From positions 1,158,852 to 1,222,851 of the forward strand of contig NW_004797435.1 of assembly GCF_000002075.1 (NCBI RefSeq): DNA of 64,000 bases, in the 5' to 3' direction. The DNA comes from Aplysia californica (lineage: Eukaryota). Shown here piece by piece: positions 1-64,000 of the stretch. Below the pieces are notes generated by a model that saw only the letters and a program-made list of their open reading frames with translations, did not search any database and was not told the DNA's origin. Both the position numbers and the translations under genes were made by a program. Each line of letters starts with the position of its first letter. Positions within the stretch are counted from its first letter, which is position 1.

Positions 1-171
1 GGACTGCTCAATTGAAATTATGACATTGTAACTTGTTCTTTTCTTCAAATTGTGATTCCTCCAACTCCAAAACGGAGGAAAAACGATAGTTCATCGAAAA
101 GACATCCGCAATCTTCCCGGTCTGTATACTTTGTGACTTTGTTCCCGGTTACCGGCTCTGTATACACTCCC
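1..171 (-). mobile_element. End of a Mutator-like non-autonomous DNA transposon (same family as 19696-21170)
   Basis: 118-171 is the reverse complement of the TIR at 19696-19750. About 20-117 matches 19912-20010 in reverse complement. Confidence 0.8.
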
Positions 172-364
172 AAAATAAAATTAGATCTAGATCTATAATC
201 TCCAAGTAAAAGTAAACTGCTGAGAAGCTGAAGTTGAAGTGAAGTTTAGTAAGTTGAAGTGAAGAAGCGGTCTAGGTTTCTACTCTGAAATATATGTTCA
301 TGTATCTGAATTTCGAATAGTTCCCAAACTTAAAGGACATGATTTTCCCCGAAGAAATACATAC

Positions 365-461
365 CGACGCCGAATTCACCAATAACAAGGACTTTATACA
401 AATGCTCATTCAAAGTCTTCGAGCCTCCATCATTTGAAGCATCTCCGCTGGCGGCTGCCAT
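365..461 (-). CDS. RAB32: Rab32/Rab38-family small GTPase, first coding exon (gene continues beyond the left edge)
   Basis: ATG at 461-459 encodes MAAASGDASNDGGSKTLNEHLYKVLVIGEFGV-G. EHL(Y/F)KVLVIG-x-x-GVG is the beta1/P-loop signature of Rab32/38. Canonical donor GTATGT (364-359) in phase 1. The exact paralogue (32/38/29) cannot be resolved from 32 codons. Confidence 0.85.
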
Positions 462-475
462 TTTGTTTTGGTATA

Positions 476-538
476 TCATGTGACAAACAGATTGCACGTG
501 ACATCCGGTTTGTTTTTCCCGCTGGGTTGCTACGGTGA
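476..538. promoter_or_regulatory. Putative Rab promoter motifs: M-box/CLEAR-like E-boxes, ETS-like site, X-box-like site
   Basis: TCATGTGAC at 476-484 and CACGTGAC at 495-502. ACATCCGG overlaps the end of the second site (501-508). GTTGCTACGGTGAT at ~526-539. All lie 15-80 nt upstream of the Rab ATG. Confidence 0.4.
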
Positions 539-775
539 TCAATATTTGAAAGTAACCTAAGCAATTTTTTTGCTGTGTGACCGAGGCCACGGTCAGACAG
601 TATTCCATTTAAAATGATCGTCATACTACAAAAATGGGTAGTGAAATTATAACAGAGCTGTCAAATTTTATTTATGTCAGTGTAAGATTCTTGAAGAAAA
701 TATGATTTAGTCAGTTGAATAGCTTTGCTTAAATCACCAGGTGCATATTTAAATATAGACTATAGAGCGTGACCC

Positions 776-1108
776 GGTATTTATCTTTGTCGAGATAACA
801 ACATATAACAACAGATAACTACTGATAACAACTGATAACAACAAATAACAACTTATAACAACAAACAACAACAAAATAGCAACAAATATCAACACAAACG
901 TCCTAATTTATTTTTTCCGATAAATTGGTGGGATATTTATTTTTGTCGAGATAACAACAAATAACAACTGATAACAACTAATAACAATAAAATAACGACA
1001 AATATCAACACAAACGTCCTAATTTAGTTACTTTTACTTCGTTGTAGTCAGTTGTTATTTGTTGTTATACAATTTATTGTTATCTCGACAAAGATAAATA
1101 CCCCACCA
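776..1108. mobile_element. MITE-like inverted-repeat element with internal ATAACAAC minisatellite and a duplicated left arm
   Basis: TGGTGGGATATTTATTTTTGTCGAGATAAC (926-) is inverted against GTTATCTCGACAAAGATAAATACCCCACCA (-1108). A direct copy of the left arm lies at 776-910. Internal ~10-bp ATAACAACTG/A units. Confidence 0.6.
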
Positions 1109-1603
1109 GAACAGAACCGGGATGATTCGTAAAAAAAATAAATCCGACAAACACTCCCCCCCCCCCTCTGAAAAAAGGAAAAGGGGGGAAAATGCTGCAA
1201 ACACTGGTAGAAAGAATGAGAACAAGTCTAGGCTAAGGGCGATAACATAAAGAAAGTCGAAACTTACTCGGACAGGCGCCAGTAGGTGTCTGCTTGACTC
1301 CACATAGAGGACGCCTATTGCCGATCCCTTTAAGCTCGCGTTGCATTGATCTACTGTTGTCTAGTCTGCCTACATCTACCGTGTCTAGAATCTAGTTCTA
1401 GGTCTTAAGTGATTACAAATTTACAAGAATGGACTTATCATCCGAGAGNNNNNNNNNNNNNNNNNNNNNNNNNNNNNNNNNNNNNNNNNNNNNNNNNNNN
1501 NNNNNNNNNNNNNNNNNNNNNNNNNNNNNNNNNNNNNNNNNNNNNNNNNNNNNNNNNNNNNNNNNNNNNNNNNNNNNNNNNNNNNNNNNNNNNNNNNNNN
1601 NNN

Positions 1604-2349
1604 CCGGTAGAATGTCATATAAAATTGCAATATTATGTCATAAATGTGTCAATAACAAAGCTCCCTCATATCTTAGTGATCTCATCCTGATTTATGTTCC
1701 ATCTAGATCACTAAGATCAGGCGATCAGTATCTTTTAAGAGTTCCTAGAAAAGGGGGTAAAAAATTAGCTGAAAGATCGTTCGCCCACCTTGCTCCGTCA
1801 GTTTGGAACTCTCTTCCCCAACCCTTGAGACATACAACATCTGAGTCTAAATTTTTTAAAATCTTTAAAGATACATTTAATGACATCTTTTTTTGTCTGT
1901 AGATTCAGGTTCAATACAATGTTATGTAAATGACTATGTATCCATTTATGTATTTTGTGAATTGCATTGTGTAGATTATTTTATGCTCATTTCGTGACGA
2001 CGTGTAAGCGTGCGCGTTTGATNNNNNNNNNNNNNNNNNNNNNNNNNNNNNNNNNNNNNNNNNNNNNNNNNNNNNNNNNNNNNNNNNNNNNNNNNNNNNN
2101 NNNNNNNNNNNNNNNNNNNNNNNNNNNNNNNNNNNNNNNNNNNNNNNNNNNNNNNNNNNNNNNNNNNNNNNNNNNNNNNNNNNNNNNNNNNNNNNNNNNN
2201 NNNNNNNNNNNNNNNNNNNNNNNNNNNNNTGTCGCGTGCGTGAATATTGTTCGTACATGTATTTTTATGTAAAGCGCCCAGAGCTGTGTTTACACGAGAG
2301 TGGGCTCTATAGAAATGATCTTCATTATTAGTATTATTATTATTATTAG

Positions 2350-2404
<55 letters not shown>

Positions 2405-2405
2405 G
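1604..2405 (+). mobile_element. 3' end of an L2/Crack-type LINE (C-terminal ORF2 fragment, 3' tail and (TAT)n)
   Basis: The peptide YKIAILCHKCVNNKAPSYLSDLI..YVPSRSLRSGDQYLLRVPR..AERSFAHLAPSVWNSLP is typical of the L2/CR1-group ORF2 C-terminus. The tail GTAAAGCGCCCAGAG...GCTCTATAGAAAT is followed by (TAT)n at 2326-2405. Confidence 0.85.
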
Positions 2406-2829
2406 TAAATCGACATCCATTTTGACAAGACACGACACAGCCAGATAAGCAGATCTCTAGACGCACAACGAAAAACTACACAGGCCTCGTCTCTTCAAAA
2501 TCACAATCTATTGACACAGTAAAGCCGAGATACCTAGAGCTAGATTCTAGATGTAAGAAAAAAATTAAAATTAATTACACCACAACACAGCTGGTATTCA
2601 TGAAGCATAATATTTTTTTGGGGGAAAAACACTAATTTTCTTTAAAATTGCTTAAAATGCAATTCTGCTCGGAGACCACCCTATTTTGACGATGCTGATT
2701 TAAAAAATGTAATTAGTTTTTGTCTACCGTGAAGCACCAGCTCTGAAATGACCATTTAAAATTGTCCCCAGTCCAGTCGGGTTACGTCACACAAACCGCT
2801 GAACCCGAGTTGGCGACGGCGAGACGGCA

Positions 2830-2985
2830 TTGACAGTTCGCGACCTCGGTGCTTTCTTGTCGTACCTCCATTTTTAATAACAGTGAAAACAGTTCATAAC
2901 AAAATGTGAGTTAAAGAAGAAGTCTCATTTTCACTGTTAAAAAATGGAAATACGACAAGAAAGCACTGCGGTGGTGAGTTGACAG
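2830..2985. repeat. Palindromic (hairpin) element, probable MITE
   Basis: Arm 2849-2889 (GTGCTTTCTTGTCGTACCTCCATTTTTAATAACAGTGAAAA) pairs with arm 2928-2966 (TTTTCACTGTTAAAAAATGGAAATACGACAAGAAAGCAC). Weaker pairing extends ~20 bp further out. Confidence 0.7.
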
Positions 2986-5900
2986 CGAGACGCCCTTCCC
3001 AGTTTTTCGGCGTAATAAGAATGTAGTTTGGATTCCGATAAAGCCGACAACTCCGATCCGAGTTTAAAGCCGCCTGCAGTCGGCCAGATCTATGTGGGGC
3101 AAGTTGGAAATCATAAGGGAGTTTTTATACCTATCGGCGCTTACTGAGTCAGTCTCCGAAATCGGCGTTCTCTATGTTTTCGCCATAAGACAAGAGAATA
3201 TCCTAAATTAAATTTGGCCTTCCTGACATGAAGGGCGGCACTCGGAATAAAATAGAGTGTAGGCCTATGCTATATTCACCCTACCAATGTTGTTTGGAAA
3301 TATGTATATTATATTAATATGGGGAGGTGATCGTATTGAGTGTGAATGATCTATGAAGGTTTTTTGTTCAATAAAACGTGATCTAAAACATGATGCGGGA
3401 ACTTCAGACTACAGAGTATGGGATTTTATATGTGACTTTTGATTAGTAAAACTTGTTATTTTCGGGGGTTCGTTTCTTTTCTTTTTTTTTGTTTGTTTGT
3501 TTGTTTGTTTGTTCGTTTGTTAAAACAACGGAATCTTAATTAAGTGAACCGGGATCATAAACGATGGGATCTCAGGTGGAGACGACAATGGTAGATTAAC
3601 TGGGCAGAACTATTTAAAAAGACTCACCCCCCCCCCCCTCCCCATCTTTCTTTAACAGATAAGTTATTCACTGTTGTTGTTAAGCAGGTACTGCTTTTTT
3701 ATGTGGAGCCGCTATGACATCTAGATTTAGACTTCAGTCATAGTAATGAGATAAATGGGTTATAACCATAAAATAAGTCTACTGGCTTGCCTAGCCTCAA
3801 GGATCTCAGAATAAAACCCCTCTTTCCTATCCAGAGTTCAGTGCGAGAGTCGGGCAGCAGGTTGACCATGGTTCCATTGCGAGATATATAGGGCTTCTGT
3901 CAGGCGTGCGCTGCCGCCCATAGAGCAGCCTCCATTACTGTACATAACCTCCTTGATTAATATAATGTACATGAATTTAATTGATAACTCAAAGGCTTTC
4001 GACAAAGTAAAACATGATAAACTTTTTTTTAACACTTTGACATAGATGGAAAGGATTTGAGAATTATCACGAATCTTTACTGGACCAAAACACTGTTGTG
4101 AGGATCGAGGGGGAGTATACTATACTATATAAATATATAAACAGATAATGAAAAGAGGGGTAGGCAAGACTGTATTATGTCCTCAGGCCTATTTAACATA
4201 ATAGATTCTATATGCAGTCAAACAATTTTTAGAAATAAAGAAGAATTGATGAACATCCTGGTCATAAAATGAATGGAAATGTCTTTGCCCTGTCTCACAA
4301 CAAAACCAATCACAATCCAAAAATAACTTGGTCTGTACCATGATCTCAGATCAAAACCCCATTCTAGTTCTAGGCTTCCTCTCTAGTCTTTCATCTGCTG
4401 TTCTAAGCTAAATATCTAAGACGTGACAAAATGAATAGAGCAAAATAGTGTTCTAGGCTCTGTGCTGACAGTTATTCGGAATTCCTTTCCAATTTACTCC
4501 CCCCCCCCCCCGCCCCTTAAAAAAAAGTTCGGTTATGTTTCGATTTCTACATTCCATCGGTGAGCATTCTGTTTTAAAAGAACTTCATTAAATGGCAAAC
4601 CTAATAAACTTCTCCAACTGCATAGCATCTCAGCGGTGATTTTTTGTTTTCTCTTCTTGTTACACTATTTTCACGACAGTTAATAACATTTTCTGGCTTG
4701 GCAATATTATATGTGCTTATGTTTCAATTCCTCTACCAGAATTGCAATTCGTCCAATTTGAATACTTGAATTGGGGGTCGTCTCTCTAAGGTCTCTTGAA
4801 ATTTGAATGTTCTGCCCCCCCATTTCCAATATACACACTCACTTATATACACACGAACATGACACAAACACACACATGGGACACACACATACACGCACAC
4901 TCACACACATACATACACACGCATGGACAGAGAGTAAAGCACACAAACACACACAATTTTAGTCAAACGCAAAACTTAATGTGTTGATGTAAAAGCGTTC
5001 AGCTTACAGAGGCGTGATCAGCCCGTTATTCTGGTTTCAAGACAAGGATATTAAAACCAAAGATTCTGCTGAGAAAGTTTTTGAAACTTTAGGGGATGAG
5101 AAGGGGGTAGTGTGTGCTGACGTTGCGTACGAATTTGACTGTCCATAAGTATAAACTTATAAGAAAAACTGAACTTTTGGTTTCAGTTACTGTAATACAT
5201 CTAGGTCACGCGTCCTTTAAAATTTCCTAGCTTTACTTTAGAGCCCCCCCCAAAAAAAAAACACAAAAAAACAACAACAACAAAAACAACACACACAAAA
5301 AATCCCAACAACAACAAACAAACAAAAGAAACAACCAAAACCAACAAAAGACCACTAAGGGCAAAGACAGGATAAATATAATATATTAATATTAATATGA
5401 CGAGCACCTACTCCCAGGTGGAGGTCACAGGCGATGTTCGGTTCTTCGACTTTCAGTGTCAGTGCCATCGGATCCCCACCAGCCTCTCGACGTCTTTACA
5501 AAAAGAAAAAAAAAATATGAAAAAGGTTTGCAACAATGATAAAAAAAGAAGATATGATGACATATGATAAAAATGAAGATATTATGATAACATATATGTA
5601 TCGTATCGATTCACGAATACATTCTAATCCAGACCCTTTTGGATCTGCATGGTGCGTATTGTGTAGCTTCGACAGTCCTAACTGGGACACATCAAAATTG
5701 GATCGTCCAAATAGGACGGGTTGAACGTCAAACTGATATATAATTAATTTGAAGATTGTGTAGACTAATACATTGTACTCAGAGATATTGTCACATTTTT
5801 TGGTGAGTGTTTTGTTTTCATCATTGTCTCCTCTTAATTTCTCAGGTCGTAGTCCTTATTCCCGCGAAAAAAAGTAAGTTCTACAATTCTGCTAAAATTT

Positions 5901-6142
5901 TCACAACTGCTAAACTTTGTTGAAAACGTGTCTATATAACCACTTAACTGTGCTGCTGGTGAAAAATTCGCCCCCTCCTCCCCAAAGAGGATATGGAGGA
6001 ATCCAAACANNNNNNNNNNNNNNNNNNNNNNNNNNNNNNNNNNNNNNNNNNNNNNNNNNNNNNNNNNNNNNNNNNNNNNNNNNNNNNNNNNNNNNNNNNN
6101 NNNNNNNNNNNNNNNNNNNNNNNNNNNNNNNNNNNNNNNNNA

Positions 6143-7180
6143 CCGAGACATTCTCTGTCTATCTCTAACCCTTCCTCTCATAAAAAATACATACACATTC
6201 GTACTGTACACACAAACAAAACAGATCTGCCAGTCTTAAACCGAACAAATAAAAAAGACCCAACACATGGAATGAAGATGTATGGTTTATTTTGTGTAAT
6301 ACAAACAATAAAAATATTTCAACATTGATTTTGGCATGAACGTTACACAGAAGATGTAATATCGTCCAACAAAAAGTGCAATACTTGGTCTGTGTGCATA
6401 TAACAAATAAACTCCTTAGAAAGCTGAAACAAAATGAATAATCTAGATTCTTACAGCACAGAAACAATGCTGTAAAGTGGTCTCAGAAAAAGTTTGCTGG
6501 AAGAAGCAGTAGTATGTACCACAGCTATTTATTTAGTAAAACAATATAGGAGTGCATGTTTTTGTGTGAATGGAACACACTGCAATTTTGCATAATAATT
6601 TGAAAAATAATAAATCTATACACGAGAAAGGGAGAGAGTGAGAGACAGACAGAGACATTCTCTGTCTATCTCTTACCTTTTCTCTCGTAAAAAATACATA
6701 CACATTCGTACTGTACACACAAACAAAATAGACCTGTCAGTCTCAAACCGAACAAATAAGAGGCACAATCACTGAGCATTAACTTTTAATGTATCAGCTG
6801 GTATGATTTAAAAAAGACCCAACACATAGAATGAAAATGTAGGCCTATGGTATATTTTCTGTAATACAAACCATAAAATATTTCAACATTGATTTTGGCA
6901 TAAATGTTATATACTGTTAGTTATATCCCAATACAGGAAATGTCATATCGTCCAACAAAAAGTGTAATATTTGGTCTGTGTGCATGTAACAGGTAAAATA
7001 ATTTAAAAGATGAAACAAAATGAATAATCGAGATTCTTACAGCACAGAAACAATGCTGTAAATTGGTCTCAGAAAAAGTTTGCTGGAAGCAGCAGTAGTA
7101 CGTACCACAGGCTATTTATTTGGTAAAACAATATAGGAGTGCATGTTTTTATGTGAATGAAACACACTGCAACTTTGCAT

Positions 7181-7185
<5 letters not shown>
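6143..7185 (+). repeat. Tandem duplication of a ~500-bp unit delimited by GA-rich tracts
   Basis: GAGACATTCTCTGTCTATCTC...CACATTCGTACTGTACACAC...TTGCATAAT occurs at ~6145-6600 and ~6652-7185. Copy 2 has a ~50-bp insertion at ~6761-6810. Confidence 0.85.
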
Positions 7186-7234
<49 letters not shown>

Positions 7235-7273
7235 GTGGGAAGGGAGAGAGAGAGAGAAGGATGGAAAGGGAGG

Positions 7274-7309
<36 letters not shown>

Positions 7310-7564
7310 NNNNNNNNNNNNNNNNNNNNNNNNNNNNNNNNNNNNNNNNNNNNNNNNNNNNNNNNNNNNNNNNNNNNNNNNNNNNNNNNNNNNNNNNNNN
7401 NNNNNNNNNNNNNNNNNNNNNNNNNNNNNNNNNNNNNNNNNNNNNNNNNNNNNNNNNNNNNNNNNNNNNNNNNNNNNNNNNNNNNNNNNNNNNNNNNNNN
7501 NNNNNNNNNNNNNNNNNNNNNNNNNNNNNNNNNNNNNNNNNNNNNNNNNNNNNNNNNNNNNNNN

Positions 7565-7615
<51 letters not shown>
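7186..7615. repeat. (GA)n microsatellite spanning an assembly gap
   Basis: Pure GA repeats on both sides of the N run. Confidence 0.9.
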
Positions 7616-7619
<4 letters not shown>

Positions 7620-7867
7620 AGTCTCCTCCTTTGTATTATAGTTCCCGTTAAACATTGGCTAAAGAAAAGGATACACAAAGCTTACGAACAAGACTTACAA
7701 TAGAAAAAAATATCTTTGATTTATCCTTCAGATCAAAATATAAATTTTCCATAATAAAGGAAAGCAGGACTCACTAGGCACTAGTCAGTTGCAATTGAAG
7801 AAGGAAAGTCTACATGCACAAGAATAGAACAGCTACATTTTGTTAGCACAGTCCTAAGAGAATAGTT

Positions 7868-8010
7868 AATAATAATAATAATAATAGACAGCATTTGTAT
7901 AGCGCATATCCCCGCTCAACAGCAGGCTCTATGCGCTTTACACTATATTATTACCCCAGCAGAATATAGAACACTCCGAAACATTCTCAGCTTCCCGGGA
8001 AGCATACAGA
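7868..8010 (-). mobile_element. L2-tailed SINE/LINE 3' end
   Basis: The reverse complement reads TGTAAAGCGCATAGAG...ATGCGCTATACAAATGCTG followed by (TAT)n, the same tail type as 2269-2405. Confidence 0.65.
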
Positions 8011-9859
8011 TGAGAAACTTGTCCCGAATGAAGAGAAATTGTGTTAAGGTTAGAGTAAGCATAAAGGAGGGATCTACATTGCATCAAAACATCTCTGACT
8101 TTTAAGATTAGTTACTATTGACATTTGCTTTTCACTAGCCCATTTTACTAAGCTCCTTCACTGTACATATTCTTTATTCTACAGTGGAGTCCCCTTAACT
8201 CCTTATCCTTGGCAGGTCACTCCCAGCGGTTTGCAGTTGGGAATTTTTTCATTAGATGAAGAACCATCAGAACAGGAGAATATGTTTTGATTTGATGGCC
8301 TCTTTAGTGAAGCATATTTCACTGTAGTTTTTGAAGCAAGAGAGGGCTCTGGCATATTGAGAAAAGCCCCCTCTGAGAGTTAAACCAACATCTGCAAGAC
8401 CACCAAATTTTTTGTCCAGTTTAGCTGGGTTTTTGGTTAAAGAGGTTGTTCAAACATAAAATATAAAAAAAATTGTGGTTTTTTTCCTTTCTTTTGGGTT
8501 ACTGCAGTTTTCTGTTTAACTGTACTTGGTTCAAGGACTCTACTGTACTTATTATTTTTTTTATGCTTATGCGCAACACACATTTCTAATCTTAAAAGTC
8601 AGAGATGTTTTGATGCAATGTAGGTCCCTCCTTTATGCTTACTCTAACCTTAACACAATTTCTCTTCATTCGGGACAAGTTTCTCATTTCAGCAAGGCAG
8701 TTCTGCTTTCAACAGGCAGAGCAAGCACATGATACTTTTGAGTTCCCAATTTTCATCTGATAAACAGGCACTTCATCTGACCTATCAAGAGACCAACGTT
8801 GTAAACAATCTTATTTGTCCATCAGTCACACCCACATATATGATACATCTCAGATTTTACTAGATATTTTGGCAGGACAATTGAGCACTGATCACCAGGC
8901 TAATAAATCCCCATAAAACACATACTCTGTCATTTGAATGAAAATCCAAGAAAATGTGAATGTCGGTTAAATTGACTTTTGAAAAGATTTGATTTCATTT
9001 CCATAGATGCTGACATCTCTCTATAATAGTTTAGTGTTGATTACTCAATATTCAACAAAATTGGACAATTCGAACAAAAGATACAATTTTAATATTTAAA
9101 AACACCTTTTCTCTCCAATTTTTGATAAAACATGATTTCGTTAGGCACAAGATATTCCAATTCAATCAGCAGTTCAGAAATGTAAAAGAAATTTGTATTT
9201 CAGAAAAATAAAACCGTAAAGGTATAACTAATTTCAACAACACTGAAATCAGTTCTATCTCATAATGTACTTCAATTCCCATGATGATGCATTTTCTTTT
9301 TCTCTTATTTTTGGCGTATAAAAGTTTAAAGGTAATTAATATTTATCATCCAATAAATTCTTATTACATATAGTGCTGTTTGTTCAATTAATTATAAACA
9401 TTCAAAACATTTGGCAGATGAGAATATTTGATTGATCAACAAATGATGAAAAAAAGGTTTCCATGTAAAATGCAAACAAATCAGCAGCTTTTGACATTTT
9501 AAAATGAGAGTTTTGACATGCAAAGAAGCACCATATCTCTGACAACAAATTCACAGACAGAAGAAGTATCTCAATCAGAGTCAGCACATATGTAAATGGG
9601 GGCTCTCCTGGTCTAGAGGTTAGGTTACAGTGTTTGCCTCTCATTCAATAGAGCATACGAAACCTAACAGCGACCCACAAAATTTGGTTAGACTCTAAAA
9701 TGTTCTTTCCTGCTTTCTAAACATGTTCTGTCGTCTGCTTTTGTCTCTACTTTCTGCCCCCTCCCCCACCCCCTTTGCCCCCTCTTCTGAGCTCCCGACT
9801 TTTTCACTGCTACTCCTTGGCTCCCTCTTAATGCTGTCTTTCAGCCACACCCCTGATCT

Positions 9860-10085
9860 TATGGTAGGTAAGATCTAACATCTAGCATTCTCAGATAAGG
9901 GCTAAAATCTTGGAGATCCTGTGTGCAAGTTGCGCACGTTTAAGATTCCTTGGTGGTCCTAAAATCTATAGCAATAGGCTTCGGCCGTCACCCGCGCAAA
10001 ATTCAAAATTCCTGCCAAACTGAAAATATTGTGTCCCGCGTGTTTCTATGAGTTATTGTATGCAGCCGTGAGTGCCATAAAACAC
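9860..10085 (+). mobile_element. Degenerate SINE with Meta-like central domain
   Basis: TTCTCAGATAAGGGGCTAAAATCTTGGAGATCCTGTGTG...GCACGTTTAAGATTCC resembles the recalled Meta-SINE core. The element ends in GCCATAAAAC. Confidence 0.45.
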
Positions 10086-10688
10086 TTACCGAAACAAACA
10101 TATTATGTAAATGAAGCAGATTGAATAAAGCTTGATAGTTTAAAACTGGAGTTCTTTTAACTATCTGGCCGCCAATCTTCATTTGCCCAGCTGTCTTTCA
10201 AAATTAGGGAAAATTTCTGAAAATATATCCACCAAATTGGATATTGGTTAGTTCTATGTCCCTGTTTGTTTCTTTCATACTTAAAGGCACCCATTTACCA
10301 GCTTCTAAATTTGTTACTTATCACAAAAGTTGGAAAGAACATGAACATTATACTACAGTCTAGTGTGCACACAGTGAAATCTGCAGGGTGCGGATATCTT
10401 TTTGTTATGTACCAATTTCGCTATACAGGCATATATGATTTAAATACAATGAATTTAATGTGTAAGAAAAAATTTGGGACATAAAAATCTGTTCACTTAG
10501 TGCATGTCTCGCTAAGTGCATGCAAGACTATTTAGATCAGATTTCAGGCTTTGATATCAAAGAACAGGACAGTATCACAACACTCTGAGTTGTCTAGCCA
10601 TACAATGAGAGGCAAAGGCTTTCGCAAAACAAAAAAAAGCTTCAGTACACCAAATCTAGACTTGTAAAATGATTATCCCCGTAATAAA

Positions 10689-13600
10689 CTATGAGTCTTC
10701 CTGTTGCACATCAGTTGTCAGATTGCTCTGCAAAACCTCTGTATCACCAGCTTCCCCCTCACGACTAGTGATAAAGAATTTGGAGTCCAAATTTTCAGCT
10801 TGTGATCCCTCTTCCTTCTCGTCGTCATCACCATCGTCATCATCCTGTGGACTTTCTCTCCCAGACGGGCTTTCCCTCTCAGCATCATTAGGGCGGGCAG
10901 GGTCTTTGGCTGGTTTAGTAGGAGGAGGTACATTCTCTGCATACACTTTGGCAATGAACTCATCAGACCCAGCATCATCAACAAGCTTCTGTGTCTCTTC
11001 TGAAATGGGACCGGCTCTTTCACTTGCATCCTCTAAGCTTTCCAAGTAATGGACTGTGTTCTGTATAGGACGAGAGAAGAAATGGATGCTGGGTGTTTAC
11101 ACATATTGACTCTATCACACACATGACTTTTACCTATCTTTCTTGGTATACTGACAACGTAGAACACAGAAAATTAAATAAAAAAGTCAACAACATTACA
11201 AGCTGTAAATTCAAGGGATTAAAAAAGGAGGAATTATGAAAAGTCTCAAATTTCCTTTGTATTAATAAAATCTGCAGGACTTTTTAAAAACCATGTTTAA
11301 AGAAACTGCAATGTATAAAATCAAAGAATAAAAAGGAAAAAATCAGGGATTAGAGATCCTTTCCTATTAACGAAAATTTCCTGTTAAACAAAGTATAGTG
11401 AATATATCCCAGGAAAACTGCTTATACCGATGAAAAGCCTATCAGTTACTCCACAAATGCTGGCATTCATCATACTTCCCTGTTTTTCTGAAACAAAAAT
11501 AAAAGCTTTTTAAGCAGTCTCTTATCAATAATAATAATAATAATAATAACACACACAAACTATGTCTGTGAGAGTAATTTACCTCAATGTCTACAAGATA
11601 AGTTTCCGTCTGTGCACTCATTTGTCGTAGCTTCTCCCTCATCTTCTGGATACGTTTCTGTGGATGACCATAATGTTTGTTTGAGTGGAGAAAAACATAT
11701 CAAAACAAATGGAAGACATTTTGGAAAGACAAAAAGTGTGACCTACCAACTTTCAACTGGAAAATTTTGATCCAAACCTGACAATAACCCCATAAAAACT
11801 TAGGGTTCCCAAAAACTTAAAACTTCAAATTAATGAATATTCTCTTTAAAAATCTTGAGCATATCAGAAAACGTTAACAAATATCAATCAACAATTAAAA
11901 AATTACTTTAAAAATATTCACCCATATCTGACAACAATCTAAAAGAACTTCATTACTAATATAAATTGTCCCTAAAATTATGTTAATCCATGTCTAACAA
12001 CAATCACAAAATAACTACAAGTTGTAATGAAATAGTCACTTAAACAAATATATCAATTTATATATAGGGCTGAAGGACACACAGTTGCTGAGTCAGTGCA
12101 CCCTTGAGGACGAGGCTGGAACTTTCATTGAGTTAATATCCAGTCATTGTGTCATTGAATATAAAAACAGAAACATCAACCAGAAAAAAATGCAATTTGG
12201 TACTGTCTGTAAATGAGCTACGCATCAGGAGGTAAGACATTAAATAGTCATGAGTACAGCAGTGGGTAGCTTCTATCTGCACACAAAGGCAGGCTCTCTG
12301 CCTGTTACTTTATTCTTCCAAAAGGAATTTTTTTAAATAGTAGAAGGTTTTACGGCGCTCGCAACTGCATAAGGTCATATGAGTGCCAAGGGGTGAGTGT
12401 CAACAGAGAAATCTTTACAGGGAATCAGACTTATTCTGCTCACCTCTCTAGCTTCAACAGCACAAGGTCTGCTTTGACTATCAAGGCACCCGGGAAATAG
12501 CAGGTCATAAGAGAATGACAAACATACAAAAGAACTTGAGGAAAATGACAATAGTAAGGATTAAGAAAGAAAAAGCAGCAGTTCCCTGTTGTAGATCACG
12601 CACAGTTATGAGCGTGACATAAATCAGCCCATTTACAATTCTACTGTGCTTGAACGAGAAATGTCCCCCCCCTTGGGAATGGCCTAAAGACACTACAGTC
12701 AGTGGCACTGCTCCGGGGGGTTTCAAAAGGAAAAGGAATAATAACAAAAATATATAACAAACCATGTCAGAACATTAATTAATATTATTTAGTATTCTGA
12801 AACAAGTAGCGAAGATGACACGCCACTAATAATTTAAATGGTTAAGTTCTGAGAAAGAGTCCACTTCCTCATGCTAGAACAAAAGAAGAAAGAATATATT
12901 TATTTTGCAGTATAAGCAACACACACACACACACACCTTATCTCCACGGTCTGAAATTAAAAAGCTCCTGCTATGCTATAATTATCTTCAAGAATCTTTT
13001 CTATATTCCTATGCCTATGTAGAACAATTTTTAAAAAGAAATAAAAGATAAGTAACAAAAATTATCACTTTTGCAAATGCTTGAGTAAAAATGACTAGCT
13101 TAAATCTGCCAAAAACTTTTAAAGTTGAAGGAGTTTTACCTTTGTGAATTTCTTTGTTGACTCCATCTTCTCTTTATCTTCTTCAGCAATCACAGTTTTT
13201 TCACCAGTCACTGCGGAAGGCAAAGTTCATTCAACTACCCTTCAGCTTCAACAAAATAAAACTCACTCATTCTGCTATCGTCCAGCAACAAAATGGACCT
13301 GAACATATCCAACTTTTATAGACAGCAAGTTCTTCATGTTGCTGTGCATTGTTAAATTCAATCCTAATTGATAAGCTCTACTCCTGCAAATTCAACTCGC
13401 ACACTCAGTTCTTATTGTCTGAGATAGTGGTAACTTGTGAAATTTAAGACACAAATTTTCCACTGAGAAAAACACAAAGCAGGTTTAAAAAGAGAGAAAG
13501 CTATCAGCAACTCAATGAAGTGTCAGTAAGGAACTGACAGCCAAACAACAGAAAACCATTAACTACAAGCCTGCCCAATGCAAGAGGCACTTAAAAGGAA

Positions 13601-16600
13601 ATTGCTACCTCAGAATTACCAGGTTTTATCTGACATTTTTGGCTGTTTTAAGCTACTAAGACTAAGACCATGAGGTCAGAAACCTAATGTTCTATCCCTA
13701 TCAAAATTGTAAGATTATTCTGAGTCGTTTTCAAGATATTCAAAGAGCTGCATTGAAAAAGCTTGACATGTGAAATTAAACATTGTTAACGTCACATTTC
13801 TTAAAATTAGGTACGGTATAGAACAGAGAGAACTTTGTAATCCTCAGGTAGCAAAATATTAACCCAACCCTAGGCAGGGAGACCTAAACCTCACAAGGGC
13901 CCGAAGGATCTGCAGCAAACAGCAGCATTTGCCTTACAGACTGAAAAGATGAATGAGAAGAAGAAAAGAAAGCAATACTATTAATAACAGACAAAAGTCA
14001 AGCTAAGGTTTTCAGAGCAACTATGGCTGCTAAAAAAGAAATTTTACATAATACTAACATTTGTTTGAGTTTGTGCTCTAAGAAAGAAAATTAACCACGT
14101 GACATTTCCAATCATATATCCAAACCAACAAAATACTACACAGCCACAAATTTCTTTTTAAAAAAATAAAAGAAACTTTCAGCTGAAACAAATGTACATA
14201 CCAGGATCAATCCCATTGAGGATGAGTTTTTCTTCTTGATCAGTTCTGGTGAAAAACAAAAACAAGTAGAAGCAAAATACTTAAAAGTATGCAACAGTAG
14301 AAAATATACTATTTTTGTGAAAATACTATTAAAAGTACTATTGAAAATGGAATCAGTTCATCAAATTACTGATGCAAAGACAGTTAACTTCTGTACTCCA
14401 CTTTATTCATGTGTAAGATGCAACTTTATTCAAGAAAATGAAAATCGTAATCAGATCTAGTGGAGGCAAAAATTAAGAGAGGTCTCATTACTTTTCCTTT
14501 CTCCTTCACTAAAACAAAGTCAGCCATTACATCAATAATTATGACAAGCTCATTTCTTTTCTTAATGCCCCCACTTGTTATTGAAATGTGATAAAAATTA
14601 TTTCAAGCTAAGACAACTAAGAGTAAGCAAATAAGGTTGTCTGTCAAAATGGTACCATAAAGACATGCAGAAATAGTAGTCCAAGGAATATAATATGTCT
14701 TCTTTAATTTCGCTCTCCTAGTAGCCTCATTTTTTAAACACCACGACAAACTAACTTATTCTCTACATATTTTCTTAGAAACCATTCAGTGTTTGCCAAA
14801 TCAGTGATACAACTATTGTCTTTTTACTCAACCATTTTGTAGGCCTACCAAAACACCCGAAGCAGCTGTGCTGGAATGACTTACAGTATTAAAAAAACCT
14901 GATTTTTATGACTTGATTATAGAAGTTTTCCATGCATATGTGAGGCATCATGGTGAAATCAGGCGCTCATCAAAACAATGAAATCAAAGAAATTGACTTT
15001 TTTCTGATGGTTTGGCATCAAATTTTTGTTTTTTGGTTCATCACTTTTTATGTCCTTTTGAAAATACATTTCTGTGTGGATTTTTACTAAAAATAATTGA
15101 TTAAATGCACAGAAAATGTAAATTTTCAATTTCCAAGTACTCTCAAGCTTTGGAAATCATCCAACTTTGATGGCCATTTTCTTGGTAATCTTACCTCTGA
15201 AACCAGGCGACCCTCATTTCCATCAATGCAAATATCTCGGCTTCCGCTCAAGATAGATGGGTCATTTTTTCATTCAAAGCAACATAAATGAACAAGCTTT
15301 AAGATGATGCCAATAACTCCACATGCCCAAAAATTGACCAGCGACTAATTCCACCACGTCGTGACACATATGCCTTTACACTTGGAGGCCAGCTTCAACT
15401 AGTAATTTGGTGGTCTTCTGCAGAATACCCACAAGTCAGAGCAACGTCTCTAGCACAGGGGTGGGTCAAACCTCTTTTGCCATTTTACAGTGTTTTTTTG
15501 CAGGTTTTAACCTAAAACGTCGTGTTTTACTATTGTATCCATACGAGGTGGGTAACTCTGTACCACCACTTTCCAAATAGGAAATTTACTTGTTAATCCG
15601 ATCAGTACGCCTTGCATAGTAGTCTGTCAAAATGATTTTTTAGAAATACTGAAAGTTTCAAAGAGATCTTCATACTAGAAGTATTCTAAAATGTGAAGAA
15701 TACCACGGCGATGATATGTCACGTGACGCGAATGCGCGATTGAAACAATTTTACTAACGGGTCCGACTAACTGCACGTTCACACAAAACACTCAGATGAG
15801 CGACAGTTGTTCTACTTCTAGGGTATCGACGGCGGCCGACGACAAAATGTACCAACAAATCTCTTATCCCGCATGTGTTCAGACTAAAGGAACGACAACG
15901 GCCGTATGTTAGTCTTGTCAGCGCAGTTACATGTAGTTGTGTAAGGGTTAGAAAGACTGTCACTCGTCCGAGTGTTTGATGTGAACGCGCAGTTACCAGA
16001 CCTCGGACAAGCCTTGTTTTGAAAGTAACAGCGGAGCTACGAATATTATCGATTATTAAATGTCCCAAATTGTAACAGTTATCAGGCTATCATCGGAGAA
16101 TTCTGGGTGCGGGAAAAGATCACACACAACTTGGGGCGAGTCAACTACTAAATGCGGCATCGATATTTCGGGAAATAGTGCTCCGAGTTCCTACTGACAA
16201 AAAGTTCGACGGGTGCTTCCCGCGATAAAGGAGAAGGCAGAGTAAGTTTTTAGAAAGATCCGGCCAACAGCAGACTGGGACAAAAAATCGGGATACACGC
16301 GATCGAAATCGGGAAAATAGGGAGGATTGAGATTTGGGGAAAAAAATCGGGATATCCCGACTAAATCGGGATGAGTGGCAGGTCTGTTTAAACTAATTTT
16401 GACAAACAATGAGGCGTTGGATGCACGAACACAAGCTCTTACATTCTTTCTTGCAAAGCTGAAGTCTTATTCTCTGCATCCTCTTGTGCTTCTGGGGAGG
16501 ACAAGAAATAAAAGAATGAAATCAACTGTAGATATATAACAGAGCATTAGCAGACATTTATGATACAATTAATGACACTGTGAAGGCAGCAGAGTAGGAC

Positions 16601-19600
16601 CCTATTTAAATCAATTCAAAGTTTTTCCTTCTTAAGTTCTCAATGTTCCACATGTGAGAGAAAAACACAACAAAAGCTGACTTTTTAAACTCAAAGGCAA
16701 CATTTCCAGGATTTGTGGTGCAACAGGCTCTTCATTGCAACCAACAAAGAAGGGAATTTGATTCTTGCCCTCAAGCACATTTGTGGTGTTTAGACACACA
16801 TGTTGCACAATAATTCCAATAAAAACGTGTTTTCTGTTGTGGCATTTGAAGTGATAATTATGAAATCCTAGTCAAAACAGAGGAAAATTTTCATGTCTGT
16901 TTATAAAACTTGTATTCTCTTATGACTAAAAAAAAACAAACAAAATTTGTGCCAGGGACAATGACTTTTCATCAGGTACAATAGGTGCACCTAGAACCTA
17001 AAGTCAAAATATTTTGTTTAAAAAAAAAATTAAAAAAAAAAAAAACCCAGTGCAAAGGCATTGAGTACAGCTGGCTTATTCCACCTTCATCTGTCTTTTG
17101 GGAAGCATACTGTTAGCAACTGTTGGTCTCCATAAAAATAACCTGTTAAAACAATAAAATCAGTACTGCATAATCTAAACTTCTCACAGTATGGTATTTG
17201 GCAACGAGAATCTGCTACCACATCCTATTGAACTAAGTTCCAATGGCACAATGCAAAAAAACAGTTCAGGTACTTTTATCTCACCTTGAAGTAGTTTCTC
17301 TCTCTGCTCCAGTAAATCGGTCATAGTTCCAAGCTGAGCCTGAAATCACAAGAAAAATTGTATTGCATCCATACACACAAAATAGTAGCCAAACTTTTTA
17401 GCTTTAGTAAGTGTTTTACGGCACTTGCAACACAATAAGGTCATTTAAGTGATGAAAATTAGTGTTACAAGAGAGTAACAAACACAAAAAAGGAAGGAGG
17501 AGAGATAAGGATGATAGATGTTTGATAGGAAAGAAGAAGCAAACCACAAAAGAGCATCCGCCAACCACCCACAGCCAAACTTTGCTCTGAAATGCAATCC
17601 AAGCAGTAGAAGAGTAAACTAATTTTTGTCTTTCTGTCATGTAAGAAATGGAGAAGCAAACAGATAATGTGATTGCTATCCTGCTGAGAGATGCAGTTTC
17701 AGTTCTAAAAACTCAAGACAACAGAAAGGAAGAAGACGAGCTTGATTATGATCATGTTCATTAAATTAAATTTTGAAATACACAACCACTTGGAAGTAAA
17801 TAATCCAAAAATTATAGATGCTGGATGATACTGGATCAAATAAAATAATGGGAAACATGCTGATCAGAACACATGAAGTTTAAAGATGTTTATATTTTTG
17901 TGAGAGTGAGATAAGTTTATTAGACTTAATTATGTAGAACAGAATTATCTGCAATAGAGCTCCCAGCATTAGAACCCAGTCCGCCTTAGAACCAGCTTTA
18001 CACTATACCGGCAACAGAATTTTTTCTTTAAGATTTTGGTACAGGACAGCACATCCACGCACCCTTGTTCCACTTGTTTCAAATGGCTCTGCTGGTATTA
18101 AAACGCAACAAGCTTCTCAATACACACAACCACGATTCCCAATGCAATGCTGTAACTGATGACACACAGCGAATTTAATGAAAGAAAAGGCAATGGGTGG
18201 AAAAAGTGGTTGGGTTGGCAGGAGAGTGGGGGATAGTGTTGATTACAGGCTGACAAAATCTACGTCTTGCATACACACACTGATAGAGAATGATTATGAA
18301 AGTGTTCACAAGAGCTTTACTGAGCTTGTACAATCGTCAAGAGTTTTTAAAAATAGATTTAGTGACTTGATCTTCAAATTGTTAAAGTGTTATATTTTGT
18401 AATAAAGCTAGCTCATTTACTGGCCATTTTTACCATTCACCTAGGCAGTATTGCAACTAGTTCTGTTTTAAAATTTCAATTTATGTTGTCAGATCAATAT
18501 ATAACACTTCAGTGTCAAGGATTTTCCCAATGAAGCGTGAAGTCACTGGTACTCAGTTGCATCTCAAACAATGCTCACAAATATGTGCACATACCATAAA
18601 AATACTGTTTAAAAAAAAAAAAATAAAAAAAAACCCCAACCAAAACAAACCTCTCTAACTTTCTTTGAGTGTCAGTACTGCCTGTGTCATATTTCATTAC
18701 ATCAATTAAAAAAAAAAAAAGACATCATGTAACCGACAGGAGCTTAGTACTGCCTCTTGAAATCTACGGAGCAACGAACTCCAGCAAACAAATCGCCTTT
18801 TTTCCTCCATATGACTGCTTCTCAGGCAGAGACCACTATGGTCAAGATCTGTAATAACTGACGTAAAAGCTTACCTCTGCTTCGTGTAATTGACGTTCCA
18901 TCTCTTCTTTACGTTTCAGATAATCAGCCTTAGACTGGCCTCTTAATTTTTGGCTAACACTTTCAATCTTTTCATCTGCATAAGTTTCAGAGCTGTCAAA
19001 AAGAGAAAAATTGATAAATTATCAAACTAACGGCAAATCATTCGAAGGTAGGGCCTATATCCCTAAAAACATTCGTTGAGGAAAATATAGTTTCGAAAGA
19101 GAACAAGAATACAAAAGACAACTGAAACAGTGAAAGTTCTCCATAAAATTTTCATATCATACGAAGTGAATAGCTCCAGAAACACATCCAAGGAAGAAAA
19201 ATTCTAGTCAAAACACTGAAGTGTAATTTACAAACATTGACAGATTTAAGAAAAACAGAAAGCAAAAACACTTCCAAATAAAGGGGCATGATTTCATTTA
19301 TTGGAGGACAACAACATTCTTCTGTTCAAGTTCAGTACTTCACTTTTCATGTTTCAAGTAGATACAATTTTAATTTTCTTCATTTTCACTCATCAAACTA
19401 TGAAACCTCAATTTTAGTGACAGCCAAGCAAAACAAGGACAGCCTCTGGCAGTATCTGCAGCCTCCAGCAAACTTTTAAAAAATAAGGTGCTAGTAGTAC
19501 ACACAGGAGCCTCATGATGGACAAAAAGGAGATTTGAAGAGGAAGGACTTCCGTAACGAGCGACCACCCCATCAAACACAATAAAGAAAAGGCCTAAACC

Positions 19601-21989
19601 TAACCCTAGATCTACCCCTACCCCTGAGTTCTGCTCTGTCTCATAGTGGTCGCTCGTTACGGAAGTCCTCCCTTTGAAGATTATCTCATCAAAAAGGGAG
19701 TGTATACAGACCCGGTAACCGGGAACAAAGTCACAAAGTATACAGACCCAGTAGGGGAACTCATTTGTGATTTTGGAAAGTTTCAGCGCCCTCTTGGCTC
19801 AGGGTAGACCTAGGTTCTTCTAGATCTATGGCCTAGGCTAGGTCTAGATCTAAACAGACAGACATAAATCATTGATCTAGTTTCGAGGCTAGCCTAGATC
19901 TAGATTTAAATGAAGATTGCGGATGTCTTTTCGATGAAAGAAAGATAGTTTTTCCTCCGTTTTGGAGTTGGAGGAATCACAATTTGAAGAAAAGAACAAA
20001 GTCATAATTTCTCTCGAGCAGTCATCCTCTCTATTTCTCTCTCTCTCTCCCTCCCTCTCTCTCTGTCACTCGCATTCTCTTTTTCTTTTTTTGTCTGTCT
20101 TTCTTTCTCCCCGCCTATTTCCCACTACAAAGGAATCCTGTTATAACGAGAGGGAGGGGACCAGTGCGAAATGTCTGTTATACCAGGATTCTCGTTATAA
20201 GGAATCCAGTAATAAATTGAATGGAAATAATGAAGTAGGCCTAATCTATCAGTTTGGTGTTCTGTTTATTTCTTTTTGTTATCTCCCCTGATGATGACAT
20301 TGTTCAACATGACCTCTAGGTCTTACTTGATCAAAAATCAAATCAGGTTTCTTTCTCAAGCGCAAGCGATGTTGACAGCACGGCGTTAGCAATCAGAAAG
20401 AATGCACTCTGGGCTAACTCGTCCTCTGTGTTGTCCCCCATCCCACCACACACCGTGGTGTGTTTCGTCTGCTTGCGCACGTTACTACACATTCACTCCA
20501 TCCATCACACCATTGTGACCTCTCCATCCTCGCATTGGAGAAGTGAGGGCATGGGTAGTGGTAGGCCTAGATAATCTAGACTAAGCTGGCCTATCACACG
20601 ATGCGTTCTGCTTTTCTGCGCTTACCACACCCTCCCGACTCATTCGCTCCGACCTTCATTGTTGGCAAACATGGGCTCTCCTATTCTTTGTTTCTCTCAA
20701 GGAGTTGATGTGAGATCTTAGGTTTCGCTAGATCACCTACAAGTTTCTCAACTGGCGAGGTTTATAATATGTATAACTGGCCTGTGCGCTGTGCACAGCA
20801 GCAGCAATATTCCGCTATAACCGACTCCCCGGGTTGTCCGATAGCGCAGCAGTATTTTATTTACAAAGATAAAGAAGGGAAAAAAATGGGGTTTTAGAAC
20901 AGTGTCATTATAACAGACTTCTCGTTGTTTCAGGACTCGTTATAAGTGGACTCCACTGTATATCTTTCTCTCGTTCCCTCCTGCCAACTGGGGCATGTCA
21001 TACATTTTGCTAGCACTTCCCCCTGCTCTCTCTCTCTCTCACACGCACACACACACACAAAAACTACCGGGTCTGGGCGCTGAAACTTTCCGAAATCACA
21101 AAAGAGTTCCCTTACCAGGTCTGTATACTTCGTGACTTTGTTCCCGGTTACCGGGTCTGTATACACTTCGCATAAAAAAACATTGACAAGATGTTCTCCA
21201 AATGAAAATTCAGGATCTGCTAAAGTTAAAGCAAGGTAAAATGTTTTGAGCAAAGGGTATTCTCCAAATTGGATTGTCAGAAAAGTGTGCCAAAAATTAT
21301 CATTGAATGATGGCTTTTTCTTTAAACTCTTGAGGCAACAACAACACCACCACTTGTTGAGCAAGCCAAGTGAAAGCTTTATTGTCAATATTGAGAAATT
21401 ATAGATCTAGAATCGGCGATTTTGTAGTTTCGTTCATTAAAGTCAAGAGTAGGGGGGTCTCAGGCCCCCCTGACCTAATAAAAATATATGGAGGGGGGGG
21501 GGGGGGGATCAGGGGGGCAGGCCCCCCTGAATTTTTATCCTAATTTGATGTTTTGCAGTTAGGTTGCATCCCTACTCTTTTTGTAGCCTATTTCAAATAG
21601 TAATAGTATTTGGTCATCAAGACTTCTGGATTTCTTCTCTGGATGTAAACAAATAATGGATCGTGGACTTTAATGAACGGAACTACAAGATCACCCTAGA
21701 ATCTAGTGTAACATATATACCTTTGATTCACTTCTGTAACTGGGGGTCTTTTTTGCATGGCTTTGGCAAGTGGGTGGTGGGATGACGGCTGGGGGACTGG
21801 ATTTGATCTCTGCTGTGTTTTCTTTTGCTTTTTCGACACATCCTTAGCAGGCTTTCCTACTGCAGCGTGGTTTCCAGTCTTCAAATGACTTTGAACTGGG
21901 TCTTGAACTTCAACTTCTTCTGTATCTTGGTGATGGGCATCTTCTTTAGGAACGGGTATACGGGATTTATTTTTATTATTGAAAGCCAT
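10689..21989 (-). CDS. 350-aa coiled-coil protein, SKAP/kinastrin (KNSTRN)-like, 8 coding exons
   Basis: Exons (minus): 21989-21721, 18992-18875, 17339-17285, 16491-16443, 14245-14202, 13210-13140, 11657-11583, 11060-10689. All introns are GT-AG with continuous phases; total 1053 nt. The protein starts MAFNNKNKSRIPVP (SxIP), then coiled coil ERQLHEAEAQLGTMTDLLEQREKLLQE..., LILNGIDPVTGEK, a second coiled coil and an acidic disordered tail. The gene model is high confidence; the family call is moderate. Confidence 0.85.
12346..12495 (-). mobile_element. SINE copy (family also at 48028-48128, 54969-55056, fragment at 17413-17450)
   Basis: GGTTTTACGGCGCTCGCAACTGCATAAGGTCATATGAG...CAGGGAATCAGACTTA recurs nearly identically at 54969 and in reverse complement at 48028. 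The tail is of the ATGACC...GCGCCGTAAAAC type. Confidence 0.75.
14938..15369 (+). mobile_element. Non-autonomous DNA transposon family 'ATGTG...CACAT', copy A
   Basis: Imperfect TIRs ATGTGAGGCATCATGGTGAAATCAG and CTAATTCCACCACGTCGTGACACAT. The body is shared with 34632-35044 and, inverted, with 25020-26396. Confidence 0.8.
15456..16386. mobile_element. CpG-rich intronic insertion, probable hAT-type non-autonomous element
   Basis: Begins CAGGGGTGGG and ends GAGTGGCAGGTCTG, with repeated AATCGGGA subterminal motifs at 16287-16371. CpG-rich relative to the flanking intron. The TIR match is imperfect. Confidence 0.4.
19541..19672. mobile_element. 132-bp Merlin-like MITE with 8-bp TSD
   Basis: TIR GGAAGGACTTCCGTAACGAGCGACCAC against GTGGTCGCTCGTTACGGAAGTCCTCCC. 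Perfect TSD TTTGAAGA at 19533-19540 and 19673-19680. GG termini. Confidence 0.8.
19696..21170. mobile_element. Mutator-like non-autonomous DNA transposon (~55-bp TIRs, 9-bp TSD)
   Basis: TIR GGGAGTGTATACAGACCCGGTAACCGGGAACAAAGTCACAAAGTATACAGACC is inverted at 21118-21170. TSD CATCAAAAA (19687-95) versus CATAAAAAA (21171-79). Confidence 0.8.
20128..20958. mobile_element. Tc1/mariner (pogo/Tigger-like) MITE nested in the Mutator-like element
   Basis: TA|CAAAGGAATCCTGTTATAACGAG ... CTCGTTATAAGTGGACTCCACTG|TA. TA TSD and repeated CTCGTTATAA subterminal motifs. Confidence 0.65.
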
Positions 21990-22667
21990 TATTAAGATCA
22001 GAATTAGATCTAGAACAACACTGATAGGCCTACTTGGCGATTTACATCATCATAGCCATACCATAGATCTAGAATTTTAGAAGAGTCATAGACTCACTAT
22101 GAAGAATCTACTCTATCACTCCCTTCTATCAAAACTAAAACGTCAAAACGTTGTTGTCGTTTTGAAAACTTCGATTCAACGAACCAATGGTCCTAATTAG
22201 ACCAAAATGGAATAGGTATTGGGTCTAGATCTAGACATAGACTCTGACTAGGCCTTGATCTATTCAAACTTTTGAAAAGTAGCTTTCTAAGCGACCCACA
22301 AACCACAAACTAAGATCCCCAGATCTACAAACAATCCGTTCAGTGTCCGCGCATTCTTGTTTACATCGGTTCATAAGCACAAATCTAGGAAATTCTATGA
22401 CATCTGTTCTGACATCCGAAATGCACCGCAATTAATTCATGAAATGTTTTTTTTTTTTCATTTAAAAAGTCATAGCTCATAGTAATGTAAAAAAGAGAAA
22501 AAGGGGGTTCTAACAAATGTGCTATACAATCAAGTCAGTTAGTTATTTTTTTTAGTTGTGAAAATACAATTTTGAAACCCAACATTAACTCTTTAGCAAA
22601 ATAGCGAAACAATCACCGGGATACGTACGATGCGGTACAATGAGATTTAGGCGTCCTAGGATTCAAG
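21990..22667. promoter_or_regulatory. Bidirectional promoter region between head-to-head genes
   Basis: Divergent ATGs at 21989 (-) and 22668 (+), 678 bp apart. The interval contains CpGs, CCAAT (22184), TTTGAA/TTCAAA (22161, 22263, 22271) and TTGTTTAC (22357). Confidence 0.65.
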
Positions 22668-23513
22668 ATGGATGATTGCGATCTTGAAAAATTAACTGTG
22701 AAACCGGGAAGCCTTTCTCCGGCATTCAAGAAAAATGTTCTGGAATACAACGTAACAGTTCCAAGTAGTGTTGAGAAGATAACTTTTGACCCGCGCACCA
22801 GTGACACCGGAGCTTCATATTCTATATCTGTACGTTGACGGAATGCAGGATCAAATAATAAATTATTGTTATATATAATAACTGTTTATATTAACGCAGT
22901 GGCAGTTCACGGGGCCCGGCTACGTTCACGACGCCGTGAATGCAGTTTGCAGGCGCTGTTCAGGCTTCGTTCACGGCACTTAAGTTTTGTTTAGACGGAG
23001 CGTCCACTGCTGGTTTAAGTAAGTCGGTTTTAGTCAGTGACATATAATTAATATTTTGGCCAGCTTCACAAGTATTACATCCCATGAGATGAAGGAAAAC
23101 GAAGTGCCCTTGCCTTACAGAATTAAAGTTGGGATGGAAAATTGGATACGGCAGATCAACATGGGAAACATGGAGGTGAAAGATGGGAAACAAGGTGGGA
23201 TTCAGAAGATGGGACTGGTCATAAAATGTGTACAATAATGACTGTATTGCAGCGGGTCAGCCTAGGAACCGACGCAGAGAGAAAATGACGGGAATCATTC
23301 ATTCTTATTATAATAACAAACAACCTCTCTCTCTCTCTCTCTCTCTTTCTGTCTGTCTTTCTCTCCTCTGTCTCTTTCCTTCTCTCTTTCTCCCCCCCTT
23401 CTCTCTCTATTTTTCTCTGTCTCTGTCTGTCTGTCTCTCCCTCCCTCTTTCTCTTCCCCCACCCCCTTCTCTCTCACCCCCCCCCCCACCTTCTCTCTTT
23501 CTCCCTCTCTCTC

Positions 23514-23551
<38 letters not shown>

Positions 23552-37800: not shown

Positions 37801-38744
37801 TATCCGAATGTCTCTTCTTTTTGTGTGAAATGATACACTTCGACAGCGATAAATATTTGGCTGCCCAGCCTGGAAATGAAGCTTGGACTGTCAACATTTT
37901 CCTAATCACGTACAATACATAACAAGTATACCATAAGTATAGGACTACCTAATCACGCAGCTTGTCACAGATACAACACGGATGCGAAGGAAGCCTCCTG
38001 TTGCATCTTTTATGAGACAGTAAAAGATTATAATACTAAAGCTCAAGAAGTGTGTTAGTAGTCTCCAATCATAAAACCATCTACCCATCCAAAGGAACTT
38101 TTGTAGTGATCTCTCCCTTCTGACTGAATTAGAAATTAGATCCAGACTTTTTTGCACATTTTAGACTGAAATCTGTTTTTCACAAATTTCTGTGTTTGTC
38201 CGCAGACATGTCAGAAATTGGTGAAGATCCAGCCGTGTGTCAGTTACGCTTTGTTCCTGCTCGGGTCCTCACAGTTTGCTCTCTATGAGAACACACCGGA
38301 TGACAAAGAAGGTAGTCAGATGCTCAAAGATGCCCGAGCATCATATGAGGCAAGTATTGGACTTGAAGGGAAGACAAGTGATGGAGACCCCCCACAGGCA
38401 ATCTCTGGTATGATTATTTGTACATGTGAACATATGTATGTGGCTCTGAAGAGAAAACCTGTTTGAAGGTACAGAAGGTTTTTGAGATATCACTGAAGAT
38501 TTAGAACTTGATTTTTATCAAAAATCAACTTGTCAGTGCAAAACTCCATCATGCATCACTTTTCAAATTGACGTATGGCAGAGTCTTACACTAAACAATC
38601 AAAATGAAGTTTTATGAAATATGGAAAGATAAGCCATTTGCAAGTCATTAGTGAAAAGAATTTTTTTCAAAGACTGTTGTAAATATTTGTTTGTTCACGT
38701 AGAGGATAGTAACTTTTATGCAATAGCTGACAATACCAAATGAA

Positions 38745-38822
<78 letters not shown>

Positions 38823-41800
38823 TTGTGTGTTAGTATGTGTATATATATATGCANNNNNNNNNNNNNNNNNNNNNNNNNNNNNNNNNNNNNNNNNNNNNNN
38901 NNNNNNNNNNNNNNNNNNNNNNNNNNNNNNNNNNNNNNNNNNNNNNNNNNNNNNNNNNNNNNNNNNNNNNNNNNNNNNNNNNNNNNNNNNNNNNNNNNNN
39001 NNNNNNNNNNNNNNNNATGTCTGAAACAAAACATTTTGTCTACTACTCTCTAGAACAAAAATGGTGGACGGAGCTGATCAAAAAAGAAGAAGAGGCCAAA
39101 AAAGCGGCTGCGGCCCCTCCCGTACCTACAGGGGGCACCACTGGGGCGGCTCCTGCTGCGACAAGCGCGCCTGGTGGCCGAGGGGCTCGTGGAGGGGCCA
39201 CTGCTGCTAGAGGAACCCCGGCTCGTGGAGCAGCTGCAGGGAGGGGTCGTGGAGTGCAGCCTGCTACGTCGAACACTGCAGTGAAGGGAGATAAGTCCAA
39301 ACATGTCTGTGTGCCGCAGAAATCAGGGGATAAGTCATGAGTTTTGTTTGTTCACATCTCGCTTTCTAGCTGCAGAATCTCGAAGTTCTCACTAGTGCTT
39401 ATTTCTTTTATTGTCACTTATTTTTTTGTGAGTATCACCCTTCTTTTCTTACACCATCTTTCTATTCTTTTGTATTTGTACACAACTGAGGGGGCGNNNN
39501 NNNNNNNNNNNNNNNNNNNNNNNNNNNNNNNNNNNNNNNNNNNNNNNNNNNNNNNNNNNNNNNNNNNNNNNNNNNNNNNNNNNNNNNNNNNNNNNNAGTG
39601 GGAAATGAGGAGGAAGCTGGGAAAGGGAGTTATTTTCCAGAATTTAAATAAAACACCATAACAATTGTGGAAAGATATTGTATACTGTCTGTGTACGTAT
39701 GAGTGGATAAGAGAAAAAAAATAAAAACTATGTTTGCCATTTGAATCGAAACAGGTAGTCTTTCCTTCAGCTTGTTCCTGTGCAGTAACTATTTTCTGGA
39801 TGATACTTTTGCTTTACAAGAAAGGAGTATGCTCATGTGGGTAAAATCTTAAAGATCAATATTTGGTATTTGTAAAGTGGTAAACAAACAACAACTTAAG
39901 ATAGATATAAAGAAAGAATATAGTTATGTCAGTTAATTCTATTTCCATTCTTTATGTTTAGAATTACTTTTTTGTGTGTATGAAGAAAAATAAGGAAAAG
40001 ATAAGATTATAATGTTTTCAACACAAGGAAGTACACTCCCCATTTAACCTTTTTAATATTTGTGCATAGAGCTATATATAGCCTAGACCTCCAAAATGTC
40101 CTCATCTTTGATTCAACAGCTTTGTATCTTTGTATATGTCATGTTGATGAAGGTATTTGATGGCTGAAATAACTTTCTTAATGCCACAGTCTGAGCTGAG
40201 TAGGACAAGTTAATATGTAAAGCGTTTAATCTTTGTTTTTTTTTCTTTGTGCATTTTAGGTCTTTTCATTCTCTCTTTCGACTAATGTAGAAATTTTCAA
40301 TTTTTTCACAGTACAGTAGTCCCCGCCTAAGATCCCACTGTTTGTGATCCCGATTCACTTAAGATCCCGCTGTTTTAAGAAAACTGAATTTTTACTATAC
40401 AAAAGTCACCCCTAAGATCCTGCTCTGATTCACTCTGAAAGTCTACATTTGGCTAAGATCTCGCATTTCAGATCATAATTTACTGAACAAAAACCTCGGG
40501 CGGGCACAGCTGATCAACCAAGAGTAAAAAGTTGAGATCAATGAACTGCCCGTCCCATCAAAGATAAGCCACTCTTGTGAATGCGATCACATACACCGAT
40601 GAAGCGGTGCAATGTTTGCCCCAGACGGGATCACACAGAGGTGTGAACTGACTGACACGTTTGTTTTCTCCAAACATCGCACTCGCATCTGAGCTCTCCC
40701 CTAAACTTACATCACTTCGCTCCAGGCGGGGTCACATCGAACTGTGAACTCTTCCCTGACCATTGCAGCAGTTGTCACTACTCCTGAATTTGTGAGACAG
40801 ACTGAATTTTAATTGATGTGGTCATAATGTAGTGGTACGTAACGACAAAGGTGAGGGAACTTGGTTAGAGAAGGAAAAGTATAAATTTTCAACAGGTAAA
40901 GAGGAGGAGCAACTGGATAAGCATAGATATTGAGACACACAATAAGATAATAAGTGAAAATGGCATGCCTCATGCCACTATGCCTTATGATAGGTCATCA
41001 CTCTTTGCTCGCCATATATCATAAACCCACCCAGGGGGCACGTCAGTTCATTGTAGATTGGAGGGAGACCATTTTACCGATTATAAGCCTTAACATGGGT
41101 CACCATAGATTTTTCCTTGGGTTTGTCGGTTAAGATCCCGGTTCGCCTTAGATTCCGTATTTCCTTGCGTCTGAGCACTGGGATCTTAGGTGGAGACTAC
41201 TGTATTTTAAAAACAGATAAATTTTCTCTTTTTTTTTTCTAGATGTCTGTTGACAATGCCTTCAAAGTGTTAACATGAAGCTTTGTCCTAACAATTTCAG
41301 CCACATTTCATTACTGTTGTAGTGATTCCTGTTATTTCTAATCTGCTCTGCCATTACAATTATTATTAAGTCATCTGTGTATTCAAATGTAAAAAATGCA
41401 TAATTTCATATACCCTCTTTGGCACTTTTTAGAGATACTGGTGTATTTCTTTTAATGTAGCTATGGTGCTTATACATGTACTTGCTTTCATTCATTTCTC
41501 ATCTTTTTTGCTTTGATCCCATTGTTGTCAACAAACCCATTTGTTTTCCATCTTTACATGGGCGTAATATCAAAGGGGTTTTGAATAACTTTCCCCTCTC
41601 GAAGTTGAATAGACTTCATGATATGTTTAAAGTTCATGCACATGGTAAATAAAACAATTAATTACGTTATAATACTAAACAATAACAGTATAATAAGAAT
41701 GATAATAATAATTCAATAATAATGATTTAACAAAAACAATAATAATAATCATCATAGTTCTCGAACATTATAAATAGCGTATGTGCACTCTGTGGATGTT

Positions 41801-44800
41801 CAATGCCCTATACCGAATATCAACATAAAAGAAGCTTGATTGAAATTGATGGGATGATTAAAGAGAAAGTAGTAATACTCTCTCAACCATTCTTTACTGT
41901 AAAATATTAATGAGGGGAGAATTTGGGGCAGAAGTTGCCTCAGTGTATTAGTTTACAGTTCAGACACAACTAATAAAATTGAGTTTTTCAGTACTCTGCT
42001 TTGATGATTGATTACCATTAAAGAACATTATAATTCAGAAACTGAAATTTGCCCATTGTTTAATGTGTATATTTTTCTCTCGTTCCTGTCTTTACGTCCT
42101 GCAGCTCGAGGTGGAGCAGCTGCCAGAGGGGCACCAGCTGCCAGAGGCCCTGCCAGGGTAAGAATCTAGCTCTCAATCACTTTTTAGTGTTTATTTATGA
42201 TAAAGTTTTGTAAAACTTTAATGTCTGCTTTGAGGCAATTTAGATAATTTTTGGATAGGGCTGTTTCAACCCTTCCGGTCAGGGCCAATGCAGGCTGAAT
42301 AGAATGCAGCATATCTCAGTGATCTGACGGAGATACTTGATAAAATAACTTCTGTGTTGCAGTTTACTGATAAAGTTTATTATAAGCCTACTGATAAAGT
42401 TTACCATAGGAAAATATTTCATTGTATTTTCCACAATCTCTTGTTACACAGCTAAAGAAGTCTGAATAAGTCTTCATTGATTTAGGAAAGGACAAACTTA
42501 ACTTTGCTGCTTTAACAACTTTTGCATCTCTAATTAAAAAAGATAGAAAGTTCATTCAATCAGAGCATAGTTTCTTATCCAAATTGTAATGTGCTAATTG
42601 CATCTTATAGTCGCAGCTTTTCAAATCAGAACAAGTAATTTGTATGTAAAGAAATAGGTAGAAGTAATTTTGATCATGAATTGTTAATTTATAGATTCCA
42701 GAAAGTGAACGTAATGGTTCATATTTCAACCCTCTGGGCCTACAGCCTTATACTGGTAGATTTACATTGAGGTACATGTTTGGTGCACAGAAGAGTACAG
42801 GTAGCTTGGGTCCTTATAATTCGGGTTATTTTATTGGCTGAAAAAGAGAAATAGAGAAATACTGTGTACTTGTCACAGTCATGATGTAAAGAAAAAAGAA
42901 TTTAAAACTTTCTTTGTTTGTGGACAGGGAGGGAAAGCCCAACCTGCACCTGCACCTGCTCAGAAACAAGAACCACCAGCAGAAACGAAAGGTGAGCAAC
43001 TTAAGGGTATCAAATGACGCAAATGACGATGATATGTTAATACATGTCATGTAGAAAATTGGGGGTGATGGGGGGGGGGGAGGGGGGGGGGTAGAGGATC
43101 ATTTCTCAGCACATCATATAATAAATAATCACTACTGTAAAAACAAAAAAATATGGTGATGTAATTCTGGTTTGTGTTGTGCTTTGGGGAATAACATTCC
43201 TCTAACAGTAGATGTTAGACTGGATTTATAGAGGATTCAACATAGAAAAAGTTAGATGAGAGTTGAACTGTGGACTTTTCAAATCAGACTCTTGGATTTC
43301 TTTTTATTCTGCTCTTGGCCTCTCAGTTTTCCTGAACAAAGCAACAACCACCAAAACAACCACCAACAAGTACATAGCGAGAACCTGCATTCAACAAGAC
43401 ACTGAATCACAGTTAACTTTTTTGCTTGCCCTTGTCCAGCTCCTGAACCAGAGCCAAAGAAAGAAGAAGTCAAAGCAGCTCCAAAGAAGGTTGTGATCAC
43501 AAATCCCAAGTCGTACCAGGCAAGGTTGGGCTTGGCTCGGGTACTGAGGGCTGCCAATGAACCGAATGAAGCAAAAAAATATTATGCCGAGGTTATTGAC
43601 ATGGCCCCAGAGGTAAAATATACCTTGCAAGCTTTCCTCTTTTGTGTTATTTTGTCAATATTTTTCTTCTTGAATCTATTGTATACTAAAATCTAGTCGT
43701 TAAATTTTATTAATAACTGAAGTTTTCTAGGAGTTTAAATATCTTATTATTTCTTTTCTTTTCTGTTTTGCATCTCCTTGTGAAACTGCTGTTATATTGT
43801 GAGGCCTTTTCATGTCACTTTTGCTATTCTCTACTGTCATGATTCTGACAGATCAAATTGTAGCTTTTATTACACTGCCACTATATTGATTTTCTCACTT
43901 TTTATCCTTTGAAGAATTCTTGTACGAATCTTAAGGGGAGGGGCTGATGATAATTCCAGCGTGGTCTGCTTTTTTGTGCTCCTTTTAGTGTTTCAGTTGT
44001 CCTTAATCTGTCAATTACAGGAATTTATTTGTTGCGATACTAACTTACTGTCGGTAACAACACTATATCATCTTCGTTGATGGAAATTTTTTATTGTGTC
44101 GTATCTCATTTATTTATACCTTCATCCATTGACCTGGTTGTAGACTGATTCAAGGGGTGGTAAAATAAATATTTGATTTCACATTCTTGTTTCAATATAC
44201 AGGTGCATGATGCATACATCGAAAGTGCTGAAATGCTGAGCAAATCCAACCCCTTGGAAGCAGTTGATGTGTATTGCAAATTCCCCATCTCTGAAAATCT
44301 TACTTTTGATGATGGTTTCATATTCGGGGAGATTGTTCGCATCTTGATGAAAGAGCAAAAGTTTGATGATGAGCGACTTGCAACTAACCTAATAGCATAT
44401 GGAAAAGTGTATGGAGTTGGTAAGTGACTGAGAATATTTCTAAAATTTTGACTTAAACTTTTCTGAGTCAACAAAAAATTCAATGTCTGAGAATAGAATT
44501 CTTGAATTAGCAATACTTACGTTGTTCCTTCCTGTCGTCTATCATCTCAGGCTACCCAAAAATGAACTTTTTCTCAGCTGGCCGTATGATCAGGGTGGAA
44601 GTCAGGGGTCGAATTAATTTCACCCCTCTGACTACCCTGAAAAGTTTTCATACAAGGGCACAATTTGAGCACTTTCACAAGCAGCCGTGAAATTTCACAT
44701 TCACACCACCCTGACCATCTGTGACAGTACAGGGCTGCCATAGATGGGTTAACAGTTACCCAAACTACACTTTCTTTTAGCTTCGTATAGAGACATGGGT

Positions 44801-45313
44801 GGGTTTGCGAGGATTCTCGTTAACATTTATATGTTTGGAAAAATGACAATGATTAAGATATGAAAATTCACTTACTTTGGTCAAATGTCTATTTTTTAAT
44901 AATTATAGTGTGTGTTTAAGCTGTAATTGTGTAATTAATTTGTCAGGAGGGAACATCTTACCCAACTCATCTGAGCAATCTCCCAAAAAATGCGTCACTT
45001 TTTCTTCCCTGTGCATCTAACGCACATCCATCCATCCAGGACTCAATACTACGATTTTTAAAGATGTATTGTAAGAAATTTTATCTTTTCAGTGTGTTCA
45101 CTAGTTCTTTCAGTTGAAAGTGGCATTGCCTGGTCTTATTCTGTTTGTGTTTATCTTTTTTTTTAAATCACAGGCGTTCTCGAGCGCTACACAAAAATTC
45201 TGGAAGAGAAGATGAAGAATGATCTTCTCAAGAAAGTTTACGCTGGTGTTAATAACAAATCGGTGGATGACCCTGACATGCAAGCTTTCTTCAAGTTCAA
45301 ATTTTGGATTTAA
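22668..45313 (+). CDS. Uncharacterised ~1095-aa protein: 2 cadherin-like beta-sandwich repeats, U-box-like (zinc-less RING) module, TPR repeats and RGG-rich linker; 20 coding exons
   Basis: Exons: 22668-22829, 26470-26674, 27093-27259, 27743-28040, 29081-29154, 29457-29510, 30453-30567, 31252-31430, 32786-33010, 33619-33827, 35068-35208, 36079-36216, 37304-37529, 38206-38407, 39054-39290, 42096-42157, 42928-42991, 43440-43612, 44203-44419, 45174-45313. Total 3288 nt, open throughout. 18 introns are GT-AG and one is inferred AT-AC. Motifs: LSPAFKKNVLEYNVTV / VTAEDGTTKNY and LEPNFEPNQLLYY / VTSADGSNKKTY; YECPISL...HTYS...DPLSGESL; TPR-like YNFHVGRMLVIQGNYGDAVKRLEAAL and ARLGLARVL...EAKKYYAEVIDMAP. 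Confidence 0.9.
22897..24151. mobile_element. Non-autonomous DNA transposon with ~200-bp TIRs in intron 1
   Basis: 22897-23105 is inverted against 23920-24151 (e.g. TAGACGGAGCGTCCAC / GTGGACGCTCCGTCTA and CATCCCATGAGATGAAGGAAAAC / GTTTTCCTTCATCTCATGGGATG). CAGTGGC termini. Internal (CT)n/(CA)n at 23325-23635. Confidence 0.85.
25020..26396 (-). mobile_element. 'ATGTG...CACAT' DNA transposon, copy C (inverted, interrupted by insertions)
   Basis: 25020-25170 and 26100-26396 are reverse complements of the two ends of 14938-15369. About 0.9 kb of unrelated sequence lies between, including an hAT-like piece ending CTGGCTACGCCAGTG (~25346-25503). Confidence 0.7.
28807..28900. repeat. (TG)n/(TGCG)n microsatellite
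   Basis: Read directly. Similar tracts lie at 24871-24980, 33957-34017, 38748-38830 and 47860-47927. Confidence 0.9.
29980..30277. mobile_element. piggyBac-like MITE
   Basis: TIR CTCTTTAAACCC / GGGTTTAAAGAG flanked by CTAA and TCAA (degenerate TTAA). Internal direct repeat TCGGA(T/C)GCTGGGA. Confidence 0.55.
32047..32578. mobile_element. MITE with ~30-bp TIRs and internal TGACTTAGGCC repeats
   Basis: TCAAGCTGCTACCTTTTTGGCCTAAGTCA against TGACATAGGCCAAAAAGGTAGCAGCTTGA. Confidence 0.75.
34632..35044 (+). mobile_element. 'ATGTG...CACAT' DNA transposon, copy B
   Basis: ATGTGAGGCACCGTAGTGAAATCAGGCGC... aligns end to end with 14938-15369. Confidence 0.8.
39291..42095 (+). other. Putative U2-type AT-AC intron
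   Basis: 5' site GGAG|ATAAGT. The 3' site is a polypyrimidine tract TTTTTCTCTCGTTCCTGTCTTTAC|GT. The phase-1 join gives VKG-GPAARGG in frame. Confidence 0.65.
40314..41202. mobile_element. Tc1/mariner (pogo/Tigger-like) MITE
   Basis: TA|CAGTAGTCCCCGCCTAAGATCCCACTG ... CACTGGGATCTTAGGTGGAGACTACTG|TA. TA TSD and subterminal TAAGATCCC repeats. Confidence 0.85.
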
Positions 45314-45553
45314 CTTCACAATTTTATATGTATATGTTTTAAATCCTTCACAATACTTGTGTTATTTTTACTTTTATCTCACAAGTGGACCTGATGTTGA
45401 AACGTTTTTAATTTAATACTTTTGCAAGGAATACTTTTTGGGGGATATCTGCTCTTGGGGGTTTCTTTCAACTTCTCTGGCCATCATCATCAACATATTA
45501 GTTCCTAATCTACTCTTGATTTAAATGGTCTCTATATGATTGAATGCTGGATC

Positions 45554-45559
45554 AATAAA
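45554..45559 (+). terminator. Candidate polyadenylation signal of the 22668-45313 gene
   Basis: AATAAA ~240 nt after the stop codon. Further candidates at ~46154 and ~47406. Confidence 0.35.
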
Positions 45560-47870
45560 AACATGACTGAAAGAGTAAGGTCTGTTTACTAACTCTAAAA
45601 ATCATCAGGTGGTTGAATTTTTTTTTCTGTTTCCTCTGGGTTTATTGACTTACTTGTAGCATATGGTAATTTATTCTTGTCTCTTATGCTGAAGAACCAG
45701 GTTCATTTTTTGTGTTTAAAAAGTATTGTGGAATTTTTTTCTTAGGTTCTTCTCGGATAAAAATAATCAAGCAACTGGTCATGCTGATTAAAGAAGAAAA
45801 ACACGGAAGTTTGGGGAAAGTGTGAAAACTTACTTTAGTTTGTGTTTTTTTAGACAACACGAAGAAAGTAACTAACGCATTTTAAAATTCATATCTCATT
45901 TTTGTAAAAAAAAATTTTTTAAAGCACTTGTCTTGCGTGGTCGGTAACAATTACAGCTTACTTTACCTGGAAAAATATTACTTGGTATGCTCTATGTTTT
46001 CACTCTTTTCTTTCATAAAATATTTCATGTTTTGCTTACCACGAGCGGAGCAAGAACATCCCTGACTGCTGTTTATGATATAATATTCCTTTAGCTTTTA
46101 AAGAAAAATCTGTGATGACTGATGAGATTTCTGTTATATCTTCTTCATGTTGGAATAAAATTAAAAGTATTACCCATTTTGACTGACAAATGAACATTTT
46201 GCAACATGACTTTGATATGATAAAAAATTAAAAAAAAAAATTGGGTATGGTTTGACATGCATTATTACTGTTGAACACCAGCTACAGTTTTGTCTGTAGA
46301 ATATAGGATGTAGTTACGAAGATCAATATCTCCTCTTTTGACAATCTATTTGAAGGTAAGTATTTCCTGTAAATTAGAATTTTAGAAGGTATTGTCTGCT
46401 GTGTTCTATATATATAATGTATTATTATTTGAGGGTCAATGTATGACATGTTCTACAACATTCCATATGTCTCAGTCCCATTGTGGACAAAACTATATTT
46501 AAAGAAATACATGTTATTCTCTGGAGATTTTAGCATTCAGTGTATCATGTTTTCTGCTTATGTTTCTTTATCAGCTGTGATATTTAGCATTATCTGAGTA
46601 TAACCCTAGTGGTATCTTCCTGCTGTTTTAATGTGATAAATATACACACAAGTACTAGTACTAGTATATTTTCATATCTTAATGTTTTGCCATTCCTGAG
46701 ATCCGTCCATAAAAAGAATTGCATATCAGCATTACTCTGTGATATTTTATGCTTTGTTTTATCCACTTCTAACTATTTTGAAAGTAATCTTATGGAGCCA
46801 TCTAGGCATGTGATACATGTACGTGGACAGAATTTCTATTGAAATGTTATAACAGTGATTAATAATGATGGTTTAGCAAAAGAAGAACAAGTTATTGTAT
46901 ATTATGTATTTTAGCACTATCTTTTGCAGATGTGACTAGAAATTGATAACACTAACTTTTTATCTGTCTTTGAACATAACATTGTCAATTTTAAAAGTAG
47001 ATTTGTTTTGTATTGAACCTTTCTTTAACAAGTTATTTCAGACCAACAGGGAGTGGCTGATGCACTGTAGTGTTTTTTTTCTTTTCTTTTCTTTTCTTTT
47101 TTTCCACAGTGACTATTATCTAAACAATCTTCCTGAGGAGAAATGAAAGTTTTATTGTGCTGACCTACCACAAGCTAACTCTTCACCACCCAACAAAAAC
47201 CCAACAACTTCTACTTATTAAGAATGATTCGACAAAAATGACAAAAAGATAATTAATCTGAACTTTGCAATGAATGGATGACTTATCTACTGTAAATTGA
47301 GCAACGCAAGGTTTTAACTTACTTTTATACTTTCTGAAACCATTTTTATCTTCTGCTGAGACATTTGTTATAATGAGAAAAGTTGCAAATTGAGCATTAA
47401 TCATTAATAAAACACGGTTTAGCTGATTATGAAAATATTGATAGTCTTTGTAGAAGAAGAATGTGAGCCATGGGGTTTGGTTGTGTTGATGTCGAAAGGC
47501 GCAAATAGGTTACACAGTTTAGTTACTAACAGTCCATGTTGTTCTGAATCTTCAAAACTATTTCTGATGTATATCGATATTTAATTTTGCGAATTCATTA
47601 TTGGTTTGATTGTATCTTATGTTTAGTCTGTAATAATTCAGTTCAGCTTGGGAACATTGGATGCTGATTTTGAAGTGAGCCAGTTTTGCCAAAACTATCC
47701 AAAAACTTTTGTTTTTGATCTTCAATAGATTAATAATTTCACATATTGTGGTACTGAAGTGTTATTTTCTTTCATAAGCTATATAGGTAGGGGTTTTTTT
47801 TTTGGGGGGGGGGTGTGTTTTCAGATTACTTGTGTTTACAAAATGTCATTGATTGTTACTCTCTCTCTCT

Positions 47871-47927
<57 letters not shown>

Positions 47928-48027
47928 NNNNNNNNNNNNNNNNNNNNNNNNNNNNNNNNNNNNNNNNNNNNNNNNNNNNNNNNNNNNNNNNNNNNNNNNN
48001 NNNNNNNNNNNNNNNNNNNNNNNNNNN

Positions 48028-48128
48028 TAGAGAGGTGAGCAGAGTAAGCCTGATTCCCTGTAAGGACTTCTCTGTTGACATCCACCCCTTGGCGCTCATA
48101 TGACCGTATGCAGTTGCGAGCGCCGTAT
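48028..48128 (+). mobile_element. SINE 3' portion (same family as 12346-12495)
   Basis: Reverse complement of 12350-12450; 5' side lost in an N gap. Confidence 0.75.
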
Positions 48129-49009
48129 ATACATGTAGGCCTATGTAGATCTATATATATATATATAGTAACGTTCGTTATTTGACATATTGGCCCAACA
48201 GCACTCAAAGAGCATACCAATCGTCAAACAGCAACCTTCCGACAACCTTCAAGTAAGCGCTACTTTCCCTCAGTAACAATAGACAGCTTCAACGCCGACG
48301 CACCCACATAAACTTTCCCAATTCACACAATTGTGTCGTAATAACATACAAAATAATTTCTATGTATGGTGCAAACCTGCGGACACAAAGATGACACAGG
48401 TCAGTAATCACAACTGCATCGTCAGCCTTTTGGATAAAGCAACAGTTGCCAAGCACATTATGGTTTACATTTAGTTCAACGTTCACTCAAAGTTTATATA
48501 TTATATAGTTGCTTGTTCTAATCATAACTTTACCTGTCTGGTACGCGTGTTCACATCTATGGATTTCAAGCTTTAGGGCATTCGATATAATATTAATATT
48601 GTAATAGCAATCTTTTTCTGGGTTTAAAAAAAATCTACTCTAATCAAATATCTGGCGCTCTCGTATTTAGATTGCGATGATAGAAATGACAATAAGACAA
48701 GATTTTGTACATGTGGAGTGTTTCTGGTGTGGACATTTCGTTGACTTGACATTTCATCATGGCACACAGCGTACACATACCTTCTCCAACATTGGACAAA
48801 GCCATCTCTCTCTTNNNNNNNNNNNNNNNNNNNNNNNNNNNNNNNNNNNNNNNNNNNNNNNNNNNNNNNNNNNNNNNNNNNNNNNNNNNNNNNNNNNNNN
48901 NNNNNNNNNNNNNNNNNNNNNNNNNNNNNNNNNNNNNNNNNNNNNNNNNNNNNNNNNNNNNNNNNNNNNNNNNNNNNNNNNNNNNNNNNNNNNNNNNNCG
49001 CACACGCAT

Positions 49010-50659
49010 GAGTAGTCATTGGATGGACAAACTCACTACTTGGACAAAAACCTTTTGTGTTACCGTTAACAAAGAAAAGTCTTCTGCTACACTCTTCACT
49101 CTCAGCCAGGCTGAGCCAACAAACCTAGCTTTGGACAAAACCCCCCTAAAGTTTGAGAATCGACAGATGTATCTTGGAATAATCTTTGACAAGCGTCTCA
49201 CATAGAAACAACACTTTCAAAATACAAAAACTAAAGCCAGGAAGAAGCTTAGCATCATGAAAAAACTTGCAGGGACTCAGTGAGGAGCAAATTAGAAAAC
49301 ACTTGGACAGGTCTATCTGGGCGCAATCAGGCCCCATCTCGAGTACGGATCCAGTGCATGGATGACTGCAGCAGACTAACAAATACACTCTGGAAAAAGT
49401 GCAAAAAACCAGGCTCTCCGAATAATCACTGGAGCAATGAGGCCAACGCCTATAGAAAAGATGGAACAAGCAACATCTATAATGGCCCTGCAGAGGAGAT
49501 GGGAGTGCAAGGCCCTCATACAGTACACCAAGGTCACAGCTATGGAGGATCATATAATGCACACAAGAACAGCCAGATCAAACACCACAAGACTTAAAAG
49601 ATCCAACTTCATCAAAGAAAGCAGAAAAATCTAGAGATCCCTACAGGACCATTTACCAGGCACAGTGAACATGCTGAATCATACCCCAGAGGCACCATCA
49701 TGGGAAAAGAAAAACACAAACATAATTATACACACGTCCATTCCTATGTTCACCACAAAAGATGACCACAGCGACCTGAGCAAGAAATCCCTCACCCTGT
49801 CCTTGCTTGAAGAAAGATACCCCCGAGCAGCATGAATAAGGATCTATACGGACGGATCTATACGGACGGATCTGCCACTGATGCTGTGAAAAGAGGAGGA
49901 GCTGGAGCATGGCCTTCGTTATAACACGAGTATCACGAAGGCCATGGCTGGAGTGTACGTACAGTTCCCAAATGGACGACGACAAGCAGAGGCAGTCCCA
50001 ACAGGGCGACAGTGTACAAACTACAGGGCAGAGACGGAGGCTCTAATACATGCAGCAAACATCGTCAAGAATGTGGTAGACTCCCAAAGCCAAGTAGTAT
50101 TCCTAACTGATGCCATGTCAGTACTGCAGGCAATCACTGCCGGCAAAGTACCAAGGCTACGAGAAGTAATTGAGGGCATCCCATATCTGAGGATCATGCC
50201 TCAGTGGATTCCATCACACTGTGGTGTCTTAGGAAATAAGCAGGCAGACAGGATGGCCAAACTAGGAGCAACCAGACAACAGCATCAACTACACAGAAAT
50301 AAAAACTACTATAAATACACTATTTAAAGCACCACAGACACCAGATAGCTACCACGAGCTGTCCCGCCAAGAACAAGTGATTATCTCCCGACTAAGAACA
50401 CAGCACACAAGACTGAGAAAACATATGTACAAATGTTATAAACTAGTACAATCACCAAAATGCCAGTGTGGAGAAGCAAACCAAACTGTTGAACACATCC
50501 TTCAGCACTGCAAGACACACAGGGCCCTGAGACAGGAAACGTGGCCAACCCCACTGACACTACAAGAGAAGCTATACGGGCCGACAGATGAACTGAGCAG
50601 GACGGCCCAATTTATGTCAGATACCAGACTCAAGTGTGATGCGATCGAGAAGAAGAAAG
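49010..50659 (+). mobile_element. Degenerate RNase H-containing non-LTR retrotransposon (I/Nimb/Ingi-type), 5'-truncated
   Basis: RT C-terminus (YLGIIFDKRLT, RPHLEYGSSAW), RNase H (IYTDGS, AETEAL, FLTDA, WIPSHCGVLGNKQADRMAK) and a C-terminal CQCG..QTVEHILQHC motif. Many stops and frameshifts. Ends in a GAAGAAGAA tail. Confidence 0.9.
49908..49946. mobile_element. 39-bp micro-MITE (P-element-like termini) with 7-bp TSD inside the LINE RNase H
   Basis: GCTGGAG|CATGGCCTTCGTTATA-ACACGAG-TATCACGAAGGCCATG|GCTGGAG. The TIR matches at 15/16. Excision restores GGAGVYV. Confidence 0.75.
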
Positions 50660-52142
50660 GAGTCATTGGACGGACATACGACACGTTCATATCCACAGAT
50701 AGTGTGTGGGTATGTAGGAATAATCTATGCATTCCAGCAGATAGACAGAGATTCAGAACAAAATTACTTTTCTGTGCGAGATTCGAACTTAGGCCCTCAT
50801 TTCCCCCCAACCGTGAAGAGCTTGACTCTGTGTCGTTCTTCTACTGTTGTGTTCTGATTCTAAACAACAAACAACTTAGCTCCTCACTACATGTATTGGA
50901 AGATACACTTTGAACTGGCTGACAAGACTGAACGATTCCTCAAATGATCAGACATCTGAATAAGTTCTGAATATGAATTACTGTGGGAGATTCTTATGGT
51001 GATATCTTTTTTATAGGCCAACTTTCGGCAAGGATTTCGATTTACAGGCACCACCTCTAAAATCACCCTAATCTTTCCCTGAGTTCAAGGGATGAAAAAC
51101 GCGGGTTAAAAAAAAACAACAAAACAAAACAAAACAACAACAACAACAAAAACCGTTGCAAGAAATAGAACTAGATATCTATAATAGTCCTAAGAAGACC
51201 ATGCGTGTGAAGGGAAGAACAAACTTGGTTTTTAAAGGGGAAACCGGTTCGGAAATGTTTTCTAGGGAAGAGAAAAGTAAAGTAGAAATAAAGTTCTTTC
51301 CTTGCGAACCCCCCCCCCCCCCCCCGCCCCCGCGCCCCTCTTAAAAAAACAGTAGGTCTACAGGCCTACACCTAGTAGGTGTCAAGCAGCAGGCGTGCCC
51401 AACCAAAGATAGTCTAATATGAAAAGCGTAGGCTACTACTACGTAACGACGAGTGTTTGCTCATCTGAACCTATTTCCGGTAAGTCACCGCAATGTTCCT
51501 TTGAACGATACAGTTGTACGAGACGGGAAATTTTATATTTTACTCGCTGAGCATGGACAAACAAGGGGTCCAGCGGAGGGCGTCTGCGGTGCTGCTCTGT
51601 GTAGATATATGGAAAAGCAGCTCTGTGTCCAGTGCCGAAAACAAGCAATGCCCCCACCAGAAGTGACGTATATTTGAACAAACTGGTAGACAATTTTATG
51701 TGCTCAAGACCAGTGTGGGTCAACTAGCCGTTTTCTTTTTTCCCTGCACCGTTGCCGGTCAAGTATTCACAACGGATCCTCGAATCAATACCAATGCCTG
51801 AGACCGTTACATCTCTCTGGTTCTCCTCGTATTTTTCAGGGAGCCGTTGTCATTTAGTTGCCATTCAACGTATGCGATCAGTAGGATCCCTTGAAGGACT
51901 TATAAACATGCCTCAGTCAATTGAGCATTTTGGGTTCAGTGTTCTTTCTTAACTCTCATAATGGAGTAACCCAAAAAAGCAAACGGAATTTAAAAATTTG
52001 ATAATCGGTGTTGATTCGCTACCCTAAACAGCATTTTCTAAGCGCACGATTTTAATTTAAGTTAGTGAATTGGAGTGTGGCAAAAGAGAAGAACAAGTCC
52101 TCTGGATTCTCCAGGTGACCGGCATGTAAACACTCGAGAACG

Positions 52143-53674
52143 ATGGGTAAGTAGAACAGACTGGAAAGGCGAACAGTCTGTTTGGGTGTAGCTTCTGTAT
52201 TTCAGCATCTCATTCAGTTAGATCTATTATTTATACTCGGAAATTTACATTCTTAAGACTTAATATTATTCAGTGTTGACAAGATGTTTGCAGTTGTTCC
52301 CACATGTTAATGGTGAGGTCACTTCCTGGTTTAAACTGCATGTGAGTCTATTCCAAGTCCATCTGCGATCGCCTTCAACTAAAGTCAATTTCTCGAACAA
52401 TAATTAAATGATGCCCCCCCCCCCCCAAACAAAACCACAACAAAAAGTTTTTAAAAATTTTTAATGCTCGCTGTTGGAGACTCAAACCAGGGTCGCCTAC
52501 ACCATTGTTACGTGTTGTTTGGACAACAGTAAACATGCCGACTAAAATTACACTCATGATCTGTGGCACCTGAAACAACCACCCTCTGCAGTTGTAGATC
52601 GCTATGTTAAACAGGAGTGTCGTCAGCAGCATTGGCAGTGCGGGTTCAATCTCACATGGTAATAGTGCATGTATAGTATAGCAACAGCCCAGTTGGTGTC
52701 CTGTTAGATAATCCTGCAACTGACCCTGTTTCAAACCCTTTATAGTGTGTCACTGAATTCGGGTTGTTTGGAAAGTTTGCAGGGCTCTCCAACCACTTGT
52801 CATGCTTCAATCGGATACGGGGGCGTCATTTTACTCCACAGTTGAACTGCAAGTTTGTAATGCATTGTTTTACTTTCTGATCTCCAAAACGGCTTATGTG
52901 ATTTCTTTTGCAGGCACTTCTCAGGAGCTGCCCCTAAATTTGGGTGAGCAAATGGCTGTGGTTTTCCTGGGACTGAACCTCCTGGTGCCCCTCATCAGCT
53001 CAACCGTCCTTGCTTTCATCACTCTTCTCGTATTCCGCCTCTCCTCATTCATCAAAACAAAGATGGGTCGGGCATTCTCACAAGATTTGGTCCAAGAGTT
53101 CCATGAGGATGACGCTTCCAGCAGAACGGACAATATCGCCGAAACGTCAAACTTTCGAGCACATGACGAATCAGAGATGGAAAGCGGAGGTGGTGAGATT
53201 GCTTTCGGTGTGCAAGTGAGAAAACGTAGATCTTCCGTTGTTAAGGTAGACAACTCTGTAAGTTCTGTCTCGTCTTCGCGCGCAATGTCGTCTGCTTCTG
53301 GGGACAGGAACTTCTCGGCGAGTTCGGTGACTGCGATGTCTTCGTCGTCTCCATCCTCTTATAAACCACACCACAAAAGCAAGGGTTGGGTCAACAGAAA
53401 GCCCTCATCGCCGTCTGGAAATCGGGTGTCTCCTGCTACGTCATCGAGCATGGACGACGATCCCAGAAGCACCCCTGTCTCGTGGGCGTGGTTGGAGAAC
53501 GGAAGCGAGTCTTTTGACACGGGGAAGAGAAGATCATTGAAGAAAAAGCTAAGTGATGGTTCTCGCGAGGACACTTTGTCTCCATCTGGTCTTTCTTTGA
53601 GAGGTTTGGATGACAATTATGACAGCACACACCCGGTGTTTGTAGATGACCTCCAAGCATATGACATTTGGTAG
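52143..53674 (+). CDS. Uncharacterised 254-aa single-pass membrane protein with Ser-rich cytoplasmic tail
   Basis: Coding parts: 52143-52146 (ATG G|GTAAGT, exon acceptor TCTCCAG at 52114) and 52914-53674 (acceptor TTTTGCAG); phases match. The protein reads MGTSQELPLNLGEQ, then hydrophobic MAVVFLGLNLLVPLISSTVLAFITLLVF, basic RLSSFIKTK and a Ser/Arg-rich tail ending DDLQAYDIW. A possible non-coding exon ends at 51479 (CCG|GTAAGT). Confidence 0.7.
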
Positions 53675-54968
53675 TACACGCGACAAAGTGTCCATTCTAC
53701 GATGTACTATTCAGTGACAGCTTTTTCTCAACATTCCTGAACTCGACTTGATGCTAATGTAGAGTGCACACTGCACTGTTGTGTGGCAATGAAGTCTTTT
53801 ACGCACCACATCAGCCAAGCATTGTTTTATCAACATTAAGATATTTTTACATTTCTCTTTAAACCAAAGAAAAGATTGTGGCTTCATTCTATTAGGGTAC
53901 TCATTTTTAAAAATAATTTATGGTCTTGTGTAAAAGCCCAGAGTGAGTCTTCTTATAATTTATATCCTACTAACATTCAGACAGTGCAACACATTATTAT
54001 CATTGACCGTAAAAATTCTAAAGATGACCAGGTGTTGCCCGGAAGTCTCTACTATTGATTTTAAAACTTGATTATTAAAAGCAACTTAGAAAACCCATAG
54101 ATCTACATGCTTTAGTGCTGAATTAATTAACAAAGCATAGTATTTACTGCTCTTCACATAAGTTTGATCGACGCATGGTCAATATGATAAACACATTGCT
54201 GAGTATTGTCCCATCAATATGATAAGGATGCCAGAAGACTCTCTGGAGAGTTCACCCGGGACACCCGCACCTGTGACGTCTGGCGATAGGGCTCTTCCCC
54301 TTGGACACAACATAAGTCGAACCTGCTCTGACGTTCACCTGTTCAAGACAATCACCTGTACAAACGACAACGCCTCACCTCCCCCCTTATGTATTTTCTT
54401 ATTATCCTAGAGGACGACCTATTTTTGTTCACGACTATGAATGGTTGCCTTGGGCAGGTTCGAATTTTATATTCAGTTCAGTTGTATCTACTAGAATATA
54501 TCCGGCAAAATTGGGGTAGGTCTCCAAAAGAGTCTGACTCATAAATTGTGGTTTAATTTTGGTCGAAAGGGTTTTAAATAACCGCAGTCGCGTCGGTGAT
54601 TTTCACAGTTAAGACTTCTTTATTCTCAAATTAAATAAAGTTATCTAAAAAAAACCCAAAAAACAACAACCCCCCCCCTTGCGGCTACCGTGCTGGCCAT
54701 GGCAGAATACACGTAGGTCCTTTGTTGTGCGAATTTAGTGAGCACGTAATTGAAGTTCAGGTTTGAAACCAGCAAGGCTCCGAATTCTGTTGTCTTTCCC
54801 ACAAGGTTTATTCTCTTCGCCAAATGTACTGGCACTCTACCATTGATTGATATAAACTGAAGGGTGTCTAAGCAGGTGTAAAACATGACCATCATTTGAA
54901 ATTTTTGTTTAAAAAATCGTTCTGCTCCTTTTTCAGTCTGCTTTGTTGTGTTTTTTAGTTTTAGTAGA

Positions 54969-55056
54969 GGTTTTACAGCGCTCGCAACTTCATAAGGTCA
55001 TATGAGCGCCAAGGGGTGGATGTCAACAGAGAAGTCCTTACAGGGAATCAGACTTA
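54969..55056 (-). mobile_element. SINE 3' portion (same family as 12346-12495)
   Basis: Near-identical to 12346-12433. Confidence 0.75.
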
Positions 55057-55298
55057 GACTGGGGGTTGTTGTGTGATCTTGTCCTTCTTTCGTTGTAACG
55101 AAAAAAAACCCTTTGTAATAAACGGAATTCATTTTTCAATTATGATTGCAACAAAATGTTCTTGGTGTCATAATATTATTATATTGGTATTGCATGTATG
55201 TGCGTACATAATAGGTCTTTATTTCAGCCAGTCAAAATACCCAAGTCTTTGAGAGAGCTAATTCAAGTACTTTAATTGAATCAAACGTTGTTTATAGG

Positions 55299-58200
55299 CC
55301 AAGTAACCCTTGTGAAGAACAACATTGAAAGCAGGGAAGTCAGTATGGGTTGTTGGGAGTCTGAGAATCTTCACTTGCTCGCTGTGGAACTCACGGATCA
55401 GCCAGTACGGAATGTCATCAATGTTTATGCCTGTAATGGATCTGTAGATGAAAAGGAATGGGGTAAGTTAGAAAACATTCGACAAACACTCTCTGGTCAG
55501 ACTTTATTTTGTGGAGATTTCAACGCCCGAGGTATCCAGTGGGGTAATATCAAGGACAACGCACAGGGAGTTGATTTAGAAAATGCTCTAGACTCGTGTG
55601 ATCTAGCTATACTAAATGATGGGAGAATGACACGCATGGCACAGAGGAAAAATGATACAGACAGTGCAATAGACTTGGCTTTAGTTTCTGTACAGATGGC
55701 AGCTAAATGTAGATGGGACGTTTTGAGCAGTCACGGAAGCGACCATCTTCCATGCCGAGTCTATATCAGAAAGACTCTTGAGAAATGTGGCCCGAAGAGG
55801 AAGAGACCATTTAGATACACACTTTTGGAGACTGACCCTATCACCATTCTACGCAAGAACACAAAAGAAAAGAGCCAATGCATAAGAAAGGACATGACTA
55901 AACCCCCATGGTGGAATGAGGAAATACAGGAGCACTGGGTTATTAAAAGAAAAGCACTTAGAGCGGCTCAAAGGAATCGAATGAATCCAGAACTCCAGGA
56001 AGCTGCAAAAAAGGCATCAAAGACTTTTAAAGAAACAGCAGAGCAGGAGAAAAACAAGAAATGGGAAGACTTCTGCCAGAATATTACAGGTGACAGATCT
56101 CTACAAAAGTTTTGGAGGTTTCACAAGGCAATGAACAACAGTCAGTCAAGAACATGCCTTCCTGATTTTCAGACAGAGGACAGTACGTGGGTTAGATCGG
56201 AAGAGGAGAAAGGGCAGGCTCTTTTGAACAGATACCTGCGACAAACGAATCAGAACAATGAGAACGAAAGAATGAGCATTCTAAGGGACATAGAAGGAAG
56301 ATACTGGGAAGGAGAGGAAGAGTTAAAAGTCACATTGGAGGCTGTTCGAAATATACTTAAGACGGCACCTGACACAGCACCAGGCCCAGATGGGGTGCGT
56401 TATTCCCACATCAAGGATCTGGATGACCGCAACTTGGAGAGTCTCGCAAACATCCTGGATACTAGTTTGCATGACGGGTTGGTTCCACAGGATTGGCTGG
56501 ACAGTTATCTTACACCCCTACCAAAGCCCGGGAAGGACCCCACAAAAATTGAGTCCTACAGGATTATCACAATGCAAAACACGGTGGGGAAACTAATGGA
56601 AAAAATGGTGTCCAGATGGATGTCCAATTTCTTAGAGCGCAACAATCTGATACCTGTGGAACTTGGAAGCTACCGCCCTGGTAAGGACACCTGGAGGAAT
56701 GCGGCAATTTTGGCCTCCGACATATACGACGGTTTTGAGGAGGGAAAAGAGACACTAGTCGCCGCAATAGATCTAGAAGATGCTTATAACCGGGTGCCCT
56801 TTAGCTTGATCATGCGAACTATGATCAATATGAAAATCGACTCTGAAATGCCTTGTTAAATAGAAAGGTTTTCTTGCGCCTTGGCAGCTGGGCTTCTGAA
56901 CCTATTACCATAACCCCAGGACTGCCCCAGGGATCGGCCCTGTCACCAGTCTTGTTCAATACATACACCATCGGTCTTACAGCCAATCAGTTGGAGGGAC
57001 CTGGCCGTACGCTAAGCTTTGCAGATGATGTATTGGTATATAGGCAGGGGAGAGATCGGAAGCTGATTGCAAGGAGCATGCAGGAGGAATTGGATCGAAT
57101 TGGTGAATGGTGCGAACAGAACAATGGAAAACTTAATCCAGCGAAGGCAGGGGTACTGTGGACCAGTCTCAACAACAGGGCAGTCAAGCTATCATGCCTA
57201 CTGTCAATATACAAGGCACACAGTTGGAAAGGCAAGAGAAATTGAAGTACCTGGGCATTACCTTTGACCGCACCCTCTCGGCAAAAGACCATGTGACGAA
57301 TATTATCACCAGAGCAAGGAAAGGACTTGTTGCACTGAGAGTGATGGCTGCATCTATGCCCCAACGCGCCCTTATGATCATGCTTCAAGCGGTTGTACTG
57401 TCTGTAGTGGACTATGGCCTTGGTATGCTCACCCTATCCAAAACCCAGCTACATCGCCTCGAAGTCATTCAAAATGAAGGAATGAGAACTGTTCTGGGAT
57501 GCACCCATGACACAGCAGCATCAGCGATGAGATATCTGCTGGACCTGCCAACGTTAACCCACCGACACAAACTAGCACAAGTCAAGGCCTACCTTCGAGT
57601 AACAGCAGACGAACGTCACCCTCTACATCCGAAAATAGGAAACCAAGTGCGCCAAAGATTGAAAAGAGAATCTTCATGGATGGTGCAGGCGGAGCGAACT
57701 CTCGGTATGTGCTGTGAAATCGAGGACATAAAAAGAGGATGTGACTGGATGAGGCCGGAAAAAGACATGAGCAACTTCATGAAGGTGATAGCTACGCTAG
57801 GTCGAGAGTGTCGCGAGTGGCCAGCAAATGCAACTAATTCGGAAATCGAGGCCATTGTTGAGGAAAATTCAGTGAGGGGTGATGTTGTCGTCTTCACCGA
57901 CGGATCAGTGAGGCGTGGCCAGAAATCTGGGTGGGCGTTCAGTGCTCGAGTTGACGGGAAGATAATTAAAGAACAATCTGGAGCCTACGAGTGCACTATG
58001 TCGAGCATGGCAATGGAGGTCAAGGCAATAACACAGGCGCTGGAATGGATCAGCATGGAAGCGTATAAACATGCCCTGTTTGTCACAGACTCGATGAGCA
58101 CCCTAGAAAAAATGAGGAGTGGGTGGCTCTACAGTGACTGGAGAGCTTCCATTGCAAATAGCCACCTCCTAAGAATTACATGGGTGTTCTGCCCTGGTCA

Positions 58201-58537
58201 CGCCGGGGTGCACGGAAATGAGCGTGCTGATGAACTTGCCGGCAAAGCAACACCCAATGGGCGAATCATGCTCGACCCACCAATGGTGATCGCCAGATGC
58301 AAGGAGAGCCTTCTCAACCAAGAGGAGACAGATTCCCACACACTCAGCACAATAAAAGGAAAGTGTGTGCGGGGCACAGCGAAAAAAAGTTTGCTCCGAG
58401 GAGTGGTCAGGCGTGTCTCAAACCAGCCCCTCATGGAGACAATTAGCAGGAAGACCCTGATGTGGACGCTGGAAAGGAGAGATGAGCAGCTATGGACATG
58501 CGCCGCCTGCTATGATTCTAGCTCTGGATCCAAGTAA
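55299..58537 (+). mobile_element. Nearly intact, 5'-truncated non-LTR retrotransposon with APE endonuclease, RT and RNase H (I/Nimb/Ingi-type)
   Basis: EN motifs CGDFNA, SAIDL and HGSDH. RT motifs APGPDG, YRIIT, DLEDAYNRV, GLPQGSALSPVLF, FADD and KYLG. RNase H motifs FTDGS and GHAGVHGNERADELA. Two frameshifts (~56850, ~57190). CAAGTAA end. 12-bp TSD GTTGTTTATAGG at 55287-55298 and 58538-58549. Confidence 0.95.
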
Positions 58538-60983
58538 GTTGTTTATAGGTTTAAAGAGACGGGTCACTTGTGTTTTGAACCCCCTCCCGGTAACACTGAT
58601 CATTTGACTTTTATAAAAAAGTAAAAGAGGAGAGATGCATATTGTTAACTCTTTGTGAGACACATTTTATCATCAAATGGCCATGTGGTGTAGAGTGTTC
58701 GGCTCAGAAAGATTTAAAAGAAGTAGGCAGTCTTTGTATTCCATAATTAACCTATCTTCGATGGATCTCCATACATATGCCTGTGGTGCGATGGCTTACA
58801 CTTCGCCTTTTAAAAAATAATGTAGATGTTTTACGCCACTATCAACACATTTTAGATCATACTGAACGTTGTTTGGACCCTGTCTGTCAAGGCCTACCCG
58901 TCAGGCTTAACCGCTACACCGCAGACGCTGGTTTCCTTGTCTTAAAAACGCCGAAGACGTAAGTTTGAATTGGGGGGGGGGGGGCACGTTTATTACATTG
59001 AGTACCTATATCAGTCTCCTGAGATGCTACGTCCCGTTCAGATTGACGAGTCTGCTCTATCAAGTTGGGTCGAAGCAGCCCACCTCTTAAATGGTATTAT
59101 AGATTGTGTCGATGGGGGCGTAAAACATTTAGGCTACTATCCTTTGTAGCCAGAAAATGTGTCTTAATTGTTTCTCTGTCTGTTGTTTTTATACAGCTCA
59201 GGCATGAAAAAGCTATCACTTTTGTCTTGGAAAGTGATAAGTGAACTAAAACTCAAAGTAATGTGGAGTATATTATTATCAGTGACACAGTGCTCAAGTG
59301 CGTGGTGAATACGGTGTGTCCTTGAGCAAGACGTGATTCAGATAATCATCCTCCAAAAAATAGAGTGCTGCACAGTGGCAACTAGCATTGGCATGTTTAC
59401 AAAATTGTCTGTACTGGCGTGAATTGGCTAGAATTAATATACATGATGTGTATCAAGTGGCATAGATGAATTACATACAGTCTAGCATGCACAGAGTGAA
59501 CTGATTTTAAAGTCCCGAATTTTTTCAGGCACGTATATCCTTAGTACATGTATTAAACTTCCAAGTGTAGATGGCCGATGAGACGGCTGTAAGTTTAATT
59601 CTTGAGGCAGATTTAAAGTCAGAATTTGAGTAGCAGTATCAGTTCATTTATCCATTTTTTAAAAACCACCAAACATTTCAACTCCTTCATATTACAATTT
59701 CCCCACACAACAAAGGCTATTTGTTGGAGGGTTAAAACATATAACAGCAAATTCCGTACAAAGTGAAATGATTTCAGCATTCCACTGATTTGTACATGCT
59801 AAATTGTACTTGTGCTTGTCATTGTACACAAAATGTCTTCTCAGGGGACTGAAAAAAAAAGTATCTTATTTATACCAGCTAAAACAAAGCACGGTATATC
59901 AACAGTACTTTAGTTGAGATCTTCTTCTTTGGTGTGGATCTGTGTCTCTGGCTCAGTTGCCCACAGTAACATACACTTGTCAGTATAAAATGTGCACTGG
60001 TCTGCTTTATGGTACAGAAACAAAAAAGAAAGAAAACTAATTCATTCACAGTGTTGATGTCCGATGAGTTCTGATAAAACTGGTTTATTGATATATCACA
60101 TTGTAAACATAACATAATCATTCACAACATCTCTCTCATCACTTTCTTTCACTGGTACATAGGCTATTTTTTTTTTTCACACATAGAAGGCAGAAATAAC
60201 CAAAATATAGTTATTCTCAGTAAATTTTTAAAATCCTCCAATTACACTGTACAAAACTGGAAAACTATAGGAACAAATAAACATGATCTCTATAGAAACT
60301 TTGCACATGAACAGCTGCTACAATAACTCAAAGTATATCACTTCTTTCATGAACAACAAACACAAGATATTTACAATGATATAATCTAATATATCGCAAG
60401 AAAACTAATTGTTTGATTTGCATCAAATAAATACTCTGAACATTATATTTCTGCTATCACTTGATTCACATGAGTTGTTTCTATACTCCGACTTCCCTCA
60501 TACTATCAGGAAGATGTACTAAAAGCAGACATCTTGTTTACTCAAAGGGCTGGTTATGAAATTCTCCTTGCTTTTTTTATGCATCAATGCAATAGAAATA
60601 GAAATGTCTAGTAAATAATTTTTGCCCCGAAAAGAAAAAGGGACCAGGGAGATGGACAGATATAAATTTATGTGATTCTACCATTTAAACATTGAGAATT
60701 CTAAGACTATGTCCAATGTAACCAACTGCAACTTTTATATGGTTATAGAATAGAGTTTTCATGCACAACCTGAGAAAAGTTTCTAATACTGTAAAATATT
60801 TATTTGAAGAATCTTAACTTTTTATTTTGTACGTATGAGCTGAAATATTGCATAAACATTTTTCTTTAGAATGTTCAAGAAAAGGACGGTCTTCAAATTT
60901 CCTTGTTTTCCATAACTGTGCTTGTTTCATCAGTAAATCACAGATTAGGCTTTTGCAAAGATCCTTGAACCTCTTTGTACTTT

Positions 60984-62935
60984 CTAGTCTTCTTCCTCTT
61001 GGCGTACAATGGGGACACCTGGAAAGGGTATTGAATAAAAGGCAGCGTTAAGTTAAGGAAGAAAGCAATCTGCTCTGAATGTAACATCTGGTAGACAAGC
61101 TTTTTTTGAGAAAACACATCAACATATTCAGATAATATGCTTCACTGTTGAAGGCCTATCTATATGATTCAAAGAACAAACTGTTATAATACTAATTAAT
61201 ACAAGTATTCATACTTGATGCATTTCTTACATTAGAACACAGCAAAAATTCTACAATTTAGCTAGTACCCTGCATCAGGATTGATAATTTAAATATAAAA
61301 AATGAGAAGAGCTAGCACAAACCAGCAAAATAAGCTGTTAACTCATATATTTTCCTCCGTATTTTTTAAAATGTATAAATAATAATAACCAGAAAACAAT
61401 TCAGTATGATGATCCATTTCTTCCCATTTCTAAATATTACTAGAATGGATATTTCAGTTTAAAATTCCTTTCTGACAAGAAAAATGTTAAGAATACAGAA
61501 GTGGAAAAAGACCAATGACATTCAAGGATAAATGACACAGCTCCTTGTTGGCTCACAACATTTTTTCTTTTATTACAATCTGTAGTAGATAGTTAATGAA
61601 TGAAACATATACACATAAGTAAGCACAGGCCTGGAAAAACACAAGATACAAAAAAAGGCTCACCATCCAATTTCTTCAATTTTGGTAGTTTCTTTGCAAC
61701 TTCATCTTTCCAGTTTCCTTCTGCTGTTTGTTTCTCCTCTAAGGGGTTTCCTGAATAGAAATGACAATAATTCTGGGACTTATCAATCAATTTCCACAAG
61801 AAGAAAGCATGAATTTGCCATACGAATTAAAGAAAAAATACACAACTGTTTTGTACAGATTGGAATAAAAATCTCTTTCTTGATTGTAAAATGGAGTTCC
61901 AGGCAAATATCATGTCTGACAAAGAAACTATAGAACTCCTAAAAATATACATTCAAGAGGTTTACTGTAGGTAATATATTCAAAATCCCAATAAGATTAC
62001 ACATACTTCCGACAGAAAAGGGGGTCAAATAAAAATTGAAGTATGAGGCTGGGGACCTCTCAAAGGAGAAAATGAAAGAAAAGACGAAAAACAGAAAAAT
62101 AGAGGCAATACAATTTTTTACTTTCAGTTTACTCAAATAAAAAAGATTAACAGCGGCACCCCGACATAATTAATGGTAGATGTTTTCTGTCATGCAGTGA
62201 CAGTGGATTGAGACATATTTAACACATCCACTGGGATTAAACAAATTAACATATTACCGTAAAATGAACAAAACATATCTAAGCTTCAGAGACATAAGTA
62301 GAACAATTCGATCTTTTATCAGAACAAATTTTGTGCACTCATATCATTGAAATGTATCATGTTTTAAGAAATGTATGCAGAAAGCACGAAATGAAATTCT
62401 GTTAAATGTCGTGAGGCAAAGTACATACCAACAAAAAGTAAATCCTCAAGACAGGGCATTTCAATCTGCAGATTAGAAAAAAAATAATAAATCAACAGTC
62501 GCTTGATAAAATACAGACTCTGCTCTGGTTTACAACAGACAGAAAATGTAACAGAATATCATTGTTATGTGAAACATCCATATGGTCTAACAAAGGATAA
62601 ACCCAAATCTACAGATGCAAAGGCATTTAAATACATGTAAAGGCAGAAACAAATAATGCAGTTCTCCAAAAGTATATATTTTCATTGCTATTGCAGTCCT
62701 TATCCCTGATGTTATGGTCATAATCTACATTTTCATTATCTCTGTGTTCACGTGCCATAACCATTTCTTTCAAGGTATAAAATGGCAGACAATCACATGA
62801 TTTTTATAACTTGTCTAGCACTGAAATGTCAAAAGCTGATAAAAACCTAGTTATAGAATGAAAGACATTTAATTTGCATACCAATTTGTTGAACTCTGTC
62901 CAGTCTACGACTTTGTTGTTGGACATCCATAAGAT
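60984..62935 (-). CDS. DNAL1: Dynein axonemal light chain 1, last four coding exons
   Basis: Exons 62935-62882 ([18 protein letters not shown]), 62465-62429 ([13 protein letters not shown]), 61750-61664 ([29 protein letters not shown]) and 61018-60984 ([10 protein letters not shown]). GT-AG introns with consistent phases. Matches the DNAL1/LC1 LRR C-terminus. The 5' exons lie beyond the right edge. Confidence 0.95.
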
Positions 62936-64000
62936 CTGAAGATGAAGACACAAACAGGTTAAAAGTAACTAGATCTAGTAAGAATGAATTGAAAGCTGAC
63001 CAAAAAAAGGAATGCAATAAATAGTAGTGATTTGGACTGGGAGAAACAAAGGTTGAATATTATGTGTATAGGCTGAATCAATAGCGGGCACACTGGTTTT
63101 GACCTCTATGATATGAGCGGCTCTGTGAAAACCAGTGAGAAAGGGAACATTTTCTAAACTAACATGTATGATCATTTTAAAGTGCAGTTTGCTATTCATT
63201 TCTGTGTAATTGGAGCATTAGCACAGTTCCTGCCTTTTCCTGCTGTGATAATATTCAAGCACACTGGGTTTCCATGGAATGGCAGTAAAATTCCCAATAG
63301 TTTTGTTTTGAAAAAAATATGAGAACAATTCTATTTAAGTCATATCAGAGTGCATTTCTGGTATATCTACCCAAAATGTCCCTCGTAGATCAATAAAGCT
63401 ATCTTTTCTTAAAAAGTTCCAACATCAAATATGTCTTAGCATAAAAAATTAAAGCTATTTTGTCACAAGAATGTTTCAGTTACAGCTAGTCATGGAAGAC
63501 TTAAAATATACAGGGAATAATTGCTCTACTCAGCAAAGAAACAGACCAATTTCAGAGGTGAGAAAACCAATTGCCTCTAACAAAATTTATACCAACATAT
63601 AATTTACTAACACTTCTAACAGAGAGCAAAAGGAAACAGATGACGGGGAAAAAAATGAAGTGAAAATATCAAAAGTATAAGAAAATATAATTAAAGAGAA
63701 AATATATTATTGTGAAGTTTGGTGTGTTGACAGACAGGGGCGAAATATATAACAAACACGACAACCTTCGTGTATGGTTGGACGTTAACTGATGAACAAG
63801 ATTCCTTTATTCAGTACAAACAGAAATAAGGGTAGAAGAACAGGCAATTCAGTATGTGCTACACATTAATTTAATATAAGTACCGCGTATAGCGTGAAGA
63901 GTAATTAGAGAACCGTATAACATATTTCGCAAATACAAAGACAAAGACATGTGGGTGAATGAACCTGACAGAGAATTATGAGCACTAAAGTAACACACAT

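What the first reader, a model, noticed from the sequence alone, without database searches (positions are those of the whole stretch)
22668..45313. Uncharacterised candidate E3 ligase: bacterial-type cadherin-like sandwiches, U-box-like module and TPRs in one animal protein
Seen: a 20-exon ORF of ~1095 aa with no signal peptide (starts MDDCDLEKL). Its N-terminal ~190 aa are two tandem repeats with the pattern L..L.V..G.L.P.F......Y...V...VTAEDG...Y. Known: that pattern is the cadherin-like beta-sandwich of bacterial secreted and surface proteins, and U-box plus TPR is the CHIP/STUB1 logic, here in reversed order. Inference: a cytosolic ubiquitin ligase or adaptor whose Ig-like sandwiches or TPRs recognise a substrate, possibly a glycan, a microbial surface or a ciliary protein. 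I do not recognise a characterised gene with this architecture.
Basis: partly seen in the sequence, partly recalled or inferred. Interest (0 to 1): 0.85.

Follow-up and report, generated by a model that had tools for sequence, protein, structure and literature searches.

The report
Orphan animal gene: zinc-less TRAF-like RING
A real 20-exon sea-slug gene encodes a cytosolic protein of about 1,095 residues, conserved from sponges to frogs, absent from amniotes and never studied. It joins two bacterial-type beta-sandwiches to a TRAF6-like RING domain without zinc sites and a long TPR coil, so it is probably a ubiquitin ligase or ligase-like scaffold with an unknown target.

Summary
Window 22668-45313 (+) carries one 20-exon gene. 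All three assembly gaps lie in introns, and the frame closes across them.

An unnamed public protein (P0085, 1091 aa) matches every exon at 100%.

- **Residues 1-187:** two Pfam Cadherin-like (PF12733) beta-sandwiches. There is no signal peptide and no membrane segment.
- **Residues 196-302:** a RING/U-box fold without zinc ligands. It is related by profile and by predicted structure to the RING plus first zinc finger of TRAF6.
- **Remainder:** a TPR-type solenoid interrupted by a disordered RG-rich stretch.

The gene is single-copy and orthologous from sponge and corals to fishes and amphibians. No amniote, arthropod or nematode member appeared, and every named record is "uncharacterized".

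The only paper found (Anantharaman and Aravind 2010) lists the sea-urchin orthologue as a carrier of the sandwich domain.

The zinc sites decay in a lineage mosaic across the family.

Ligase activity is inferred, not shown. The E2-docking prediction could not be run.

The scan has nothing on other DNA.

The parts
22668..22829 (+). Exon 1, aa 1-54: start codon and first half of Cadherin-like sandwich 1
   Evidence: Pfam PF12733 at 29.3 bits. Donor gtacgt.
26470..26674 (+). Exon 2, aa 55-122: end of sandwich 1 and start of sandwich 2
   Evidence: PF12733 at 30.7 bits.
27093..27259 (+). Exon 3, aa 123-178: body of Cadherin-like sandwich 2
   Evidence: PF12733 at 25.9 bits.
27743..28040 (+). Exon 4, aa 179-277: last strand of sandwich 2, then the zinc-less RING/U-box-like domain (aa 196-275)
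   Evidence: AlphaFold pLDDT 88.7. All top structural matches are RING/U-box domains.
29081..29154 (+). Exon 5, aa 278-302: remnant of the TRAF-type zinc finger 1, with only the last Cys kept
29457..29510 (+). Exon 6, aa 303-320: linker
30453..30567 (+). Exon 7, aa 321-358: first helices of the solenoid. Donor gtgagt lies 24 bases before gap 1.
30592..30736 (.). Assembly gap 1, inside intron 7 (30568-31251)
   Evidence: Orthologues are continuous across this junction.
31252..31430 (+). Exon 8, aa 359-418: TPR-like helices
32786..33010 (+). Exon 9, aa 419-493: solenoid
33619..33827 (+). Exon 10, aa 494-562: the best TPR pair (aa 517-601 of the family profile)
35068..35208 (+). Exon 11, aa 563-609: solenoid
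36079..36216 (+). Exon 12, aa 610-655: solenoid
37304..37529 (+). Exon 13, aa 656-731: solenoid
38206..38407 (+). Exon 14, aa 732-798: solenoid
   Evidence: An X19 transcript contig covers 38206-38405 and runs on into upstream exons.
38854..39016 (.). Assembly gap 2, inside intron 14 (38408-39053), just after a (TG)n run
39054..39290 (+). Exon 15, aa 799-877: last solenoid helix and start of the RG-rich disordered stretch
   Evidence: An X19 contig covers 39053-39290 and stops exactly at 39290.
39291..42095 (+). Intron 15, AT-AC (ataagt ... ctttac), holding assembly gap 3 (39497-39596)
   Evidence: A weaker GT-AG pair (donor after 39308, acceptor before 42105) would also keep the frame.
42096..42157 (+). 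Exon 16: RG-rich stretch. The public model P0085 stops at 42145, 4 aa shorter.
42928..42991 (+). Exon 17: disordered Pro/Ala/Lys-rich stretch
43440..43612 (+). Exon 18, P0085 aa 916-973: end of the disordered stretch and start of the C-terminal TPR domain
   Evidence: An X19 contig covers 43463-43614 and runs on downstream.
44203..44419 (+). Exon 19, P0085 aa 974-1045: C-terminal helical domain, one of the two best conserved parts
45174..45313 (+). Exon 20, P0085 aa 1046-1091, and the stop codon

Best explanation
**What it is.** This is the sea-slug orthologue of an unnamed, single-copy gene family found across animals.

**Shown here.** The protein has no signal peptide or membrane segment. 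In order, it carries:
- two Cadherin-like (PF12733) beta-sandwiches, aa 1-187;
- a RING/U-box fold with no complete zinc site, followed by the remnant of a TRAF-type zinc finger, aa 196-302;
- a TPR-type alpha-solenoid, aa 323-820;
- a disordered stretch of about 110 residues in which every Arg is followed by Gly;
- a well conserved C-terminal TPR domain.

**Inferred.**
- It works as a modular RING/U-box-type ubiquitin ligase.
- The zinc-free TRAF6-like unit docks an E2 through its two most conserved loops (ECPI.L and DPL), as U-boxes do without metal.
- The sandwiches and/or the solenoid hold the substrate.

**Speculative.**
- The sandwiches bind a carbohydrate or a repetitive surface inside the cell.
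- The RG stretch is a site for arginine methylation, RNA binding or Tudor-domain binding.
For: **Gene and architecture.**
- The exons equal P0085 at 100%.
- The gene tree of 55 orthologues, built without the RING columns, follows the animal phylogeny.
- The gene occurs at one locus in the genome.
- A 4,988-base Logan contig from a goby-like fish carries the whole orthologue as one uninterrupted frame.

**Sandwiches.**
- Pfam scores are above cut-off.
- The AlphaFold model gives pLDDT about 90 over aa 1-187, all beta.
- Foldseek matches tandem cadherin and Ig repeats and a bacterial glycosidase.

**RING/U-box fold.**
- The exon-4 model has pLDDT 88.7.
- All 50 best VIA matches are RING, U-box or SP-RING domains: Ring1b Z 11.3, TRAF6 Z 10.3 over 82 residues at 2.4 A, CHIP Z 9.8.
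- Foldseek gives the same picture.

**TRAF kinship.**
- The family profile matches TRAF6 RING plus finger 1 at E 1.6e-5 over profile positions 197-314.
- A Cys-rich family fragment matches only TRAF2 and TRAF5 among RING proteins of the PDB.
- Deuterostome and cnidarian orthologues keep the C-x-C-x-H-x-C finger.

**Constraint on the loops that bind E2 in RING and U-box domains.** E205, C206, P207, L210, D243 and P244 are kept in 87-95% of the 55 orthologues.

**Transcription.** Runs from at least three studies hold about a fifth of the words of a 2.8-kb stretch, which fits its exon share of 0.27. X19 contigs end at exon borders.
Against: - There is no experimental data of any kind.
- No Pfam RING or U-box model reaches its cut-off. 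The best is zf-Nse, E 0.007 on exon 4.
- Both zinc sites are gone, so this could be a dead ligase domain kept as a binding module.
- The position after the last ligand equivalent (aa 247) is Gly. In many RING ligases that position holds a basic 'linchpin' residue that activates the E2-ubiquitin conjugate (my own knowledge of the family).
- Two polyA RNA libraries of this species show almost no reads on the gene.
- No ligand of any PF12733 domain was tested here.
Confidence: 0.5

Rival explanations
1. Pseudo-ligase scaffold. The RING-like unit no longer recruits an E2. It serves as a folding or dimerisation module, as BMI1 or BARD1 does for an active RING partner, or as an adaptor surface. The protein is a TPR scaffold.
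For: - Zinc site 2 is incomplete in all 55 orthologues, and site 1 is lost in most bilaterians.
- The best structural matches include the heterodimeric Ring1b/Bmi1/PCGF5 RINGs.
- There is no basic residue at the linchpin position.
- No Pfam RING or U-box match is above cut-off.
Against: - The two loops that contact E2 in RING and U-box domains are the best conserved parts of the module.
- True U-boxes are active without zinc.
- TRAF6 itself lacks a classical linchpin (my own knowledge).
Confidence: 0.35
2. Secreted or surface glycan-binding protein, like the bacterial and CPED1 carriers of PF12733, exported by a non-classical route.
For: PF12733 is otherwise found in secreted and surface proteins and was proposed to bind carbohydrate (PMC2824669).
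Against: - There is no signal peptide or membrane segment in five orthologues from sponge to amphibian.
- The N-terminus is conserved from the first Met.
- RING-type modules and TPR solenoids are intracellular domains.
Confidence: 0.04
3. Gene-model artefact: two or more unrelated genes joined across assembly gaps.
For: - Three gaps lie inside the span.
- One intron has non-standard AT-AC ends.
- RNA reads did not bridge exons 15-18.
Against: - The same architecture and length (about 1,060-1,240 aa) occur in more than 150 independently annotated animals.
- The window is collinear with the scallop protein from residue 1 to 1094.
- All gaps are intronic and the phases match.
- A fish contig holds the whole frame.
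Confidence: 0.02
4. A divergent member of a characterised family: CHIP/STUB1, a TRAF, or TTC3.
For: - There is weak profile similarity to TRAF6.
- A TPR region combined with a RING-like module recalls CHIP and TTC3.
Against: - There is no MATH/TRAF-C domain, and the order is the reverse of CHIP.
- No named TRAF, CHIP or TTC3 protein appears among homologues found with full-length queries.
- The family forms its own clean tree.
Confidence: 0.03

Closest known systems
TRAF6 N-terminal unit (RING plus first TRAF-type zinc finger)
   Same: - It is the best sequence-level relative with a solved structure: profile E 1.6e-5 over RING plus finger 1.
- It is among the best structural matches, with one of the longest low-rmsd alignments: Z 10.3, 82 residues, 2.4 A.
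- The opening ECPI.L motif is shared.
- Orthologues in corals, echinoderms, amphioxus and vertebrates keep the finger's C-C-H-C set.
   Different: - In the window's protein 6 of 8 RING ligand positions and 3 of 4 finger ligand positions are replaced.
- There is no coiled coil and no MATH/TRAF-C domain.
- The module sits between beta-sandwiches and a TPR solenoid.
U-box ligases (CHIP/STUB1, UBE4, plant PUB-ARM proteins)
   Same: - It has a RING-like fold without zinc.
- It has CPIS-type and DP-type loops.
- Structural matches include CHIP Z 9.8, Ufd2 9.5, a rice U-box 9.4 and UBE4B 8.5.
- As in plant PUB-ARM proteins, the module is followed by a helical-repeat domain.
   Different: - There is no match to the Pfam U-box model.
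- By descent it is a TRAF-type RING. Early-branching orthologues still have one full zinc site.
- CHIP has the opposite domain order and only three TPRs.
Cadherin-like beta-sandwich proteins (Pfam PF12733): bacterial surface proteins and animal CPED1/C7orf58
   Same: - The domain family is the same, scoring above the Pfam cut-off.
- The sea-urchin orthologue LOC580673 is in the alignment with which Anantharaman and Aravind defined the domain in 2010 (PMC2824669).
   Different: - Those proteins are secreted or on the cell surface.
- This one has no export signal and is fused to intracellular modules.
- The 2010 paper and its supplement do not mention the RING-like module or the TPRs.
SP-RING domains (Siz/PIAS, Nse2)
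   Same: - It is a RING variant that has given up one of the two zinc sites.
- The weak Pfam hit of exon 4 is to zf-Nse.
- Structural matches are Z 7.0-7.6.
   Different: - By my own knowledge SP-RINGs keep the second site.
- Early-branching members of this family keep the first site, and most members keep neither.
IFT172 (TPR solenoid with a U-box-like domain)
   Same: It is a long TPR protein carrying a zinc-poor U-box-like module. Only the title and abstract of PMC13290226 were seen. The language-model neighbours of the C-terminal domain are TTC21B-type intraflagellar TPR proteins, which is a lead only.
   Different: - No sequence relation was found.
- In IFT172 the module is C-terminal and preceded by beta-propellers.
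- This family is absent from amniotes, unlike core cilium genes.

Membership tests
Pfam Cadherin-like beta sandwich (PF12733) | Match to the family model above its gathering score | tested here: met
   Exons 1-3 score 29.3, 30.7 and 25.9 bits against a cut-off of 24.2. P0085 scores 99.3 bits in two stretches.
Pfam Cadherin-like beta sandwich (PF12733) | Beta-sandwich fold | tested here: met
   The AlphaFold model is all beta with pLDDT about 90 over aa 1-187. Foldseek matches tandem cadherin and Ig repeats.
Pfam Cadherin-like beta sandwich (PF12733) | Usual setting: secreted or cell-surface protein | tested here: not met
   No hydrophobic N-terminus and no membrane segment. The domain is fused to RING-like and TPR modules.
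U-box ubiquitin ligases | RING-like cross-brace fold without zinc ligands | tested here: met
   Fold. Ligand table: site 1 has 1 of 4 and site 2 has 1 of 4 in the window's protein.
U-box ubiquitin ligases | Match to the Pfam U-box model (PF04564) | tested here: not met
   No U-box hit at E up to 1 on exon 4 or up to 0.1 on P0085.
U-box ubiquitin ligases | Conserved hydrophobic and Pro residues of the two E2-binding loops | tested here: met
   C206, P207, L210 and P244 are kept in 93-95% of orthologues. Position 208 is Ile in 55% and Val, Phe, Met or Leu in nearly all the rest. This is a sequence-level test only.
U-box ubiquitin ligases | E2-dependent ubiquitin transfer | not testable with these tools
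TRAF family | Zinc-binding C3HC3D RING | tested here: not met
   Only C1 and H4 are kept in the window's protein.
TRAF family | TRAF-type zinc fingers after the RING | tested here: not met
   The window's protein keeps 1 of 4 ligands. Corals, echinoderms, amphioxus and vertebrates keep 4 of 4.
TRAF family | Sequence similarity of RING plus finger 1 | tested here: met
   The family profile matches TRAF6 chains at E 1.6e-5 to 1e-3. P0043 matches TRAF2 at E 0.019. Both are weak.
TRAF family | C-terminal coiled coil and MATH/TRAF-C domain | tested here: not met
   No MATH hit in five orthologues. The C-terminal 790 residues are TPR-type helices plus a disordered stretch.
CHIP/STUB1 | N-terminal three-TPR clamp, then a C-terminal U-box | tested here: not met
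   The order is reversed and the solenoid is about 650 residues long. No CHIP protein appears among the homologues.

The most novel reading that the evidence does not exclude
One orthologous animal gene records the conversion of a zinc-binding TRAF-type RING and finger into a metal-free U-box-like fold, several times independently.
- Site 2 was already incomplete in the common ancestor.
- Site 1 is kept only in the sponge, the corals, an unnamed lineage with an intron-less gene, and the acorn worm.
- The finger is kept only in corals, echinoderms, amphioxus and vertebrates.

Throughout, the module stays an active E2-docking unit of a cytosolic ligase. The bacterial-type sandwiches of that ligase read a glycan or microbial surface inside the cell. 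That function was given up by amniotes and, on the named hits seen here, by ecdysozoans.
Probability: 0.25. Interest if true: 0.75.

Novelty: new variant of a known kind. Interest (0 to 1): 0.55.

Why it matters
**For E3 ligase biology.**
- The family offers a natural series of orthologues with one, or no, RING zinc site, and with or without the adjoining zinc finger.
- That makes two questions directly testable: how a RING becomes a U-box, and whether activity survives each step.

**For cell biology.**
- This is a large, well conserved, single-copy protein present from sponges to frogs with no known role.
- It joins a bacterial-type sandwich, otherwise extracellular, to ligase-type and scaffold modules.
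- Frog, fish, Ciona and cnidarian models all have it, so a knock-out is feasible.
- Its absence from amniotes explains why it was never studied.

**Limit.** If the module turns out to be inactive, the finding shrinks to an ordinary uncharacterised TPR scaffold.

Tried and rejected
**Joined model.**
Window sequence went in exon by exon, by reference.
- The full-length work used P0085, which a search tool returned.
- The script compared junctions one at a time and stored no joined sequence.

**Steps that failed or added little.**
- **Complex prediction:** This gives no verdict.
- **Read laying:** the two raw polyA RNA runs gave 8 and 16 partly fitting reads, mostly on repeats. Exons 15 to 18, the AT-AC junction and gaps 2 and 3 were therefore not bridged by reads. 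Only X19 contigs helped.
- **Paper searches:** domain words gave nothing relevant. Twelve orthologue gene identifiers and the UniProt-style name found one paper.
- **Protein Atlas:** only generic long-TPR neighbours came up (SKI3/TTC37, APC3, TTC21B). These are leads, not evidence.
- **Cluster look-up of ten unnamed fragments:** gave no names, so their taxa stay unknown.

**Readings rejected.**
- A classical U-box: no model match.
- A TRAF: no MATH domain.
- A CHIP relative.
- A gene fusion.
- A secreted protein.

Full report
**1. What is in the sequence**

On the + strand between 22668 and 45313 there are 20 exons. An unnamed public protein, P0085 (1091 aa), was returned by a homologue search and matches every exon at 100% identity.

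A junction-by-junction comparison reproduces P0085 exactly from the window. It gives the exon table listed under "parts".

- Seventeen of the 19 introns have GT-AG ends.
- Intron 15 has AT-AC ends (ataagt ... ctttac).
- At intron 16, P0085 implies a GG donor at 42146. The window has an ordinary donor 12 bases further on (42157|gtaaga).

The protein starts MDDCDLEKL. An in-frame stop lies just upstream, and all 55 aligned orthologues begin at the same Met.

Window sequence went in exon by exon, by reference, and full-length work used P0085.

**2. The gaps, tested first**

All three runs of N lie in introns:

| Gap | Intron | Position |
|---|---|---|
| 30592-30736 | 7 | 24 bases after the donor |
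| 38854-39016 | 14 | 37 bases before the acceptor, just after a (TG)n run |
| 39497-39596 | 15 | 206 bases after the donor |

- Exon phases match across each gap.
- Across introns 7 and 14 the scallop protein and the 55-sequence alignment run on with no residue missing.
- Around intron 15 the protein is low-complexity and variable, so alignment cannot exclude a small exon hidden in gap 3.
- I did not fill or look up any gap letters.

**3. RNA evidence**

- About a dozen runs, from at least three named studies, hold roughly a fifth of the sampled words of window 26400-29200. This fits its exon share of 0.27, whereas genome runs hold 0.64-0.79.
- Contigs of run X19 cover 38206-38405, 39053-39290 and 43463-43614 and continue into neighbouring exons.
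- The contig over exon 15 stops exactly at 39290. That is expected if transcripts diverge at the AT donor.
- Two raw polyA libraries gave almost no reads. No read bridges exons 15 to 18.

**4. The organism**

- The genome has 927,310,431 bases in 4,332 contigs, and the gene occurs at one locus.
- The nearest relatives are heterobranch gastropods: Plakobranchus 72% and Lymnaea 69% identity.
- From my own knowledge those assembly figures fit the California sea hare, Aplysia californica. No tool named the species.

**5. Domains**

- **Sandwiches.** Exons 1-3 each match Pfam Cadherin-like (PF12733) above its cut-off. P0085 scores E 1.7e-28 in two stretches.
- **Overall model.** An AlphaFold model of P0085 with the orthologue alignment has mean pLDDT 82.7 and pTM 0.76. 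It shows:
  - two beta-sandwiches (aa 1-187);
  - a small alpha/beta module (196-275);
  - a helical solenoid (323-820);
  - a disordered stretch (823-931);
  - a helical C-terminal domain (935-1091).
- **Whole-model Foldseek.** It finds long TPR proteins (CTR9, SKI3, IFT-A, OGT), tandem cadherin and Ig repeats, and a Bifidobacterium glycosidase.
- **Export signals.** None are present.
- **TPR region.** The family profile matches consensus TPR proteins at E 7.5e-37 and the OGT TPR region at 1.8e-11.

**6. The U-box-like module**

- **Family search.** Exon 4 alone found 62 proteins among 1.84 billion representatives. In the full-length hits the match starts near residue 180.
- **Predicted fold.**
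  - The AlphaFold model of exon 4 has pLDDT 88.7.
  - Its 50 best matches among 48,161 chains are all RING, U-box or SP-RING domains: Ring1b Z 11.3, TRAF6 Z 10.3 over 82 residues at 2.4 A, CHIP Z 9.8.
  - Foldseek agrees.
- **Sequence-level kinship.**
  - The family profile matches the RING plus first zinc finger of TRAF6 at E 1.6e-5.
  - A profile of exon 4 alone gives only weak RING and U-box hits.
  - A Cys-rich family fragment matches only TRAF2 and TRAF5 among RING proteins.
  - No Pfam RING or U-box model reaches its cut-off.
- **Zinc ligands.** The window's protein keeps 2 of the 8 RING ligand positions and 1 of the 4 finger positions.
- **Conservation.** E205, C206, P207, L210, Y214, P216, P224, T237, K241, D243, P244, L250 and W254 are the best conserved residues of the module. 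They include the two loops that bind E2 in RING and U-box domains (my own knowledge of the fold).

**7. The family**

- **Range.** Full-length orthologues of 1,060-1,240 aa occur in:
  - a sponge and corals;
  - molluscs, annelids, nemerteans and a bryozoan;
  - echinoderms, an acorn worm, amphioxus and tunicates;
  - cartilaginous and bony fishes, the coelacanth and all three amphibian orders.
- **Absences.**
  - A caecilian query returned 164 hits and no amniote among the 120 listed.
  - No arthropod or nematode was among the named hits.
- **Names.** Apart from a few that look mis-assigned, every named record says "uncharacterized" or only names the sandwich domain.
- **Orthology.** A tree built without the RING columns follows the animal phylogeny, including acorn worm with echinoderms at 99% support.
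- **Transcript evidence.** A contig from a goby-like fish carries the whole frame uninterrupted.
- **A possible non-animal lineage.**
  - Three unnamed proteins (P0120-P0122) form their own lineage.
  - P0120 lies as an intron-less gene on a compact 1.18-Mb metagenome contig.
  - The family may therefore be older than animals.

**8. Zinc decay**

| Feature | Kept complete in | Lost or incomplete in |
|---|---|---|
| RING site 2 | none of the 55 members | all 55 |
| RING site 1 | sponge, two corals, the unnamed lineage, acorn worm | all other members |
| First TRAF-type finger | corals, echinoderms, amphioxus, vertebrates | all other members |

- The acorn worm keeps site 1 while its sister group, the echinoderms, has lost it.
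- Regaining four cysteines is unlikely. Site 1 was therefore probably lost at least three times. Plain parsimony needs only two changes.

**9. Other features**

- In aa 815-935 all nine Arg residues are followed by Gly.
- Eight to twelve RG pairs recur in nearly all invertebrate bilaterian orthologues, and fewer in vertebrates and non-bilaterians.
- The first sandwich and the C-terminal domain are the most conserved parts of the protein.

**10. Literature**

The only paper found is Anantharaman and Aravind 2010 (PMC2824669).

- It names the sea-urchin orthologue LOC580673 as a metazoan carrier of the new cadherin-like domain.
- It aligns both of the urchin protein's repeats.
- It proposes carbohydrate binding and a bacterial origin for the domain.
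- Neither its text nor its supplement mentions a RING or TPRs.

**11. Verdict**

- The architecture is real and ancient, and the gene is unstudied.
- The "U-box-like" module is better described as a TRAF-type RING and finger that has become metal-free.
- Ligase function is a reasonable inference (about 0.5), with a pseudo-ligase scaffold as the main rival (about 0.35).
- The substrate, the ligand of the sandwiches and the biological role are unknown.
- The E2-docking prediction could not be run.

Noticed in passing
window 39291-42095 (intron 15): The intron has AT-AC ends (ataagt ... ctttac) and lacks the U12-type donor motif. The public model P0085 uses it. A weak GT-AG pair (donor after 39308, acceptor before 42105) would also keep the frame, adding three residues. 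Predicted proteins of three other heterobranchs read through the same GDKSKH stretch, while a fourth has the AT-AC-type junction. An X19 contig stops exactly at 39290.
   Followed up: partly
window 42146-42157: The public protein P0085 lacks four residues (GPAR) that the window encodes before the ordinary donor at 42157. The stretch is a short GCCAGAGG-type repeat, so this may be an allele, an assembly difference or a modelling slip.
   Followed up: partly
window 39054-43475 (aa about 815-935): A disordered Ala/Gly/Pro-rich stretch in which every Arg is followed by Gly (9 RG, 3 RGG). Invertebrate bilaterian orthologues keep 8-12 RG pairs. This composition is typical of arginine-methylation or RNA-binding regions.
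   Followed up: partly
window 55276-58537 (+): Two long open frames of a non-LTR retrotransposon. The first has endonuclease plus reverse transcriptase (E 1e-18 and 1e-9). The second has RNase H (E 9e-14).
   Followed up: partly
window 23300-23640, 24830-24980, 28780-28930, 33930-34030, 38740-38853: Long dinucleotide microsatellites, (CT)n and (TG/CA)n, lie in the introns. The last one abuts assembly gap 2 and probably caused it.
   Followed up: no
L016:3001-6387 (ENA metagenome contig of 1.18 Mb): A family member (P0120) is encoded without introns. It lies 256 bases from an intron-less glutathione synthetase gene, which points to a compact eukaryotic genome, perhaps not an animal. Its RING site 1 is intact.
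   Followed up: partly
L005:1480-1896 (-) = G000:C210: A UBE2D-type E2 gene of this genome has residues 9-147 in a single exon. The first eight residues must lie in a separate upstream exon.
   Followed up: no
L015:3836-4912 (-): The fish contig that carries the full-length orthologue also holds a WD40 gene on the other strand, 423 bases away. It is probably two convergent transcripts merged by the assembler.
   Followed up: no
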